Assembly (NCBI GenBank): GCA_951406725.2 | Contig: OX597815.1 | Span: 63,550,001-63,614,000, forward strand | Direction of reading: 5' to 3' | DNA length: 64,000 nucleotides | DNA from: Octopus vulgaris | Taxonomy: Eukaryota | The notes under the pieces: generated by a model | Databases searched by the model: none | What the model was told of the DNA's origin: nothing | What the model saw: the letters and a program-made list of their open reading frames with translations, nothing else | Position numbers and translations under genes: made by a program | Part shown: in pieces, positions 1 to 64,000 of the stretch | Numbering within the stretch: the stretch's first letter is position 1 | Layout of the letters: every line of letters begins with the position of its first letter

Positions 1-51
1 CTTGTGCCTAAAGCACAAAGGAGTATTATTAATATTGTTGTTGTAATAACT

Positions 52-250
52 GTTTCAAATTTTAGATCAAAGGTAGCAATTTTATACGGCAGAGATTAGT
101 CTATATCATCAACCCCAGTACATGACTAGTACTTTATTTCATTGACCTCTCCTGCCCTCTCCACTAAAGGATGAAAAGCAAAGTTGACTTTAGCGTTGTT
201 TGAACTCGGAACGTGAAAATTCTGGACAAAGAGCGTAAAGCTTCAACAAT
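52..250 (-). mobile_element. tRNA-derived SINE, family C (Nin/Deu-like core), decayed
   Basis: Reverse complement matches the family consensus seen at 39972 and 46129 (gttcaaa...gtcgactttgcctttcatccttt...taaaataagtac). Confidence 0.7.
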
Positions 251-420
251 TCTGTCAATCCACCACGACCACCACTCCAGCACCAATACCAACAGCATCG
301 CTACTACTTTTGCTGCTGCTGCTGCTGAAGTTGAGTATGATAGACATATACTTGTAGCTAAAGAAACAACTATATGTTTATGTATGTTGTTACGCTACCC
401 ATCAGTATTGCAATCACAAT

Positions 421-858
421 CTTTTATCTTTTATCCTTTAATTGTTTCAGTCATTTAACTGCGACCATGCTAGAGTACCGCCTGGGAGGATTTTACTCGA
501 AGAAATCGATCCCAGGACTTATTTTTTAAAGCCTGGTACTTATTCTATCGGTCTCTTTTTACCGAACCGTAAAATATGCAGACGTAAACACACCAGCACC
601 GGTTGTCAAGTAGTTGTGGGGGACAAACACTGACATAAACACACACACACGAATACATGCACACACACACACACAAATATATATATACATATATATATAT
701 AGGACAGGCTTCTTTCAGTTTCCGTCTATCTAATCCACTCACAAGACTTAGGTCGGTCCGAGGCTATAATAGAAGATACTCAACCAAGGTACCACAAAGT
801 GGGACTGAACCTAGAACCATGTGGTTGGGAAGCAAGTTTCGTACAACACAGCCACACA
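421..858 (-). mobile_element. Composite tRNA-derived SINE, family A/B (tRNA head + internal microsatellite + 3' module)
   Basis: Head (gtggctgtgt...ggttcagtcccact...ccttgg) at 701-858 on minus, (CA)/(TA) spacer, tail module 421-640; same layout as 47795-48097. Confidence 0.85.
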
Positions 859-1032
859 TGCAGAGATTTTCCACGAAAACTTTTCATTGCTACAGTGTAT
901 CCTAAATTTTGGAACACTGCGTGACAAGCTTTTGTCAGATCGATTCCTTCCATTACGTGTGAAGGGTGAGGCTCATGTATTTATACGCGCATGCTTGTCT
1001 TTGTTCTTATGTTTCCACTCTCCATCAATATT

Positions 1033-1059
1033 CTGATAAAGGAAAATACTTGAAACGTC
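1033..1059 (+). ncRNA. Degenerate minimal hammerhead ribozyme relic
   Basis: ctgataa-agg-aaaata-ctt-gaaa-cg-tc: core with G8>A, helix II, ACGT palindromic helix III, GUC; helix I not evident. Similar string at 3552-3578. Confidence 0.4.
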
Positions 1060-1658
1060 TTTACTAACTTCTCTGAGCGTCAAATAAATAATATCTGCAT
1101 GCATGTATGTATGTATGCACACACATATGTATGTACCAAAAGAATGTGTTATAATGCTATTCCACTACCATACCAATAATGCAACATACGTCCATCATCA
1201 GCTGCCCCACCGATATCATTATGGTTTCGACACCTGGGTAGTACCATTCAATCGGGCGGTCAACAGTAATAAAATAAGTTTGGGAACAAACAAACAAACC
1301 TAAGGAACCATAACTTTCAAACACATTTACCCATTATACAACCGTATCGTTAAATATATTCCATAAGTAACTTACAACCCCGTCTAAATACGTAACTAAA
1401 CAGCGACAACTCTATTAAGTCATAAAAAATTATATTCCCTACCGTATGTTAAACAAACTATCATCTTGTTAGTGTTGCTGAAATTGCAAGGAGCCTTAGA
1501 TCTAGATTAGAAACTGGGCCTTTCTACATTTAGAAGAAATCGGGAAACAAAGCCAAATAGTAACATACATACGTACACTCATACGTAAACATATACATAC
1601 ATAGACATCTGGGCACACATACAAGAACATATGTGTCCGTAGGGGATAAAGATCACAC

Positions 1659-1695
<37 letters not shown>

Positions 1696-2231
1696 AACAC
1701 GCGTGCGCAAACACACACATATATATTAAATTAAAATAGTCATCTATATAACATATTCAATATACACATACGCTTGATAGGCCAGCTACTGCATTATTCA
1801 TACTAATGTAATATCTCTTAAGGCCGTGTTATGTTAAAAACACTATTCCTATAAAAAGATGAAAATTAGCCCCACCTGCGGCAAGTTGAAGGCCAGGTAC
1901 ATTTTAGCCTTTTGGGGTTTCCTCAATGACGTGTAATCGCAGCCATCTTTAACGAGAAATTTTCGCTTCCGATTTGGGAAACAGTGAATAAAATTTTCAC
2001 TCAGTTGTGGCCATATTCAGCCTGTAAATGATGGAGTTTGTTTTCGTGGCAGACGAAAACGAACGACATCATTCACAATCACCAAGAATGCACTTTCACA
2101 CACATCTAAGTGGAAAATATTCTCTAGGAACTGTCTCCACAGCAAAAGTTTTTATTACATACGAATATACTTGAACGTGTAACATATCAAAAGTATTTTT
2201 TTTCTATTCAACACTGCTTCGTGTGATATTA

Positions 2232-2392
2232 GGTATAGCTGTGTGGTAAGATGCTTGCTTCCTAACCCCAGGCTTCCGGGTTCAGTCCCACAGCGTGGCA
2301 TCTTGGGCAAGTGACTCCTACGACTGCATCGGGCCAAATATCGCCTTGTGAGTGGATTTTGAAGATAGAAACTGAAAGGCGTCCGTCGTATA
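2232..2392 (+). mobile_element. SINE family A head
   Basis: gctgtgtggtaaga...ccgggttcagtccca...ttgggcaagtg...ccttgtgagtggattt...aactgaaag, ending in (TA)n. Confidence 0.85.
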
Positions 2393-2686
2393 TATAAATA
2401 TATGTATATGTCTATGTGTGTATCTTTATATATAAATAAATAATGCGGGTTTTTTTTCAATTGCATGAACTAAAAGTCAGAGGGGGACGGGACAAACAAC
2501 TTGCATCAATTTGGAATAAAAGCAGGTAGTGATTTTACTATGTGTATATATATATATATATATGAATGTAGATATATTTATGTATAAAAATATATATATG
2601 TGTGTGTATGTATATATATATATGTATATATATGCACATATATATATGTACATATATATACATATATATATGTGTACATACATACA

Positions 2687-2742
<56 letters not shown>

Positions 2743-2765
2743 GAGGTCACAATACGTGTATTAAA

Positions 2766-2818
2766 GCGCTACTAATAGTTTCATAAGTTGAGAGAATTCA
2801 AACACATTGTTCAGGCGC
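2766..2818 (-). ncRNA. Minimal type I hammerhead ribozyme, core mutated (G8>C)
   Basis: Minus strand: gcgc CUGAACA augug-uuuga...ucaa-cuuau GAAA cuauuag UA gcgc; helix I gcgc/gcgc, helix III acua/uagu. Confidence 0.6.
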
Positions 2819-2865
2819 AGACCACATATGGAATACATTTTTGTTGAATTTTCTCTCGCGGATCA

Positions 2866-2950
<85 letters not shown>

Positions 2951-2982
2951 GTGTGTGTGTGTGTATAGGTATGGCTTGTGGT

Positions 2983-3122
2983 AGGCTCAGACATGGCTGT
3001 GTGGTAAGAAGCTTACTTCACAACCACACGCTTCCGGGTTCAATCTCACTACGTGGCACCTTGGGCAAGTGTCCAAAGCTTTGTGCGTGGATTTGGTAAA
3101 CGGAAACTTAAAGAAGCTCATC
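2983..3122 (+). mobile_element. SINE family A head (internal deletion)
   Basis: ggctgtgtggtaagaagcttac...gggttcaatctcact...gcaccttgggcaagtgt. Confidence 0.8.
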
Positions 3123-3291
3123 TTATGTGTGTGTGTGTGTGAGTGTGTGGGCGTATGTGTGTGTATGTGTGTGTGTTAGTCATCGAAGGAGGATCGGGTC
3201 ATAACTATTGCAAGAATTCAGAGTTTAGTGAGACCACTGTCGCTGAAAATAGTTACAGGTTAATGCTTGCGAAATAAATAAATAAATTAAT

Positions 3292-3385
<94 letters not shown>

Positions 3386-4087
3386 GTGAACTGGAAAGGA
3401 ATCGAAGGGCTGAAATCAAAATGTTTGCGATTTTTCAGAACTCCTCTAACGGTATTCACAGACTAGATGTCCCCTATATTTATCTCTATATAATATCTTT
3501 TCCTGTAATGCATTGTAATATGTTACTATAGACACTAAAAGGTTTTTTCAGCTGAGAAAGGAAAATATTTCAAACGTAAAATTACATTTATCTGAATGAA
3601 AGATATGCCGACTTTTAGGCATTGTCTCACAAAAATTTCAAATTGTTAATTAACTTCGGAGATTATTTTGTGGATATGCAAAAGTATAGGTGATTAAACA
3701 AAAAAAGGGGAAGCAAAGGCCTGGGAATTAAGGGTAAAATTCCTTGTACGATTATGTTGGTGGTATTTAATAATATTCTAAATTATATTTGAAAACATAT
3801 CTGCTACGAGCGTGAGTCTTGTTGCTAAGTAATACATTGACTGCTTACTGAGAGAGCGTTCCAGCTTTGACCATTCCTGCTTTGCTTTTTTCTTCTTTTC
3901 ATTAAGATTACAATTTTGAGCTCTTATTGTCTGTAACCTTTTAAATGCGGATATCTTTGCATGCGCAAAAGTGTCGGCCACTTTTATTTTACATTTTGAA
4001 AATTCTGCCTTAAGCCTGGGAGCAAGATGAGCTCTAATGAGGTACAGAAACACAATATATATATACGTATATATATGTATATATGTA

Positions 4088-4119
4088 TGTCTTCATCTTT
4101 TGATTTCTGTAAATTTGAA

Positions 4120-4155
<36 letters not shown>

Positions 4156-4187
4156 TTCAAATTTACAGAAATCAAAAGATGAAGACA
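4088..4187. repeat. Perfect 34-bp inverted duplication centred on (TA)n
   Basis: tgtcttcatcttttgatttctgtaaatttgaacc-(AT)n-ggttcaaatttacagaaatcaaaagatgaagaca. Confidence 0.9.
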
Positions 4188-4289
4188 GGTGAGTGAACAG
4201 CAAGCAGGTGAATTAGTTTGACACTCGGGAAGAATGTTTGTGTGTGTGTGTGTATAAAAGGTTGAAAAGGAACACATGAGTTGATATGC

Positions 4290-4902
4290 ATAAGGAAAAT
4301 AGGACAAGGTAGAAAATGCTAAAATAATTTTATCATGAAGAACATTTTAGTACCGGTTTCAGTCTTCGCGATTTTTTCAACTTAGAGTAAAGTATGAAAA
4401 ACAATTAAAATGTGGAAAAATTAAATTAAATGTTTTTTTAAATATTTCCATGAAAATTTTCCTTTTTTCTGTCAATCTGTCTCAGTTTTTTACTCTTGTG
4501 AAGGCTTGGTAGCAGGTCGTAGGTAGTAGCAGTCCTAAAAGAATATTTGATATGAGTTCTTAGTTTTGGTTGTTTAAGCAGCAGTAGTAACCGAGGAAGG
4601 AGGCGAAGAAGAAAAAGAAGAAGAGGGAGTGGAAAAAGAAGAGATTCTCTCTCTCTCTCTCTTCTTCTTCTTCTTCTTCTTCTTCTTCTTCTTCTTCTTC
4701 TTCTTCTTCTTCTTCTTCTTCTTCTTCTTCTTCTTCTTCTTCTTCTTCTCCTAAAAAGAATTTCATTAAATTTTTTCCACAATATAATTGTTTTTCATGC
4801 ATTACGCTAAATTGAAAAAGTCGCAAAGTCTGAAACCGGTACTAAAATGTTCTTCATTATAAAATTATTTTAGCATTTTCTACCTTGTTTTTGTTTTCCT
4901 TA
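4290..4902. mobile_element. Fold-back element (about 140-bp diverged inverted arms), each arm carrying a U3-A8 hammerhead motif
   Basis: Arms about 4290-4435 and 4760-4902. Motif ttgaaaa-agtc-gcaa-agtct-gaaa-ccgg-ta at 4808-4845 (+), with its reverse complement at 4347-4384; (TTC)n in the spacer. Confidence 0.7.
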
Positions 4903-5473
4903 TATATATACAAGGTGAAGTGCCTTTTTGTATTTTCACAAGATCTATTTGAGGTGAAACAAAAAAAAAAAAAAGAATAGCGTCACAAAGCGTGATATCA
5001 TATTAACTCTCGCAAACAGAAAGAACGAATCAGAAACCACATATTATTTATTGATGGTCAAATTTATGCTTGTTAGTTTTGCCTTCAAATTTTCCGCTTT
5101 TTTAGCGACCACCCCATATATATGTGTGTGTGTGTAAATTATATGGAATAGCATGTATGCTCTTTTCACTCTTCGAAAAAAGAAAACATTTCTCCAAAGT
5201 CCCAGTACAGTTTTGAAGACATTTACAAACTATGTAGATTTCACAGCTCTTTCAGGAAAATATGGACTCCCAAGTCATTGCAATATCTAGTCCTGTATTT
5301 TGAGGGCCGGGAGGGAAGATTTGGGGCACTATGTAATGGCGCCCTGTTCTGTTGTACACTAAACGATATGTATATATATATATATGTAAACATACAGATA
5401 CAGTCATACACACAAACACGTACATACATACACACACACACATAAATGCATATATATACATTCACACACATAG

Positions 5474-5527
<54 letters not shown>

Positions 5528-5598
5528 TATATAAATGAGAGTGTATGTATGTATGTATCAGCAAATCTCCCAATCACCATCTGTCTCCATCAGGCTCC

Positions 5599-5629
<31 letters not shown>

Positions 5630-6345
5630 TCTTTCTCACTCTCTCTCTCTTTTTCGCCTTCCCCTCGCTCTATACATATTTACCACAATCTTTATCACGA
5701 TTTGCCTGTATATGTATATTTCGTTCGCATAGTGCTCCACCTGCTCTCTTCCCCTTTCCATCTCTCTTTCTCTCTCTCTCTTTCTCTCCCCCCCTCTCTC
5801 TCTCTCTCTCACTTGATATGACATGTAATTGCTTTCATCTTGTGTGAAACTTCGTTGGCGTTATGTTTTCTTTCATTTTATGATAGATAGCTATCGCGCG
5901 GAAAATCCTGTTTTCTGAGTGGGTAAAAATTTTCAAATTTTAAACCTCTAACATTTTAATAATTTTTTTCCTAAAATAGAAGAATCTTATTATTGGATTC
6001 AGCGTGAAAAAGTACATTAAAGTAACGAATCTGAAAATTTTCGCTTAATTTTAAAATTTTAAAATTTGTGGCAGTAATAGAAAAGATTTCTCCCTCTCTC
6101 TTTCACTCTCCCTCTCTATCTCTGTCTTTGTATCTTTTTTATTTATGCTTTTCTCATTGTAAATCCCCCTCCCTCTGTTATTCAAGATTAATCAGCCGAA
6201 ATTGCGAGGATGATCGGGTTCTTAACTGAGGATAGAAAGCTTCGAATGACCCGTCCTTGTTTTTTGTATCGTCTATCTGGATGTTTTGTTGTCCCTTTTT
6301 GTATCACCTAGTTGTCCGGATGTTTTGCGTTCTTGTCCCATTTTG

Positions 6346-6388
<43 letters not shown>

Positions 6389-7135
6389 TACTCTCTCTCA
6401 CTTTTTGTAAATGCATATCGCAAACGCTGAGTGTGTACGCGTGCATGAATATGTGTGTGTGTATTGGGTGGGTGTGGGTGTATGACTGTGTGTAAGAAAT
6501 TTCGTTAGAGCGACAGAATCGTAAGACCTTCAGAAAGCATCGGCAGTAAGCTAAGAAAAATCTTTACAACTATGCACCAAATGAAAAAAACAAAAACTTA
6601 GTTTATCGATATATCATAAATTGCCACAGATAATGTCCAAGTCTGTCCTGACCAGATGGCCTATTCGTTGTAAAAGGCATGGTCTAATATAGAACAAAAA
6701 GACAAAAATTGAAATAAAACCAATAAAGCCAATAGCGAAAATTGACCGGCAACGACGAGGCACACAGCTAGACTGTGTGTGCGTGTATGCGATTTAAATC
6801 ACCGAAAAGTTTTTTCAGCGATTTAAATAATAATTTTTACTGTTATTTCCAGCAAGTAGACATAACTTGTATGTCCTGTGGTTAATTTTAATCCTTCAGC
6901 TATTTATTGCTTTTTGGGCCTGCAATCGCCTATATTTTTGTTTCTGTTATTATCATTTTTCATTGTTATACTAGATAATAATAGATTCGATAATATCTTC
7001 GTAAATATTTTCGGTTGAATTATTTGCTCCGTATTGAAATTATTTTTACACTGGTGGCTGCCATGTTTTGGCGCAAAACGAATCAGTTGCAGCGCAGACT
7101 TCAACGTGATAGGTCGTGGTTTTCCATCGTGGTAA

Positions 7136-7252
7136 CGCGTGCTGAGGAGGGTTAGATAAACTTAGATATGTTTCGACCAAAGATTGGTCCAGGCCATGTC
7201 TAACTTAATAGCATGTTAGGCTATAATACCAGTCCAGAAACCGGTCCACGTG
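7136..7252 (+). ncRNA. Type I hammerhead ribozyme interrupted by a CR1 3' tail insertion in helix/loop II
   Basis: cgcgtg CTGAGGA gg[insert]...cagtcca GAAA ccgg TC cacgtg; helix I cgcgtg/cacgtg, helix III palindrome ACCGGT, GUC site at 7246. Confidence 0.75.
7152..7213 (-). mobile_element. 62-bp extreme 3' end of the CR1 LINE family
   Basis: Reverse complement tgctattaagttagacatggcctggaccaatctttggtcgaaacatatctaagtttatctaa is near-identical to 32479-32541; gttag at both junctions. Confidence 0.9.
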
Positions 7253-7546
7253 ATTCCAAATACTTGAATGTATGCTGATTGTCTTAGCACATTTCTGTAG
7301 TTAACATCATTTTTTCCCCCGGTGATATAAATAAGAGTTTTGGCTGTTATTTCCAGCAGCAAGACACATTAGTATGTCTGATTAATTTTAATCCTTCGGC
7401 TATCTAATGCTTTTTGGGCCTGCAATCGCCTATATTATTGATTCTGTTATTCTCATTTTTAATTGTTACACTAGATAATGATAGAATGATAGAGTCAATA
7501 ATATCTTCGGAAATATTTTCTCCTGGAGTATTTGCTCCGTATTGAA

Positions 7547-7597
<51 letters not shown>

Positions 7598-7603
<6 letters not shown>

Positions 7604-8401
7604 CAATGTTAAAAAATGGCCTTGATAGGCCATTCGACTCACTAGAAAGAGCAGCTAAACTTAAACCGCTAAATAGTTGTAATTCAGAAACCAAAGGAAA
7701 ATAAAAACATTTACCCTTATCATCTTTGGACTATGCATAGTTTCGACATACATATTGGCAAACCGATTTAATTAAATTAAATTAAATCTATTTGCCACTG
7801 GCCTGTCTCGTCACCAAAGAAGCCAGGGAAATATATATCCACGAGGCGATAGTATCGACGCCTCGAGAATATATATTCTAAATTTTCAAAATCTACCGTC
7901 ACCGCACCAACTTATCAGCAGCAAATATAAACTGCTGATTTAATTTCAGAATTAGCCAAAACATCATTAATTAATCAATATCAGGGTAGCAAAAAATTCA
8001 TGAGAAATTTTTCGCCACCAGCGGTCCAGTGAGAAAGAAAAAATAGTAAACAGACTATATAATATACATTCAACAATATTAAGGAATGGCCTTGATAGGG
8101 CATTCGACCCACTAGAAAGAGCAGCTAAACTCAAACCGCTAAACAGTTGTAATTCAGAAACCAAAGGAAAATAAAAATATTTACCCTTAAATGTTTTTAT
8201 TTTCCTTTGGTTTCTGAATTACAACTATTTAGCGGTTTGAGTTTAGCTGCTCTTTCTAGTGGGTCAAATGCCCTATTAAGGCCATTCCTTAATATTGTTG
8301 AATGTATATTATATAGTCTGTTGACTATTTTTTCTTTCTCACTGGACCGCTGGTGGCGAATGATTTCTCTTGAATTTTTTGCTACCCTGATATTGATTAA
8401 T
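7598..8401 (-). mobile_element. Penelope pLTR-like element: partial direct repeat + hammerhead + 430-bp fold-back
   Basis: 7598-7718 is directly repeated at 8068-8188; 7970-8183 and 8188-8401 are near-perfect inverted arms with a 4-nt loop; starts at (TA)n. Confidence 0.85.
7723..7820 (-). ncRNA. Type I hammerhead ribozyme with long helix II, C3>G
   Basis: Minus: ucuuug GUGACGA gaca...uggcaaa...uuugcca...uguc GAAA cuaugcauag UC caaaga; helix III is the 12-nt palindrome ACUAUGCAUAGU. Confidence 0.75.
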
Positions 8402-8561
8402 GATTGCAACTGATTCGTTTTGCGCCAAAACATGGCAGCCACCAGTGTAAAAATAATTTCAATACGGAGCAAATAATTCAAGCGAAAATATATATATTCA
8501 TATATATATATATATATATGAATAAAAAATGGAGTTAACGCAGGTGAAATCAAATATTTTT

Positions 8562-8647
8562 ACTTTCGACACATGTTTCGAAAATTCCACTGATACTATT
8601 CAAAAGAATAAATGGTATAAACAATGCAATCTTCTCCTCAGGAAAGT
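8562..8647 (-). ncRNA. Type I hammerhead ribozyme, fully consensus core
   Basis: Minus: acuuuc CUGAGGA gaagauugcauug...caguggaauuuuc GAAA caugug UC gaaagu; 6-bp helix I, G10.1-C11.1, GUC cleavage triplet. Confidence 0.85.
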
Positions 8648-8786
8648 GAAAAAAACGAAACTCGTCAATAAGACATTTTAGTTATATATATATATATATA
8701 TATATATAACTAATGTAGGATAATGCTCGGGACTTGGTGCTTGCTTTTTCCATGGTTATGAATAAGTATTTCACTTATATCTCGCT

Positions 8787-8847
8787 TTGCCGTTGAAGAG
8801 GGGAAAATTTCTTACGAATTAACCCCGAAATTGGACCAATACGGTAA
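8787..8847 (+). ncRNA. Type I hammerhead ribozyme copy 1 (C3>U)
   Basis: ttgccg TTGAAGA gggg...cccc GAAA ttggaccaa TA cggtaa. Confidence 0.75.
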
Positions 8848-9256
8848 TAACGAATTTTTTAGAGATTTCTATCGGTTTGTTTCGAGACGCATAAATTATA
8901 ATGGTTTATTGACAATTATTGTCTTTTTTCGGCATATTTGGCATTAGAATTTTTCTTTTGCCCTTATCTTGTAAATTATTTATAAATTTAACCTTTAAAG
9001 GTATTTTTTGATATGCTGGCCATTGATAAAATTTTTTTCCCGAAAAAAATTTTATCCTACATTAGTTATACATTGAATAGTGTTCACTTCCGGATTCTAT
9101 CACTCTGTGAAAGTTTCTAGTTCGAATCACACGTGTCTCGAGATGTGCTGAAGATTTTTCTATATTGGATATATTTGGGGTACTTAGTTCTGCTCGGGAC
9201 TTAGTGCTTGCTTTTTCCATGGGTATGAGTAAGTATTTCACTTATATCTCGCGTAT

Positions 9257-9316
9257 TTGCCGCTGAAGAGGGGAAATTTCTTACGAATTAACCTCGAAAT
9301 TGGACCAATACGGTAA
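9257..9316 (+). ncRNA. Type I hammerhead ribozyme copy 2, consensus core
   Basis: ttgccg CTGAAGA gggg...cctc GAAA ttggaccaa TA cggtaa; helix III near-palindrome ATTGGACCAAT, AUA site at 9310. Confidence 0.85.
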
Positions 9317-9463
9317 TAACGAATTTTTTAGAGATTTCTTTCGGTTTGTTTCGAGACACATAAATTATAATGGTTTATTGACAATTATTGTCTTTTTTTC
9401 GGCATATTTGGCATTAGAATTTTTCTTCTGCCCTTATCTTGTAAATTATATATATATATATAT

Positions 9464-9786
9464 AAAGACTCCGCCGGTTACGACGACGAGGGTCCCAGCT
9501 GATACGATCAATGGAACAGCTTGCTCGTGAAATTAACGTGCAAATGGCTGAGCATTCCACAGACACGTGTACCCTTAACGTAGTTCTCGGGGATAATCAG
9601 CGTGACACAGAGAGTGACAAGGCTGACCCTTTAAAATACAAGTACAACTCATTTTTGCCAGCTGAGTGGACTGGAGCAACGTGAAATAAAGTGTCTTGCT
9701 CAAGGACACAACGCGTCGCCGGGAATCGAACTCACAACCTTACGATCATGAGCCGAATGCCCTAACCACTAAGCCACGCGCCCTCA
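9464..9786 (-). mobile_element. tRNA-derived SINE, family D (Meta/MESC-like core)
   Basis: Minus: A box tggcttagtggttagg, B box gttcgattccc, then tgtgtccttgagcaagacacttt...ccagtccactcagctg; decayed copy at about 45400-45612. Confidence 0.85.
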
Positions 9787-9791
9787 CAATA

Positions 9792-9860
<69 letters not shown>

Positions 9861-9872
9861 AATGTATATATG

Positions 9873-9901
<29 letters not shown>

Positions 9902-9908
<7 letters not shown>

Positions 9909-10445
9909 TAGTTATCGCCATACTAATATGGTAGTCTATAAATATAAGACTAAAGCTGTCGCTGATTAGCTCCAAGAGGCCATCGCCTCTAGCTAGCTAT
10001 TTGACACACGAACCTGCGTCCATTACAAACCTTCGAACAGGGGAGGTCAGCCGCTTCACCTTGCTAGTCAGACATCTGCTGACATGTTTCAGGGTTGTTG
10101 CCCTTTATCAATGCAGCGTAGTCAGACCCGCATGGTGTCACTACTGACCGTCTGTTCGAAGATTTCATTTACCTAGTTACAGTGGAATACATCCAACTGA
10201 AACATGTCTGCAGATGTCTGACTAGCAAGGTGAAGCGGCTGACCTCCCCTGTTAGAAGGTTTGTAATGGAGGCAGGTTCGTGTGTCAAATAGCTAGCTAG
10301 AGGCGATGGCCTCTTGGAGCTAATCAGTGACAGCTTTAGTCTTATATTTATAGACTACCATATTAGTATGGCGATAACTATTAATATCCAGTAACGCTGC
10401 CGTAATCTCCTTTAGAGAGACTTAGTAATTTTAATATTTCCATTA
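9902..10445. mobile_element. Fold-back element with 190-bp inverted arms and hammerhead, in (TA)n
   Basis: Arms 9902-10092 and 10197-10387 are nearly perfect; 104-nt spacer; (TA)n on both sides. Confidence 0.9.
10076..10116 (-). ncRNA. Minimal type I hammerhead with compensatory U3-A8 core
   Basis: Minus: cugca UUGAUAA aggg-caacaa-cccu GAAA caug UC agcag; the opposite arm reads gaaacatgtc-tgcag, which restores full helix I. Confidence 0.8.
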
Positions 10446-10463
10446 TATATATATATATATATA

Positions 10464-10571
<108 letters not shown>

Positions 10572-10755
10572 TGTATATATATATTATATATTATGTATAT
10601 ATATATATGTGTATATGTATATATATTTATATTATGCATTTATATATATATATATACATGTATGTATGTATATATAATATATATTATGTATATATATATA
10701 TGTATATGTACTTATATATTACGCATATATCTATATCTATCTATCTATCTATCTA

Positions 10756-10787
<32 letters not shown>

Positions 10788-10788
<1 letters not shown>

Positions 10789-11175
10789 TAGCAGTATCGC
10801 CCGGCGTTGCTCAGGTTTGTAAGGGAAATAACTATAAAGCATTTTTAGAGAGTTATAGCCAAAAAATAGCAAAAAAATGGAAAAAAAATTATGGTAAATT
10901 TTTTTTTGAGAGTAAAAAAAGGTTGAGTTGCGTCCCCTAGACAGTCTGTGGTTTGTTTTTTTTGATTCTCGACCCCATGTCGAATTTATCGATTTTTTTC
11001 AGAACTGGGGTTAACTTTTCAAAATTTTCGCTGCGTTAGTTTTGAATTATGACATTGGGCTATGTGTGTGTCAAGTTTCATCAGAATCGGTTGAAAGCCG
11101 TGGTCAGGGTGAGGGTACGAGAAAACAGACACACAGAAACACGCACAGACAAACTGCCGTTTATATATAGAGAGA
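10788..11175 (-). mobile_element. Non-autonomous Helitron
   Basis: Minus strand starts TC (tctctctatatataaa) and ends cctgagcaacgccgggcgatactgCTAG with a GC hairpin just before CTAG; sits between A and T in a (TA)n tract. Confidence 0.8.
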
Positions 11176-11399
11176 TATATATGTATGTATGTATGCATGT
11201 ATGTATGTATTAGAAAGGATGTACTTGGGTCACACCCTATTTTCTACTTACCCCCACCCGTGCAACATTACACACACCACTGGGGAGTCGTATGACAACA
11301 CCGCAATACACGACACCACTCCCAACAGGAAGGCTATCGAAGATGTTGTTATTGATTAAACCAGTATGGTGTGGCGGATGTTGCTGCCAGGGGTATTAA

Positions 11400-11418
11400 T
11401 TGCCGTACAGTCGTAGCG

Positions 11419-11468
<50 letters not shown>

Positions 11469-12221
11469 GGCGGTAGAGGTGGTCGATATGATGATGGCCT
11501 GCTCCGGTTTTGGTGTTTGGTGGTGGTGGTAGTGGTGACTGTAGTAGTGGTAAATGAATGCCGTGATGGCAGCGGTGGTGTGACTGTTGGTATTAGTGGT
11601 GACGGCGGCAGTCGTGGTTCTGGTTATAGTTGTCTTGATGTCTGCAGTCTGCCGTGGTGATAGCAGTGTTGATAGTGGTGCTAGTTGGGTGGTGTTGGTG
11701 CTGGTGTTGGCGTTCGTGGTGGTGATAACTCTAACGGTAGCGGCAGCGGCAGTGGCAGTTATAGATCTTGTAATGATTGTTTTCATGGCTGCGATGGTGG
11801 TGGCGGATGTGGTGATGGTTGGGGTGGCGGTGGTGGTGGTGGTGGTTCTAGTTGTTGACGATTGCGGTGGCAGTGGTGTCGGTGGCGGCTGTGTCGGCGG
11901 TGTCGGCAGTGGCGGTGGGCTGATGTCGATGGGGTCTGTGATGGCGGTGGCAGCGTCGGCAGCGGCGTCTGTGGCGGTGATGGTGGTGATGTTGGGTGCG
12001 GGTAATGTTAAACTAAGACAATTGATCGTGCACCAATAAATCGATATTGCGATGTTAAGATAACACGGCTTTCTGCACGCTTCTCTGAACTGCCTATTGT
12101 TGTTGTTGTAGTTGTTGTTGTTGGTGTTGTTGTTTTTGCTGTTGTTTTTGCCGTTGTTGTTTTTGCTGTTGTTTTTGCTGTTGCAGTTGTTGTTGTTGCC
12201 GTTATTGTTGTTGCTGTTGTG

Positions 12222-12263
<42 letters not shown>

Positions 12264-12385
12264 ATCGTTATTATTATTATCATCGTTATTGTTGTTGTTG
12301 TTGCTACTGCTGCTGCTGCTGTTGTTGTTGCTGTTATGATTGTGATGATGCGGGTGTTGTTGTTGTTGGTGGTGGTGGTGTAGCA
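11400..12385. repeat. Compound/degenerate (GTA)(GGT)(GTT)(ATT) trinucleotide region
   Basis: Simple repeats; the poly-V/T/S ORFs are artefacts. Confidence 0.9.
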
Positions 12386-12859
12386 GATGGTACGTTCGTT
12401 CCTAGACGTAGCATTTTGGGTTGTTTTTTCTCCCCACCCAACAGAGTTTTTTTTTTTTGTTATCTTTGTACACAAAAACACAATGGACAATAAATTCTAT
12501 CGAATTTTCCAAGAAATGCTGATTGTTTTATTTATTTATTTAGTCCGGGGAAGTGCAGTAGTGTCCGAAGTATTGGCGGCTCCTCCCAGACTGGTTGAGG
12601 TCGATGCGGTTGATCTTTAAGCTTGAGTTTCTGTTAATCGATATCTGTAGGCATATATACATATATGAGTGTGTGTGCGTGCGTGCGTGCCTGCCTGCCT
12701 GCCTGCGTGTATGTGTGTATGTGTGTGTGTGTGTTTAACATACATACATACATGCATTCACACACACACACATATATACACACGCACACACGTTTATACA
12801 TTTTTCTCTCTTGTGCTTGATACTCTATGTCATTTTGTCATGCTGTCCTGGTGATTATA

Positions 12860-13260
12860 CCAAAGTTGTAGAATATTTGAGTATAAAGCAAGCGCACAAA
12901 ATGAGGGCAAAGTGGTTTCTCATATTCCTTGGTGGATGGCATACCTCAGTCTCTTCCAGTATTGTTCCTCTCCGTATCATTTTCCAAGAAGCACCTCTTC
13001 TAACAGGTGTATTTTCGCGGTGTATTACAGATATATCAGGCAACGGTTCTGAGCTCCTGAGATGAAGTTGTATTATAAATATTGGATGGGAGTTGTCTGG
13101 GAGATAAATAGGTTTTTAAAATATCACATCTTCATACAATAACTATGCGGTTTCAAATTCCATAGAAAATTTAAATTAATTTATTGCTGTTGTTTCTCAT
13201 TTAATTTTCGTGACTTAAAATATTCATTTGTAGTCCTCTAGCAGTGCCTGTAACAACACC
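12860..13260 (-). pseudogene. Decayed Helitron Rep-helicase fragment
   Basis: Frameshifted minus-strand translation ...LLYEDV...TTSSQELRTV.YICNT...C.KRCFLENDTE..LEETEVCHPPRNMRNHFALIL resembles the Helitron motif TSFEDLRTV...AC..RGLLEDD.EW...LEEA...P..LR.LFA.IL. Confidence 0.55.
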
Positions 13261-13624
13261 GGGAAGCAATTACCGTATTTGTCGGTCTACAACACGCACT
13301 CTCGCACATAACGCACTCCTATCATACAAGTGTATAATAATTTTAAAAAATCATACACTTATTGAAAAATATTTTTAAAGTGATATTGTAGGTGAAAATG
13401 CTTGAGTTGAAGACAAAAAATATGACAATATGCACGCTAACGACCTATTTGATGTAGACGCCTCACCACTTTCTCACTTGTACACAATGGAGTAAATCAC
13501 TCTGGACATAGCTTCTTGAATTAAAGACGGTGATAACATCGGTCAATGGACAGACAACCACATAGTCTCGTTTCACCGCATGAACATAGTCGTCACACAG
13601 AATTTTCAACGAAACACTCATAAT

Positions 13625-13978
13625 CCTTTCTAATAATGGCACAAGGCCTGCAGTTTGGGGTGAGGTGTGAGGTGTGGGCTGGTTGATTACATCAACCCCA
13701 GTACTTGACTTGTACTTAGTTTATCGACTCCGAAAGAGTGAAAGGCGAAGTCGACCTTCGCGTAATTTGAATTCTGAACGTAAAAACGAACGAAATATTG
13801 CTAAGCATTTTGTTTGGCGTGATAACGATTCAGTCAGCTCCCTATCTTAAAAAAAATAATAATGGTTTCAAATTTTGCTACAAGGGTAGCAATTTCGGGG
13901 GTGGGTACTTATTCTATCGACCCCAAGAGGATGAAAGACCCCGGCGGAATTTGAACTCAGAACGTAAAGACAGATGAA
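13625..13978 (-). mobile_element. Two adjacent SINE family C copies
   Basis: About 13625-13848 and 13863-13978; cggaatttgaactcagaacgtaaagac and related motifs. Confidence 0.75.
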
Positions 13979-15519
13979 AACAGGATTATAAGAGCTATAC
14001 TGTATCCAAACTACATGCAAACATACCGTTAAAAATCCTTTAAAATATCACAAATATCAAGGTTCACAAAGTCAGAGTATCGATCTGTCATAGGGACGAA
14101 ACAAAATATTATCGAACTCTCAACCCCAAGAGTAAATTTTCTTTCCAGGTTCTCAAAAAACCCAGTCCTCGACAAGTAGTAATAAAACAGAGTCTGAAAC
14201 AAAGACTTCACATGTTACTAAAGAAAAAAGTAAAACAAAAAGAACGTTGTAGTTTGCTTGAAGCACTGTAGTACAGAAGGAGAAAATGAAGGAAAGGAGA
14301 AATAAAGAATGCTTCTAACAATGCGTAAGTTTTATAAGAACCCTTTATATTTCGGGCGCAAAGGCCTATCTTCAGAAGAAAGCAGTTCAAGAAATGAGTA
14401 TTTACATCAATTTTGTTATTCTATTTTAAACTGCTCGGCGTTTGGATTAGCAACAGCAGCAACTCTCCAACTGTTGGTCGAGGTCGTTGTGATGTGTTTT
14501 CACGCAGGAGTAGGGGCAGTGGAAGATGGTGTTGGTGGCATATGTTACGATGTTGATTGTAGTCGCCGTGAGGTATTCATAAAAATGACCAACGCAAGAT
14601 TTAAAAGGATCACGATGTTCATTTGGAAAACAAGGACTATAGTTCCCTACAAGGAATGGCCGAAGAATGAAACTATTTGAGTTGAAATATTTCTTACAAG
14701 AGGTAGAAGTGTATTAATAAAGAAAGGACATGAAGTAGCAGAAAGACGAGTCTTTTGAAGAGAAACGTTAAGAGGAGGAGGAACTAAATATGGAAATTTC
14801 GTAGAACGACTATAGAAATATTTCTAGAATAGAGAAGTCGTCTTCCACAGATGAGAGAGGAGTTCAAGTTGGGCTGCAAAAACTAATATCGATAATGTTA
14901 CAAAGTCACTTTTGAATGCAATAAAGGAGTTAAAGAACACCAGAAAGGGCGCCAAACCAGCTATGACAAGTTCTGATCCATTATAAAGATCAAGTGTGAT
15001 CGACATTTAACTACTAAGACGGTGTTTCTAAACATTCTAGTCTACGTATAAGAAGTAGCAATCACACTCCAAACTCTAACTTCACAGAAAATGCATGATT
15101 TCTTCCTCTAACCGGTATATTTCTTTGACAACGGACTCTGGTCCTCTGGTTTTGCGATATAACTAACTACACTGAACCTTCACCCGAACCCAATTGATTC
15201 ATCGATCTATCCTCCTTTTTTCTTCCTCATCGCCTTCTTTTATTGTTTCTATTCTCTTTTACTCAACAGAACCTCCACCAGAACACTAACTTGAGTTCTA
15301 TTTCACAACATAACAGCAAACCCACTCGGCCATTGTTGTGCCACTATCAGTCTACACAATCGTCAACCCTAACCATTTACACAGCATCTCTATACGAATT
15401 CATAAACACATTTTACCTTTTTTCCCCATATCTATTGAAGATCACCACAAACCAAAGAAGGAAAAACCGTGCAGTGGTTTTAATTGTATACTTAACCAGA
15501 TATATAAATAAATAAATAA

Positions 15520-15569
<50 letters not shown>

Positions 15570-16055
15570 ATATATATATATATATATATAGCATATAACT
15601 GCACATGTTATTACGTGTGTGTATGTGTGAATGTGTGTGCGCGTCGGTGTTTGTTCCGTTAACTATATAAACTCGCACCATGGTTTCGTTGAGTTTTGCA
15701 ATCTTTAGTGAATGTGAATTTGAATATATACGCGTATGTATGTATGTATGTATGTATGTATGTATGTATGTATGTATGTATGTATGTATGTTTGCAAGTA
15801 AATTTATAATGAAGCGTAAGAATAAAGATAAATAATGACAGATAAAATGAAAGAATGAATAAATGGATAAAAAAATAAAATTTAAAAATGAAGGAGTGTA
15901 GAAATAAAAGAAGGAAGGAATACGGAAAAGAAGGAATGAAATAGGAAAAATTTTTGAAGCGAAACTTCGAAATATTTTTTTTTCGTCCTCGCTTCTCGAG
16001 TTTTTAATTTATAATTTTTTCCACGTTCGCTCAACGAAGGATGGACGTGACGTGT

Positions 16056-16134
<79 letters not shown>

Positions 16135-16189
16135 TGTGTGATTTATGTTTGTATTTGCTTTTTACATCGTTTAATAACTGTTCTCGTAA

Positions 16190-16328
16190 GGTGGCGGTTC
16201 GCGGAAAGGCTCCGACGGAATACATACTGGACTTGAAAATAAGTGCTGTAGTCGAGTGGTTCAACTAAACCTGTCAAGGTGGTGCTCCAGTATGACCGCA
16301 GTCCAGTTATTGAAACAAGTGTAAAAGA
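16190..16328 (+). mobile_element. SINE family B 3' module
   Basis: aaggtggtgctccagtatgaccgcagtc...tgaaacaagt. Confidence 0.6.
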
Positions 16329-16361
16329 TGCAAGATATGTGTATGTGTGTTTGCGTGTATG

Positions 16362-16403
<42 letters not shown>

Positions 16404-16457
16404 TACATACATACACGTATACATATGCTAAGACGTGGTCCGGATACATGGATAAAC

Positions 16458-16528
<71 letters not shown>

Positions 16529-17216
16529 GGGAGAGAGAGAGAGAGGTGGAGAAAGAAAGTAAAGGCGATAGATAATAGAGAAGAGAGAACAGGGGAAGAA
16601 GACGGAAACGAGGACAGATAGCGAAGGAAAGGGAGAGAGAGTTGTCACACTAACAAAGTTAGAGAGAGGAGAGAAAGAGAAAAACAGAGTGAAAAAGGGA
16701 ATGTGTAAGACAATGCAAGAGAGAGAGAGAGAGAGAGAGATAAAGAGGAGAGTAAATAAGATCTTGTACACGTGCGTGTGAGAGAGACAGAGAGAAATGG
16801 AGAGGAAGGAAGAGAATGATGGGGGGTAGATGTTTTGAAGACAGACACGTAATAGTAATCGATTAAACGGAGGGTGGTGGATAGTGTGTATGCATGTGTA
16901 TGAATATGTTTATGCATATATATATATATATATATATATGCGTACATGGTGTGTGAGTACGTACGTGCGTATTGTGAAATTTGTAATATTGCTCAATATG
17001 TGTATTTGAAAGTATAATAATGTATGTATATATATATATATATATATATATACGTGCATATGTACACAGACGCCAATATGTGTATGTATGTGTGTTGTGC
17101 TGTGATGATAGTGTATATGTGTAATTGTGTATGTATATGTACCGAGATGGTGAAAGCAGTATATGTGATGAGACCAACAGCTGTGCCTATGTGTGCGTGT
17201 GTATATATATGTATGT

Positions 17217-17255
<39 letters not shown>

Positions 17256-19423
17256 CATATACATATATATACGTATATATGTGTATATATAAGTATGTAT
17301 GTGTATATATATATGTGTGTATATGTATGTGTGTATATTTATGTGTATATATATATATGTGTGTGTGTGTGTGTACGTGTATATATGTGTCTGTGTGAGA
17401 GAGAGAAATAGTTTACTGTATATGTATGTATGCATGTATGTGCTTAAAGTGTGATAATACTCTCTTTTCATATGAGTAACAATCTATATTCATGTATATG
17501 TGTGTATGTATGTATGTGTATGAATCAACACATACATACATACATACATAAATACGTACGTACGTACGTACATACATACATACGTAGTACATACTTATAC
17601 ACTCACAGAAACGTTTGCGAATGTACGTACGAGGTGTTACTGTGAATTGTGTACCTGTATGTGTATTTAAATGTGTGTGTGTGTGTGACAGAGAGGGAGA
17701 AAGAAAGAGAGAGAGAGAGCGTGGTGGTGCTCTCTTTAACACTGTGTGAATATGTGTATTTATTTATGTGTGTATCTGCAAGAACCGCTGGTCTTATCTA
17801 TAGTATGTATATTGTGTATATATGTATGTGTGCATGTATGTGCATGATTGTGTTACATACGTAGAAAGACTAATGATAAAACATGTGATGTGACTGTGTG
17901 TTTGTGTATATGTGTGTCTATGTATGTAATTTATATGTATAAGAGTGTGTGCGAGTAGCTCTGTAATGTGTGTGTGTATAGTGTATGAGACACGAAGAAG
18001 TAGACGGAGTGAATGACTGTGTGTAAATGTTCGTGTATGTTCCTGTATGTGAGATTGTGTATGTGTAAATGTATGTCTCTATATATGTATGTATGTACGT
18101 ATGTATGCAATAAATGTGGGATGACGGCAGTGGCGTCGTCGGCGGGAATCGACGATGGTGGTGGGAGGTAGAAAGACGAGAAAGGTTGCGGGAGAAAGAA
18201 GGATGAGGGAAGAGAAGGGAGGCGAAAAAAGGAGAATGAGAGAGGGAGAGAGGGAGGGAGGGGAGCGAGAAGGATGTATTGAGGGGAATGTGTGGGGTTG
18301 CATAGGAGTGGGTAAATGAGGGGCGCGAATGAATATGTGTGTGTGTGTGTGAATGTATGTATCTCTGTATTTGTTTCTATCTGTACGTGTATGTCTGTAT
18401 TTATAGCATGTATGTGAGTGAATGTGTGTGGTTTTATACACACATATATATATATTTGTATGTGTTTTTATCGGTGTGTGTTTATATGTCTCAGTGTGTG
18501 TGTCTTTATATGTTCCAATGTGTGTGTATATGCGTATGTATGTGTATGTCTCTAGGGTTGGCAGAGGGGAGGAGCAGGAAGAGGAGAAGAGTTAAGAGGT
18601 GAGAGGCGATAAACTGTCTCCTTTCCAGCTTATGTGGCTGACACGTTTCTGTTGCTGCTGCTGACATCTAGCGATGGTGATGGTGGTAGCGGTAATGGTT
18701 GTGACGTGATGGTGGTGATGGTGGTGATTGTGGCACAGTGCCGTGGTGGTGGTGGCGGCGGCGGTGAGAGTGTAAAAGGTGTCAGCGGTTATGAGTGTGG
18801 TAAAGGTGGTGTCGCGGTTGGTGGTGGTGCTGGCTGCAGGCTAAAGGTGACAGCAATGTATGGTGGTGGAGGTGGTAATGGTAGTGGTGCTGGTGGCGGC
18901 AGTGGCGGCGTTGGTGGTGGTGATGACGGTGATGACGAGGTTAAAGGTGACAGTTGTGCTGGTGGGAATGGTGACGGAGATGTTAGGGGGAGCGGGGCAA
19001 AGGTGACAGTAAAATGTGTATGTATGTGTGTGTGTGTAATGTGTGTCTAGTTAAGGTGTCGCTTGATGGATACCTCTGTACGTGCGTGTGTATATAAATA
19101 TGTGTATATATGTATACTCTGCATTGATACATATATGTGTGTGTATACGTACACAAATATACATTCTCGATAGGAAATACGTATACACACACAATATATG
19201 TGTATGTGTGTGTATATATATATATACATCCACGAGAGGAAATACATACATATATACACAGATGTGTATATATATATCCTTACATATTAAATGCAATTCA
19301 CACACACACACACACTCACACACACACACACATATATATATACGTATTAAATGTTAAATTTGATATATGTACACATATGTGTCTGTACATGTGTATGTAT
19401 GCGTGTATATAGACATGTATGTA

Positions 19424-19465
<42 letters not shown>

Positions 19466-19661
19466 TGTATGTATGCGAGTATGTATTTATGCACCTCTGT
19501 ATGTATGTGGGTGTGGGTGTATATATCGGTCGTGTCACACGATGATGGCGTGTTGCAAACGGTGACGATGACTGGTAACGGCGGTGTCGCATCGATCATG
19601 CACGGACAGTTAACGCCACTACCACCGCTTCCACCACCACCACCACCACCACCACCACCAT

Positions 19662-19698
<37 letters not shown>

Positions 19699-19754
19699 GT
19701 GACACTAATAGTACCAAACCACCACAACCCGCGACACTAAAGGCAGCCTCTACT

Positions 19755-20065
19755 TAGTCGATCAGGTTGTTAGAAATAGCAACCAAATCTCCCTCAAATC
19801 ACGTCCTACGCTTTGAAAACTACACTTGGTAATATGGCAACATTTTCTAGTGATAATATAGGGATAAGATGTACTGGCCACGGCTGGTAATGCCATTGAT
19901 CATAGGTCAATCAGTTCCTAGAAATAAGAGCCAAATCTCTCTCAAATCACGCCCGACCTTGGGCAGGACACATTAGATATGACTTGGATTGATTAACGCT
20001 CTAATCAGGGGATAAGACAGGATGAGATAAGGATGAGATGGGGCTAAGCAACAATAACAACTACA
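19755..20065 (+). repeat. Dispersed repeat family G (two decayed copies; others near 21935-22230, 28565-28700, 34085-34225, 42500-42575)
   Basis: Shared tagaaatagcaaccaaatctccctcaaatcac ... catggctgga ... ggggctaaacaacaac. Confidence 0.55.
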
Positions 20066-20129
20066 ACACAATCTACAACTGTAAGACTGGCGTGTCACCA
20101 GAGAACGTCGCCCATACCAATATTAAAAC

Positions 20130-21103
20130 TATCCACCACCACGAGCACCATCGCCAGTACCAATGGTACAACTACTAACCACCATTGCCCATACCATCGG
20201 TACCATCAATACCATCGCAGATATCAGTAGTATCCCCACCATAAGTAATACCACTGTAGCGCCACAATGGTCATACCATTGTCAACGCGACCATCGCCAT
20301 TTCTGTAATGATCACCACCACCAGTAATACCATTTACCACGCAAGTACCACCACCACTAGCGCAGTCACCATCATTGCAATGATCACCACCGTCGGCTTC
20401 AGTAAACCACTGCCGCCTCTTCGCCATCGTACTCCCACCCACCCTGTTAACTCTCCTCTCCCTTCCCCCCATCGTTGCCTTCACCTCCGCCACTGCTTTC
20501 ATTACCAACAGCGTCACCGTTGCTGCCGGTGCCACCGTTGCTGCCGTCGCTGCCGCCGTTGCCGTCGCCACCGTCACAACAAAGCTTGCATCACTGCCAT
20601 CTGCCTTTTACCACAAAAGCGGTCGAAACCATCACGGAAGCCTCACCCCACCACACGTCCCTATACCACCCAACCAACCAACCAACACGCCACCGTCACG
20701 CCAAAACCACCAGTACCACCACCATCACTACCACCACATTCACCGCCACCATCCATCCGTTACTGCCAATAACAACAACAACAAGCGACCAGCATCCGCC
20801 ATGTTCCAGCCGCCGCCACTCACCAGCCAGCCGACACACCAGCCAGTCACATTCAGCACGTCAAATCCACCCACCACCGCTGCCACCTCCACCGTTCTAC
20901 ACACCATATCTGGCTTCCTCTCGTAGCAAGCAGCAGCAGCAGCAGTGAAGCGGCCGACATAAACGCCGTCGCCGTCGCCGTTGCCTCCACCGTCATCATC
21001 TTCCAGCTTCATCGCAATTCCCCGCAACTACCTCTATCACTATCACCATCACCATCACTACCACCACCACCACCACCACCACCACCACCATCACCTCCAT
21101 CGT

Positions 21104-21163
<60 letters not shown>

Positions 21164-21215
21164 AAATTTTACCACGGTCTGTCGGCTTTACCTACAAACA
21201 CCACCACCACCACAG

Positions 21216-21270
<55 letters not shown>

Positions 21271-21271
21271 C

Positions 21272-21336
<65 letters not shown>

Positions 21337-21340
21337 CACC

Positions 21341-21380
<40 letters not shown>

Positions 21381-21650
21381 AAATCACTACTATAACATGG
21401 ACTGACAACACACCACATCTACATGTACTACGATCCGTACCATACCACTTACAACTCGACCGATACCACATCAACCCTCTACTACTACTACTGCTAATGA
21501 TAAATACTGCAGCCAACACAACTTTTATAACTATTATAACTTATACCACAACACTTCTGCTACCACCTTAACTTACATCCGGCTCTCCAATACCACAACT
21601 AACGCTACTACTACTACTACTACTACTACTACCACTACTACTGCTGCATA
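20130..21650. repeat. Degenerate and pure (CAC)/(TAC) trinucleotide region
   Basis: Simple-repeat composition. Confidence 0.85.
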
Positions 21651-22789
21651 AACTTTGGTACAGACCCTCATACTGCGTCAGAGAATACCACATCAGCTAT
21701 GACCACAACTGTAACTTCCACCTTTTCGCTTGTGGTACCACAACCATTTATACTAACGTCTGTACTGTTGTAATGGATTTCCTTAGCAGAACACTAATAC
21801 CACAACCCATACAACCAATACAACCCACCTATTTGTACAACTTCTACCACAACTCAAATTACTTAGGTAATATCAATGCTACCATTCTGCTGGCGCCTAT
21901 ACAGTCTCGAACGGAGCCTCAAATGTGCTCTTTCGACCGAACCTGCTAGAAATACTAGTCAAATCACTCCTACATACTTAGAAAAAAAGGGGCTCGCGTC
22001 GGTTAACGTGGGATAGGGCTCGTTGAACGTAGGAATAAGATGAGATTGTCATGGCTGGATTGTCGTTGATCGAAAGTGTGCTGGCTTCGTGTTGACCTGG
22101 GGTTAGATGCAAATGATTTTTAAACCGCAGCCCACTGCATCGAATAGAGATAAAGGTGGGATAGTCACGGCTGAAACGCCTTTGATTGTACATCGGTTCG
22201 TTTACGACCGACCAGGGGCTAAACAACAACGCTACCACAAGTTATCTTATGCGCTATCACCACCACCACCACGACTACAGCACGTTCCTCACCTCCAATA
22301 CCTTCGCCACAGCGACCGCCGCTATCGCCATCAACAACCTTTCCACCATCACCACCATCACCAACACTACTACGACGTCCATCACCATTTCTACCACCAC
22401 TACAACTACACCCCCTCCTCCAATACTCCGACATCCACCACCACGACCACTACTACGACTACGGTCATTACCGCCCCCACTCTCACTCCCACCACCATTA
22501 CAGCATCACCTCCACACCCCTACTATCGCACCAGCACCACCACCATCGCCGCCGCCTCCACGACTACAGTCAGCCTCCTCCCTCCGCCACCACCTAACCA
22601 CTGCTGGTACAACAAGCCGCCGGAACTATCGATCGAACCTTGTAAAAATATAACAAAAACAAAAACTAAAAACACCAAGCTCCAGCAATATCGTTAGTTT
22701 TAGTCTGTGTTGCTTTTATAGACATAGAACCTCTTTAAGAGACGTTCATTCAAGGCAAATTTTTCTATTTGCTTGTAGTCGCCATCATC

Positions 22790-25265
22790 TTCAACGTGTT
22801 TTCCATCCAAATTTCTTCTCTATTTTTCGCCACATGTTGTTTTCCTTCGTGTTTTTTCCTTCGTTCTTTCTTTCATTTATATCTTCATTCATTCATTTAC
22901 ATTTTCTTTCATTTTTCTTTTCATTCTGTTTCTTAAATTTATGAAATAAAATTCATTTATTCCTCCTATATATTTGGAATTTTATCTTCCTAAGCTGTCG
23001 TTTTATTCTCTTATTATTTCCATATTTCTTTCACTCGTTCCTTAATTCGTTCATTCATTCGTTCCTTCTTTCCTTCATTCATTCCTTCAGTCTTTCGTTC
23101 ATTTTTCATTTAATAATTCATGTATATGTTGTTTTTAACAATACTTATATCTATACCTCTATATGTCTATCAGTTGCTCTTCTCATAAATTCTTTCTTTT
23201 TAACTCTCTCATTTGTTCTTTTATAATTTCTTTCATTTATTTATTCATTCATATATACATTTTTGTTTTCATTCACTCATTCAATTCATTCTTACCCTCA
23301 TTCATGCTATGTTTTTCCTTCAATAATTAAATAATTCATTCTTATATACATCTCTATTTCAGTCATTAATATTCTCTTCCTTGATTCTTAAATTTATTCA
23401 GTGGTTCCTTCGCTTTTCATTCAATAATTCATTCATTAAAAAATTTTCTGTTTTTATTAATTCATACATTTAACTTTGTTTCAGTAATTCGTTCGGTTTT
23501 CATTCATCCGCTGAGAAATTTATTCATTCAGAAATTCTTTCATTTACTCATTCAGTTTTACACTTATATCCACTTTTTTCATTCTTGCTTCATTTGTTCA
23601 TTTATTCATTCTTTCATTTCTTCCATCGCCTATACAATAATTCATTCATTTATAAATTTTCTGTTTTCATTCAATCATACAGTCATTCATTCATTTGATT
23701 TTGTTTCTTTCATTCTTTAATAAATTCATTTTCATTCACTCATTCAATAATTCATTCCCACGTAGTCCCATTTTTCATTGACTAATTAAAATCATTCACT
23801 CACTTATATGTTTATTTCTTTTTTCATTCGCTCATTTGTACATTCATGCCTTTCTCCCTTTGCTAAATAGACGATTTATTCATTCTTAAATTTATCTTTT
23901 TCTTTACTTATTCAGATATTCGTTCATTCGTTGTTTCTTCCTCACTATCGAGATTTTTCCTGTCTTGTGTTTTTTTCTGCATATCTTCCGTCTTTCCTTC
24001 ATTTCTTCTCTCTCATTCAAGCATTGATTAACTGATTAATTCCTTCGTTTATATTTCTTCACTCATCTGGTTTCGTTCATTTCTTTCTCTCCTTCTTAAA
24101 TTCTGATCCGTTACTATACAGTAATACATTACTTCTCTATTTTTCTTTCATTCCATGTTCAGTTGCATTCTTTCATTTTATTTTATATTTCTTTCAATGA
24201 AGCATATTTCGTCGATTTCATTCATTCATTGTTTTCTTATTTATTCATTTGTTTATTTTGTCATTCCTTTTATTGATTCATTCTGCTCTTTCGTTCATTT
24301 GTTTACAATATTTCCATTCATTTATTAACTCATTCTTAAAGTTCCACTTCTGTTTTATTTACTAGCACTCTTTCTTTCATTCATTCGTTCATTTATTCAT
24401 TGTTTCATTTCATTCAATTTTCCTTCTCCACATTCTTTTCATTCAAATAGTTTTGAATGAAATTATTCATTTCTTCAGTTGAGTCATTCGTTATGCTTTT
24501 ATCACGTAATAGCCTTTAATTTATTTCTCTATCCTGTCATTTATTCATTCAGTTGATAAATTCATTCCTATCTCAATCCTCGGTACTCTCCTACCCTCAT
24601 TTTCTTTCAGTCTTTGTTTTAATCTATCTATGACGCTTACTCTCATTCATTCTTTCCTTCTTCGATAATTCCTTCTCTTATATATTCATTCATTCCTTCT
24701 GTATTTCATTCAAAATCTTTTCACTAATCCTCATCATTCAAATATTTTAAACTCTCCTGTTTTCGTTCGTTTTCTTTTCATTTATTCATTCACGTATTCA
24801 CTTGATTTATTCATTCACAATATCTATGTCGCATAATTCCTTTGTTTACCTATCTATCCTGTCATTCATTCTTTCATATAATCAATTTACTAACTTATTC
24901 TTGTTCCATTCCTCCGTTCTTTCCAGACTTCATTTTCCTTCTTTCCTTCAAACATACTCTCATTTATTCTTCCGTTTTATTTATTCAATAATTTCTTTTC
25001 TCACTCATTCATTCACCCTGTTTTGTTTTGGTTTCGTTTGGTTGTTTTTTGTATTGCATTTAACTCTTTATTGATATTTTTCTTTCATACATTGTTTTTC
25101 ATTCCTGTTCGTGTTCTTCTCATTACTTCTTTCACTCATTCAACTGATTCATTCATTCGTAATGGCATTGCCTGATAAAATCTTTTATGTTTATTTTTCT
25201 ATTCATTCATTCATTCATTCCCTTTCTTATTCCTCTACACTCTTCTGTTTTTATTTTCTCCTCAT

Positions 25266-25359
<94 letters not shown>

Positions 25360-25368
25360 ATATCTATA

Positions 25369-25416
<48 letters not shown>

Positions 25417-25417
25417 A

Positions 25418-25453
<36 letters not shown>

Positions 25454-27180
25454 GTCTGTCTATCCGTCTGTCTGTCTGTCTGTCTATCTAACTAGCTGTG
25501 ATACTCTCACTCATTCTTGCCTTTCATTTATTGTTTGTTTTTTTATTCAACACTTCTTCACCAAATTTTCCTCTTAATTTCTTTTGTTTCAAACTTTTTT
25601 CTATCTTCTTTCGTCTTTCTTTCAATTTATTCACTCCATTGTCCAATAAATGAGTGGCTCACATTTTCTTTCTGTTTATTTCTCTGTCCTGTAATTCATT
25701 CATTCTTTCATCCATTTTTATCATTTCATCAACTCATTCTGTCTTATTCCACCACATTTTCCTACTTTCTTACCCTCATTTTTCTTTCTGCTTATTTCTT
25801 CCTTTCCGTCAACCTTGCTCTTATACATTAACTTATTCAATAATTCATTCTTTAATTTCTGTCATTCTTTCTCCACTTTTAATTGAACACAGTTTACTCA
25901 TTCCTGTTTGTTTCTAGAACTGTCTTTATCATTTACTTTTTCTTTCATTCATTTAACATTCAGATATATTTCTTCGTTCTCATATTTCTTCCTCTCTTTC
26001 CTTCATTTCTTCATTCTTTTAGTCATTCAATTAGAATTTCTGTTCATTCAATGATTGTTTCATCCATTAATAAATTCTTTCATTTATTTATTTCTCATTT
26101 TCCTTTCCTTACATTCCTAAATTATTCTTTCTTCCATTTTAATTTTTCATTTCTTTCGTTTTATTCATTTATATTCCGTTTCTATCACTTACTCATTCCA
26201 CCAATAAGTCGTTCATTTATTTGCTCTTTCCTTTTTCGTTTTCCGACAACCATCCTGTATTTTGTCCTTATTTCTTTGTGATATTCTTTAAAGAATTATT
26301 TTTGTCGTTCATTCATTTATTCTTTCCTTCAACAATCTTCATTCCGTTTCTTTATATATTAATTTCATTCTTTTCATTTACTTTTTCTTCATTTTTTCTT
26401 TCTTTCTACATTCTTTTCGTGCCTTCTTCTCTCATTTTTTCTTTTCTACATTCCTTTCGTGCCTTCTTCCCTTATTTCTTTCTTTCTACGTTCTTTTCGT
26501 GCCTTCTTCCCTCATTTCTTTCTTTTTTATGTTCGTTCTCTCTTTCATTTTCATTTTCTTCGTCCTTTCTTTCTTTTCATTCTTTTCTTCTCTTATATTT
26601 CTTTCGTATTTTCATCCATTCTCTCTTCTTCACTCCTACTTTCATTCTTTCTTTCTTTCTCCTTCCTTTTCCCTTTTCCACTTTCTTTCTTACTTTCTTT
26701 ATTTATCTATTTATTTCCTTTCTTCTTTTTCATTTTTATTTTTTTAATTTTATCCTCCTTTTTATATTCCGTTCTTTTTGCTTCTACATTTTCTGTTTTT
26801 CATTATTCCTTTCATTCATTTTTTCTTTCATTATAACTTTCATTCTTTCACTCTTTTACTATGAACTTCTCTTTTAAATCCTTTTTCTTTCTCACCTTTT
26901 CTTTAATTCTCCCTTTTTACTTATTCCTTTCTTTCTTTATTCCTTTCTTTCCTTTTCTCTTTTTTCTTTTTTTCTTTTCTACAATACTTTCCTTTCCACC
27001 CTCATTTTTTCTTTCTTTCTTTCATTCTTTCTTTCTTCACCCCATTGCTTCTTCCCGTCTTCCTTTTATCTTCATTTCTTTTCTCCTTTTCTAAATTTCT
27101 TTCATACCTTCTTCCCTTATTCCCCTCTCTCTCTCTCTTCCTCGTTTTCTTTCTGCATTTCTGCCTTTTTCCCTTTCTTT
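22790..27180. repeat. 4.4-kb pyrimidine-rich decayed (TTCA)/(TTTC) region
   Basis: Extreme T/C skew on +, with embedded (TC)n and (TATC)n and a 40-bp x3 tandem at 26401-26520. Confidence 0.85.
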
Positions 27181-27188
27181 GTCATCAT

Positions 27189-27334
27189 AGGCGCAGACAT
27201 AGCTGTATGCTAAGAAACTTGCTTCACAACCACATCGTTCCGCTTTCGGTCCCACTGCGTGGCACCTTGTGCAAGTGTCTTCTACCAAAACCTTGTGAGT
27301 AGATTTGGTGGGCGGAAACTGAAAGAAGCCCGTC
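27189..27334 (+). mobile_element. SINE family A head
   Basis: aggcgcagacatagctgt...ggtcccactgcgtggcaccttg...aactgaaagaagcccgtc. Confidence 0.85.
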
Positions 27335-27360
27335 ATTTATATATATATATATATATATAT

Positions 27361-27585
27361 TCTTTTACATGTTTCAGTCATTTGACTGCGGCCATGCTAG
27401 AGCACCACCTTTAGTCGAACAAATCGAAGCCAGGACTTATTCCTTGTGAGCCTAGTACTTATTCTGTCTGCCTCTTTTGCTGAACCGCTAAGTTACGGGG
27501 ACGTAAACACACCAGCATTGGTTGTCAAGCGATGGAATGGGGACAAGCACAAACACAGACACACACACACACATACATATATATG

Positions 27586-27636
<51 letters not shown>

Positions 27637-27910
27637 CAATATAAGGAATGGCCATATAGGACATTCGACTCACTAGAAAGAGCAGCCAAAACTCATACCG
27701 CTAAATTTTTGTAATTCTCTTTCTATTTCAGAATTACAACTATTTAGGGGTATGAGTTTTGGCTGCTCTTTCTAGTGAGTCGAATGTCCTATATGGCCAT
27801 TCCTTATATTGTTGAATGTATATTCTATAGTCTTTGACTATCTTTTCTTTCTCACTAGACCGCTGGTAGCGGAGAATTTTTTCTAGAATTTTTTGCTACC
27901 CTTATATTTA

Positions 27911-27971
<61 letters not shown>

Positions 27972-28098
27972 AAGCCTGTCGTATATATATATATATGTAT
28001 ATATACGACAGGCTTCTTTCAGTTTCCGACTCCCAGATACACTCACAAGGCTTTGGTCAGCTCGAGTCTACAGTAGAAGACATTTACCCAAGGTGCTA
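27361..28098 (-). mobile_element. Composite SINE A/B interrupted in its internal (TA)n by a fold-back element
   Basis: Tail module 27361-27560 and head 28003-28098 on minus. Confidence 0.75.
27631..27916. mobile_element. Second copy of the 7598-8401 family, as an independent fold-back
   Basis: Arms 27631-27718 / 27730-27817; homologous to 8068-8401; (TA)n on both sides. Confidence 0.85.
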
Positions 28099-28106
28099 TG
28101 TTGTTG

Positions 28107-28140
<34 letters not shown>

Positions 28141-28993
28141 TTATATGTATGTGTATCTATGTGTGTGTGTCTTTGTGTCTGTATTTCTCCCACCACCACC
28201 ACCTCTTGACGTCCTTTCATTTTTTCCTCTCTTTTTTCTTTCCCTTTATATATTTTTCACTCCAACATAATTCATGTTTGTTTTCTTTTCATCTCTTTTT
28301 CTTATATTCTTTCATTCTTTTTCTCTTCCTTGCTATTATTCATTTCCTTTGATTCGTTCTAATTTCTTCACATTAAATAGTTCATCTCATTTTCATTCTG
28401 TTTTTCTGCCTTTCTTTCATTTCAGTTACTCCTTATCTATTTCCTTCTCACCTTTCGTTCTCTAGTCGTTTAACTATATTTCTTCACCCTCTCTTTCATT
28501 CGATATTCATTTCCTTACATCAATCCTACTTATTCTAACGAACCATCAAGAGTCTCCACGCTGTCATTTGAGTTGCTAGAAACACCAGCTTTAAATTCAT
28601 GCAAATGTCTTCAAATGTGAAGGATATACAGGACAATGTCAGTCCTAGATATATATAAAAATAAACGTGGTGGTTACAAATTGAAGATCTTTGAGGATAC
28701 ATCTACTACATCATGGCTTACCAAGATGGCGGACAACAAAAGGGTACTGTATAGAGGGAATGGGGGTAAGGGATGCAGCAACCTTTATCAATGTTTATCT
28801 GTGAATAACAGTATATAGTGTGACAGTAATATCAAAAAGGTGGCACAACTGACAGAATGAAATTATACAGAGGAAAATAAAAAGTAGGAAACGAGCGTAA
28901 ACAGGTTCTAAAACGCCATCAGTTATCAACTGAGTAATATGACAATTTTGATACCGTCCGATGGTATACTTGTGTGTGCCTGTGTGTGTATGT

Positions 28994-29031
<38 letters not shown>

Positions 29032-29256
29032 GCGTGTGTGTGTGTGTGTGAGTACACATTCTAAACATTAGGCCTCGCGCTTTCACACAAATATGTATGT
29101 GTGTATGTATAACGAGGGGGCAGCCACCATATATGTATGTACGTGTGTGTGTGCATGCATGTATGTATGTATGTATTAGGTATGTGTGTATGTATGTATT
29201 TGTGTATGTATGTATGTCATAAAAGCAACTTTATTTAGACGGTCAAGCGTTGCGCT

Positions 29257-29328
29257 GTTGCTATGGTGTAGTGGTTAGCACAAATGCATAGTTTTCAGCA
29301 GACACTGCGTTCGAATCTTGCAGGCGAT
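29257..29328 (+). pseudogene. tRNA-like sequence (pseudo-tRNA or SINE head; 5' half resembles tRNA-Gln)
   Basis: A box tggtgtagtgg (29264), B box gttcgaatc (29309), weak acceptor pairing; anticodon arm not canonical. Confidence 0.55.
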
Positions 29329-29388
29329 GTTACATTTTCTCCATCTAATTCATTATTCACACGCGCACACACACACATAGCTATATAT

Positions 29389-32300
29389 AACTCTTTTTTA
29401 CTGACATACCTGGAAAATATGAAGGCCGACCTAAGCCAGGAGATCCAGCGAGCCATCACCAACCATCTATGCAAATCACAAGGACCACTCACCCATTACC
29501 AACTTCCCTTACCTCGACATTCCTGTTAAATGTACGTGGCATCAACCCATCAATTATTGCCCAAAAATGGAAGATCCCATATATAGAGAGTTGGCTTGCC
29601 GAAATGGCACATTGCTTCCCTTTCTTTATCCTTACCGAGACTCACCTGAACAACACCCATATGGACGCAGAGGTGAAAATAAAAGATTTCACCATTGTTC
29701 GTGCAGATCGCACAGACCGAAATAAGGGAGGGACAGCCATCTTTATCCATGACTCCTTTTCACTTGATGCCAAGGACACATTTTCCAATGGCTACTGTGA
29801 ATCGGTATCAGTATACAACAAAGCCAAGGACATAACCATTGTTGGTCTTTACAGGCCTCCCCAGGCACCTCTAAAGTACTTTGAAGAGTGCCTTAGCAAA
29901 GTCAAGTCCTTCCTTCGGAAGTACCACTCCGGAAACATAATAGTGATGGGTGATTTTAACCTCCCTCATGTGAACTGGCCCACAAATACTCCGAAGTTAG
30001 GCAAGTGCTCTACATCAGATAGGGCAGCAGCAGAACTGCTCTTTAATCTGATGGATGAGTATTTCCTGACTCAGCTAGTGCTTGAACCAACGAGACAGAA
30101 TAAAACGATCTTGGATCTGGTACTGACCAATCACTCTAGCTACGTTCACAGCATTTCAGTCGAAAAAACTCTCCTCTCAGACCACGACATGGTACTCTGC
30201 AATCTTAATTCCCGACGTATAAAAACCAAACCAGCCAATCCCACTCCATGGCACCCATTTGACAACATAAATTTCCACAAAGCGGACTGGGGAACAATCA
30301 GAAAGGATCTGTCTTCCATCGACTGGTCTTTTACTCTCAATTCCCCTCATATTGAGACCGCGTGGCAGCACTTTGAAACCATTGTCACTGACACATGCTC
30401 TAAACACGCTCCCAAGAAATCTACTAACACAAACAGAAACCGGCTCCCTAAAAAGAAAAAAACACTCATCAGGCGCATCAAAAGACTCAACAAAAAAATC
30501 AACCAATTAAAATATTCCCACACGCAACATCCACATTCAACAACAATGAAAAGACTAGAGCTGGAAAAACTTCATCTGCAGACTAACATGAAAACCTCCA
30601 TTGAAAATCAAAGAGCTGTGGAGGAACAATGGGTAATCAAAAACATCAAACAGAACCCAAAAGTGTTCTATTCTTATGCAAATAAGCATAGAACCACTGT
30701 CTCACCTATTGGGCCATTGATTGATGAAAACGGCATTCCCCAACACGATGCTAAAGAAATGGCAGAAATACTGCAGAAACAATATTGCTCTGTCTTCAGT
30801 GTTCCCACTGATATTGATGTGAGGGAAACGAACGAAGCTGACTCCCAACACAAAATCGCAGACATAACCTTCACTGCCACCGACATCGTAGCAGCAATAA
30901 ATGAGGTCAAACATTACTCCGCTGTAGGCCCTGATAGATTTCCCGCCAGTCTCCTGAAGGAATGTAGATATCAACTTGCAGTCCCTCTGACCAACCTCTG
31001 GAGAAACTCATTAGACGCAGGTTATATACCGAATAAGTTTCTATCCCAGTCGGTCATCCCGGTTTTCAAACAGGGAAACAGATCCCTCGCAGTCAACTAT
31101 CGCCCAATCTCACTCACCTCCCACATCATTAAAGTGTTTGAAAGAGTGTTAAGATCAAGGATAGCTGACTTCCTGGAGACCCACAAACTCCTAAATTCAA
31201 ATCAACATGGCTTTCGCTGTGGCAGGGACTGTCTAACACAGCTCTTACACCACATTGAAGATGTACTCAAAGCCTTGGGAACAGGTTCGAACTCTGACGT
31301 CATATACCTTGACTTCAGTAAAGCGTTCGACAGGGTAGACCATAACATCCTACTCTCAAAATTGGCAAATGTTGGAATCCGTGGAAAAGTTCTACACTGG
31401 ATTCAGTATTTCCTAGCGAATAGAACACAACATGTTGTAGTTGATGGAGTCCACTCAAACCCAGCAAAAGTCACCAGCGGTGTTCCCCAGGGAACTGTTT
31501 TGGGTCCGCTACTCTTCATAATTTATGTAAACGACCTTTCCAGTGTCGTACATCACTGCAAAGTGAAAATATTCGCTGATGACACTAAGCTCCAGCAAAT
31601 CGTCAATGAAGAAGCAGACCGAACTCAACTCCAGTCTGACCTATATGCTGTGAGTCAATGGGCAGACAGAAACAAAATGCAACTGAATGAGGGAAAATTT
31701 GAGCTGATGCATTTTGGAAGAAATTCCTCACTAAAACAACCATACTCTCTTCCTTCAGGGGAACCGCTCACAGCCTCTAACAATATCAGAGACCTGGGTG
31801 TCATTGTTGATGACGATCTCAGTTGGAGTGCACACATCAACAAGAAGGTCGATACAGCTCGTAGGATGAGTTCCTGGATCTTAAGAACTTTCCGGTCCAG
31901 AGAACAAGGTGTCATCATACCACTTTTTTCATCCTTTGTACGGCCACACCTTGAATACTGCTGCCCACTGTGGTCTCCTCACACAAGACAAAACATCTCC
32001 AGAATTGAGTCACCCCAGAGGGCTCTCACTAAACAAATTGAAGGCATGGCTGCTCTCGACTATTGGGATCGCCTTAAAGCCTTGAAACTTTACTCCCTCC
32101 AGCGTCGCCGTGAGCGGTACATCATTTGTACGATGTGGAAAATATACCGCCAACTTTGCCCAAACGACCTAAACATTAGCTTCAAGGTTCATCCGAGACT
32201 TGGACCACGGGCTATACGTCCCCTGCCAAATTCAAGATCACAACATACATGTACACTGCAACATAATTTCTTTTCCTCAACAGGCCCTGCCCTATTTAAC

Positions 32301-32540
32301 ATTGTCCCGAGGGAGATCAAAGAGGAAAAGGATCCCATCAACTTCAAACAGAGTCTGGATGGATTCCTTCAAAGAATACCAGACAAGCCACCCATAATTG
32401 GATACAACTCACCCAACAAGAACTCACTACTTGAACAAAACTTGACTTAAACAGGATTCGAATAATCCTATCAGGTGGTGCTATTAAGTTAGACATGGCC
32501 TGGACCAATCTCTGGTCGAAACATATCTAAGTTTTATCTA

Positions 32541-32545
<5 letters not shown>
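29389..32545 (+). mobile_element. 5'-truncated CR1-clade LINE with intact ORF2
   Basis: Probable ORF1 C-terminal remnant overlapping ORF2; short 3' UTR with gacca/tggtc stem-loop and (ATCTAAGTTT)2 tail; TA repeats at both ends. Confidence 0.9.
29469..32450 (+). CDS. LINE ORF2: apurinic-like endonuclease + reverse transcriptase (993 aa)
   Basis: APE motifs LNVRG, TETHL, YRPP, GDFN, LDLV, SDH; RT motifs YRPISLTS, QHGFR, DFSKAFD, GVPQGTVLGP, FADD; CR1-type C-terminus RPHLEY. Confidence 0.97.
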   Translation: MQITRTTHPLPTSLTSTFLLNVRGINPSIIAQKWKIPYIESWLAEMAHCFPFFILTETHLNNTHMDAEVKIKDFTIVRADRTDRNKGGTAIFIHDSFSLDAKDTFSNGYCESVSVYNKAKDITIVGLYRPPQAPLKYFEECLSKVKSFLRKYHSGNIIVMGDFNLPHVNWPTNTPKLGKCSTSDRAAAELLFNLMDEYFLTQLVLEPTRQNKTILDLVLTNHSSYVHSISVEKTLLSDHDMVLCNLNSRRIKTKPANPTPWHPFDNINFHKADWGTIRKDLSSIDWSFTLNSPHIETAWQHFETIVTDTCSKHAPKKSTNTNRNRLPKKKKTLIRRIKRLNKKINQLKYSHTQHPHSTTMKRLELEKLHLQTNMKTSIENQRAVEEQWVIKNIKQNPKVFYSYANKHRTTVSPIGPLIDENGIPQHDAKEMAEILQKQYCSVFSVPTDIDVRETNEADSQHKIADITFTATDIVAAINEVKHYSAVGPDRFPASLLKECRYQLAVPLTNLWRNSLDAGYIPNKFLSQSVIPVFKQGNRSLAVNYRPISLTSHIIKVFERVLRSRIADFLETHKLLNSNQHGFRCGRDCLTQLLHHIEDVLKALGTGSNSDVIYLDFSKAFDRVDHNILLSKLANVGIRGKVLHWIQYFLANRTQHVVVDGVHSNPAKVTSGVPQGTVLGPLLFIIYVNDLSSVVHHCKVKIFADDTKLQQIVNEEADRTQLQSDLYAVSQWADRNKMQLNEGKFELMHFGRNSSLKQPYSLPSGEPLTASNNIRDLGVIVDDDLSWSAHINKKVDTARRMSSWILRTFRSREQGVIIPLFSSFVRPHLEYCCPLWSPHTRQNISRIESPQRALTKQIEGMAALDYWDRLKALKLYSLQRRRERYIICTMWKIYRQLCPNDLNISFKVHPRLGPRAIRPLPNSRSQHTCTLQHNFFSSTGPALFNIVPREIKEEKDPINFKQSLDGFLQRIPDKPPIIGYNSPNKNSLLEQNLT

Positions 32546-32612
<67 letters not shown>

Positions 32613-32869
32613 TATAGATAGATAGATAGATAGATGTTATTTTGTAAACCCTCCTAAACAGGAAGAAAACAAAAATTATGGGTTAGCCTAAAACTGAGGA
32701 GCAGATATGTTGGTTTCTTTCTGTTTTACAAATTAATAACACACATCTGGTAATGGACAATAATTAAAACCAATCAAAATACGTGCTCATAAAAAAATAA
32801 TAAAGCAGAATTAAGATTTGTCTTAAGTCAGGGAATTATCCTCTTCACTATCTCTGTAATATCTTAAGA

Positions 32870-33081
32870 TGGCGTGCTGACAGAGTCGTTAACACACCGG
32901 AGGAAATGCTTAGCAGCGTTTCGTCCGTCTTTACGTTCTGAGTTCAAATACCACCGAGGTCGACTTTGCCCTTCATCCCTTCGAAGTCGATAGAATAAAG
33001 TTCCAGTTGAGCACTGGTATCGATGGAATCGACTCATTCCTCTCACGAAATTGCAGGCCTTGTGATAAACTTGGAAACCCA
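32870..33081 (+). mobile_element. SINE family C
   Basis: tggcgtgctgacagagtcgttaac...gttcaaata...gtcgactttgcc. Confidence 0.8.
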
Positions 33082-33371
33082 ATATTTCAATTCACTTGGC
33101 TTAAAACACTCTCACTAGGTATTTTGTGTGCCTTTAGTGGAGTACAATCTGTTGCAAGCATTCGGACGAGTCTCTAGTTTCAGAATACCTTGCTCTTTCC
33201 CTCGCCTCCACGCAATTTCAGGTCGGAATGAGATTATTTGGCGCAGCTATTTGGACTCTGACGATTTGGCGTGGCTGAGTGGACAGTCAACCTGTTTCGG
33301 TAACACCACTTTTTGGCACTGGAGGCAAGCACAGACACATACTCACATACAGGTATGTGTGCTGAAATGTC

Positions 33372-33571
33372 CTTTCTACTGTAAGTACAAGGCCTGAAAT
33401 TTCGGAGGTGGAGCTAAGTCAGTTACATCGACCTCAGTATTCTACTGGTACTTATTTTATTGACTCCGACAGGATGAAAAACAGAGTCGACCACGGCGGA
33501 ATTTGAACTCAGAACTTATAGACGAACGAAATGTCGTTAAGCATTTTGCCCGATGTGCTAACGATTCTGCA
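33372..33571 (-). mobile_element. SINE family C
   Basis: Reverse-complement match to the family. Confidence 0.8.
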
Positions 33572-34237
33572 AAGAGAGAGAGAGAGAAAGAGAGGGGGAG
33601 AGAGAGAGAGAGAGAGGCAGACAGACAGACAGGGAGAAAAATTAGAATATATTAACTGTACACGATTGACATAAACACTTTCTGTCGCTTCACACATATA
33701 AAGAGAAATATCCTTACACGAAAGAGAGAGAAAAGTGACTGAGAGAAACTGTGATAGAGAGGGGTGAGAGACAGAAGGTGAGAGATAGAGAGAAATATTA
33801 AAATCATGTCAAAAAAGTCAGTGTCCAATCAGTGATGCCAAGCAGGTGGCACCAAAACGGCTATGCCAAGACGTCCCTTAGCCATCTCGGCTTTTCTAGA
33901 ACGGTTCATAGACACTACCTTCGCAGACTGACTAAAAGATTAACAAAAACAAAAAAGCTCTCGTAATGAAACGCTTGACATATTTAACAAATTTGTGAGA
34001 TCTCATCATGAAATTAATTATGTTCTGTAATTAAATAATTCAAACCTATGAGGGACTCAGAAAAATGTAGAAGTATAGACTCGATCGGTTGACTTGCTGG
34101 ATATAGCATCTAAACTCCTTCAAATTATACTGTCTCATTCAAGCATTAATGTAATTCTGGATATACAGAACCACAGAGTGGTCAAAGATGGAACGCTTTC
34201 TCGATTAGGGCTGACTTGGAGCTAAATAATATTAATA

Positions 34238-34661
34238 TTTTCAAGTTTTGGCACAAGGCTAGCAATGTTAGCATCAAATCCAGTACTAAACGGGTACTTT
34301 ATTTTATCAACCCCCGAATATATGAAAGGCGAAGTTGACACTAGCAGTATTTGAACTCAGAAAGTAGAGGCAGAAGAAATGCTGCTTAGCATCTTGTCAG
34401 ACGTGCTGACAATTCTAGTAGCTCACCGCCTTAAGAATAATAGTAATGACTTCAAATTTTGGCACAAGGCCAGCATTTTGGGGGGAAGGGATTAGTCGAT
34501 TACATCGACCCCAGTGTTTCACTGGTACTTAATTTATCGACTCCGAAAGAATGAAAGACAAAGTCGACTCCAACGGAATTTGAAGTGAGTACATAAAGAC
34601 GGACGAAATGCCGCGAAGCAATTTCTCCGGCGTACTAACGATTCTACCAGCCCGCCGCCTA

Positions 34662-34725
<64 letters not shown>

Positions 34726-34938
34726 GCTTCAAATTTTTGCCACAAGGCCAGCTATTTCGGTGGAGGGAATAAGTCGATTACATCAACCTCAGTGTTTCAC
34801 TGGTACATAATTTATCTGGTACGAAAGAATGAAAGACGAAGTCAACCTCGGTGGAATTTGAACTCAGTACGTAAAGTCGGACGAAATGCCGCTAAGTATT
34901 TTCTCCGGCGTACTAATGATTCTGCCAGCTCGCCGCCT
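34238..34938 (-). mobile_element. Three head-to-tail SINE family C copies
   Basis: About 34238-34432, 34447-34660 and 34728-34938, separated by (TAA)n. Confidence 0.85.
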
Positions 34939-35019
34939 TAATGACAACAATAACGACGACGACGATGATTATGATGATGGTGGTGGTGGTGATGATGATT
35001 ATGATGATAATGATGATGA

Positions 35020-35106
<87 letters not shown>

Positions 35107-35128
35107 TAATAATAATAATAATAATAAA

Positions 35129-35277
35129 CCTTGATATGAGATCACCATGTCGCGCACATATGGTTGTGATGCATGTGCCAGGTGTACCCTTATCAGACGG
35201 GTAGTCATGATGGGTATATTGGGCTTCGTATATTTTACCCCAGTGTCACTTTGATGGCATGAACTGCTCTCTCACTC
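35129..35277 (+). mobile_element. 3' fragment of (TAA)n-embedded family F
   Basis: Matches 56924-57071; (AAT)n on both sides. Confidence 0.85.
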
Positions 35278-35298
35278 AATAATAATAATAATAATAAA

Positions 35299-36560
35299 TT
35301 CGCTTATTGGCCACAAGGGCTGACAGAAATTAATTAAAACATAAAGGGACAAAACACAGGACGAAAGTTACAAAGGGTTTTGTCCGTTTGCAAAACCCGT
35401 GTAAAAATTCCAGAGATAACAACGAAAATATAACAATTGAAATTCCCAATAGGGGGAGGCGCTTCGAAAGGTTACTCGTTGAAAAACCCATAAAAGCCAC
35501 GGAAGCCTGGTCAAAAGTGGGGTAGAGAGCCCCTTTCTCCTTTTATAATACTTTTTTATACTACATGTGTATCCTCAGAATTGGTCCATTTATACTGGCC
35601 ATTCTTGCGACATTTACCCACCTTTCAGTAAACTTGCTATCAGACAGCACTTCCCTCTCTATTCTCACCTTCCTTTTCAAGTGAAACTTGAAAAAGTTGA
35701 TGAGGCCTTGGCCAAAGAGGAAAGTGTCTGACCTTAGCCCTTTCAAACGGGTCCACCATACCACCTCTTTCGCTACAGCCACTAGACACAGGAAAACGGC
35801 CTTTCCCTCCTTGTTAAAGGAGGAAATCCTCACTATGGATTCAGCTGATAGCCGGATCCGTCCTATACGCGACAGTAGCTGTTCGACATAAACCCATAGT
35901 TCAGCAATACTCGGGCACTGGACGAGTGCGTGCAGGACGGTTTCGTCGTCTTGGGCGCACCTCGGGCAGGCCCGGCTGATGGCACTTCCGTACTGGTAGA
36001 GTTTATCTCGAACAGGCAGAGCCCCTCGGTAGCACTGCCAGGCGAGGGACTTTGGGAAATTGTCCATTGGCTCCGGCCCGAAAGTTCTTCCAAACAGACT
36101 GTTCAATTCATTATCGTCAACGCCTAGAGTTTCCCCGAGAACGTCGTCGCACTTTTCTTTCACTAACCCTCTATAGAACGCTAGAGTGGAACCAATACCG
36201 ATCGCATTGCCCGCTTGGTGGAGGGCGGAGAGAGCTTGACAGCACTCGAGGTGCCTAGCACCCTTTCTCGGTCTGCGTTTGATCCAGGTTTGCAGCTCTA
36301 TCAAAGAGACGAGCTGCAGAAAGTCGCATCTGACAAAAGACGACCACACATGTTCACCGTCTAGGAAACACTTGAGATGCCGTAGCCTGAGCGCATGCCT
36401 GCGCATCAGTAACCACGATATGCCAAAGCCTCCGTTCAGCGGCCTTTGACAGCAAATGGATCGCCTGACCAGTGGTACCTGACCCTTCCACAAAAAGTCA
36501 AAGGGCAAGCGCACCAGCTTGGCCAACTAGCGGTTGGGACAAGGGACGACGGTCAAGCGG
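35299..36560 (-). pseudogene. Tx1/L1-type LINE 3' remnant (post-RT region with CCHC zinc knuckle)
   Basis: ORF 35561-36526: FLWKG...GGFG, CPRC-x8-H-x4-C; in-frame stop upstream; T-rich 3' UTR; (TAA)n flanks. Confidence 0.85.
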
Positions 36561-37591
36561 TAATAATAACGATAATAATGATACAGAAATATTTGAATAG
36601 ATATTCTATGCACACATTACAAGCAATTTTCAGTTTTATCCAGAAGATGCGAAATGCTAACGGCCGTCATTTTGTTTTAAACTCAGCTCACTTAAATAAG
36701 TGCTTCGTTCTGTTTATCTTTGTCTCTGTTTCTAAACATCAGAAAAGTTTGAACATACGAGAGAATATACCAACATATAATTGAAGCGCTAGAGTGGAAA
36801 CGCTTATCTTCTTGTGAAACTGTTAGAGTTACAGTGTTTCTCAACTTCACTCAGAGCTGGGGTTCTCAACCATTTTTTTTCTTGTCTATGGACCCCTTGG
36901 GTTACTATTTTATTCCGATGGACCCCATAGTCATTCGATGTTTAAAAACTATTTTAATACAAACTTCTTTAAAATTCCTATTTTGTTTTTTACAGGCTGA
37001 CTTAATCTTTCATCCTTTCGGGGTCAATAAAATAAGTACCAGTTGAACAAACACTGCAGTCACTGTAACCGACTTACCCCTCCCCCGAAATTGCTAGTCT
37101 TGTTCTAGAATTTGAAACCAATATGTAGGGCTGGTTTGATTGCAGGCTCACATTTAAAATCATCTCATGATTTTCATAATAAATGCAGTAGCTGTTACCA
37201 TATACTAGGCTTTCAAACAGTTACTACCATGCTCTGACCTCGTGTCTCTAACTTCGTTTCATTTAATGCATCTAGTTTTGGATCAACTGTTTAAAAACAA
37301 AATGTGACTGGAATGAGTCCAGTCGTGTTGGATTAGATGTTCAGGTGAAAATCTTGGCTCTGAATGACAGATAAGACGCTTGCACGAGGACCAGAGGCCA
37401 TTTATTCACAAACAGGAGCTAGGTATTAACAATAACAACAACATAAAGGTAAATTCTGCACACATACACACATACATACACACTCAGGGTGGCGTGGGGA
37501 TAGAAAGGGAAGATAAGTCAGTAGCATTAAGTTGCCTCAGATATTGTTCAACCTCGGTGATTTTTGCAATATATTAATGGTTATGTGAAAC

Positions 37592-37952
37592 TTGGCGGCT
37601 AATAGGCACAGTCGGTAGAGCGTCTGATAGAATATCCGTGGTATTTATTACGACTCTGTCTTCTGAGTTAAAATCCCACTACCGACAAGTTTGCCTTTCG
37701 TCTTTTCAGGAATGAGCATTAAAAAGGAATCAGTCTAATGTGTTGCCAAACTGGCACGCTAACGAGAGACGGACGAAATGTCGCTAAGCATTTCGTCCGT
37801 CTTTACTTTCTGGATTCAAATGCCGCCGAAATCGACATTACCTTTCATCCTTTCGGGTCCAATAAAATAATTATCAGTTGAGCTCTGGGGTCGATGTAAT
37901 CGACTTAAGCCTCACCCCGAAATTGCAGGCCTTGTGCCAAAACCTGAAATCA
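37592..37952 (+). mobile_element. Two decayed SINE family C copies (further partial copy at 36995-37121)
   Basis: cctttcatcctttcggg...aataaaataa core. Confidence 0.7.
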
Positions 37953-38107
37953 TTAAACACAAATAAAAAGAAGACTGACATGTAATTTTGAACCTGTGGA
38001 AGGTACGCTAGATGCCGAAATATTGTTCAACGAATTTCACATGATATGGCACTCTTCTATTTTTTTGTGTTTAACTTCTGGATGAGTTACCTCGGTCCTA
38101 TATTGTC

Positions 38108-38154
<47 letters not shown>

Positions 38155-38156
<2 letters not shown>

Positions 38157-39895
38157 CCCAACTATTCGGGGAAAGCGATAGGCCACAATGAATTATGCAC
38201 CTACCTCGACGGCCTCCCGCAACACTCGGAAGAAGAGGTTAGAGATGAAAGGCCAATAGCAACAACTGAAACTCGAGAAATATTGAGTGACTGCACAAGG
38301 GTCAAATAGCTCGGTTTAGATGGTCTTCCCTATGAGTTTTATAGTCATATGCCAGAGCTGTTTGGTGATCTCTTGGTAAATGTCTATCACAACTGGCAGC
38401 AAAACGAGAAAATTCTCAGGTTTGTGAACTGAGGTGTGTTAATTTTGCAGAGAAAGGATGCCAGTACAGGGGTTATTATAGACATTTTTCGGCCCATAAC
38501 CTTACTAAATGTAGAGTTTAAAATTCGGGCCAAGGTATTTGCAAAGAGGTTGGTACTCGTGGTAGATGGTTTGGTCGGAGAAGCTCAAACGTGTGCGATC
38601 CCCAATAGATTCATCCACGACAACCTCCATCTCGTGTGTTGTATCATAGAGAGAATGGACAATAAATCTGGTATTAGTGAGGCTCTGATCAATTTTGAAC
38701 AGTCAAATGCTTTCGATAGGGTCGACCATTGCTATTTGGCAGAAGTCTTACAAGCAACAGGTTTCGGACACGATTTCAATGGCTGGATCGCAGCAATGCA
38801 CACTGGCGCTTGCTTAGAGGTAAAAATGCTCACCTCGCCTCTCTAATAACTTATCGCTTGATCATTATACCATGACCTAATCCGTATTTGGCCAAACTGA
38901 AGCGTTTACTTTTCCGCTTCCTATGGAAAGGATGTGTTCCACTGGTGAGGAGCTTCAAGTGTTGCCAAGCACTCTTCGGATGGCGGCTTTGGCATGCCAT
39001 GGTTGCTAATGTATGGACATGCGCTGCGCCTATGCCACTTACTGGTGGGCTGGAGTAGTCTTCATTTGTATGACACACCTTTCTGCAGCTCATCTCTTTG
39101 ACATAATTGCAACCCTGAGTCGAGAAAAGACCAAGACTAGGCGCCTGGCATCTAGAATGTCGTTAAACGCCCACTGCCCTCTACCAGTCAGAGAATACAG
39201 TCGGTGGAAGCTCCACAGTAGCAATATATAGAAATCGAGTGATGGGTAAGAGTGAGGGTGTTCTCAGCAAATTCTAGGAGTCTGAAGGGATGAACTGTCT
39301 ATTTCTTAGGACTTTCGGGTCCGGTAATACCATGGATAACTACCAGAATTCCCAGGCCTAGCACGGCTACCGAGGAGATCAGCCGAATTCTTCGTCAGAA
39401 TCGCCCCACCATTCACCTTTAGCAATGTAGAGCAAGCAGTGTTCCTTTGTCTAGTGGCTATGATAAAAGAGGCTGAGTGGTGAACGAGGCTGACGGGATC
39501 TAGGACACCTTCCTCTTTGTTCAAGCTCCCACCAAGTCTTCTTGGAAATAAAAGTGAGGTTGGAGAGGGCAATACTATCTGGAGAGGGAAATGCTAATTG
39601 TGAAAAGATGGGTGATTGTGGCAAAAAAGGTTAGAGTGAATGTATGTGTCAGTAGAAGGAAGAGCAAGAGAGACGGTTCGTGCTTTTGATGGTCAGGGTA
39701 ATCGGGAATCTGTATAGTACCTTGATTGGCTCCTGTTGGAGTTTCTTCTGTATCAAAAGGACTACATCATTCATATTTTCACATATTTTGTATATGCATA
39801 ATTTTATTGCATTTCACCTTTTCTTTCTCTTCATCCCACGCAATTGTTATCTGTCCTTGTGATATCTAAGATCCCGTGGTTAATAAAAGAAAAAA
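38155..39895 (+). pseudogene. Decayed, internally deleted Tx1/L1-type LINE (RT fragments to 3' UTR)
   Basis: GLDGLPYEFY, FRPITLLNVEFKI, IHDNL, AFDRVDH; the later part is homologous to 35299-36560; ends ...gtggttaataaaagaaa then (TTA)n. Confidence 0.85.
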
Positions 39896-39903
39896 TATTA
39901 TTA

Positions 39904-39967
<64 letters not shown>

Positions 39968-39971
39968 ATAA

Positions 39972-40180
39972 GGCGGCGAGCTAGCAGAATCGTTAGCATT
40001 CCAGGCGAAATGCTTAGCGCTATTTCGTCTGCCGCTACGTTCTGAGTTCAAAAATCCGCCGAGGTCGACTTTGCCTTTCATCCTTTCAGGGTCGATAAAT
40101 CAAGTACCAGTTGAGTACTGGTGTCGATGAAATCGACTCACCCCACTCCTAAGTTTCTGACCTGTGCCTATAGTAGAAAG
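39972..40180 (+). mobile_element. SINE family C (well preserved)
   Basis: ggcggcgagctagcagaatcgttagc...gttctgagttcaaa...gtcgactttgcctttcatcc. Confidence 0.9.
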
Positions 40181-40181
40181 G

Positions 40182-40273
<92 letters not shown>

Positions 40274-42625
40274 CATTACAACTTGAAATCTGATTCACAC
40301 TTCGTCTCCAGCCGACCAATTCAATTAATTATTCTTTATCCATCAGTTCTTTCCCATATCTACCGAGCAACTCACGCACACGCGAGTGAGTACACACATC
40401 CGAGCGTGAGTGCACGCGCGCACACACACACACACACACATATAGACATCTACTTCGACACAAAAACATTAATATACACACACATACACAAGCGAATACA
40501 AACAAACAAACAAAAAGACTGCATATGCCCATGTAATCCCATATGCATTCTCAGATACATAGGTGATGCAAAATATATATATACATACGTACATACATAC
40601 ATGCAAACATACGTACATACATACATAGTAGTAGTGTTCCCACATACACAGACTCTCTCAAAATACACACATACACACACAATATACACAAGACAATCAT
40701 ATATAATCGCGTGTGCACTGCACACACAACGTACAAAATGACATATAGAGCCATTATACGCATGTTCATTTAGTTATGTATACACCCATACACACAAACA
40801 CACACAGAGACACACAAACACATACAAGCACACAGACACACAAACATAGACAGCACACAGACACACATATGTGGAGCGTAATCATATTAGTACACATAAC
40901 TTTTGTATTACGTCGTCCTCACCACCACCGCCAGGACCACCACCAGCACCGCCACCATCATCATAACCATTATCGCGAGTCAGTTATTAGAGAGCATGCA
41001 TGCAATCTCTCCGCATGCAAGAAATGGCAGACAAATGTCCTTCAAATTACAACGTGTTATTTTAAGCAATGTCGTCCTGCGAGATAAACTATACCCGAAA
41101 AAAATGAAAAGAGATGATCATGGCTGGATTGTTTTTGAGGCGATATCTGTAGACCAAATCTTCAGCAAAAATCATCAAAAGCAACATGACCCACCATCAC
41201 CACCACCGCCGTCGCCGTCGCCGCCACCATCACCACAACCACCACTACCACCACAACAACCACCACCACCACCACCACCACTACAACCATTTTCTTCACC
41301 CCATCGAGGAAGGTTAATAAAAAAGCATTACTAATACTTATTTGGATTGATCAGTCGATAGACTTCCTTTCTTTCGAATTTCTAGCCTTGTATTTACTTA
41401 CGTTCCTTTACGTTCTGTGTTCCTCCCATCAGGGTCAAGTTGGCTTTCATTTGTTCCGCCGGTGCCAATAAACTATTGATGTCTATTTAATCGACTCTGC
41501 CCTTCACCAAAATGTTTTCTCCGTTACAAATGTTACTAATCAATATTATTATTATGTTTCGTAGTATTTTAATCGCATCTCTTTAGTTCCTGAGATCAAT
41601 CCCACAGAGGCCGACCTTAACTTTCATCGTAGGCCGGATTGATAAAGTAAACGGCTGCCATTATCAGCGGCGGGGTGGTGATTCAATCAACAAAATCCTT
41701 TATAAATTTATTGTCCTGGGCCGATGCCACAAAATCATTAATAATATTATTGCAATCATCATTATTATCTTATTCTTTAATGTGTTTAACTCCTATGGCT
41801 CCAACCTCATTTTCTTGTGCCCTTTTTAGAGGTTATCCGTACCATACCGTCTGCTTTAACATGACCTATGACGCTTGGTAACCTTTAGCGGAGTCTACTC
41901 TGCTGTAAGTTTTTGGAAATACCGACAGTTTGAGGATATCAAAATCGCAGAACAGAGTTGCTGATAGTTCTCCTTTCACTCGAACCACTGAGAGAATCTC
42001 TTTTCGGTCGTTTAACCCAGTAGAAACAACGAATAAATGTCCCCTTAAATCATATCCCAACATCTTCAAAAAGGGGAACGATACAATGGATATCTTGGGG
42101 ACGCCGTCAATAAGAATTTACTGTTTCTGCTCATTTATTCGCAGGCCTAAACATAGTGGTAGTGGTGGGGGTGGTTTTAGAAGACTGACCAATGGTCTGT
42201 CATGCAATTCTCTCTGTCACCATGACACCGCTGTTGTTTCAGTTAAATGTGGTTAGATTAGGGCACCAGTATCATTGCAGACATTGCTTTTAGAGGGCAA
42301 ACAGCCGGTTCGATTACCACAAGGCATCACGTACCGCCTTCTATCATCTCTACTATACCACTACACGCGTTTGGTACTCTTTTTATCGACCTCAAAAACA
42401 AGATGAAAAGCGAAATTAATCTCTTGGCGAGATCTGAACTCAGAGGGCAGGGAGTTGAAAGAACGAACAAACATAATCTTAAAAACCTTTATAATAGGAG
42501 ATGGTCATGGCTAGAATGTCCTTGAGGATATATCTGTCGAACAGGACTGATCTGGAAGCTAAACAACATCGTCAACAACAGCCAGGACGACGACGACGAC
42601 GACAACAACAACAACAACAACAACA

Positions 42626-42671
<46 letters not shown>

Positions 42672-42770
42672 TCTATCTATCTATCTATTTATGTGTCCGT
42701 CAGTCTGTCTACCTACCTACCTACTTAGCTATTGAACTGCCTGTCTGTTTATCTATCTATCTTTTTATCC

Positions 42771-42810
<40 letters not shown>

Positions 42811-42817
42811 TTCTCTA

Positions 42818-42877
<60 letters not shown>

Positions 42878-43303
42878 CATCTATCTATCTACCTATCTGT
42901 TTGTCTGTATATTAAATAGCATTTACCTAACTGTTCTCTGAACACATCCTCATCTACACGTCATAGATCTCAGAGAACTTTTAACAAGGTATTGAAAAGT
43001 TGTGGATTCCTAAGCTATTGCGGAGAAGGCGAGATCTTTTACGTCTGGCGATCAGTATAGTATACGCTCCCTAAGTTAAATTCTGCTTTCCCTGGACCCT
43101 TCCTTTCTCCTCTTTCTGACAAAAAGTTATGCTCGTTACATAAGAAGCCCACTCTTTTTTTTCTCCACCTTTATCGAACCTCAAGCATATAAACGTCCTT
43201 TCGTTGTTTTCTTATTTGTTACTTTTAATGTTCGATTTGGCTATATATATATATATATATATATTTAAAAAGGAGATGTGGAACACGAGTTGTGATATAT
43301 AAA

Positions 43304-43470
43304 AAAAGGAAGTGAAGAAAATGCTGACAAAATAATTTAAGTAATTTAAGTAATTTCCAGAGGAAAAAACTTTTGATAAGTATAACAAATGCGCAACCGG
43401 TAAAAAGAACTTTCACCTAATTAAATTACTTAAATTACTTAAATTATTTTGTCAGCATTTTCTTCACTTC

Positions 43471-43475
<5 letters not shown>
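43304..43475. mobile_element. Fold-back with 53-bp perfect arms enclosing a decayed U3-A8 hammerhead
   Basis: Arms 43304-43356 / 43423-43475; loop contains TTGATAA-gtat-aacaa-atgc-GCAA-ccgg-TA (43373-43402); (TA)n flank. Confidence 0.7.
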
Positions 43476-43513
<38 letters not shown>

Positions 43514-43518
<5 letters not shown>

Positions 43519-43635
43519 TAATAGTTTAAAAAAACCCAGAATATACATAGAATAATCACATTTTTAAATCATGCTGCAATAAAAATGTGATTATTCTATG
43601 CATATTCTGTTTTCTTTAGACAATTAATAATTTCT
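43514..43635. repeat. Imperfect hairpin abutting (TA)n
   Basis: cagaatatacatagaataatcacattttt / aaaaatgtgattattctatgcatattctg. Confidence 0.75.
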
Positions 43636-43871
43636 CCTATATTTTTTATCGAAAAGAATGAAGCCTCCATAGGGACAACTGGACATTCGGAAGTGAAATG
43701 TACTAAAAATGGTCAAACTAACCAGTCACAAACATTAGCACAAAAATTCAAGAATGATATCCAGAATCATCAATCGATAATAGCAGAAAAATAGTCCTGC
43801 TTGGGTAACATATCTCCACAAAAGAAAAAGAACTTCTTTACGAAGAAAAAAATTTTTTGAATACAGGCTAT

Positions 43872-43903
<32 letters not shown>

Positions 43904-43989
43904 GTATATATATTACACAGCGTATTTTTCGCGCCTTCTCTCAATATAAAATATATGATTATTCAGTACATATTCATAGGCGAAACATT

Positions 43990-44026
<37 letters not shown>

Positions 44027-44095
44027 GCATACATATATATATATGTGTGTGCGTGTGTGCGTGTGTGTGTGCATGTATATATGTGCGTGGATATG

Positions 44096-44201
<106 letters not shown>

Positions 44202-45301
44202 TATGCGTGTGTGGGTGTATATATATACACATATATAAATTGGTATTTATGTGTTCACGTCTACCGGTATATGCATGTATCTGTGCATGTATATGAGTGT
44301 GATCAGGTGATTTTGCGAGCGTGTTCTCAACTATCTGGCGGCATCACATTAATGACTCAGCAGATATATTGTACTCGCACTCACACTAACATGATCCTCT
44401 GCTGTCTTGGAAAATGAAAATCCTAATAGAGTCCAGATGCCGAGAAATGTTAACTTCCCCATTTATCATCGGCTTCTATGCAGCAATTCTAAGAATCATT
44501 TAGAGCAGCCAATGACAATAGGAGGATAATAATTGAAATAGTGGTACTAAATGACAATAATATCTTAGAGAACCAGGCAGGGATTCTTGGAAATTCAGGT
44601 TGGTTTTAATATTGATTTTTCTATCCTTATTTGTTGCAATATTTTAATCATAATTACACGTGGATATTTGTTTACAATATTAGCACCATTGCAAGAATCA
44701 TGTCCGCTTCTCCATTTGGAATTGGTAGATTTGAAACTATACCTACCTGTTTGTGCAATTATATTGAATTCTTCTTACGTTATTCTTACTTCAAGCTGTT
44801 GCCATGTTTTATGACATTTAAATTAATTTCAGTTCTGATTCACACCGAGTAGTGTATAAAATATTTTCACGTGTATCTCCTTTTACAACGTTAGATAAGG
44901 TTCTGTGTTCATATCTGGATCTGCGCTGCTTGTTGAAGACTTGTTATATCGGCATGGTTGACGGTCAGCTTAAAAACTTTATAAATCCAGGAAGGAGGAT
45001 TCATTTAAGTGAATAATGTAGAATTTGTGATGGAGCGACGCACTGTGAGTGAAAAGAAAGGTAGCGAATGTATAGGATGAGATTGGGTAGAAGTAGACTG
45101 TTACAATCCACATCTGAAGAGCTGGGAACATTGCAAAAGAGAGAGAATGAGTGTTCAAAACTAAAAACTAAAGTCATTTACATATTAGAGTTTCTTTATA
45201 AGTGAGACTTTATCAACAGACCGGATGGTAATTTGAATGCAAGCTAAGATGCCTAAGTGAATCAGCAGCGCCACACAAGATACTCATCATGATCATCATG
45301 G

Positions 45302-45342
<41 letters not shown>

Positions 45343-46128
45343 GTCGTCGTCGATGTCGTCGTCGTCGTCGCCATCATCGCCTGAACATTATTATCTTGAA
45401 TCCGAGGACTCCTAAGGGCGGTTTCTACAGCGTATAAGTGATGGAGATTAGAGGATTCCCTCTAAAAGAGATACCAATCTGTCGTAGGGGTACGCACTCA
45501 CAGCAAAGTGGACTAAACGTCTAAAGAACCCAACACACCGTCTTGTCCAGGAATCGAAACCAGAATCATACGATCATGACTACAACACCTTAACCACTTG
45601 ACCCACGTGCTTTCATTGGTTGGATATTGAAACAGGGTTCATTCTATTAGGAGTTTCACTTGAACTTTGAAGACAGCCAGCTGTAGTTTCTGGTTCTGAA
45701 TTGGAAGATTTCTGTTTAGACACAGATATTGTTCTGGTGTTTATCTGAACCAAACTGTCTGACCAGATTTCTGGTTTTGAAGAAAATTTCCTCTCTGCCA
45801 CCAACTAGGCTCAGAAGATCTGAAAACTAAGCGGTTCGTTGACGCTGCTTTTTCCTTCTTTTCTATTTCTTATTAAATGGTAAAAAAAAAAAGGTGGGGT
45901 ACGTTGAGTAAGAAATGGTGTAGAGTATGGGTTACTTCTATTTCATTCCTTCAGAGAAGTGGTGGGGGTAAGAGGTGGTAAGAAGTATGAGTTATGCATG
46001 GTCTGACAGATAGTGAGGAGATTAGCTAGAAGTGTTTTCGCAACATATATAGATTTACTGATATAAGTTCCATTGTATCGGGTTCGAGGTAGAAAAGCGC
46101 TAAGCAAAATGCATTATAACGTTTCGTT

Positions 46129-46520
46129 CGAGCTGGCAGAAACGTCAGCACGCCGGGCGAAATGCTTAGCGGTATTTCGTCTGCCGTTACGAAAGGCAGC
46201 GAGCTGGCAGAAATGCTTAGCGGTATTTCGTCTGCCGCTACGTTCTGAGTTGAAATTCCGCCGAGGTCGACTTTGCCTTTCATCCTTTCGGGGTCGATTA
46301 AATAAGCACCAGTTACGTACTGGGGGTCGATGTAATCGACTTAATCCGTGTGTCTGTCCTTGTTTGTCCCCTCTGTGTTTAGCCCCTTGTGGGTAGTAAA
46401 GAAATAGGTATTTCGTCTGCCGCTACGTTCTGAGTTGAAATTCCGCCGAGGTCGACTTTGCCTTTCATCCTTTCGGGGTCGATAAATTAAGTACCAGTTG
46501 CGTACTGGGGTCGATCTAAT
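46129..46520 (+). mobile_element. Internally re-iterated SINE family C
   Basis: ggtatttcgtctgccg module x3; core duplicated at about 46222-46340 and 46407-46520. Confidence 0.9.
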
Positions 46521-47538
46521 CCATCTGCCAGCCCTTTTTCAATCCTTGTCTTATAGCCTTTTGTGATGCATCACTTATACTTTTATCTCTCTTTCTATTT
46601 GATCATTCCTCCTCTTTCTCCGTTATCCTCTTAATGTATTTAACAACCCACCGTTGCTGCAATATTCCCTCACTCTTTCCAGTCATCTGTTCTTCTCTCA
46701 CCTTTCCCATAAGGTGCCATTGCCCTTCCTGCCTGTTACCACAGGTGGATTGAAAAGTATTATCGGATAGTGTTGACAACAGATGGAGAAACTAGACGTG
46801 TTTACGCCCAAATCTTCTGTGTCTTTGTTATGCTTGTATAATTCATGATTCTGCGTTCTGTTTCACACGGGTGTAGCACATTTTGTACGTACGTACGTAC
46901 GTATGTATGTATGTATGTATGTATGTATGTATGTATGTATGTATGTATGTATGTATGTTTGTGTGTGTGTATTGTATGTATGTATGTATGTATGTATGTA
47001 TGTTTGTGTGTGTGTATTGTATGTGTTGTGTGTTTGTTTACTACATACAGTTTGAATATTGCCACCACCACTACGACCACCTGCTTCACACAACTATCAC
47101 CACCATCCACAGCATCACAACATCTACATTATCAACAACACCTTCACCACTACCAAATATCAGCATTATCACTACAATCAGTCCCACCGTCACCACCACG
47201 AAAACGAAGACCTCGACGACGACGACAACCACCACCACCACCACCACCAAAAACACCACACGCACGCACTCCTAGACCTTCACATTGTGATTCCACTCTG
47301 TACAGCAATATACATAGTTACTATTTGATGCACACTCCGAAGCTACATACATACATACACACAAATGCACTCACACACACACACACACAGATGCACACAC
47401 TCACATATACTCTTACATGCACATATACATATATACGGAGATATTTAGATGTGTCGATGTGTGTGTTTGTGTGTGTGCGTGTGTGTGTGTGTGCGTGTGT
47501 TTGTGTATATACACACACACATGCATACGCACACAAGC

Positions 47539-47570
<32 letters not shown>

Positions 47571-47794
47571 ATGTGTGTGTGTGTGTGTGCATGTGTATAT
47601 GTAGTGTTAGCACTACATCATTATTTTTCATAGACTCAAGCACTCGAACAGAGATAATAACATGCACATAAATATATAGAGATACATACATACATAACTA
47701 TGTATTTATATGCACATATATACATACATATATATTTATATAAATGTATGTATATTTATATATATACATACATATTTATATATATATACATACA

Positions 47795-48097
47795 GACACA
47801 GGAGTCGATGTGTGGTATGTAGCTTGCTTACAAACCACATGGTTCCGGGTTCAGTTCCACTGCGTGGTACCTTGGGCAAGTGTCTTCTACTTTGGCCTCG
47901 GGCCGACCAAAGCCTTGTGAGTGGATTTGATTGACGGAAACTGAAAAGGGGCCCGTCGTATATATGTATATATGTATGCGTATGTGTGTGTATGTGTTTG
48001 TGTCTGTGTTTGTCCCCCCGACATCGCTTGACGACCGATGTTGATGTGTTTACGTCCCTATAACTTAGCGGTTCGGCAAAACAACTGATAGAATAAA
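47795..48097 (+). mobile_element. Composite SINE A/B
   Basis: Head, (TA)/(TG) spacer, partial tail. Confidence 0.85.
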
Positions 48098-48397
48098 TTT
48101 ACACTAAAAATCATAAATTTACATGAAAAATCATTGACCCTTTCGTTTGCAAGTGCCATTGTGCTATTTTGACTGAAAAAGTAACTCGAGTTCCGTAGTG
48201 TGGTGTAAATACAGAAATAAACTATAAATTTACACACAAAAAAGCGTACCTACATACATATTTATGCATAGGCTTATAATAACCATATAAATATGTATTC
48301 ATATAAATGCATATTAATATAAATATAATTACATACATACACATACACTTGTATCTATATCTATCTACATTTATGCATGTGTGTGTGTGTGTGTGTG

Positions 48398-48439
<42 letters not shown>

Positions 48440-48442
<3 letters not shown>

Positions 48443-48692
48443 CTTTACTACCCACAAGGGGGTAAACACAGAGGGGACAATCAAGGACAGACAAACGGAT
48501 TAAGTCGATTACATCGACCTCAGTGCGTAACTGGTACTTAATACTTCGGCGGAATTTGAACTCAGAACGTAAGGCGCAGGGGTGACTGTGTGGTAAGTAC
48601 CTTGCTTACCAACTACATGGTTCCGAGTTCAGTCCTACTGCGTGACACCTTGGGCAAGTATCTTCTTCTATAGCCTCGGGCCGACCAAAGCC

Positions 48693-48751
<59 letters not shown>

Positions 48752-48770
48752 TGTATTTATCCCCCCAGGC
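48440..48770. mobile_element. SINE C fragment (minus, 48440-48571) abutting SINE A head (plus, 48573-48770)
   Basis: Family matches. Confidence 0.8.
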
Positions 48771-49219
48771 AAGTGTTTTGGCTCTTAACTTCTTACACTC
48801 TAATGGAGAGGGGCGGGTCACATCCGGGTTATAACTCATGGGTGCCATTCTGCTGATACTTTTTAGCCACTTGGATATCGAAGATCTGTGCATTTAAACC
48901 GCCTGGAGATTTCATTTAGTTGTAACTCCTGTCTGTTAACTCAGCTTTCAAACTTACATTTAAAGAAAAAATAGGGTTAGTTGTGATAGCGGCGACACGT
49001 CAACGCTATTACAAGTACTCAAAGTTACTTCTTTTAACATTAAGGCAAAAATATTGCTTTCAGACGAGATGGGGGTCGCTTTTCTTTCTCCTTGACCAGA
49101 TCCAGCCTGTCTTTCCAAGTGTCACCTGGTATTTCCCGGATGTCCTCCGGCCTTTTTCTTAAAGTCAGTGATCTAGCCATGTGTCAGAGAAAACAAACGC
49201 TCAAGAGAGCTGAACAGCA

Positions 49220-49545
49220 GAAAGTCTTCAGAATTCAGATATGTGACCTTTCGGCCAAACAAAGCCTGCATCTCTTTGACCCATCAACGTATAGCATAGA
49301 TCATTCTACGACCTTCACTTGATGGTGTGTGGTGTATTGTTGACTTTCAGCTCCCAGATATAGTGTATCAACTTTATGGTTTTCTTCTTATTCACCTGTC
49401 GGAAAGAAGACTGGTGGCTAGCATGTCATTTCTTAAAGTCACTTTCGCATATACCAATCTTCATTTTTGAATTCTAGATCTGGAATACATGCCACTATTT
49501 GTCTCTGTTATTCAGATACATGACATTGACCACTTCCAGATATAT
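49220..49545 (-). pseudogene. Penelope-like GIY-YIG endonuclease relic (Neptune-like C-terminus)
   Basis: Minus-strand translation KIGICESDFKK*HASHQSSFRQ...KLIHYIWELKVNNTPHTIK(W)KVVE*SMLYVDGSKRCRLCLAERSHI matches the PLE pattern YIG...FK.R...H.SSF...YIW.LK.....IKW.......Y..G.K.C.LC..E. Confidence 0.8.
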
Positions 49546-49873
49546 ATCTTAGCTCCTTTTTGTTTAAATTACCTAAATCATAACGGTTTGCAACTCTTTT
49601 CTTAGAAGTCTAAGTCCTTTGACTACTGGAGATTAAGGTTGGAAAATTGTCGTACTGATAAAGAAACACGAAAAGCCTCTTGCCCCCGTAATGGCATGTC
49701 AGTTTTGGTGAATTTGTGTATGTTGAGATTATCTCCCCTTCTCAAGTTGAGTTGATCATAACTGCCATTTGATACATCCTCTAGAGATGGAGTTAAATTT
49801 AATGAAGCGAGAATGTTTGCTGTAATTTTTGTTTACAAATATATACATACATGTATGATTGTTGATATGTATG

Positions 49874-49917
<44 letters not shown>

Positions 49918-50687
49918 GTTGTGTAAAACAGAAGCATTATTAGATAAAAATGGTCATCTGTGTATCGTACTTAATGCAAATGTTTTTGCATATAATAAAA
50001 CAAAAACAAATGAATAAAAGAATCTAACATATCAAAATATGTATCATCGCTAACCTCCACTAACGGCAAGAGGATTCTGCGCAAGTACAAGAGCTAAACC
50101 AAATTTTCATTAACCTGGAAACGTTAAACATGTGAAACTCAGATAACCATGTACTATATAAATTTTAATATAAATATGAAAGTTGTAAACTTCATGACTC
50201 CGACTGTTAGATCGGACATACATACACGACAGTATACCGTCAGTTGGCGATCTATTTACAAGAAGGACTTATTGAATGGCATAATAATGATAAAACTATA
50301 GAATTCCAATAAAATTAGTTTTTAACCTCGGGAACCGTTATACGCTATATTAATTCGAATCAATACAATTAATAACAACATGTAAAACCCAGATCAAAAC
50401 TTAGATGTATGTGTGTGTGTATGCATGTGTGTGTGCGTAAGTATGTGCGCGCGTCCGGATGCATGCTTGCGTGTATGTATACCAATTTATGTGTCTATAT
50501 ATGTATGTGATTATATATACATGCGTACATACATACATATATACATATATATGCAAAATATGCGCCTTTCTATATCTGTACGTGTCTATACATATAAATA
50601 CCTCCATATTGGTTAAATGACTTCTATCGAAGCCCTAGTGTCTCCCCAGTGAGACTTGTTGTTGTTGTTGTTGTTGTTGTTCTTCTT

Positions 50688-50826
<139 letters not shown>

Positions 50827-51444
50827 GCATATATATTTATGTCTATATATGCAGATTTTTAGTTTCGTGTATATATAGATACACATACATATGTGTGCGT
50901 ATATATATATATATATATACACATGAATACATACATATTAATATATACATATATACGTTTATGCACGCACACACATATTTACATGCAAGCCCATGTGTGT
51001 GTGTGTGCGTGCGTGTGTACTGTAAGGTGTGTATTATGCATGACTTGTAGCTGTCGAAAACCTACAGCGAAGAAGTGAAAACCTATGTCGGTGTTATATT
51101 TGTAACAATTGAGTGTCGAAATAAATAACGAACGAAAGAAGGGGAGGTAACTGCCAGATCGGATGTAACAATGGCGAAAGTAATACAGACGAACGAGTGA
51201 TGAAGGAGAGAAACCCAGTAATAAAGTATAAAAATATCAGTCACACCTGTATGAAGGAAGGAAAGAAAGAAGGGACGAAAGAAAGGAATGGAAGAAAGAA
51301 TGGAAGACGGAAAAAAAAGAAAAAATGTATATGTCAGTTATAACCCAGTGACAAAAACTCACGCTGTTGATATTATTTATGGCTGCTAATATTGTGTGTG
51401 TGTGTGTGGTTGAATGGGTGTATGTGTATGTCTGCGGGATTATA

Positions 51445-51492
<48 letters not shown>

Positions 51493-51775
51493 TATATATG
51501 TATGTGTGTATATATATGCGTGTATGTTTATATATATGTATATATATGTATGTATGTATATGCGTGTGTGAGTGTGTGTGTGTGAGCTTGTGAAGTAAAA
51601 CATGTATGTATACACACACACACACACACACATAGAATACACACATGTATATGTGTTGGTGTGTAGGTAGATATAAACCATCTTTATTCTTTTTCTTTTT
51701 ATAGTTTTACGTATTTTTCACGTTTATGTATTTATTTTGTGTTTGTTTTTCTTTTTGTCGTTCCTTTCCTAACAG

Positions 51776-52001
51776 AAACGTGTCTCTAAGGGGATTCTTA
51801 CAGAACAGTAAAAATAAGTGAAGCTGCACTAATAACGAAAAGAAAACACACAGAACAACAAAAACATTGAGAAAAACAGCAAGTAAAACAAGGAAAAATA
51901 AGCATAAGCCAAAACCAGAAGAACAACAAGAACAACAGCGCACGCAACAACAACGACGGTGAGGACGGCAACGTCAACTACAAGAACATTTGGATGTCCG
52001 A
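51776..52001 (+). other. Possible spliced exon (non-coding or terminal)
   Basis: Pyrimidine tract ending cctaacAG upstream and GTGAGT donor at 52002; stops in all three frames. Confidence 0.25.
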
Positions 52002-52431
52002 GTGAGTTCTTCTTTTCTTCCAAACAGTGCCAGACAGAAGGACGTAAAACTTCTTGGAACTGCAAAGAGAAAACGTACAGTAAATATAGAAATATTGGAA
52101 GAAATGGCGACCCTTGAGACATAAATGGTACTTGTAGAAAAGTGGGTTTTGGCAACTACAGGGAGTATTTATAGTGTGCTACACAACTCTATAATGTAGA
52201 TTAAAGTACATTAGCCAAGCACAGTACATTGGAATGTACTCTACTACCCTAAACAAAAAAACTACACAAAGTACCCTGTTGTAGTTACATTTCACTATGC
52301 TTCACAACAAGTACACTATACTGTACTACACAGCAGGAATCACTTCAAGTACACTACATGGCAGTACACCTCACTGCAGTACACATCACTATACTACAAT
52401 AAAGTACAGAACAAAACATTACACAAGTACA

Positions 52432-52769
52432 TGTCTTCTTGTTCTTTTTTACTTAACTGGCGCTACCAGAGAGGGAGGCTGTCATCTCAATCAATGCACT
52501 GCAGTGAGTGCCGCTGGATGACGGACTCTGGTGATGATGCTATTTCCGATCCATGGCGTTGGCCTTAGCTCGAGGTCGAAGCGCTGCGAGTTCAGATCTT
52601 CCTCCATTTGTTTCACCCGTATCGTTTTTGGTGCACTGTGCTGGATTCTCCAGTGCTTGGGTAGGTGTCACCACAGAAGTTGGTGTGGTAGCCTTCCGGT
52701 GTTCATCCTACAGACGTTGCCAAACCACTGTAGTCTGCGCTGCCGGACTTGGTCTTCAATGGTCGACTG
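52432..52769 (-). mobile_element. RTE-type LINE 3' fragment with 12-bp TSD
   Basis: Minus translation IEDQVRQRRLQWFGNVCRM...LPHQLLW...MEEDL; (GAA)-like tail; TSD tacacaagtaca at 52420-52431 and 52770-52781. Confidence 0.8.
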
Positions 52770-53010
52770 TACACAAGTACACTAAAGTACTATACGCAAC
52801 ACATTATGCTACATTCGAAGCACACAGCACCACAAGTACACTATGCTGCACTAAAATGCTACCATACAACTTTACCATACGTTACAACATTCAACAGTTC
52901 ACTTAGTTCACTTCACTACATGTAAACTGCACGTGTATTAAACATCATCATTATTGGCTATTTAACTCGTCCTACTCCTTCTAGCCCCTCCTCTTCCTTC
53001 TCTTATTTTT

Positions 53011-53109
<99 letters not shown>

Positions 53110-53660
53110 CACCATTATTATACTACTACTAAATATTTTGAAATTATTTACTGTGTAACATGTGCAACGGTCGTACTAAAAATTTCATCCCCCCATCACC
53201 CAAGAAAATAAAAATACCAAACAAACAGCTGTGTATTGATATTGTGATGTTTATTTATATAATTCATTTTAATATCCAAAACGGTAGTCGAGTAATTTTT
53301 CAACTGCAAACGGAAACCGGACTATATAACTGCTACAATGAAGGCTTTATGTATATGGTAGTGGAAAGTATGGTCTCTGACCAGCCGAAAATACACAGAT
53401 CCTGAAGAATATACTTGAATATACTTGAAGGATATACTTGAATTAAAAAAAAAAACATTTTTTGAAAACGTGATGAAGCCAGACACGACCACCACAAATG
53501 AGATAGTGTATTGATTCAGATGTGGACGATGAGAACTGAAATGCAGATCTTCCGGTTATTAATGATTTTCAGAAAAAAAGATTTCTCTTTTGTTCATTCC
53601 TTACGTTCTTCGTTCTCTATTTTTCTTTGATCTCTTTTCCTTTTTTCTGTTTTCTTTTTT

Positions 53661-53712
<52 letters not shown>

Positions 53713-53981
53713 CATTTCTTTATAAACTATCAATGATTCTTTCTTCATAAATACATTTAAAGCTGTTTCGAAATTTTATTTAACTTTTTCAAATTCCAAG
53801 GTAGGTTTGAGATTAGGAAGTTGATGCCCCAGAATGTTTATGGCACAAACAAAAATATGAACTACTTTGTGTTCAAAACAAATCTTTCGCTGAGTGAAAC
53901 CGGTGTATAAACCAATCAATAGCCATACAAAGCCTGAAGCTATGTGTCACTGTGAATAGATTGAACCGTTTCTATTATATG

Positions 53982-54064
<83 letters not shown>

Positions 54065-54093
54065 ACACACGCACATATATATATATATATATA

Positions 54094-54651
54094 TTGGGTT
54101 GTCCGGAAAGTTCGTGCCGATTTTTAAGGGAAAGAAAAAGGTCAAATATATACTCGCCATTACATTTTTAATCAACCAAATATGAACCATTTTGTTGCCC
54201 AATGCGTCTCCATCTTTCCTTTAACTTGAAAATACCATCCTTCCAGAATTTAGGTGGTGTCATGGCAAAGAATTCATCAAGGAATCTTTTTACGTCATCC
54301 GAGGAATTGAAATTTTTACCATTAAGACTATTCTGCAGAGACCTGAATAAGTGGAAATCCGAAGGAGCAATATCTGGTGAATATGGAGGGTGAGGTAACA
54401 CATCCCAGCCGAACTGCAGCAATTTTTGTCTGGTTACCAAAGCATCAAGTGCTGAAAATGAACTTTCTTAGCTTCCATTTTAAAGGGTTACATAATTAAC
54501 ACAGGTTATGGGAACATAAACCTTCTTCCACGAAAAGATAGCTTAAACTGTATTCTAAATGGAGGTGTAGTGAAATCCTATTTTATGGACTCAACCATGT
54601 TTTAAAATAAGTCGAAAAGTAAGCTGCTATAAATCGGCACGAACAACCCAA
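54094..54651 (-). mobile_element. Internally deleted mariner transposon
   Basis: TIR ttgggttgtccggaaagttcgtgccgattt (right copy lacks 9 nt), TA flanks; N-terminus MEAKKVHFQHLML (ATG at 54478) joined to C-terminus HPPYSPDIAPSDFHLF...ERW. Confidence 0.92.
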
Positions 54652-55244
54652 TATATATATATATATATGTATGTATGTTTGCATGAAAATTTCTTATGCA
54701 ATATCATATATTTTGTCTCATAACAGCCTATTGATGCCATCGAGAGTTTCATGTTGAAGAACTTTTCAAGAGTGGAAAGGTAAATTTACAATCATCAGAC
54801 ATGGTTAAATGGAAATGCATCACGCTCGGACATTATCATCTGACACCTTTAGTGGAGTCCAATCTGTTTGAAGCATTCGGGCTCGGTTCGTGATTTGGAG
54901 AACGTCTTGCTGCGTCCCTCCTGCCTTTGTTGAATAGTCCGGAAGACATCGTGAGAACTATTTTTCATCTTGAATAAAAATATAAAAATGAAGTGAAAGC
55001 AATGTAGAAACATCAAAGTCCATGCCCTCTATGTCGTGTTGGAATATGGAAAGGGTATCTTGTAGGAAAGACTATACTACTGTAAAGCATATTTTCTCTT
55101 GAGCCTTAGCACTCATAAGGCCGGTTTTCCGGTTTTCATGATGTATAAATAAATGACAGAAATAACATTTCCCCTATCGGGACACTGGTCCATTGCATAG
55201 TTCCAGGTCAAAAATCTTGAAGGGAGAGAATAAGCCGTTACATC

Positions 55245-55401
55245 ATTCCCGGTACTTGACCTGAACGCTATTTTATCGACCCCTAAGGAAAGATAAGCAA
55301 AGTTGAACTCGGCGGGACTTGAACCCAGAAAACAAAGAGCCGGGAGAAATGCCACTAAGCATTTTGTCTGACTTACTAACGATTCTGCCAGCTCGCTGCC
55401 T
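55245..55401 (-). mobile_element. SINE family C
   Basis: aacgattctgccagctcgctgcc terminus. Confidence 0.75.
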
Positions 55402-55919
55402 TGATAAAGCATATAAATTAACAATAAATATCATGTGTTATAGATGCTATAAATTTTGAAGCATATTGTGCATGATATATCGAGAATATCAGTATTAGTG
55501 AAGGTTTTGGGTAAATTCCGTCGTTTAGTGGAACATGTTATGAAGTAGGTTTTAGGATTCCGGTGTTAATATCATCTGTGAAAGGAATTTAATTTAAATC
55601 ACAAACGAAACCCGAATGCATGCAACAGACTGGACTCTGATAAAGACAAACTAAGTGTCACTTGGTGATGTTCAAGTGTAATTTAATTCTGGGTTGGTTT
55701 TAAGGGAAGAAAGCAGTTGACCGCCATAGCTACGCTTTCATCGCTGTCTTACATAAAGATGTCTGTGACAAGAAACAAGCACGGAGAGAGCATAATCCAC
55801 AGGAAAAACCGTAACAGCAACGACAACGACAACGACACCAACAAAATAACAGCAACAACATCAACAATATCAACAACACCAACAACTAAATCAACTAAAA
55901 GACGACAGCAACAACAGAG

Positions 55920-56100
55920 TGGAGGCGCAATGGTCCAGTGGTTAGGACAGCGGACTCGCGGTCGTAAGAACGCGGTTTCAATTCCCAGACCCAGACATTG
56001 TGAGTGTTTATTGAGCGAAAACACCTAAGCTCCACGAGACTCCGGCGCGGTCAACCCCGCTGTAATCTTTCACAACAACTTTCTCTCACTCTTTCTTCCT
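55920..56100 (+). mobile_element. tRNA-derived SINE, family E
   Basis: A box tggtccagtggttagg, B box gtttcaattccc. Confidence 0.7.
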
Positions 56101-56380
56101 ACTTCTGCCACAAAGCAGAGGAACCCACTATTGTGTGGTAAACTTTCAGACCCTAGTCTAGATTGCGAATCCTCTGTACCCCAGGATGATTCAGCTCTCT
56201 ACCCGTTAAAAACCACCGTTTACGGAATGACGATAACAACGTAGCTTTCGCGCCCGTGCAGGCGCCAGTCTATCGCATGTGGTGGGTGGATCTTCAAGTT
56301 GCCCCACGCATTCTTAGTAGCTTAGAGTCGGCTCGAATTTAGAGATTATTCTTTGTGGCTAATGGCGTGAGTCCTGATTG

Positions 56381-56485
<105 letters not shown>

Positions 56486-56517
56486 TAATAATAATAATAA
56501 TAACTATTAATAATAAT

Positions 56518-57071
56518 GCCCTGATGCAGTACCAGGCAGTGGCTCTCATGGCTTCTGATCTTAACTGATTGGAAGTGTTATCATGTACATTGTTTTGTCT
56601 TGGTATAAAAGATGGGCTACAGCAAATATTCTGCTCAATACCACAGATTTGCTTGTCAGTTGTTTGACCTTAACCAGTTGAGCATGTCCCTTAGTGGCTG
56701 ATGATATGTGCATCTCTGATCACGAGCAGAAGTAGTGGGGGAGCATCATAGCCATGTGTTGAGAGGGATTCTTTGGGGTTTGAATAATTCACCTCTGGAA
56801 ACATGGGTGGTTCTTTCAACATGCTTAAACAACCCTTATTCAGGGACCTTTTGAGCGGGATGGGCTACTCAACCTGAAGAAAATTCTAACTGGGCCCCAC
56901 CTGCAAGGTCATGTGCTGTTTATCTTGATATGAGATCATCATGTCGCGCACATATGGTTGTGATACATGTGCCTGGTGTACCTTTATCAGACGGGTAGTC
57001 ATGATGGGTATATTGGGCTTCGTATATTTTACCCCAGTGTCACTTTGATGGCATGCACTGCTCTCTCACTC
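56518..57071 (+). mobile_element. Family F repeat (about 555 bp) embedded in (AAT)n
   Basis: Homologous to 35129-35277 and 63298-63720; no ORF of note; (AAT)n on both sides. Confidence 0.85.
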
Positions 57072-57123
57072 AATAATAATAATAATAATAATAATAGTAA
57101 TAATAATAATGATAACAATAAAA

Positions 57124-57214
<91 letters not shown>

Positions 57215-57551
57215 AAGAACAACAACAACAACAACAACAACAACAAGGAGAAGAAGAAGAAGAAGAAGAACAAGGAGAAGAAGAAGAAGAAGAAGAAGAA
57301 GAAGAAGAAGAAGAAGAAGAAGAAGAAGAAGAAGAAGAAGAAGAAGAAGAAAAATCCTTGATGCACTATCTCTAAATAACTGATGGGATGTTCATGGATG
57401 GAAAGCCTTTGATGATAGATTTACTCGATCACGATTGACCTGAAGTTCAAAAACAACAGACCTCAATTTAAGTAACCTTGTATGTGTTTGTGTATGAGTG
57501 AGTGTGTATATGTGTGTGATAGATAGATAATATTAAATTATATATATATAT

Positions 57552-58000
57552 AATGGCAGTCAAAGACCGTTTTTTCCATTTCTATAAGTGGAGATTCCAA
57601 AAACGAAGGCCCTTGCGGCTCACATACACAAAACCGGAGTGGCAAATATACGAATTCAGTCACTTACCGTTAATAGCGAACACGGTGTTTCTGGATCACA
57701 AACATAAAAAAAGCTTTATCAAATGCCACCAGCCCTCACTTCTGACCGCGACATCAGATAGTCGCTGGGTCAGAAGTGAGGGCTGGTGGCATTTGATAAA
57801 GCTAACGAATATAGCGCTGAAGAAGGAATTCAAACTCCCTTTTTTTATGTTTGTGATCCAGAAACACCGTGTTCGCTATTAACGGTAAGTGACTGAATTC
57901 GTATATTTGCCACTCCGGTTTTGTGTATGTGAGCCGCAAGGGCCTTCGTTTTTGGAATCTCCACTTATAGAAATGGAAAAAACGGTCTTTGACTGCCATT
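57552..58000. mobile_element. Perfect nested fold-back element containing a hammerhead
   Basis: 57552-57713 = reverse complement of 57839-58000; 57712-57747 = reverse complement of 57768-57803; starts at (TA)n. Confidence 0.92.
57811..57879 (+). ncRNA. Type I hammerhead ribozyme
   Basis: atagcg CTGAAGA agga..caaac...gtttg..tcca GAAA caccgtg TT cgctat; 6-bp helix I, helix III acac/gtgt, GUU site at 57873; A10.1/A11.1 mismatch. Confidence 0.8.
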
Positions 58001-58421
58001 TCTAATTCCTTCGGTATGAGGCGAAACAGCTCGCTGCTAGCCAACTTATTTTTCTTTACTATATACTGAACCTTACAAAGGTCTTGACAATTATTTTGTC
58101 GTATTTACATACCGAAATTTACCGGTAAATAATTGTTGGTTACATGAAAAACCACAGGAAAATTATTTACCATTTTTATTGTATTATATATATATATATA
58201 TATGTATAAAATATATATACACACGTCATATACATACACACACACAAAAACATATATATGTGTATGTATGTATATATGTATATGTATATACAACAACAAC
58301 AACAGCAACAACACCAGCAGCAGCATCAAAATATCTCTCCATAACCCATCACTAGTTTTTCATCCATTAATCGATCGATCCAGCCAGCCGTCCATTCAGT
58401 AATACATACATATATACATAC

Positions 58422-58491
<70 letters not shown>

Positions 58492-58619
58492 ATGTATGTA
58501 TGTATGTATGTATGTATGTATATTATACCACTACACACCAGCACAGACACTCACACACTACATACAGCTAGCCAATGATCTTCCAGAGTAAAAAGGTTAT
58601 TGGAAGGATTTATAAAGGA

Positions 58620-59009
58620 GATAACATTTTAACAATTTCTTGTATTTATTTTTTCTTCGTTCTTCTATGAGGTCAGCCATTTTGTCTCGGTATATTCAAC
58701 CATCAACTCATATTTTCTTACACTTTTCGTTCCTTTAAACCAAGTCATCCCTTCTTTTATTTTTACATATTATATATACACATATTTTTCATAAATTACG
58801 TTTTCTTTGTTTTGTTTTTTCCATAAATCATTCTTCCCAACGACATTTTCTTTCAATGCGTATTTCGTTCTTCTTTCAATTTTCCTTTCCATTTTCTTGA
58901 AATTTCTTCTCCATCCTCTGCATATATCCTTTTTCTTTGTCTTTATTTAGATTCCTTCTTTTCATTTCGTTTTCATTCATCCTTTTTTCTGTTTTATTCA
59001 ACCAACCAG

Positions 59010-59083
<74 letters not shown>

Positions 59084-59105
59084 CATCAATCTATCAATCA
59101 ATCAG

Positions 59106-59194
<89 letters not shown>

Positions 59195-59398
59195 TCAGTT
59201 CTATATTTGAGAGATGAGGAATTATGTACATTATTTACATTTGTCGGATATTTGTCCTAATCTATTTTTTCTTTATTTATTTACTGATTTCATTATTTTT
59301 CCTTTTGTCCTTTCCTTCTTAGCGCTTTCGTTTCTTTATTTCTGTGTTTTCTATTTTTATATGTAACTTGATATAAACACACACACACGCACACATAC

Positions 59399-59431
<33 letters not shown>

Positions 59432-61570
59432 AATATTCTTATGTATACACACATTCATACCTACATACATTTTGAAGAATGTATAGGCAAGGTGAGGCGT
59501 TCGACAAAATATCTAAAGTGATGCAAATAAATTGAAAGCAAAATGAAGATTGTATTATCCTACATAAATTTAATGTTTCTATTATATTTCGGGAAATATT
59601 CCCCTTATCAAATTTAAGACAGAAAATAATCCAAAGCTCGGAGAAAGTATGTTATTATCGGTAGTACATTCATATGTGTTGTAGTATTGTACACGCACAA
59701 ACACATACACACACACACACGCACACACACAATCACACGCACATACGTACACACATACAGAATGAGTTGGAGAGAGAGGGGGTACGGGTGAGTGGTCTTT
59801 AAGATTTTGCCATCAAACCGAAACAAAATGATGATTCTGAAAAGACATTAGTTGGATTACCGTTTCATAAATCATGTGATTCCCTCCAACCACCACCACG
59901 CCTAAACAGATTCAAAATCAAATATAAAAATGAAAATTATTTATGTTTTTATTACAGTATGACACTAATTACTTTATGGGACCAACACTCATAATTAATA
60001 ATTAATTTTGATTATAATTATAACCATTATTTCTTAATAATTCGTCATAAATATAATTGTATGACTTATCGACTCAATGTTATATGTATCACAGTGATCT
60101 CCCTTGTGGTGTGGAAGTGTAGGAGTGCCAACATTACTCTCTCCCATCTTAAAGAAGAGCAAATTGGATAAATGTGCTCTGTATGGATTGATGCACTGTA
60201 TATACTAAACAGACTAGATGGTTATGCCTGGAGCGCCTCTTACGATGTTTCTGCTTGATTATACTTAAACTGACTTCACCAACAACAGCAAAGACTACAC
60301 TAAAAACAGATTCGTGAAAGTATTTCTTTAACTTACACCGTAATTCCATCTCAAAATTTATCATTTTTCTCGGCCATTTTTACCATTCCGTAATTTCTTC
60401 AAAACACATATTCCTTCTCTATTGTTTTCTCTTCATCCACCTATCTTTCTTCCTTTTCTTTCATTTTTTTTTTGTCATTTGCTTTTATTTAAGTCATTTA
60501 TTTTATTTTATTTTTATTTTCTTTCTTATTTCTTTCTTGTTTACTTCCTAAAATTTCTTCTCGGCTTTCTGTGTTTCATACATTCACAATCTTCATTCTT
60601 TCCTGCTTTCTTTCTTTTCTTTCTTTTCTTTTTTTCTCTCTTTGATATTAGTATCTTTCTTTATTTTCCCCGTTACTCTCATTCATTCATTCATTCATAC
60701 ATTCATTCATTCATTCATTCATTCATTCATTCTTACTTTCTTTGGTACAATTTTTTCATCTAGTTTCCCTGTCTTTCTTTTAATTCCTCCATTTCTATCT
60801 TTCTTATCTTTCTCTCTTTCTCCTTATTTTTTCTCTTCTCCTTCCCTTTCTATAATTCTCTTTGTTTTTTACTAATTACTGTCTCTCACCCAAATCCCCA
60901 TTTTTCGTTCTTTTCATTCCATCATCATTTTAAAACAATTCTTCCTAAATTCTCCCCATTTATATCAAATCTTTTTCTTCTTTTCATTTTCTTTACTTTC
61001 CCTTTCGTTCCTATTCCTTCATTCACTCTTTATTCCACATAATCCCATTCTTTCTTTCTCTCCCCTTCTTTTTCTCTCATTTCCTTTCCTCTTTCATTGC
61101 AGTGAATTTTTCAATTGATTTTCTTCTTAGTTTTCCTTCATTTATTTTCAATTTTAGCTTTTTTATTTTTTTATTCATTCTTTTATTTTTTATTTTTCTT
61201 TATAATTTCCTTCTTTGTTTCATTTACGTCTTTCTTCCTTTCTTTAATTTCCTCTATTCCACCTCATCTCTCTCAATCTCTCACCATCTTTTTCACTCAT
61301 TCCCCATCTATTTCTCTCTCCGTATCTCTCCCTCCTTCACTCTCTCTTCCTTTCTCTTTCCACCTCCCTCTCTCTCCCTCTCTTTCCCTATCCCTCTCTC
61401 TTCCTTCCATTTACCATTCTACAGTTGAACCTCTCCTTAGTTTTCCTGTTCTTTTACAATTTGGTTTTATATTTTTTCATTTTTTATATTTCTCCTTTCC
61501 CATACTTCATACTCCTCTCTCAATTCTCTCCCCTTTTCTTTCTCTCCATTCTCTTTCTGTTTTTCTCTTT
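58620..61570. repeat. Pyrimidine-rich low-complexity region with (TCAA)n, (TCTA)n, (TTCA)n
   Basis: Composition. Confidence 0.7.
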
Positions 61571-61905
61571 CCTTTCGTCAATTTCGCTGTTGTAACCACA
61601 CGAAACGTTTTGTAAAAGTCACCAGAATACAAAAACAACATTGAATATATAACATAAATAAAAACGTAAAGAAAAAACAGGCTAAAACATAAAACACACA
61701 CACACACACACAGATATATCTACATACACAAACACACACTCACACACACACACAAATGCACACAAATACGTGCAAAAATACGAATATAAATGAATATATG
61801 CACAAATAAACATATACAAACACATACAAACACGACTATATACTGAAATATAATCATATAAATACATACATACATATACATATGCACACATACATATATA
61901 TATGC

Positions 61906-61979
<74 letters not shown>

Positions 61980-62994
61980 GTACATATATATACACATACA
62001 TACATATATATATAAAGATACAATATAGACATATTACATAGGTATTTACAAACACAAAAAACTTACATATAGACAGATGCAAACATAAACATGTGCATAT
62101 ACATACACATACAAGCAGATTTTAAAATATACACATGTATAAAACATACACCCATGCACACATATACATACAGTAACACAAGCATACATATGAATACGTA
62201 TACATACACATAAACTCAGAATTACATGCTAAAATGTATACAAATATACATACCCATATACAAATACTTAACATACAAACACATACATACATACATACAT
62301 ACATACATACATACTAATATGAGCATACACATAAACACACGCAAATAATTACAAACACGAAGCTGTGCCAATAAACAAATAAAGAAACAACATAAACCAA
62401 CAAATAAATAAAACAATAAACAATAAACAAAAGAAACAGCAAAATAATAAGATAAAACAAAACGAAACGAAAATAACAAAATGGCGCGTAACATTAAGAA
62501 ACCATAAAGTAAAGATAAGCGGAATAGACGTAGGATGGGGCGGAGATGATGGCATGGTGGAGTTAGTGTTTATAGGAAGAGTTGTGATGGCGATGGTGGC
62601 GGTGGTGGTGGTGGCGGTGGTGGTGGTGGTGGTGGTGGTGGTGGTGGTGATGGTTTGGGCGACTGTGTTGATAGCAATGGTGTTAGTGATGTTGGAAAAG
62701 GTGTGTCCTTGGTGATATTTGTGTAGATAATGATGATGGCGGCGGCGGTACAGGAGGTGGTGATGGTAATGGCAGTGGTGGTAATGGTGGTAGCGGTAGT
62801 GGTTGTGGTGGTGGTAGTGGTAGTGGTAGTGGTGGTGGTGTTAATGGTGGTGGTGATGGTAGTCGTGGTAGTGGTGCTGGTGGTGGTGGTGTTAATGGTG
62901 GTAATGGTGATGGTGGTGGTGGTCACGTGTGAGATGTCACTATTAACATTGACATTGATGTTGGTAGTGATGGTGAATTTTGTGATGGTGGGAA

Positions 62995-63205
62995 GGTGGT
63001 GAACTGGCAGAATCATTAACTTGCGGCGCAAAATGCTTAGAGACATTTCTTCCGTCATCACGTTCCGAGTTCAAATTCCGCCAAGGTTGATTCTGCCTTT
63101 CATCCTTTCGGGGTTGATAAAATAAGTAGCATTTGAGTACTGTGGTTGATGTAAATAACTTAACCCCGCCCCGGAAATTGCTGGCCATGTGCTAACATTT
63201 GAAAT
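62995..63205 (+). mobile_element. SINE family C
   Basis: gaactggcagaatcattaac...gttcaaattccgcc...cctttcatcctttcgggg. Confidence 0.85.
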
Positions 63206-63212
63206 CATCATC

Positions 63213-63281
<69 letters not shown>

Positions 63282-63297
63282 GTTATTATTATTATTA

Positions 63298-63720
63298 CCA
63301 TCAAAGTGACACTGGGGTAGAATATACGAAGCTCAGTATACCCATCATGACTACCCGTCTGATAAGAGTACACTAGGCACATGCATCATAACCATATATG
63401 TGCGACATGGTGAACTCATATCAAGATAAACAGCACATAACCTTGCAGACGGGGCCCAATTAGAATTGTCTTCTGGTCGAGTAGCCCATTCCGCTCAAAA
63501 TGTCCCTGAATAAGGGTAGTTTAAGGATGTTGAACGAAACACCCATTTTTCCAGAGGTGAATTATTCAAACCCCAAAGAATCCCTCTCAACACATGGCTA
63601 TGATGTTCCCCCACTAATTCTGCTCGTGATCAGAGATGCACATATCGTCAGCCACTAAGGGACATGGTCAACTGGTTAAGGTCAAGTAACTGTCAAGCAA
63701 ATCTGCCTGGTACAGCAGCA
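63298..63720 (-). mobile_element. Family F copy with internal deletion
   Basis: Reverse complement of 56518-57050, missing about 105 nt between two cag microhomologies; (ATT)n and (ACT)n flanks. Confidence 0.85.
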
Positions 63721-63737
63721 TTTACTACTACTACTAA

Positions 63738-63842
<105 letters not shown>

Positions 63843-64000
63843 CGTCTTCTTTCAATTTTGTTTCCATTTCGTGCTGAGTGTCTCCCTGACACATAGGGCA
63901 AAGAAGCTCACTGTAAACATTAATAGGTCGTTAAAATAAACACACAAAATTGTTCATTTACGTAATGACGGAAGAAACGTCGCTAAGTATTTTTCCCGGC

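What the first reader, a model, noticed from the sequence alone, without database searches (positions are those of the whole stretch)
6840..10445. Ribozyme hotspot: six hammerheads from five families within 3.6 kb, nested
Seen: hammerheads at 7136, 7723, 8562, 8787, 9257 and 10076 on both strands, with the elements mostly separated by (TA)n. The 7598-8401 element lies between the direct-repeat part (6840-7548) and the inverted part (8405-8491) of another element. Inference: each insertion preserves or expands (TA)n, creating a self-perpetuating landing pad. Any transcript crossing this block could be cleaved on either strand.
Basis: partly seen in the sequence, partly recalled or inferred. Interest (0 to 1): 0.75.

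Follow-up and report, generated by a model that had tools for sequence, protein, structure and literature searches.

The report
Penelope retroelement pile-up in TA repeat
Five unrelated families of Penelope-like jumping genes, each carrying a hammerhead self-cutting RNA motif, sit side by side here, likely because each landed separately in the same TA repeat; this is an extreme but expected case of known behaviour, and four of the six motifs are damaged.

Summary
The six hammerhead motifs are real and belong to five dispersed repeat families. Families C and F are 3' ends of Hydra-type Penelope-like elements (PLEs), with RT and/or GIY-YIG coding sequence upstream in other copies. A, B and D are non-coding retrozyme-like units; B and D repeat every 470 nt. 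None of 145 other loci carries the composite, and the units differ 0.6-9.5% from their families, so they arrived separately. Insertions split (TA)n and usually leave TA on both sides; no expansion is needed to explain tract lengths. These elements cluster 2-3-fold; roughly 1-10 such piles are expected per genome. B is not nested in A: the 'inverted part' is a local 99%-identical copy of this A copy, unmatched at 132 other loci. The true nesting is a LINE tail inside A's hammerhead. Only two motifs keep core and stems, and both probably need a dimer; cleavage is untested. The scan has reported the same PLE/retrozyme system elsewhere in this genome. Known kind; low interest.

The parts
6791..6810 (-). 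Probable tiny inverted 5' arm of family A (tentative)
   Evidence: Reverse complement resembles 7310-7332; by eye only
6811..7548 (+). Family A: oldest unit, non-coding partial tandem (6820-7044 repeats at 7324-7553, 82%), ending at the family's long 3' end
   Evidence: 6-9.5% from family majority; left junction bridged by contigs of 4 of 4 runs, 3 organism labels
7136..7252 (+). Hammerhead A (CUGAGGA core, A.A at the base of stem II in the family, palindromic ACCGGU stem III, predicted site after 7246); stem II interrupted
7156..7219 (-). 59-nt 3' tail of a LINE plus 5-nt GTTAG target duplication (7151-7155 / 7215-7219), inserted into stem II of hammerhead A; the only true nesting
   Evidence: absent from all 24 other A copies aligned; 0 differences from family majority; same tail ends the RT/endonuclease ORF at window 29391-32450
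7549..7599 (.). (TA)n shared by the 3' ends of A and B
7600..8404 (-). Family B: complete two-armed insertion, body 8189->7600 (470-nt unit) plus inverted arm 8188->8404 ending at the long 3' end; hammerhead 7723-7820 with C3G
   Evidence: 2.5% from majority
8405..8491 (-). Local inverted copy of this locus's own A sequence (7005-7091), joined directly to B's long end
   Evidence: 1 mismatch in 87 to window A versus 94% best and 90% median to other A matches; no like case at 132 loci
8520..8681 (-). Family C: 5'-truncated 3' end of an autonomous Hydra-type PLE; hammerhead 8562-8647 intact, predicted site at 8568
   Evidence: 0.6% from majority
8709..9450 (+). Family D: 15-nt inverted arm (8709-8723) plus partial tandem of a 470-nt unit; hammerheads 8787-8847 (C3U) and 9257-9316 (core intact, G.U in stem II)
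   Evidence: 1.5% from majority
9466..9788 (-). tRNA-headed SINE between TA tracts, no hammerhead
   Evidence: weak tRNA match 9712-9781, 25.1 bits, below the gathering score; very high depth in runs; 5.6% from majority
9906..10443 (-). Family F: two-armed insertion, body 10195->9906 plus inverted arm 10197->10443; 360-nt unit derived from a Hydra-type PLE; hammerhead 10076-10117 with U3-A8 core and a stem I mismatch at 10080
   Evidence: 1% from majority
10444..10787 (.). Long degenerate (TA)n/(TATG)n tract closing the block

Best explanation
The block holds five separate Penelope-like (PLE) repeat families plus a SINE, which likely inserted one after another into a single (TA)n microsatellite that each insertion split and left usable. 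[quoted passage not shown] A, B and D are non-coding retrozyme-like units that likely borrow such enzymes (inferred from identical insertion anatomy). Each element would be copied from RNA, primed at a nick in TA, often as two head-to-head 5'-truncated arms with one short and one long fixed 3' end facing outward. The hammerheads are passengers in the 3' repeat, probably acting as dimers in tandem element transcripts, and decay here after insertion. The 87-nt inverted A piece likely arose by a local template switch during or after B's insertion.
For: Each unit is its own dispersed family (first-look candidates 842, 2212, 1805, 2573, 2471; the A count is mixed with LINE tails). None of 145 other loci holds more than two of the five families. 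Divergence from family majority spans 0.6-9.5%. 3' ends fall at two fixed places and 5' ends scatter. Full-length C partner L280: 98.9% direct repeats 2824 nt apart, inverted arm, ORF with RW, DKT and YRDD motifs and GIY-YIG. F has a GIY-YIG ORF end with CxCx5C linker directly upstream in 2 of 29 loci. 19 of 24 random-genome hammerheads point at a TA tract within 450 nt versus 23% of random positions. Length-biased tract splitting fits. Hydra insertion into (TA)n, hammerheads and inverted arms are described in PMC8557442.
Against: No autonomous partner was found for A, B or D in 23, 27 and 26 non-redundant loci (output partly cut). Five in 3.6 kb is rarer than the mean rate predicts (0.5 expected genome-wide under Poisson), so clustering must be invoked. 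Pfam matches for RT and GIY-YIG are below curated cut-offs, and the C-family ORF lacks a recognisable CxCx5C linker. No empty-site allele was seen. Divergences rest on best-matching copies and are lower bounds.
Confidence: 0.85

Rival explanations
1. Self-reinforcing landing pad: each insertion actively lengthens or opens the TA tract, so occupied tracts attract further insertions well beyond their length.
For: Other-family hammerheads are 69/Mb near family copies versus 24/Mb at random (p 3e-4), and 94 versus 43 elements/Mb by homology (p 7e-4). The far side of a flanking tract is occupied in 5/165 versus 16/1472 (odds ratio 2.8, p 0.052). Flanking tracts are longer than random tracts (median 33 vs 25 nt).
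Against: Summed flanking tracts (median 71.5 nt, n 60) fit a length-biased split with 0-20 nt added equally well (p 0.13-0.54). Regional differences in TA density or selection could give the same 2-3-fold enrichment; this was not controlled.
Confidence: 0.25
2. The block acts as a two-strand RNA cleavage cassette (terminator or decay element) for host transcripts.
For: C (-) and D2 (+) keep the full core, one on each strand.
Against: Four of six motifs are damaged, about as neutral decay would give (hand estimate counts). Stem III pairing probability is at most 0.12 for C, D1 and D2, and D2 helices I/II fall to 0.11/0.02. Single PLE motifs showed no cleavage and dimers little (PMC4209133). No host ORF of 120 aa or more was recognised in the window (short exons would be missed).
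Confidence: 0.05
3. The block is one old composite copied as a unit, or an assembly artefact.
For: No listed contig bridges the internal junctions, so they rest on the assembly alone.
Against: Composite absent from 145 other loci. Units have different ages and each has its family's normal anatomy. The left junction is bridged in 4 of 4 runs.
Confidence: 0.05
4. True nesting: B inserted inside a two-part A element whose inverted arm is 8405-8491.
For: The geometry as seen. A fold-back duplication of A that predates B cannot be excluded: 1/87 mismatches versus 8/214 between B's arms is not a significant difference.
Against: Normal inverted arms lie at the 5' side and end at a fixed 3' end (6890 or 7040 equivalents for A). 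This piece lies 3' of A, runs 7005-7091 and shares this copy's private variants.
Confidence: 0.15

Closest known systems
Hydra clade of C-terminal EN+ Penelope-like elements, e.g. Hydra-1_Obim (Craig et al. 2021, PMC8557442; passages and supplement rows seen)
   Same: Under 3 kb, RT then GIY-YIG, RW(K) and DKT motifs, CxxC and CxH around the endonuclease end, CxCx5C linker (family F), canonical hammerhead in the 3' repeat, (TA)n insertion, partial tandems with an inverted truncated arm. The C-family ORF resembles Hydra-1_Obim by eye.
   Different: C and F are different families (their hammerhead stems differ from the listed Hydra-1_oBim motif). The C ORF lacks a clear CxCx5C. End extensions here are about 55-155 nt, against 30-40 bp described for Naiads. 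The paper passages seen describe no multi-family pile-up.
Animal non-LTR retrozymes (Cervera and de la Pena 2020, PMC7229834, passages; Li, Clavereau and Pollet 2026, 10.64898/2026.07.22.740005, passages, supplements closed)
   Same: Short AT-rich non-coding tandem units with a type I hammerhead (B and D 470 nt, F 360 nt), proposed to be non-autonomous PLE derivatives. F shows that derivation directly.
   Different: Units are longer than the ~300-390 nt quoted and occur as 1.2-1.6-mer two-armed insertions in TA. Circular RNA was not tested.
Metazoan PLE hammerheads (Cervera and de la Pena 2014, PMC4209133; parts 1-2 of 4 read)
   Same: Type I, short palindromic stem III, U3-A8 core variant, opposite-strand pairs 100-700 bp apart, mostly truncated copies, predicted dimer requirement.
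   Different: Stem III is small but present rather than absent. Family A and several other families in this genome have a non-canonical 10.1-11.1 pair.

Membership tests
Type I hammerhead ribozyme | CUGANGA / GAAA / UH core with three helices | tested here: met
   Met by family majorities of B, C, D and F (U3-A8) and, with an A.A pair at the base of stem II, A; in the window fully met only by C and D2
Type I hammerhead ribozyme | Match to Rfam hammerhead models | tested here: not met
   No hit at gathering score or at E<=10
Type I hammerhead ribozyme | Self-cleavage | not testable with these tools
   Folding suggests an unstable monomer stem III and a stable self-duplex
Penelope-like element | PLE-type RT and GIY-YIG endonuclease in full copies | tested here: met
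   C: L280/L281 RT (RVT_1 E 6e-5) and GIY-YIG (E 5e-4); F: GIY-YIG end only (E 0.002); all below Pfam cut-offs
Penelope-like element | Coding partner for families A, B, D | tested here: inconclusive
   None in 23, 27 and 26 loci
Penelope-like element | Partial tandems, inverted 5'-truncated arm, extension at one end | tested here: met
   All five families
Hydra clade | RWK and DKT motifs, C-terminal EN with CxxC and CxH, under 3 kb | tested here: met
   Family C: RIRWL, SDKT, CLLC, CKH, 2824-nt period
Hydra clade | CxCx5C linker | tested here: inconclusive
   Present upstream of F (CSCRDKSKC), not recognisable in C
Hydra clade | Insertion into (TA)n | tested here: met
   97 of 109 young-family loci have perfect TA at one or both ends
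Hydra clade | Placement in an RT tree | not tested
   Reference proteins seen only as paper text
Non-LTR retrozyme | Non-coding tandem unit with type I hammerhead | tested here: met
   B 470-472, D 469-474, F 359-362 nt periods; no PLE protein match in the units
Non-LTR retrozyme | Accumulation as circular RNA | not testable with these tools
   No RNA run was laid

The most novel reading that the evidence does not exclude
PLE and retrozyme insertion is a positive-feedback process that multiplies its own TA targets and builds multi-family ribozyme piles, and its two-armed integration can switch template to nearby host DNA and write local inverted duplications (here 87 nt from 0.5 kb upstream). 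This block would then record seven or more successive events at one site and serve as a stepwise test of the unresolved PLE integration mechanism across related species.
Probability: 0.25. Interest if true: 0.5.

Novelty: new member of a known kind. Interest (0 to 1): 0.25.

Why it matters
As it stands, it is a tidy illustration of how (TA)n-targeting Penelope-like elements stack up in a genome with on the order of 100,000 hammerhead-bearing copies (43/Mb x 2.8 Gb). It gives a first rough measure of their clustering (2-3-fold) and shows family F as a direct deletion derivative of a coding PLE. It does not point to a new system or a host function. If the feedback and template-switch reading held, the locus would help test how PLE inverted arms are made, which PMC8557442 calls undefined.

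Tried and rejected
Rfam gave no hammerhead hit; only chance microRNA-like hits on hairpins and TA. The first descriptor versions missed some motifs; one search is the one used, and it detects 119 of 186 family copies, only 1 of 28 for A. The 59-nt insert in A looked like half a hammerhead but is a LINE tail. PLE ORFs beside B and D copies (L081, L007, L021) belong to a neighbouring family with its own 3' end, not to B or D. PDB search with the C ORF: 0 hits. Sequencing runs: no RNA holder listed; contigs from 6 of 24 listed runs were laid; repeat copies swamp the signal and no listed contig bridges or skips the internal junctions, so presence/absence of B, C, D, F, the LINE tail and the inverted piece stays open. 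Search for comparable flank duplications: 0 of 132 loci, 2 trivial hits set aside. Selection against ribozyme function in the block: 4 of 5 young motifs hit, not clearly beyond chance (hand estimate about 0.07). Paper searches listed no paper on multi-family hammerhead piles in TA tracts; the library lacks most subscription papers.
Full report
Setting. The window is G000:C2:63550001-63614000 of a 2.8-Gb animal genome, dense in microsatellites. The repeats look octopus-like (inference; the SINE type is recalled, not looked up).

Observation. Their stems differ between families but pair. My descriptor gives 24 hits in 100 random 10-kb regions and 2 in the same regions shuffled; Rfam gives none. 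Against the majority of 28-46 copies per family, B has C3G, D1 has C3U, F (family core U3-A8, a variant described in PMC4209133) has a mismatch at the first stem I pair, and D2 has a G.U in stem II. A carries a 64-nt insertion in stem II: a 59-nt LINE tail with a GTTAG duplication, from the family whose RT/endonuclease ORF lies at window 29391-32450. Only C and D2 keep core and stems.

Independent families. Each unit has hundreds to thousands of first-look candidates (not copy numbers). One copy each of B, C, D and F and none of A fell in the random megabase. Of 145 other loci, none holds more than two of the five families. Differences from the family majority are A 6-9.5%, SINE 5.6%, B 2.5%, D 1.5%, F 1%, C 0.6%, LINE tail 0% (lower bounds for the hammerhead families and the tail, since best-matching copies were used). 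Contigs from 4 of 4 runs, under three organism labels, run from the unique left flank into A, so A is an old shared insertion. Internal junctions were not bridged by any listed contig.

What the families are. All show PLE anatomy: scattered 5' ends, two fixed 3' ends (short and long), partial tandems and head-to-head arms. B, D and F in the window are two-armed insertions; C is a lone truncated end. C belongs to a coding element: L280 has 98.9% direct repeats 2824 nt apart, an inverted arm and a frameshifted RT plus GIY-YIG ORF with RW, DKT, CxxC and CxH motifs. F has a GIY-YIG ORF end with a CxCx5C linker directly upstream in 2 of 29 loci, and otherwise repeats every 360 nt. These are the marks given for the Hydra clade, which inserts into (TA)n and carries hammerheads (PMC8557442). 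B and D repeat every 470 nt, and no coding partner was found for A, B or D; they fit non-LTR retrozymes (PMC7229834), proposed to be non-autonomous PLE derivatives (10.64898/2026.07.22.740005).

Landing pad. 19 of 24 random hammerheads point into a TA tract within 450 nt, against 23% of random positions. Of 132 non-redundant family loci (13 overlapping or segmental-duplicate or LINE-only loci set aside), 61 have perfect TA at both ends, 45 at one and 26 at none, 14 of these from the old family A. So insertion splits and keeps the target. Summed tract lengths (median 71.5 nt, n 60) fit insertion in proportion to tract length with nothing added (p 0.32) and do not fit equal use of all tracts; expansion is not needed, though 10-20 added nt fit too. 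Other-family elements are 2.2-2.9-fold denser near a copy than at random. Reuse of the same tract is borderline (5/165 vs 16/1472, p 0.052). TA tracts are abundant (736 in about 0.9 Mb), so targets are not limiting. None of 100 random regions has three elements in 3.6 kb; 6 of 132 family loci have three families and none has four. Five in 3.6 kb has Poisson P 6.5e-7, or 0.5 expected per genome; with the measured clustering a hand estimate gives about 10. From 7549 to about 11210 there is only repeat and TA sequence, consistent with one tract split repeatedly (inference).

Nesting. The piece at 8405-8491 matches the window's own A (7005-7091) at 86 of 87 nt, including private variants, against 94% at best and 90% median among 29 full-length matches. 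It is on the wrong side of A and does not end at either of A's fixed ends, and it replaces the TA normally found at B's long end. I infer a local template switch during or after B's insertion; an earlier fold-back cannot be excluded. No comparable duplication was found at 132 other loci, so it is a rare event, and it is unverified by reads.

Cleavage. Stem III of A, C, D and F does not fold alone but forms a self-duplex of -6 to -11 kcal/mol; in context its pairing probability is at most 0.12 for C, D1 and D2. Published single PLE motifs did not cleave and dimers cleaved weakly (PMC4209133). C is single here. In a D1-D2 dimer the intact D2 core would act on D1's site (after 8841), not 9310 (my inference from the strand-swapped fold). 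No host gene was recognised and no RNA data were laid. The 'two-strand cutter' reading is therefore unlikely and untested.

Literature seen: PMC8557442 (passages, supplement rows), PMC4209133 (parts 1-2 of 4), PMC7229834 (passages), PMC13282606 (parts 1-2 of 3; 100-kb TE hotspots in an octopus, no hammerheads or TA-level analysis in what I read), and the 2026 preprint (passages; supplements closed). Searches listed no paper on multi-family hammerhead piles. Earlier scan notes describe the same system on other DNA of this genome; they are not independent support.

Verdict. Real, explained by known biology, at the extreme tail of a modest clustering. Interest 0.25.

Noticed in passing
window 29391-32541 (+): A 1019-aa open frame with AP endonuclease and RT (Pfam above cut-off): a young LINE, the source family of the tail inside hammerhead A; it ends in TA.
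   Followed up: partly
window 27579-27915: A diverged B-like two-armed element (75-89% to B) in a TA tract.
   Followed up: no
window 57811-57879 (+): Another intact type I hammerhead of a sixth family, also seen in random region L235.
   Followed up: no
window 10788-11165: A further dispersed repeat between TA tracts, seen in many fetched loci; Helitron-like by recall only. It is likely another insertion into the same tract.
   Followed up: no
L280 (G000:C4:81711000-81717500) 1664-5060: Near-intact full-length Hydra-type PLE (family C) with 99% identical repeats; L281 holds a 646-aa uninterrupted frame of the same family.
   Followed up: yes
L092 1663-1782: Internally deleted C derivative that joins the first 37 codons of the ORF to the 3' end: a retrozyme-like unit in the making.
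   Followed up: partly
L282, L283, L285: A second Hydra-type family with CxCx5C linker whose 3' end has a hammerhead-like motif that my descriptor missed (CCGAAGA-type core by eye); found beside B and D copies in at least five loci.
   Followed up: no
   Followed up: no
random loci L183-L276 and family A: Several hammerhead families in this genome have a non-pairing 10.1-11.1 position (A.A, A.C, U.U) at the base of stem II.
   Followed up: no
L043-L047 (C14, 73.5-74.7 Mb): Five near-identical loci around an A copy: a segmental duplication array.
   Followed up: no
window 35561-38846: Fragments of a second LINE with a zf-RVT domain (Tx1-like by recall).
   Followed up: no
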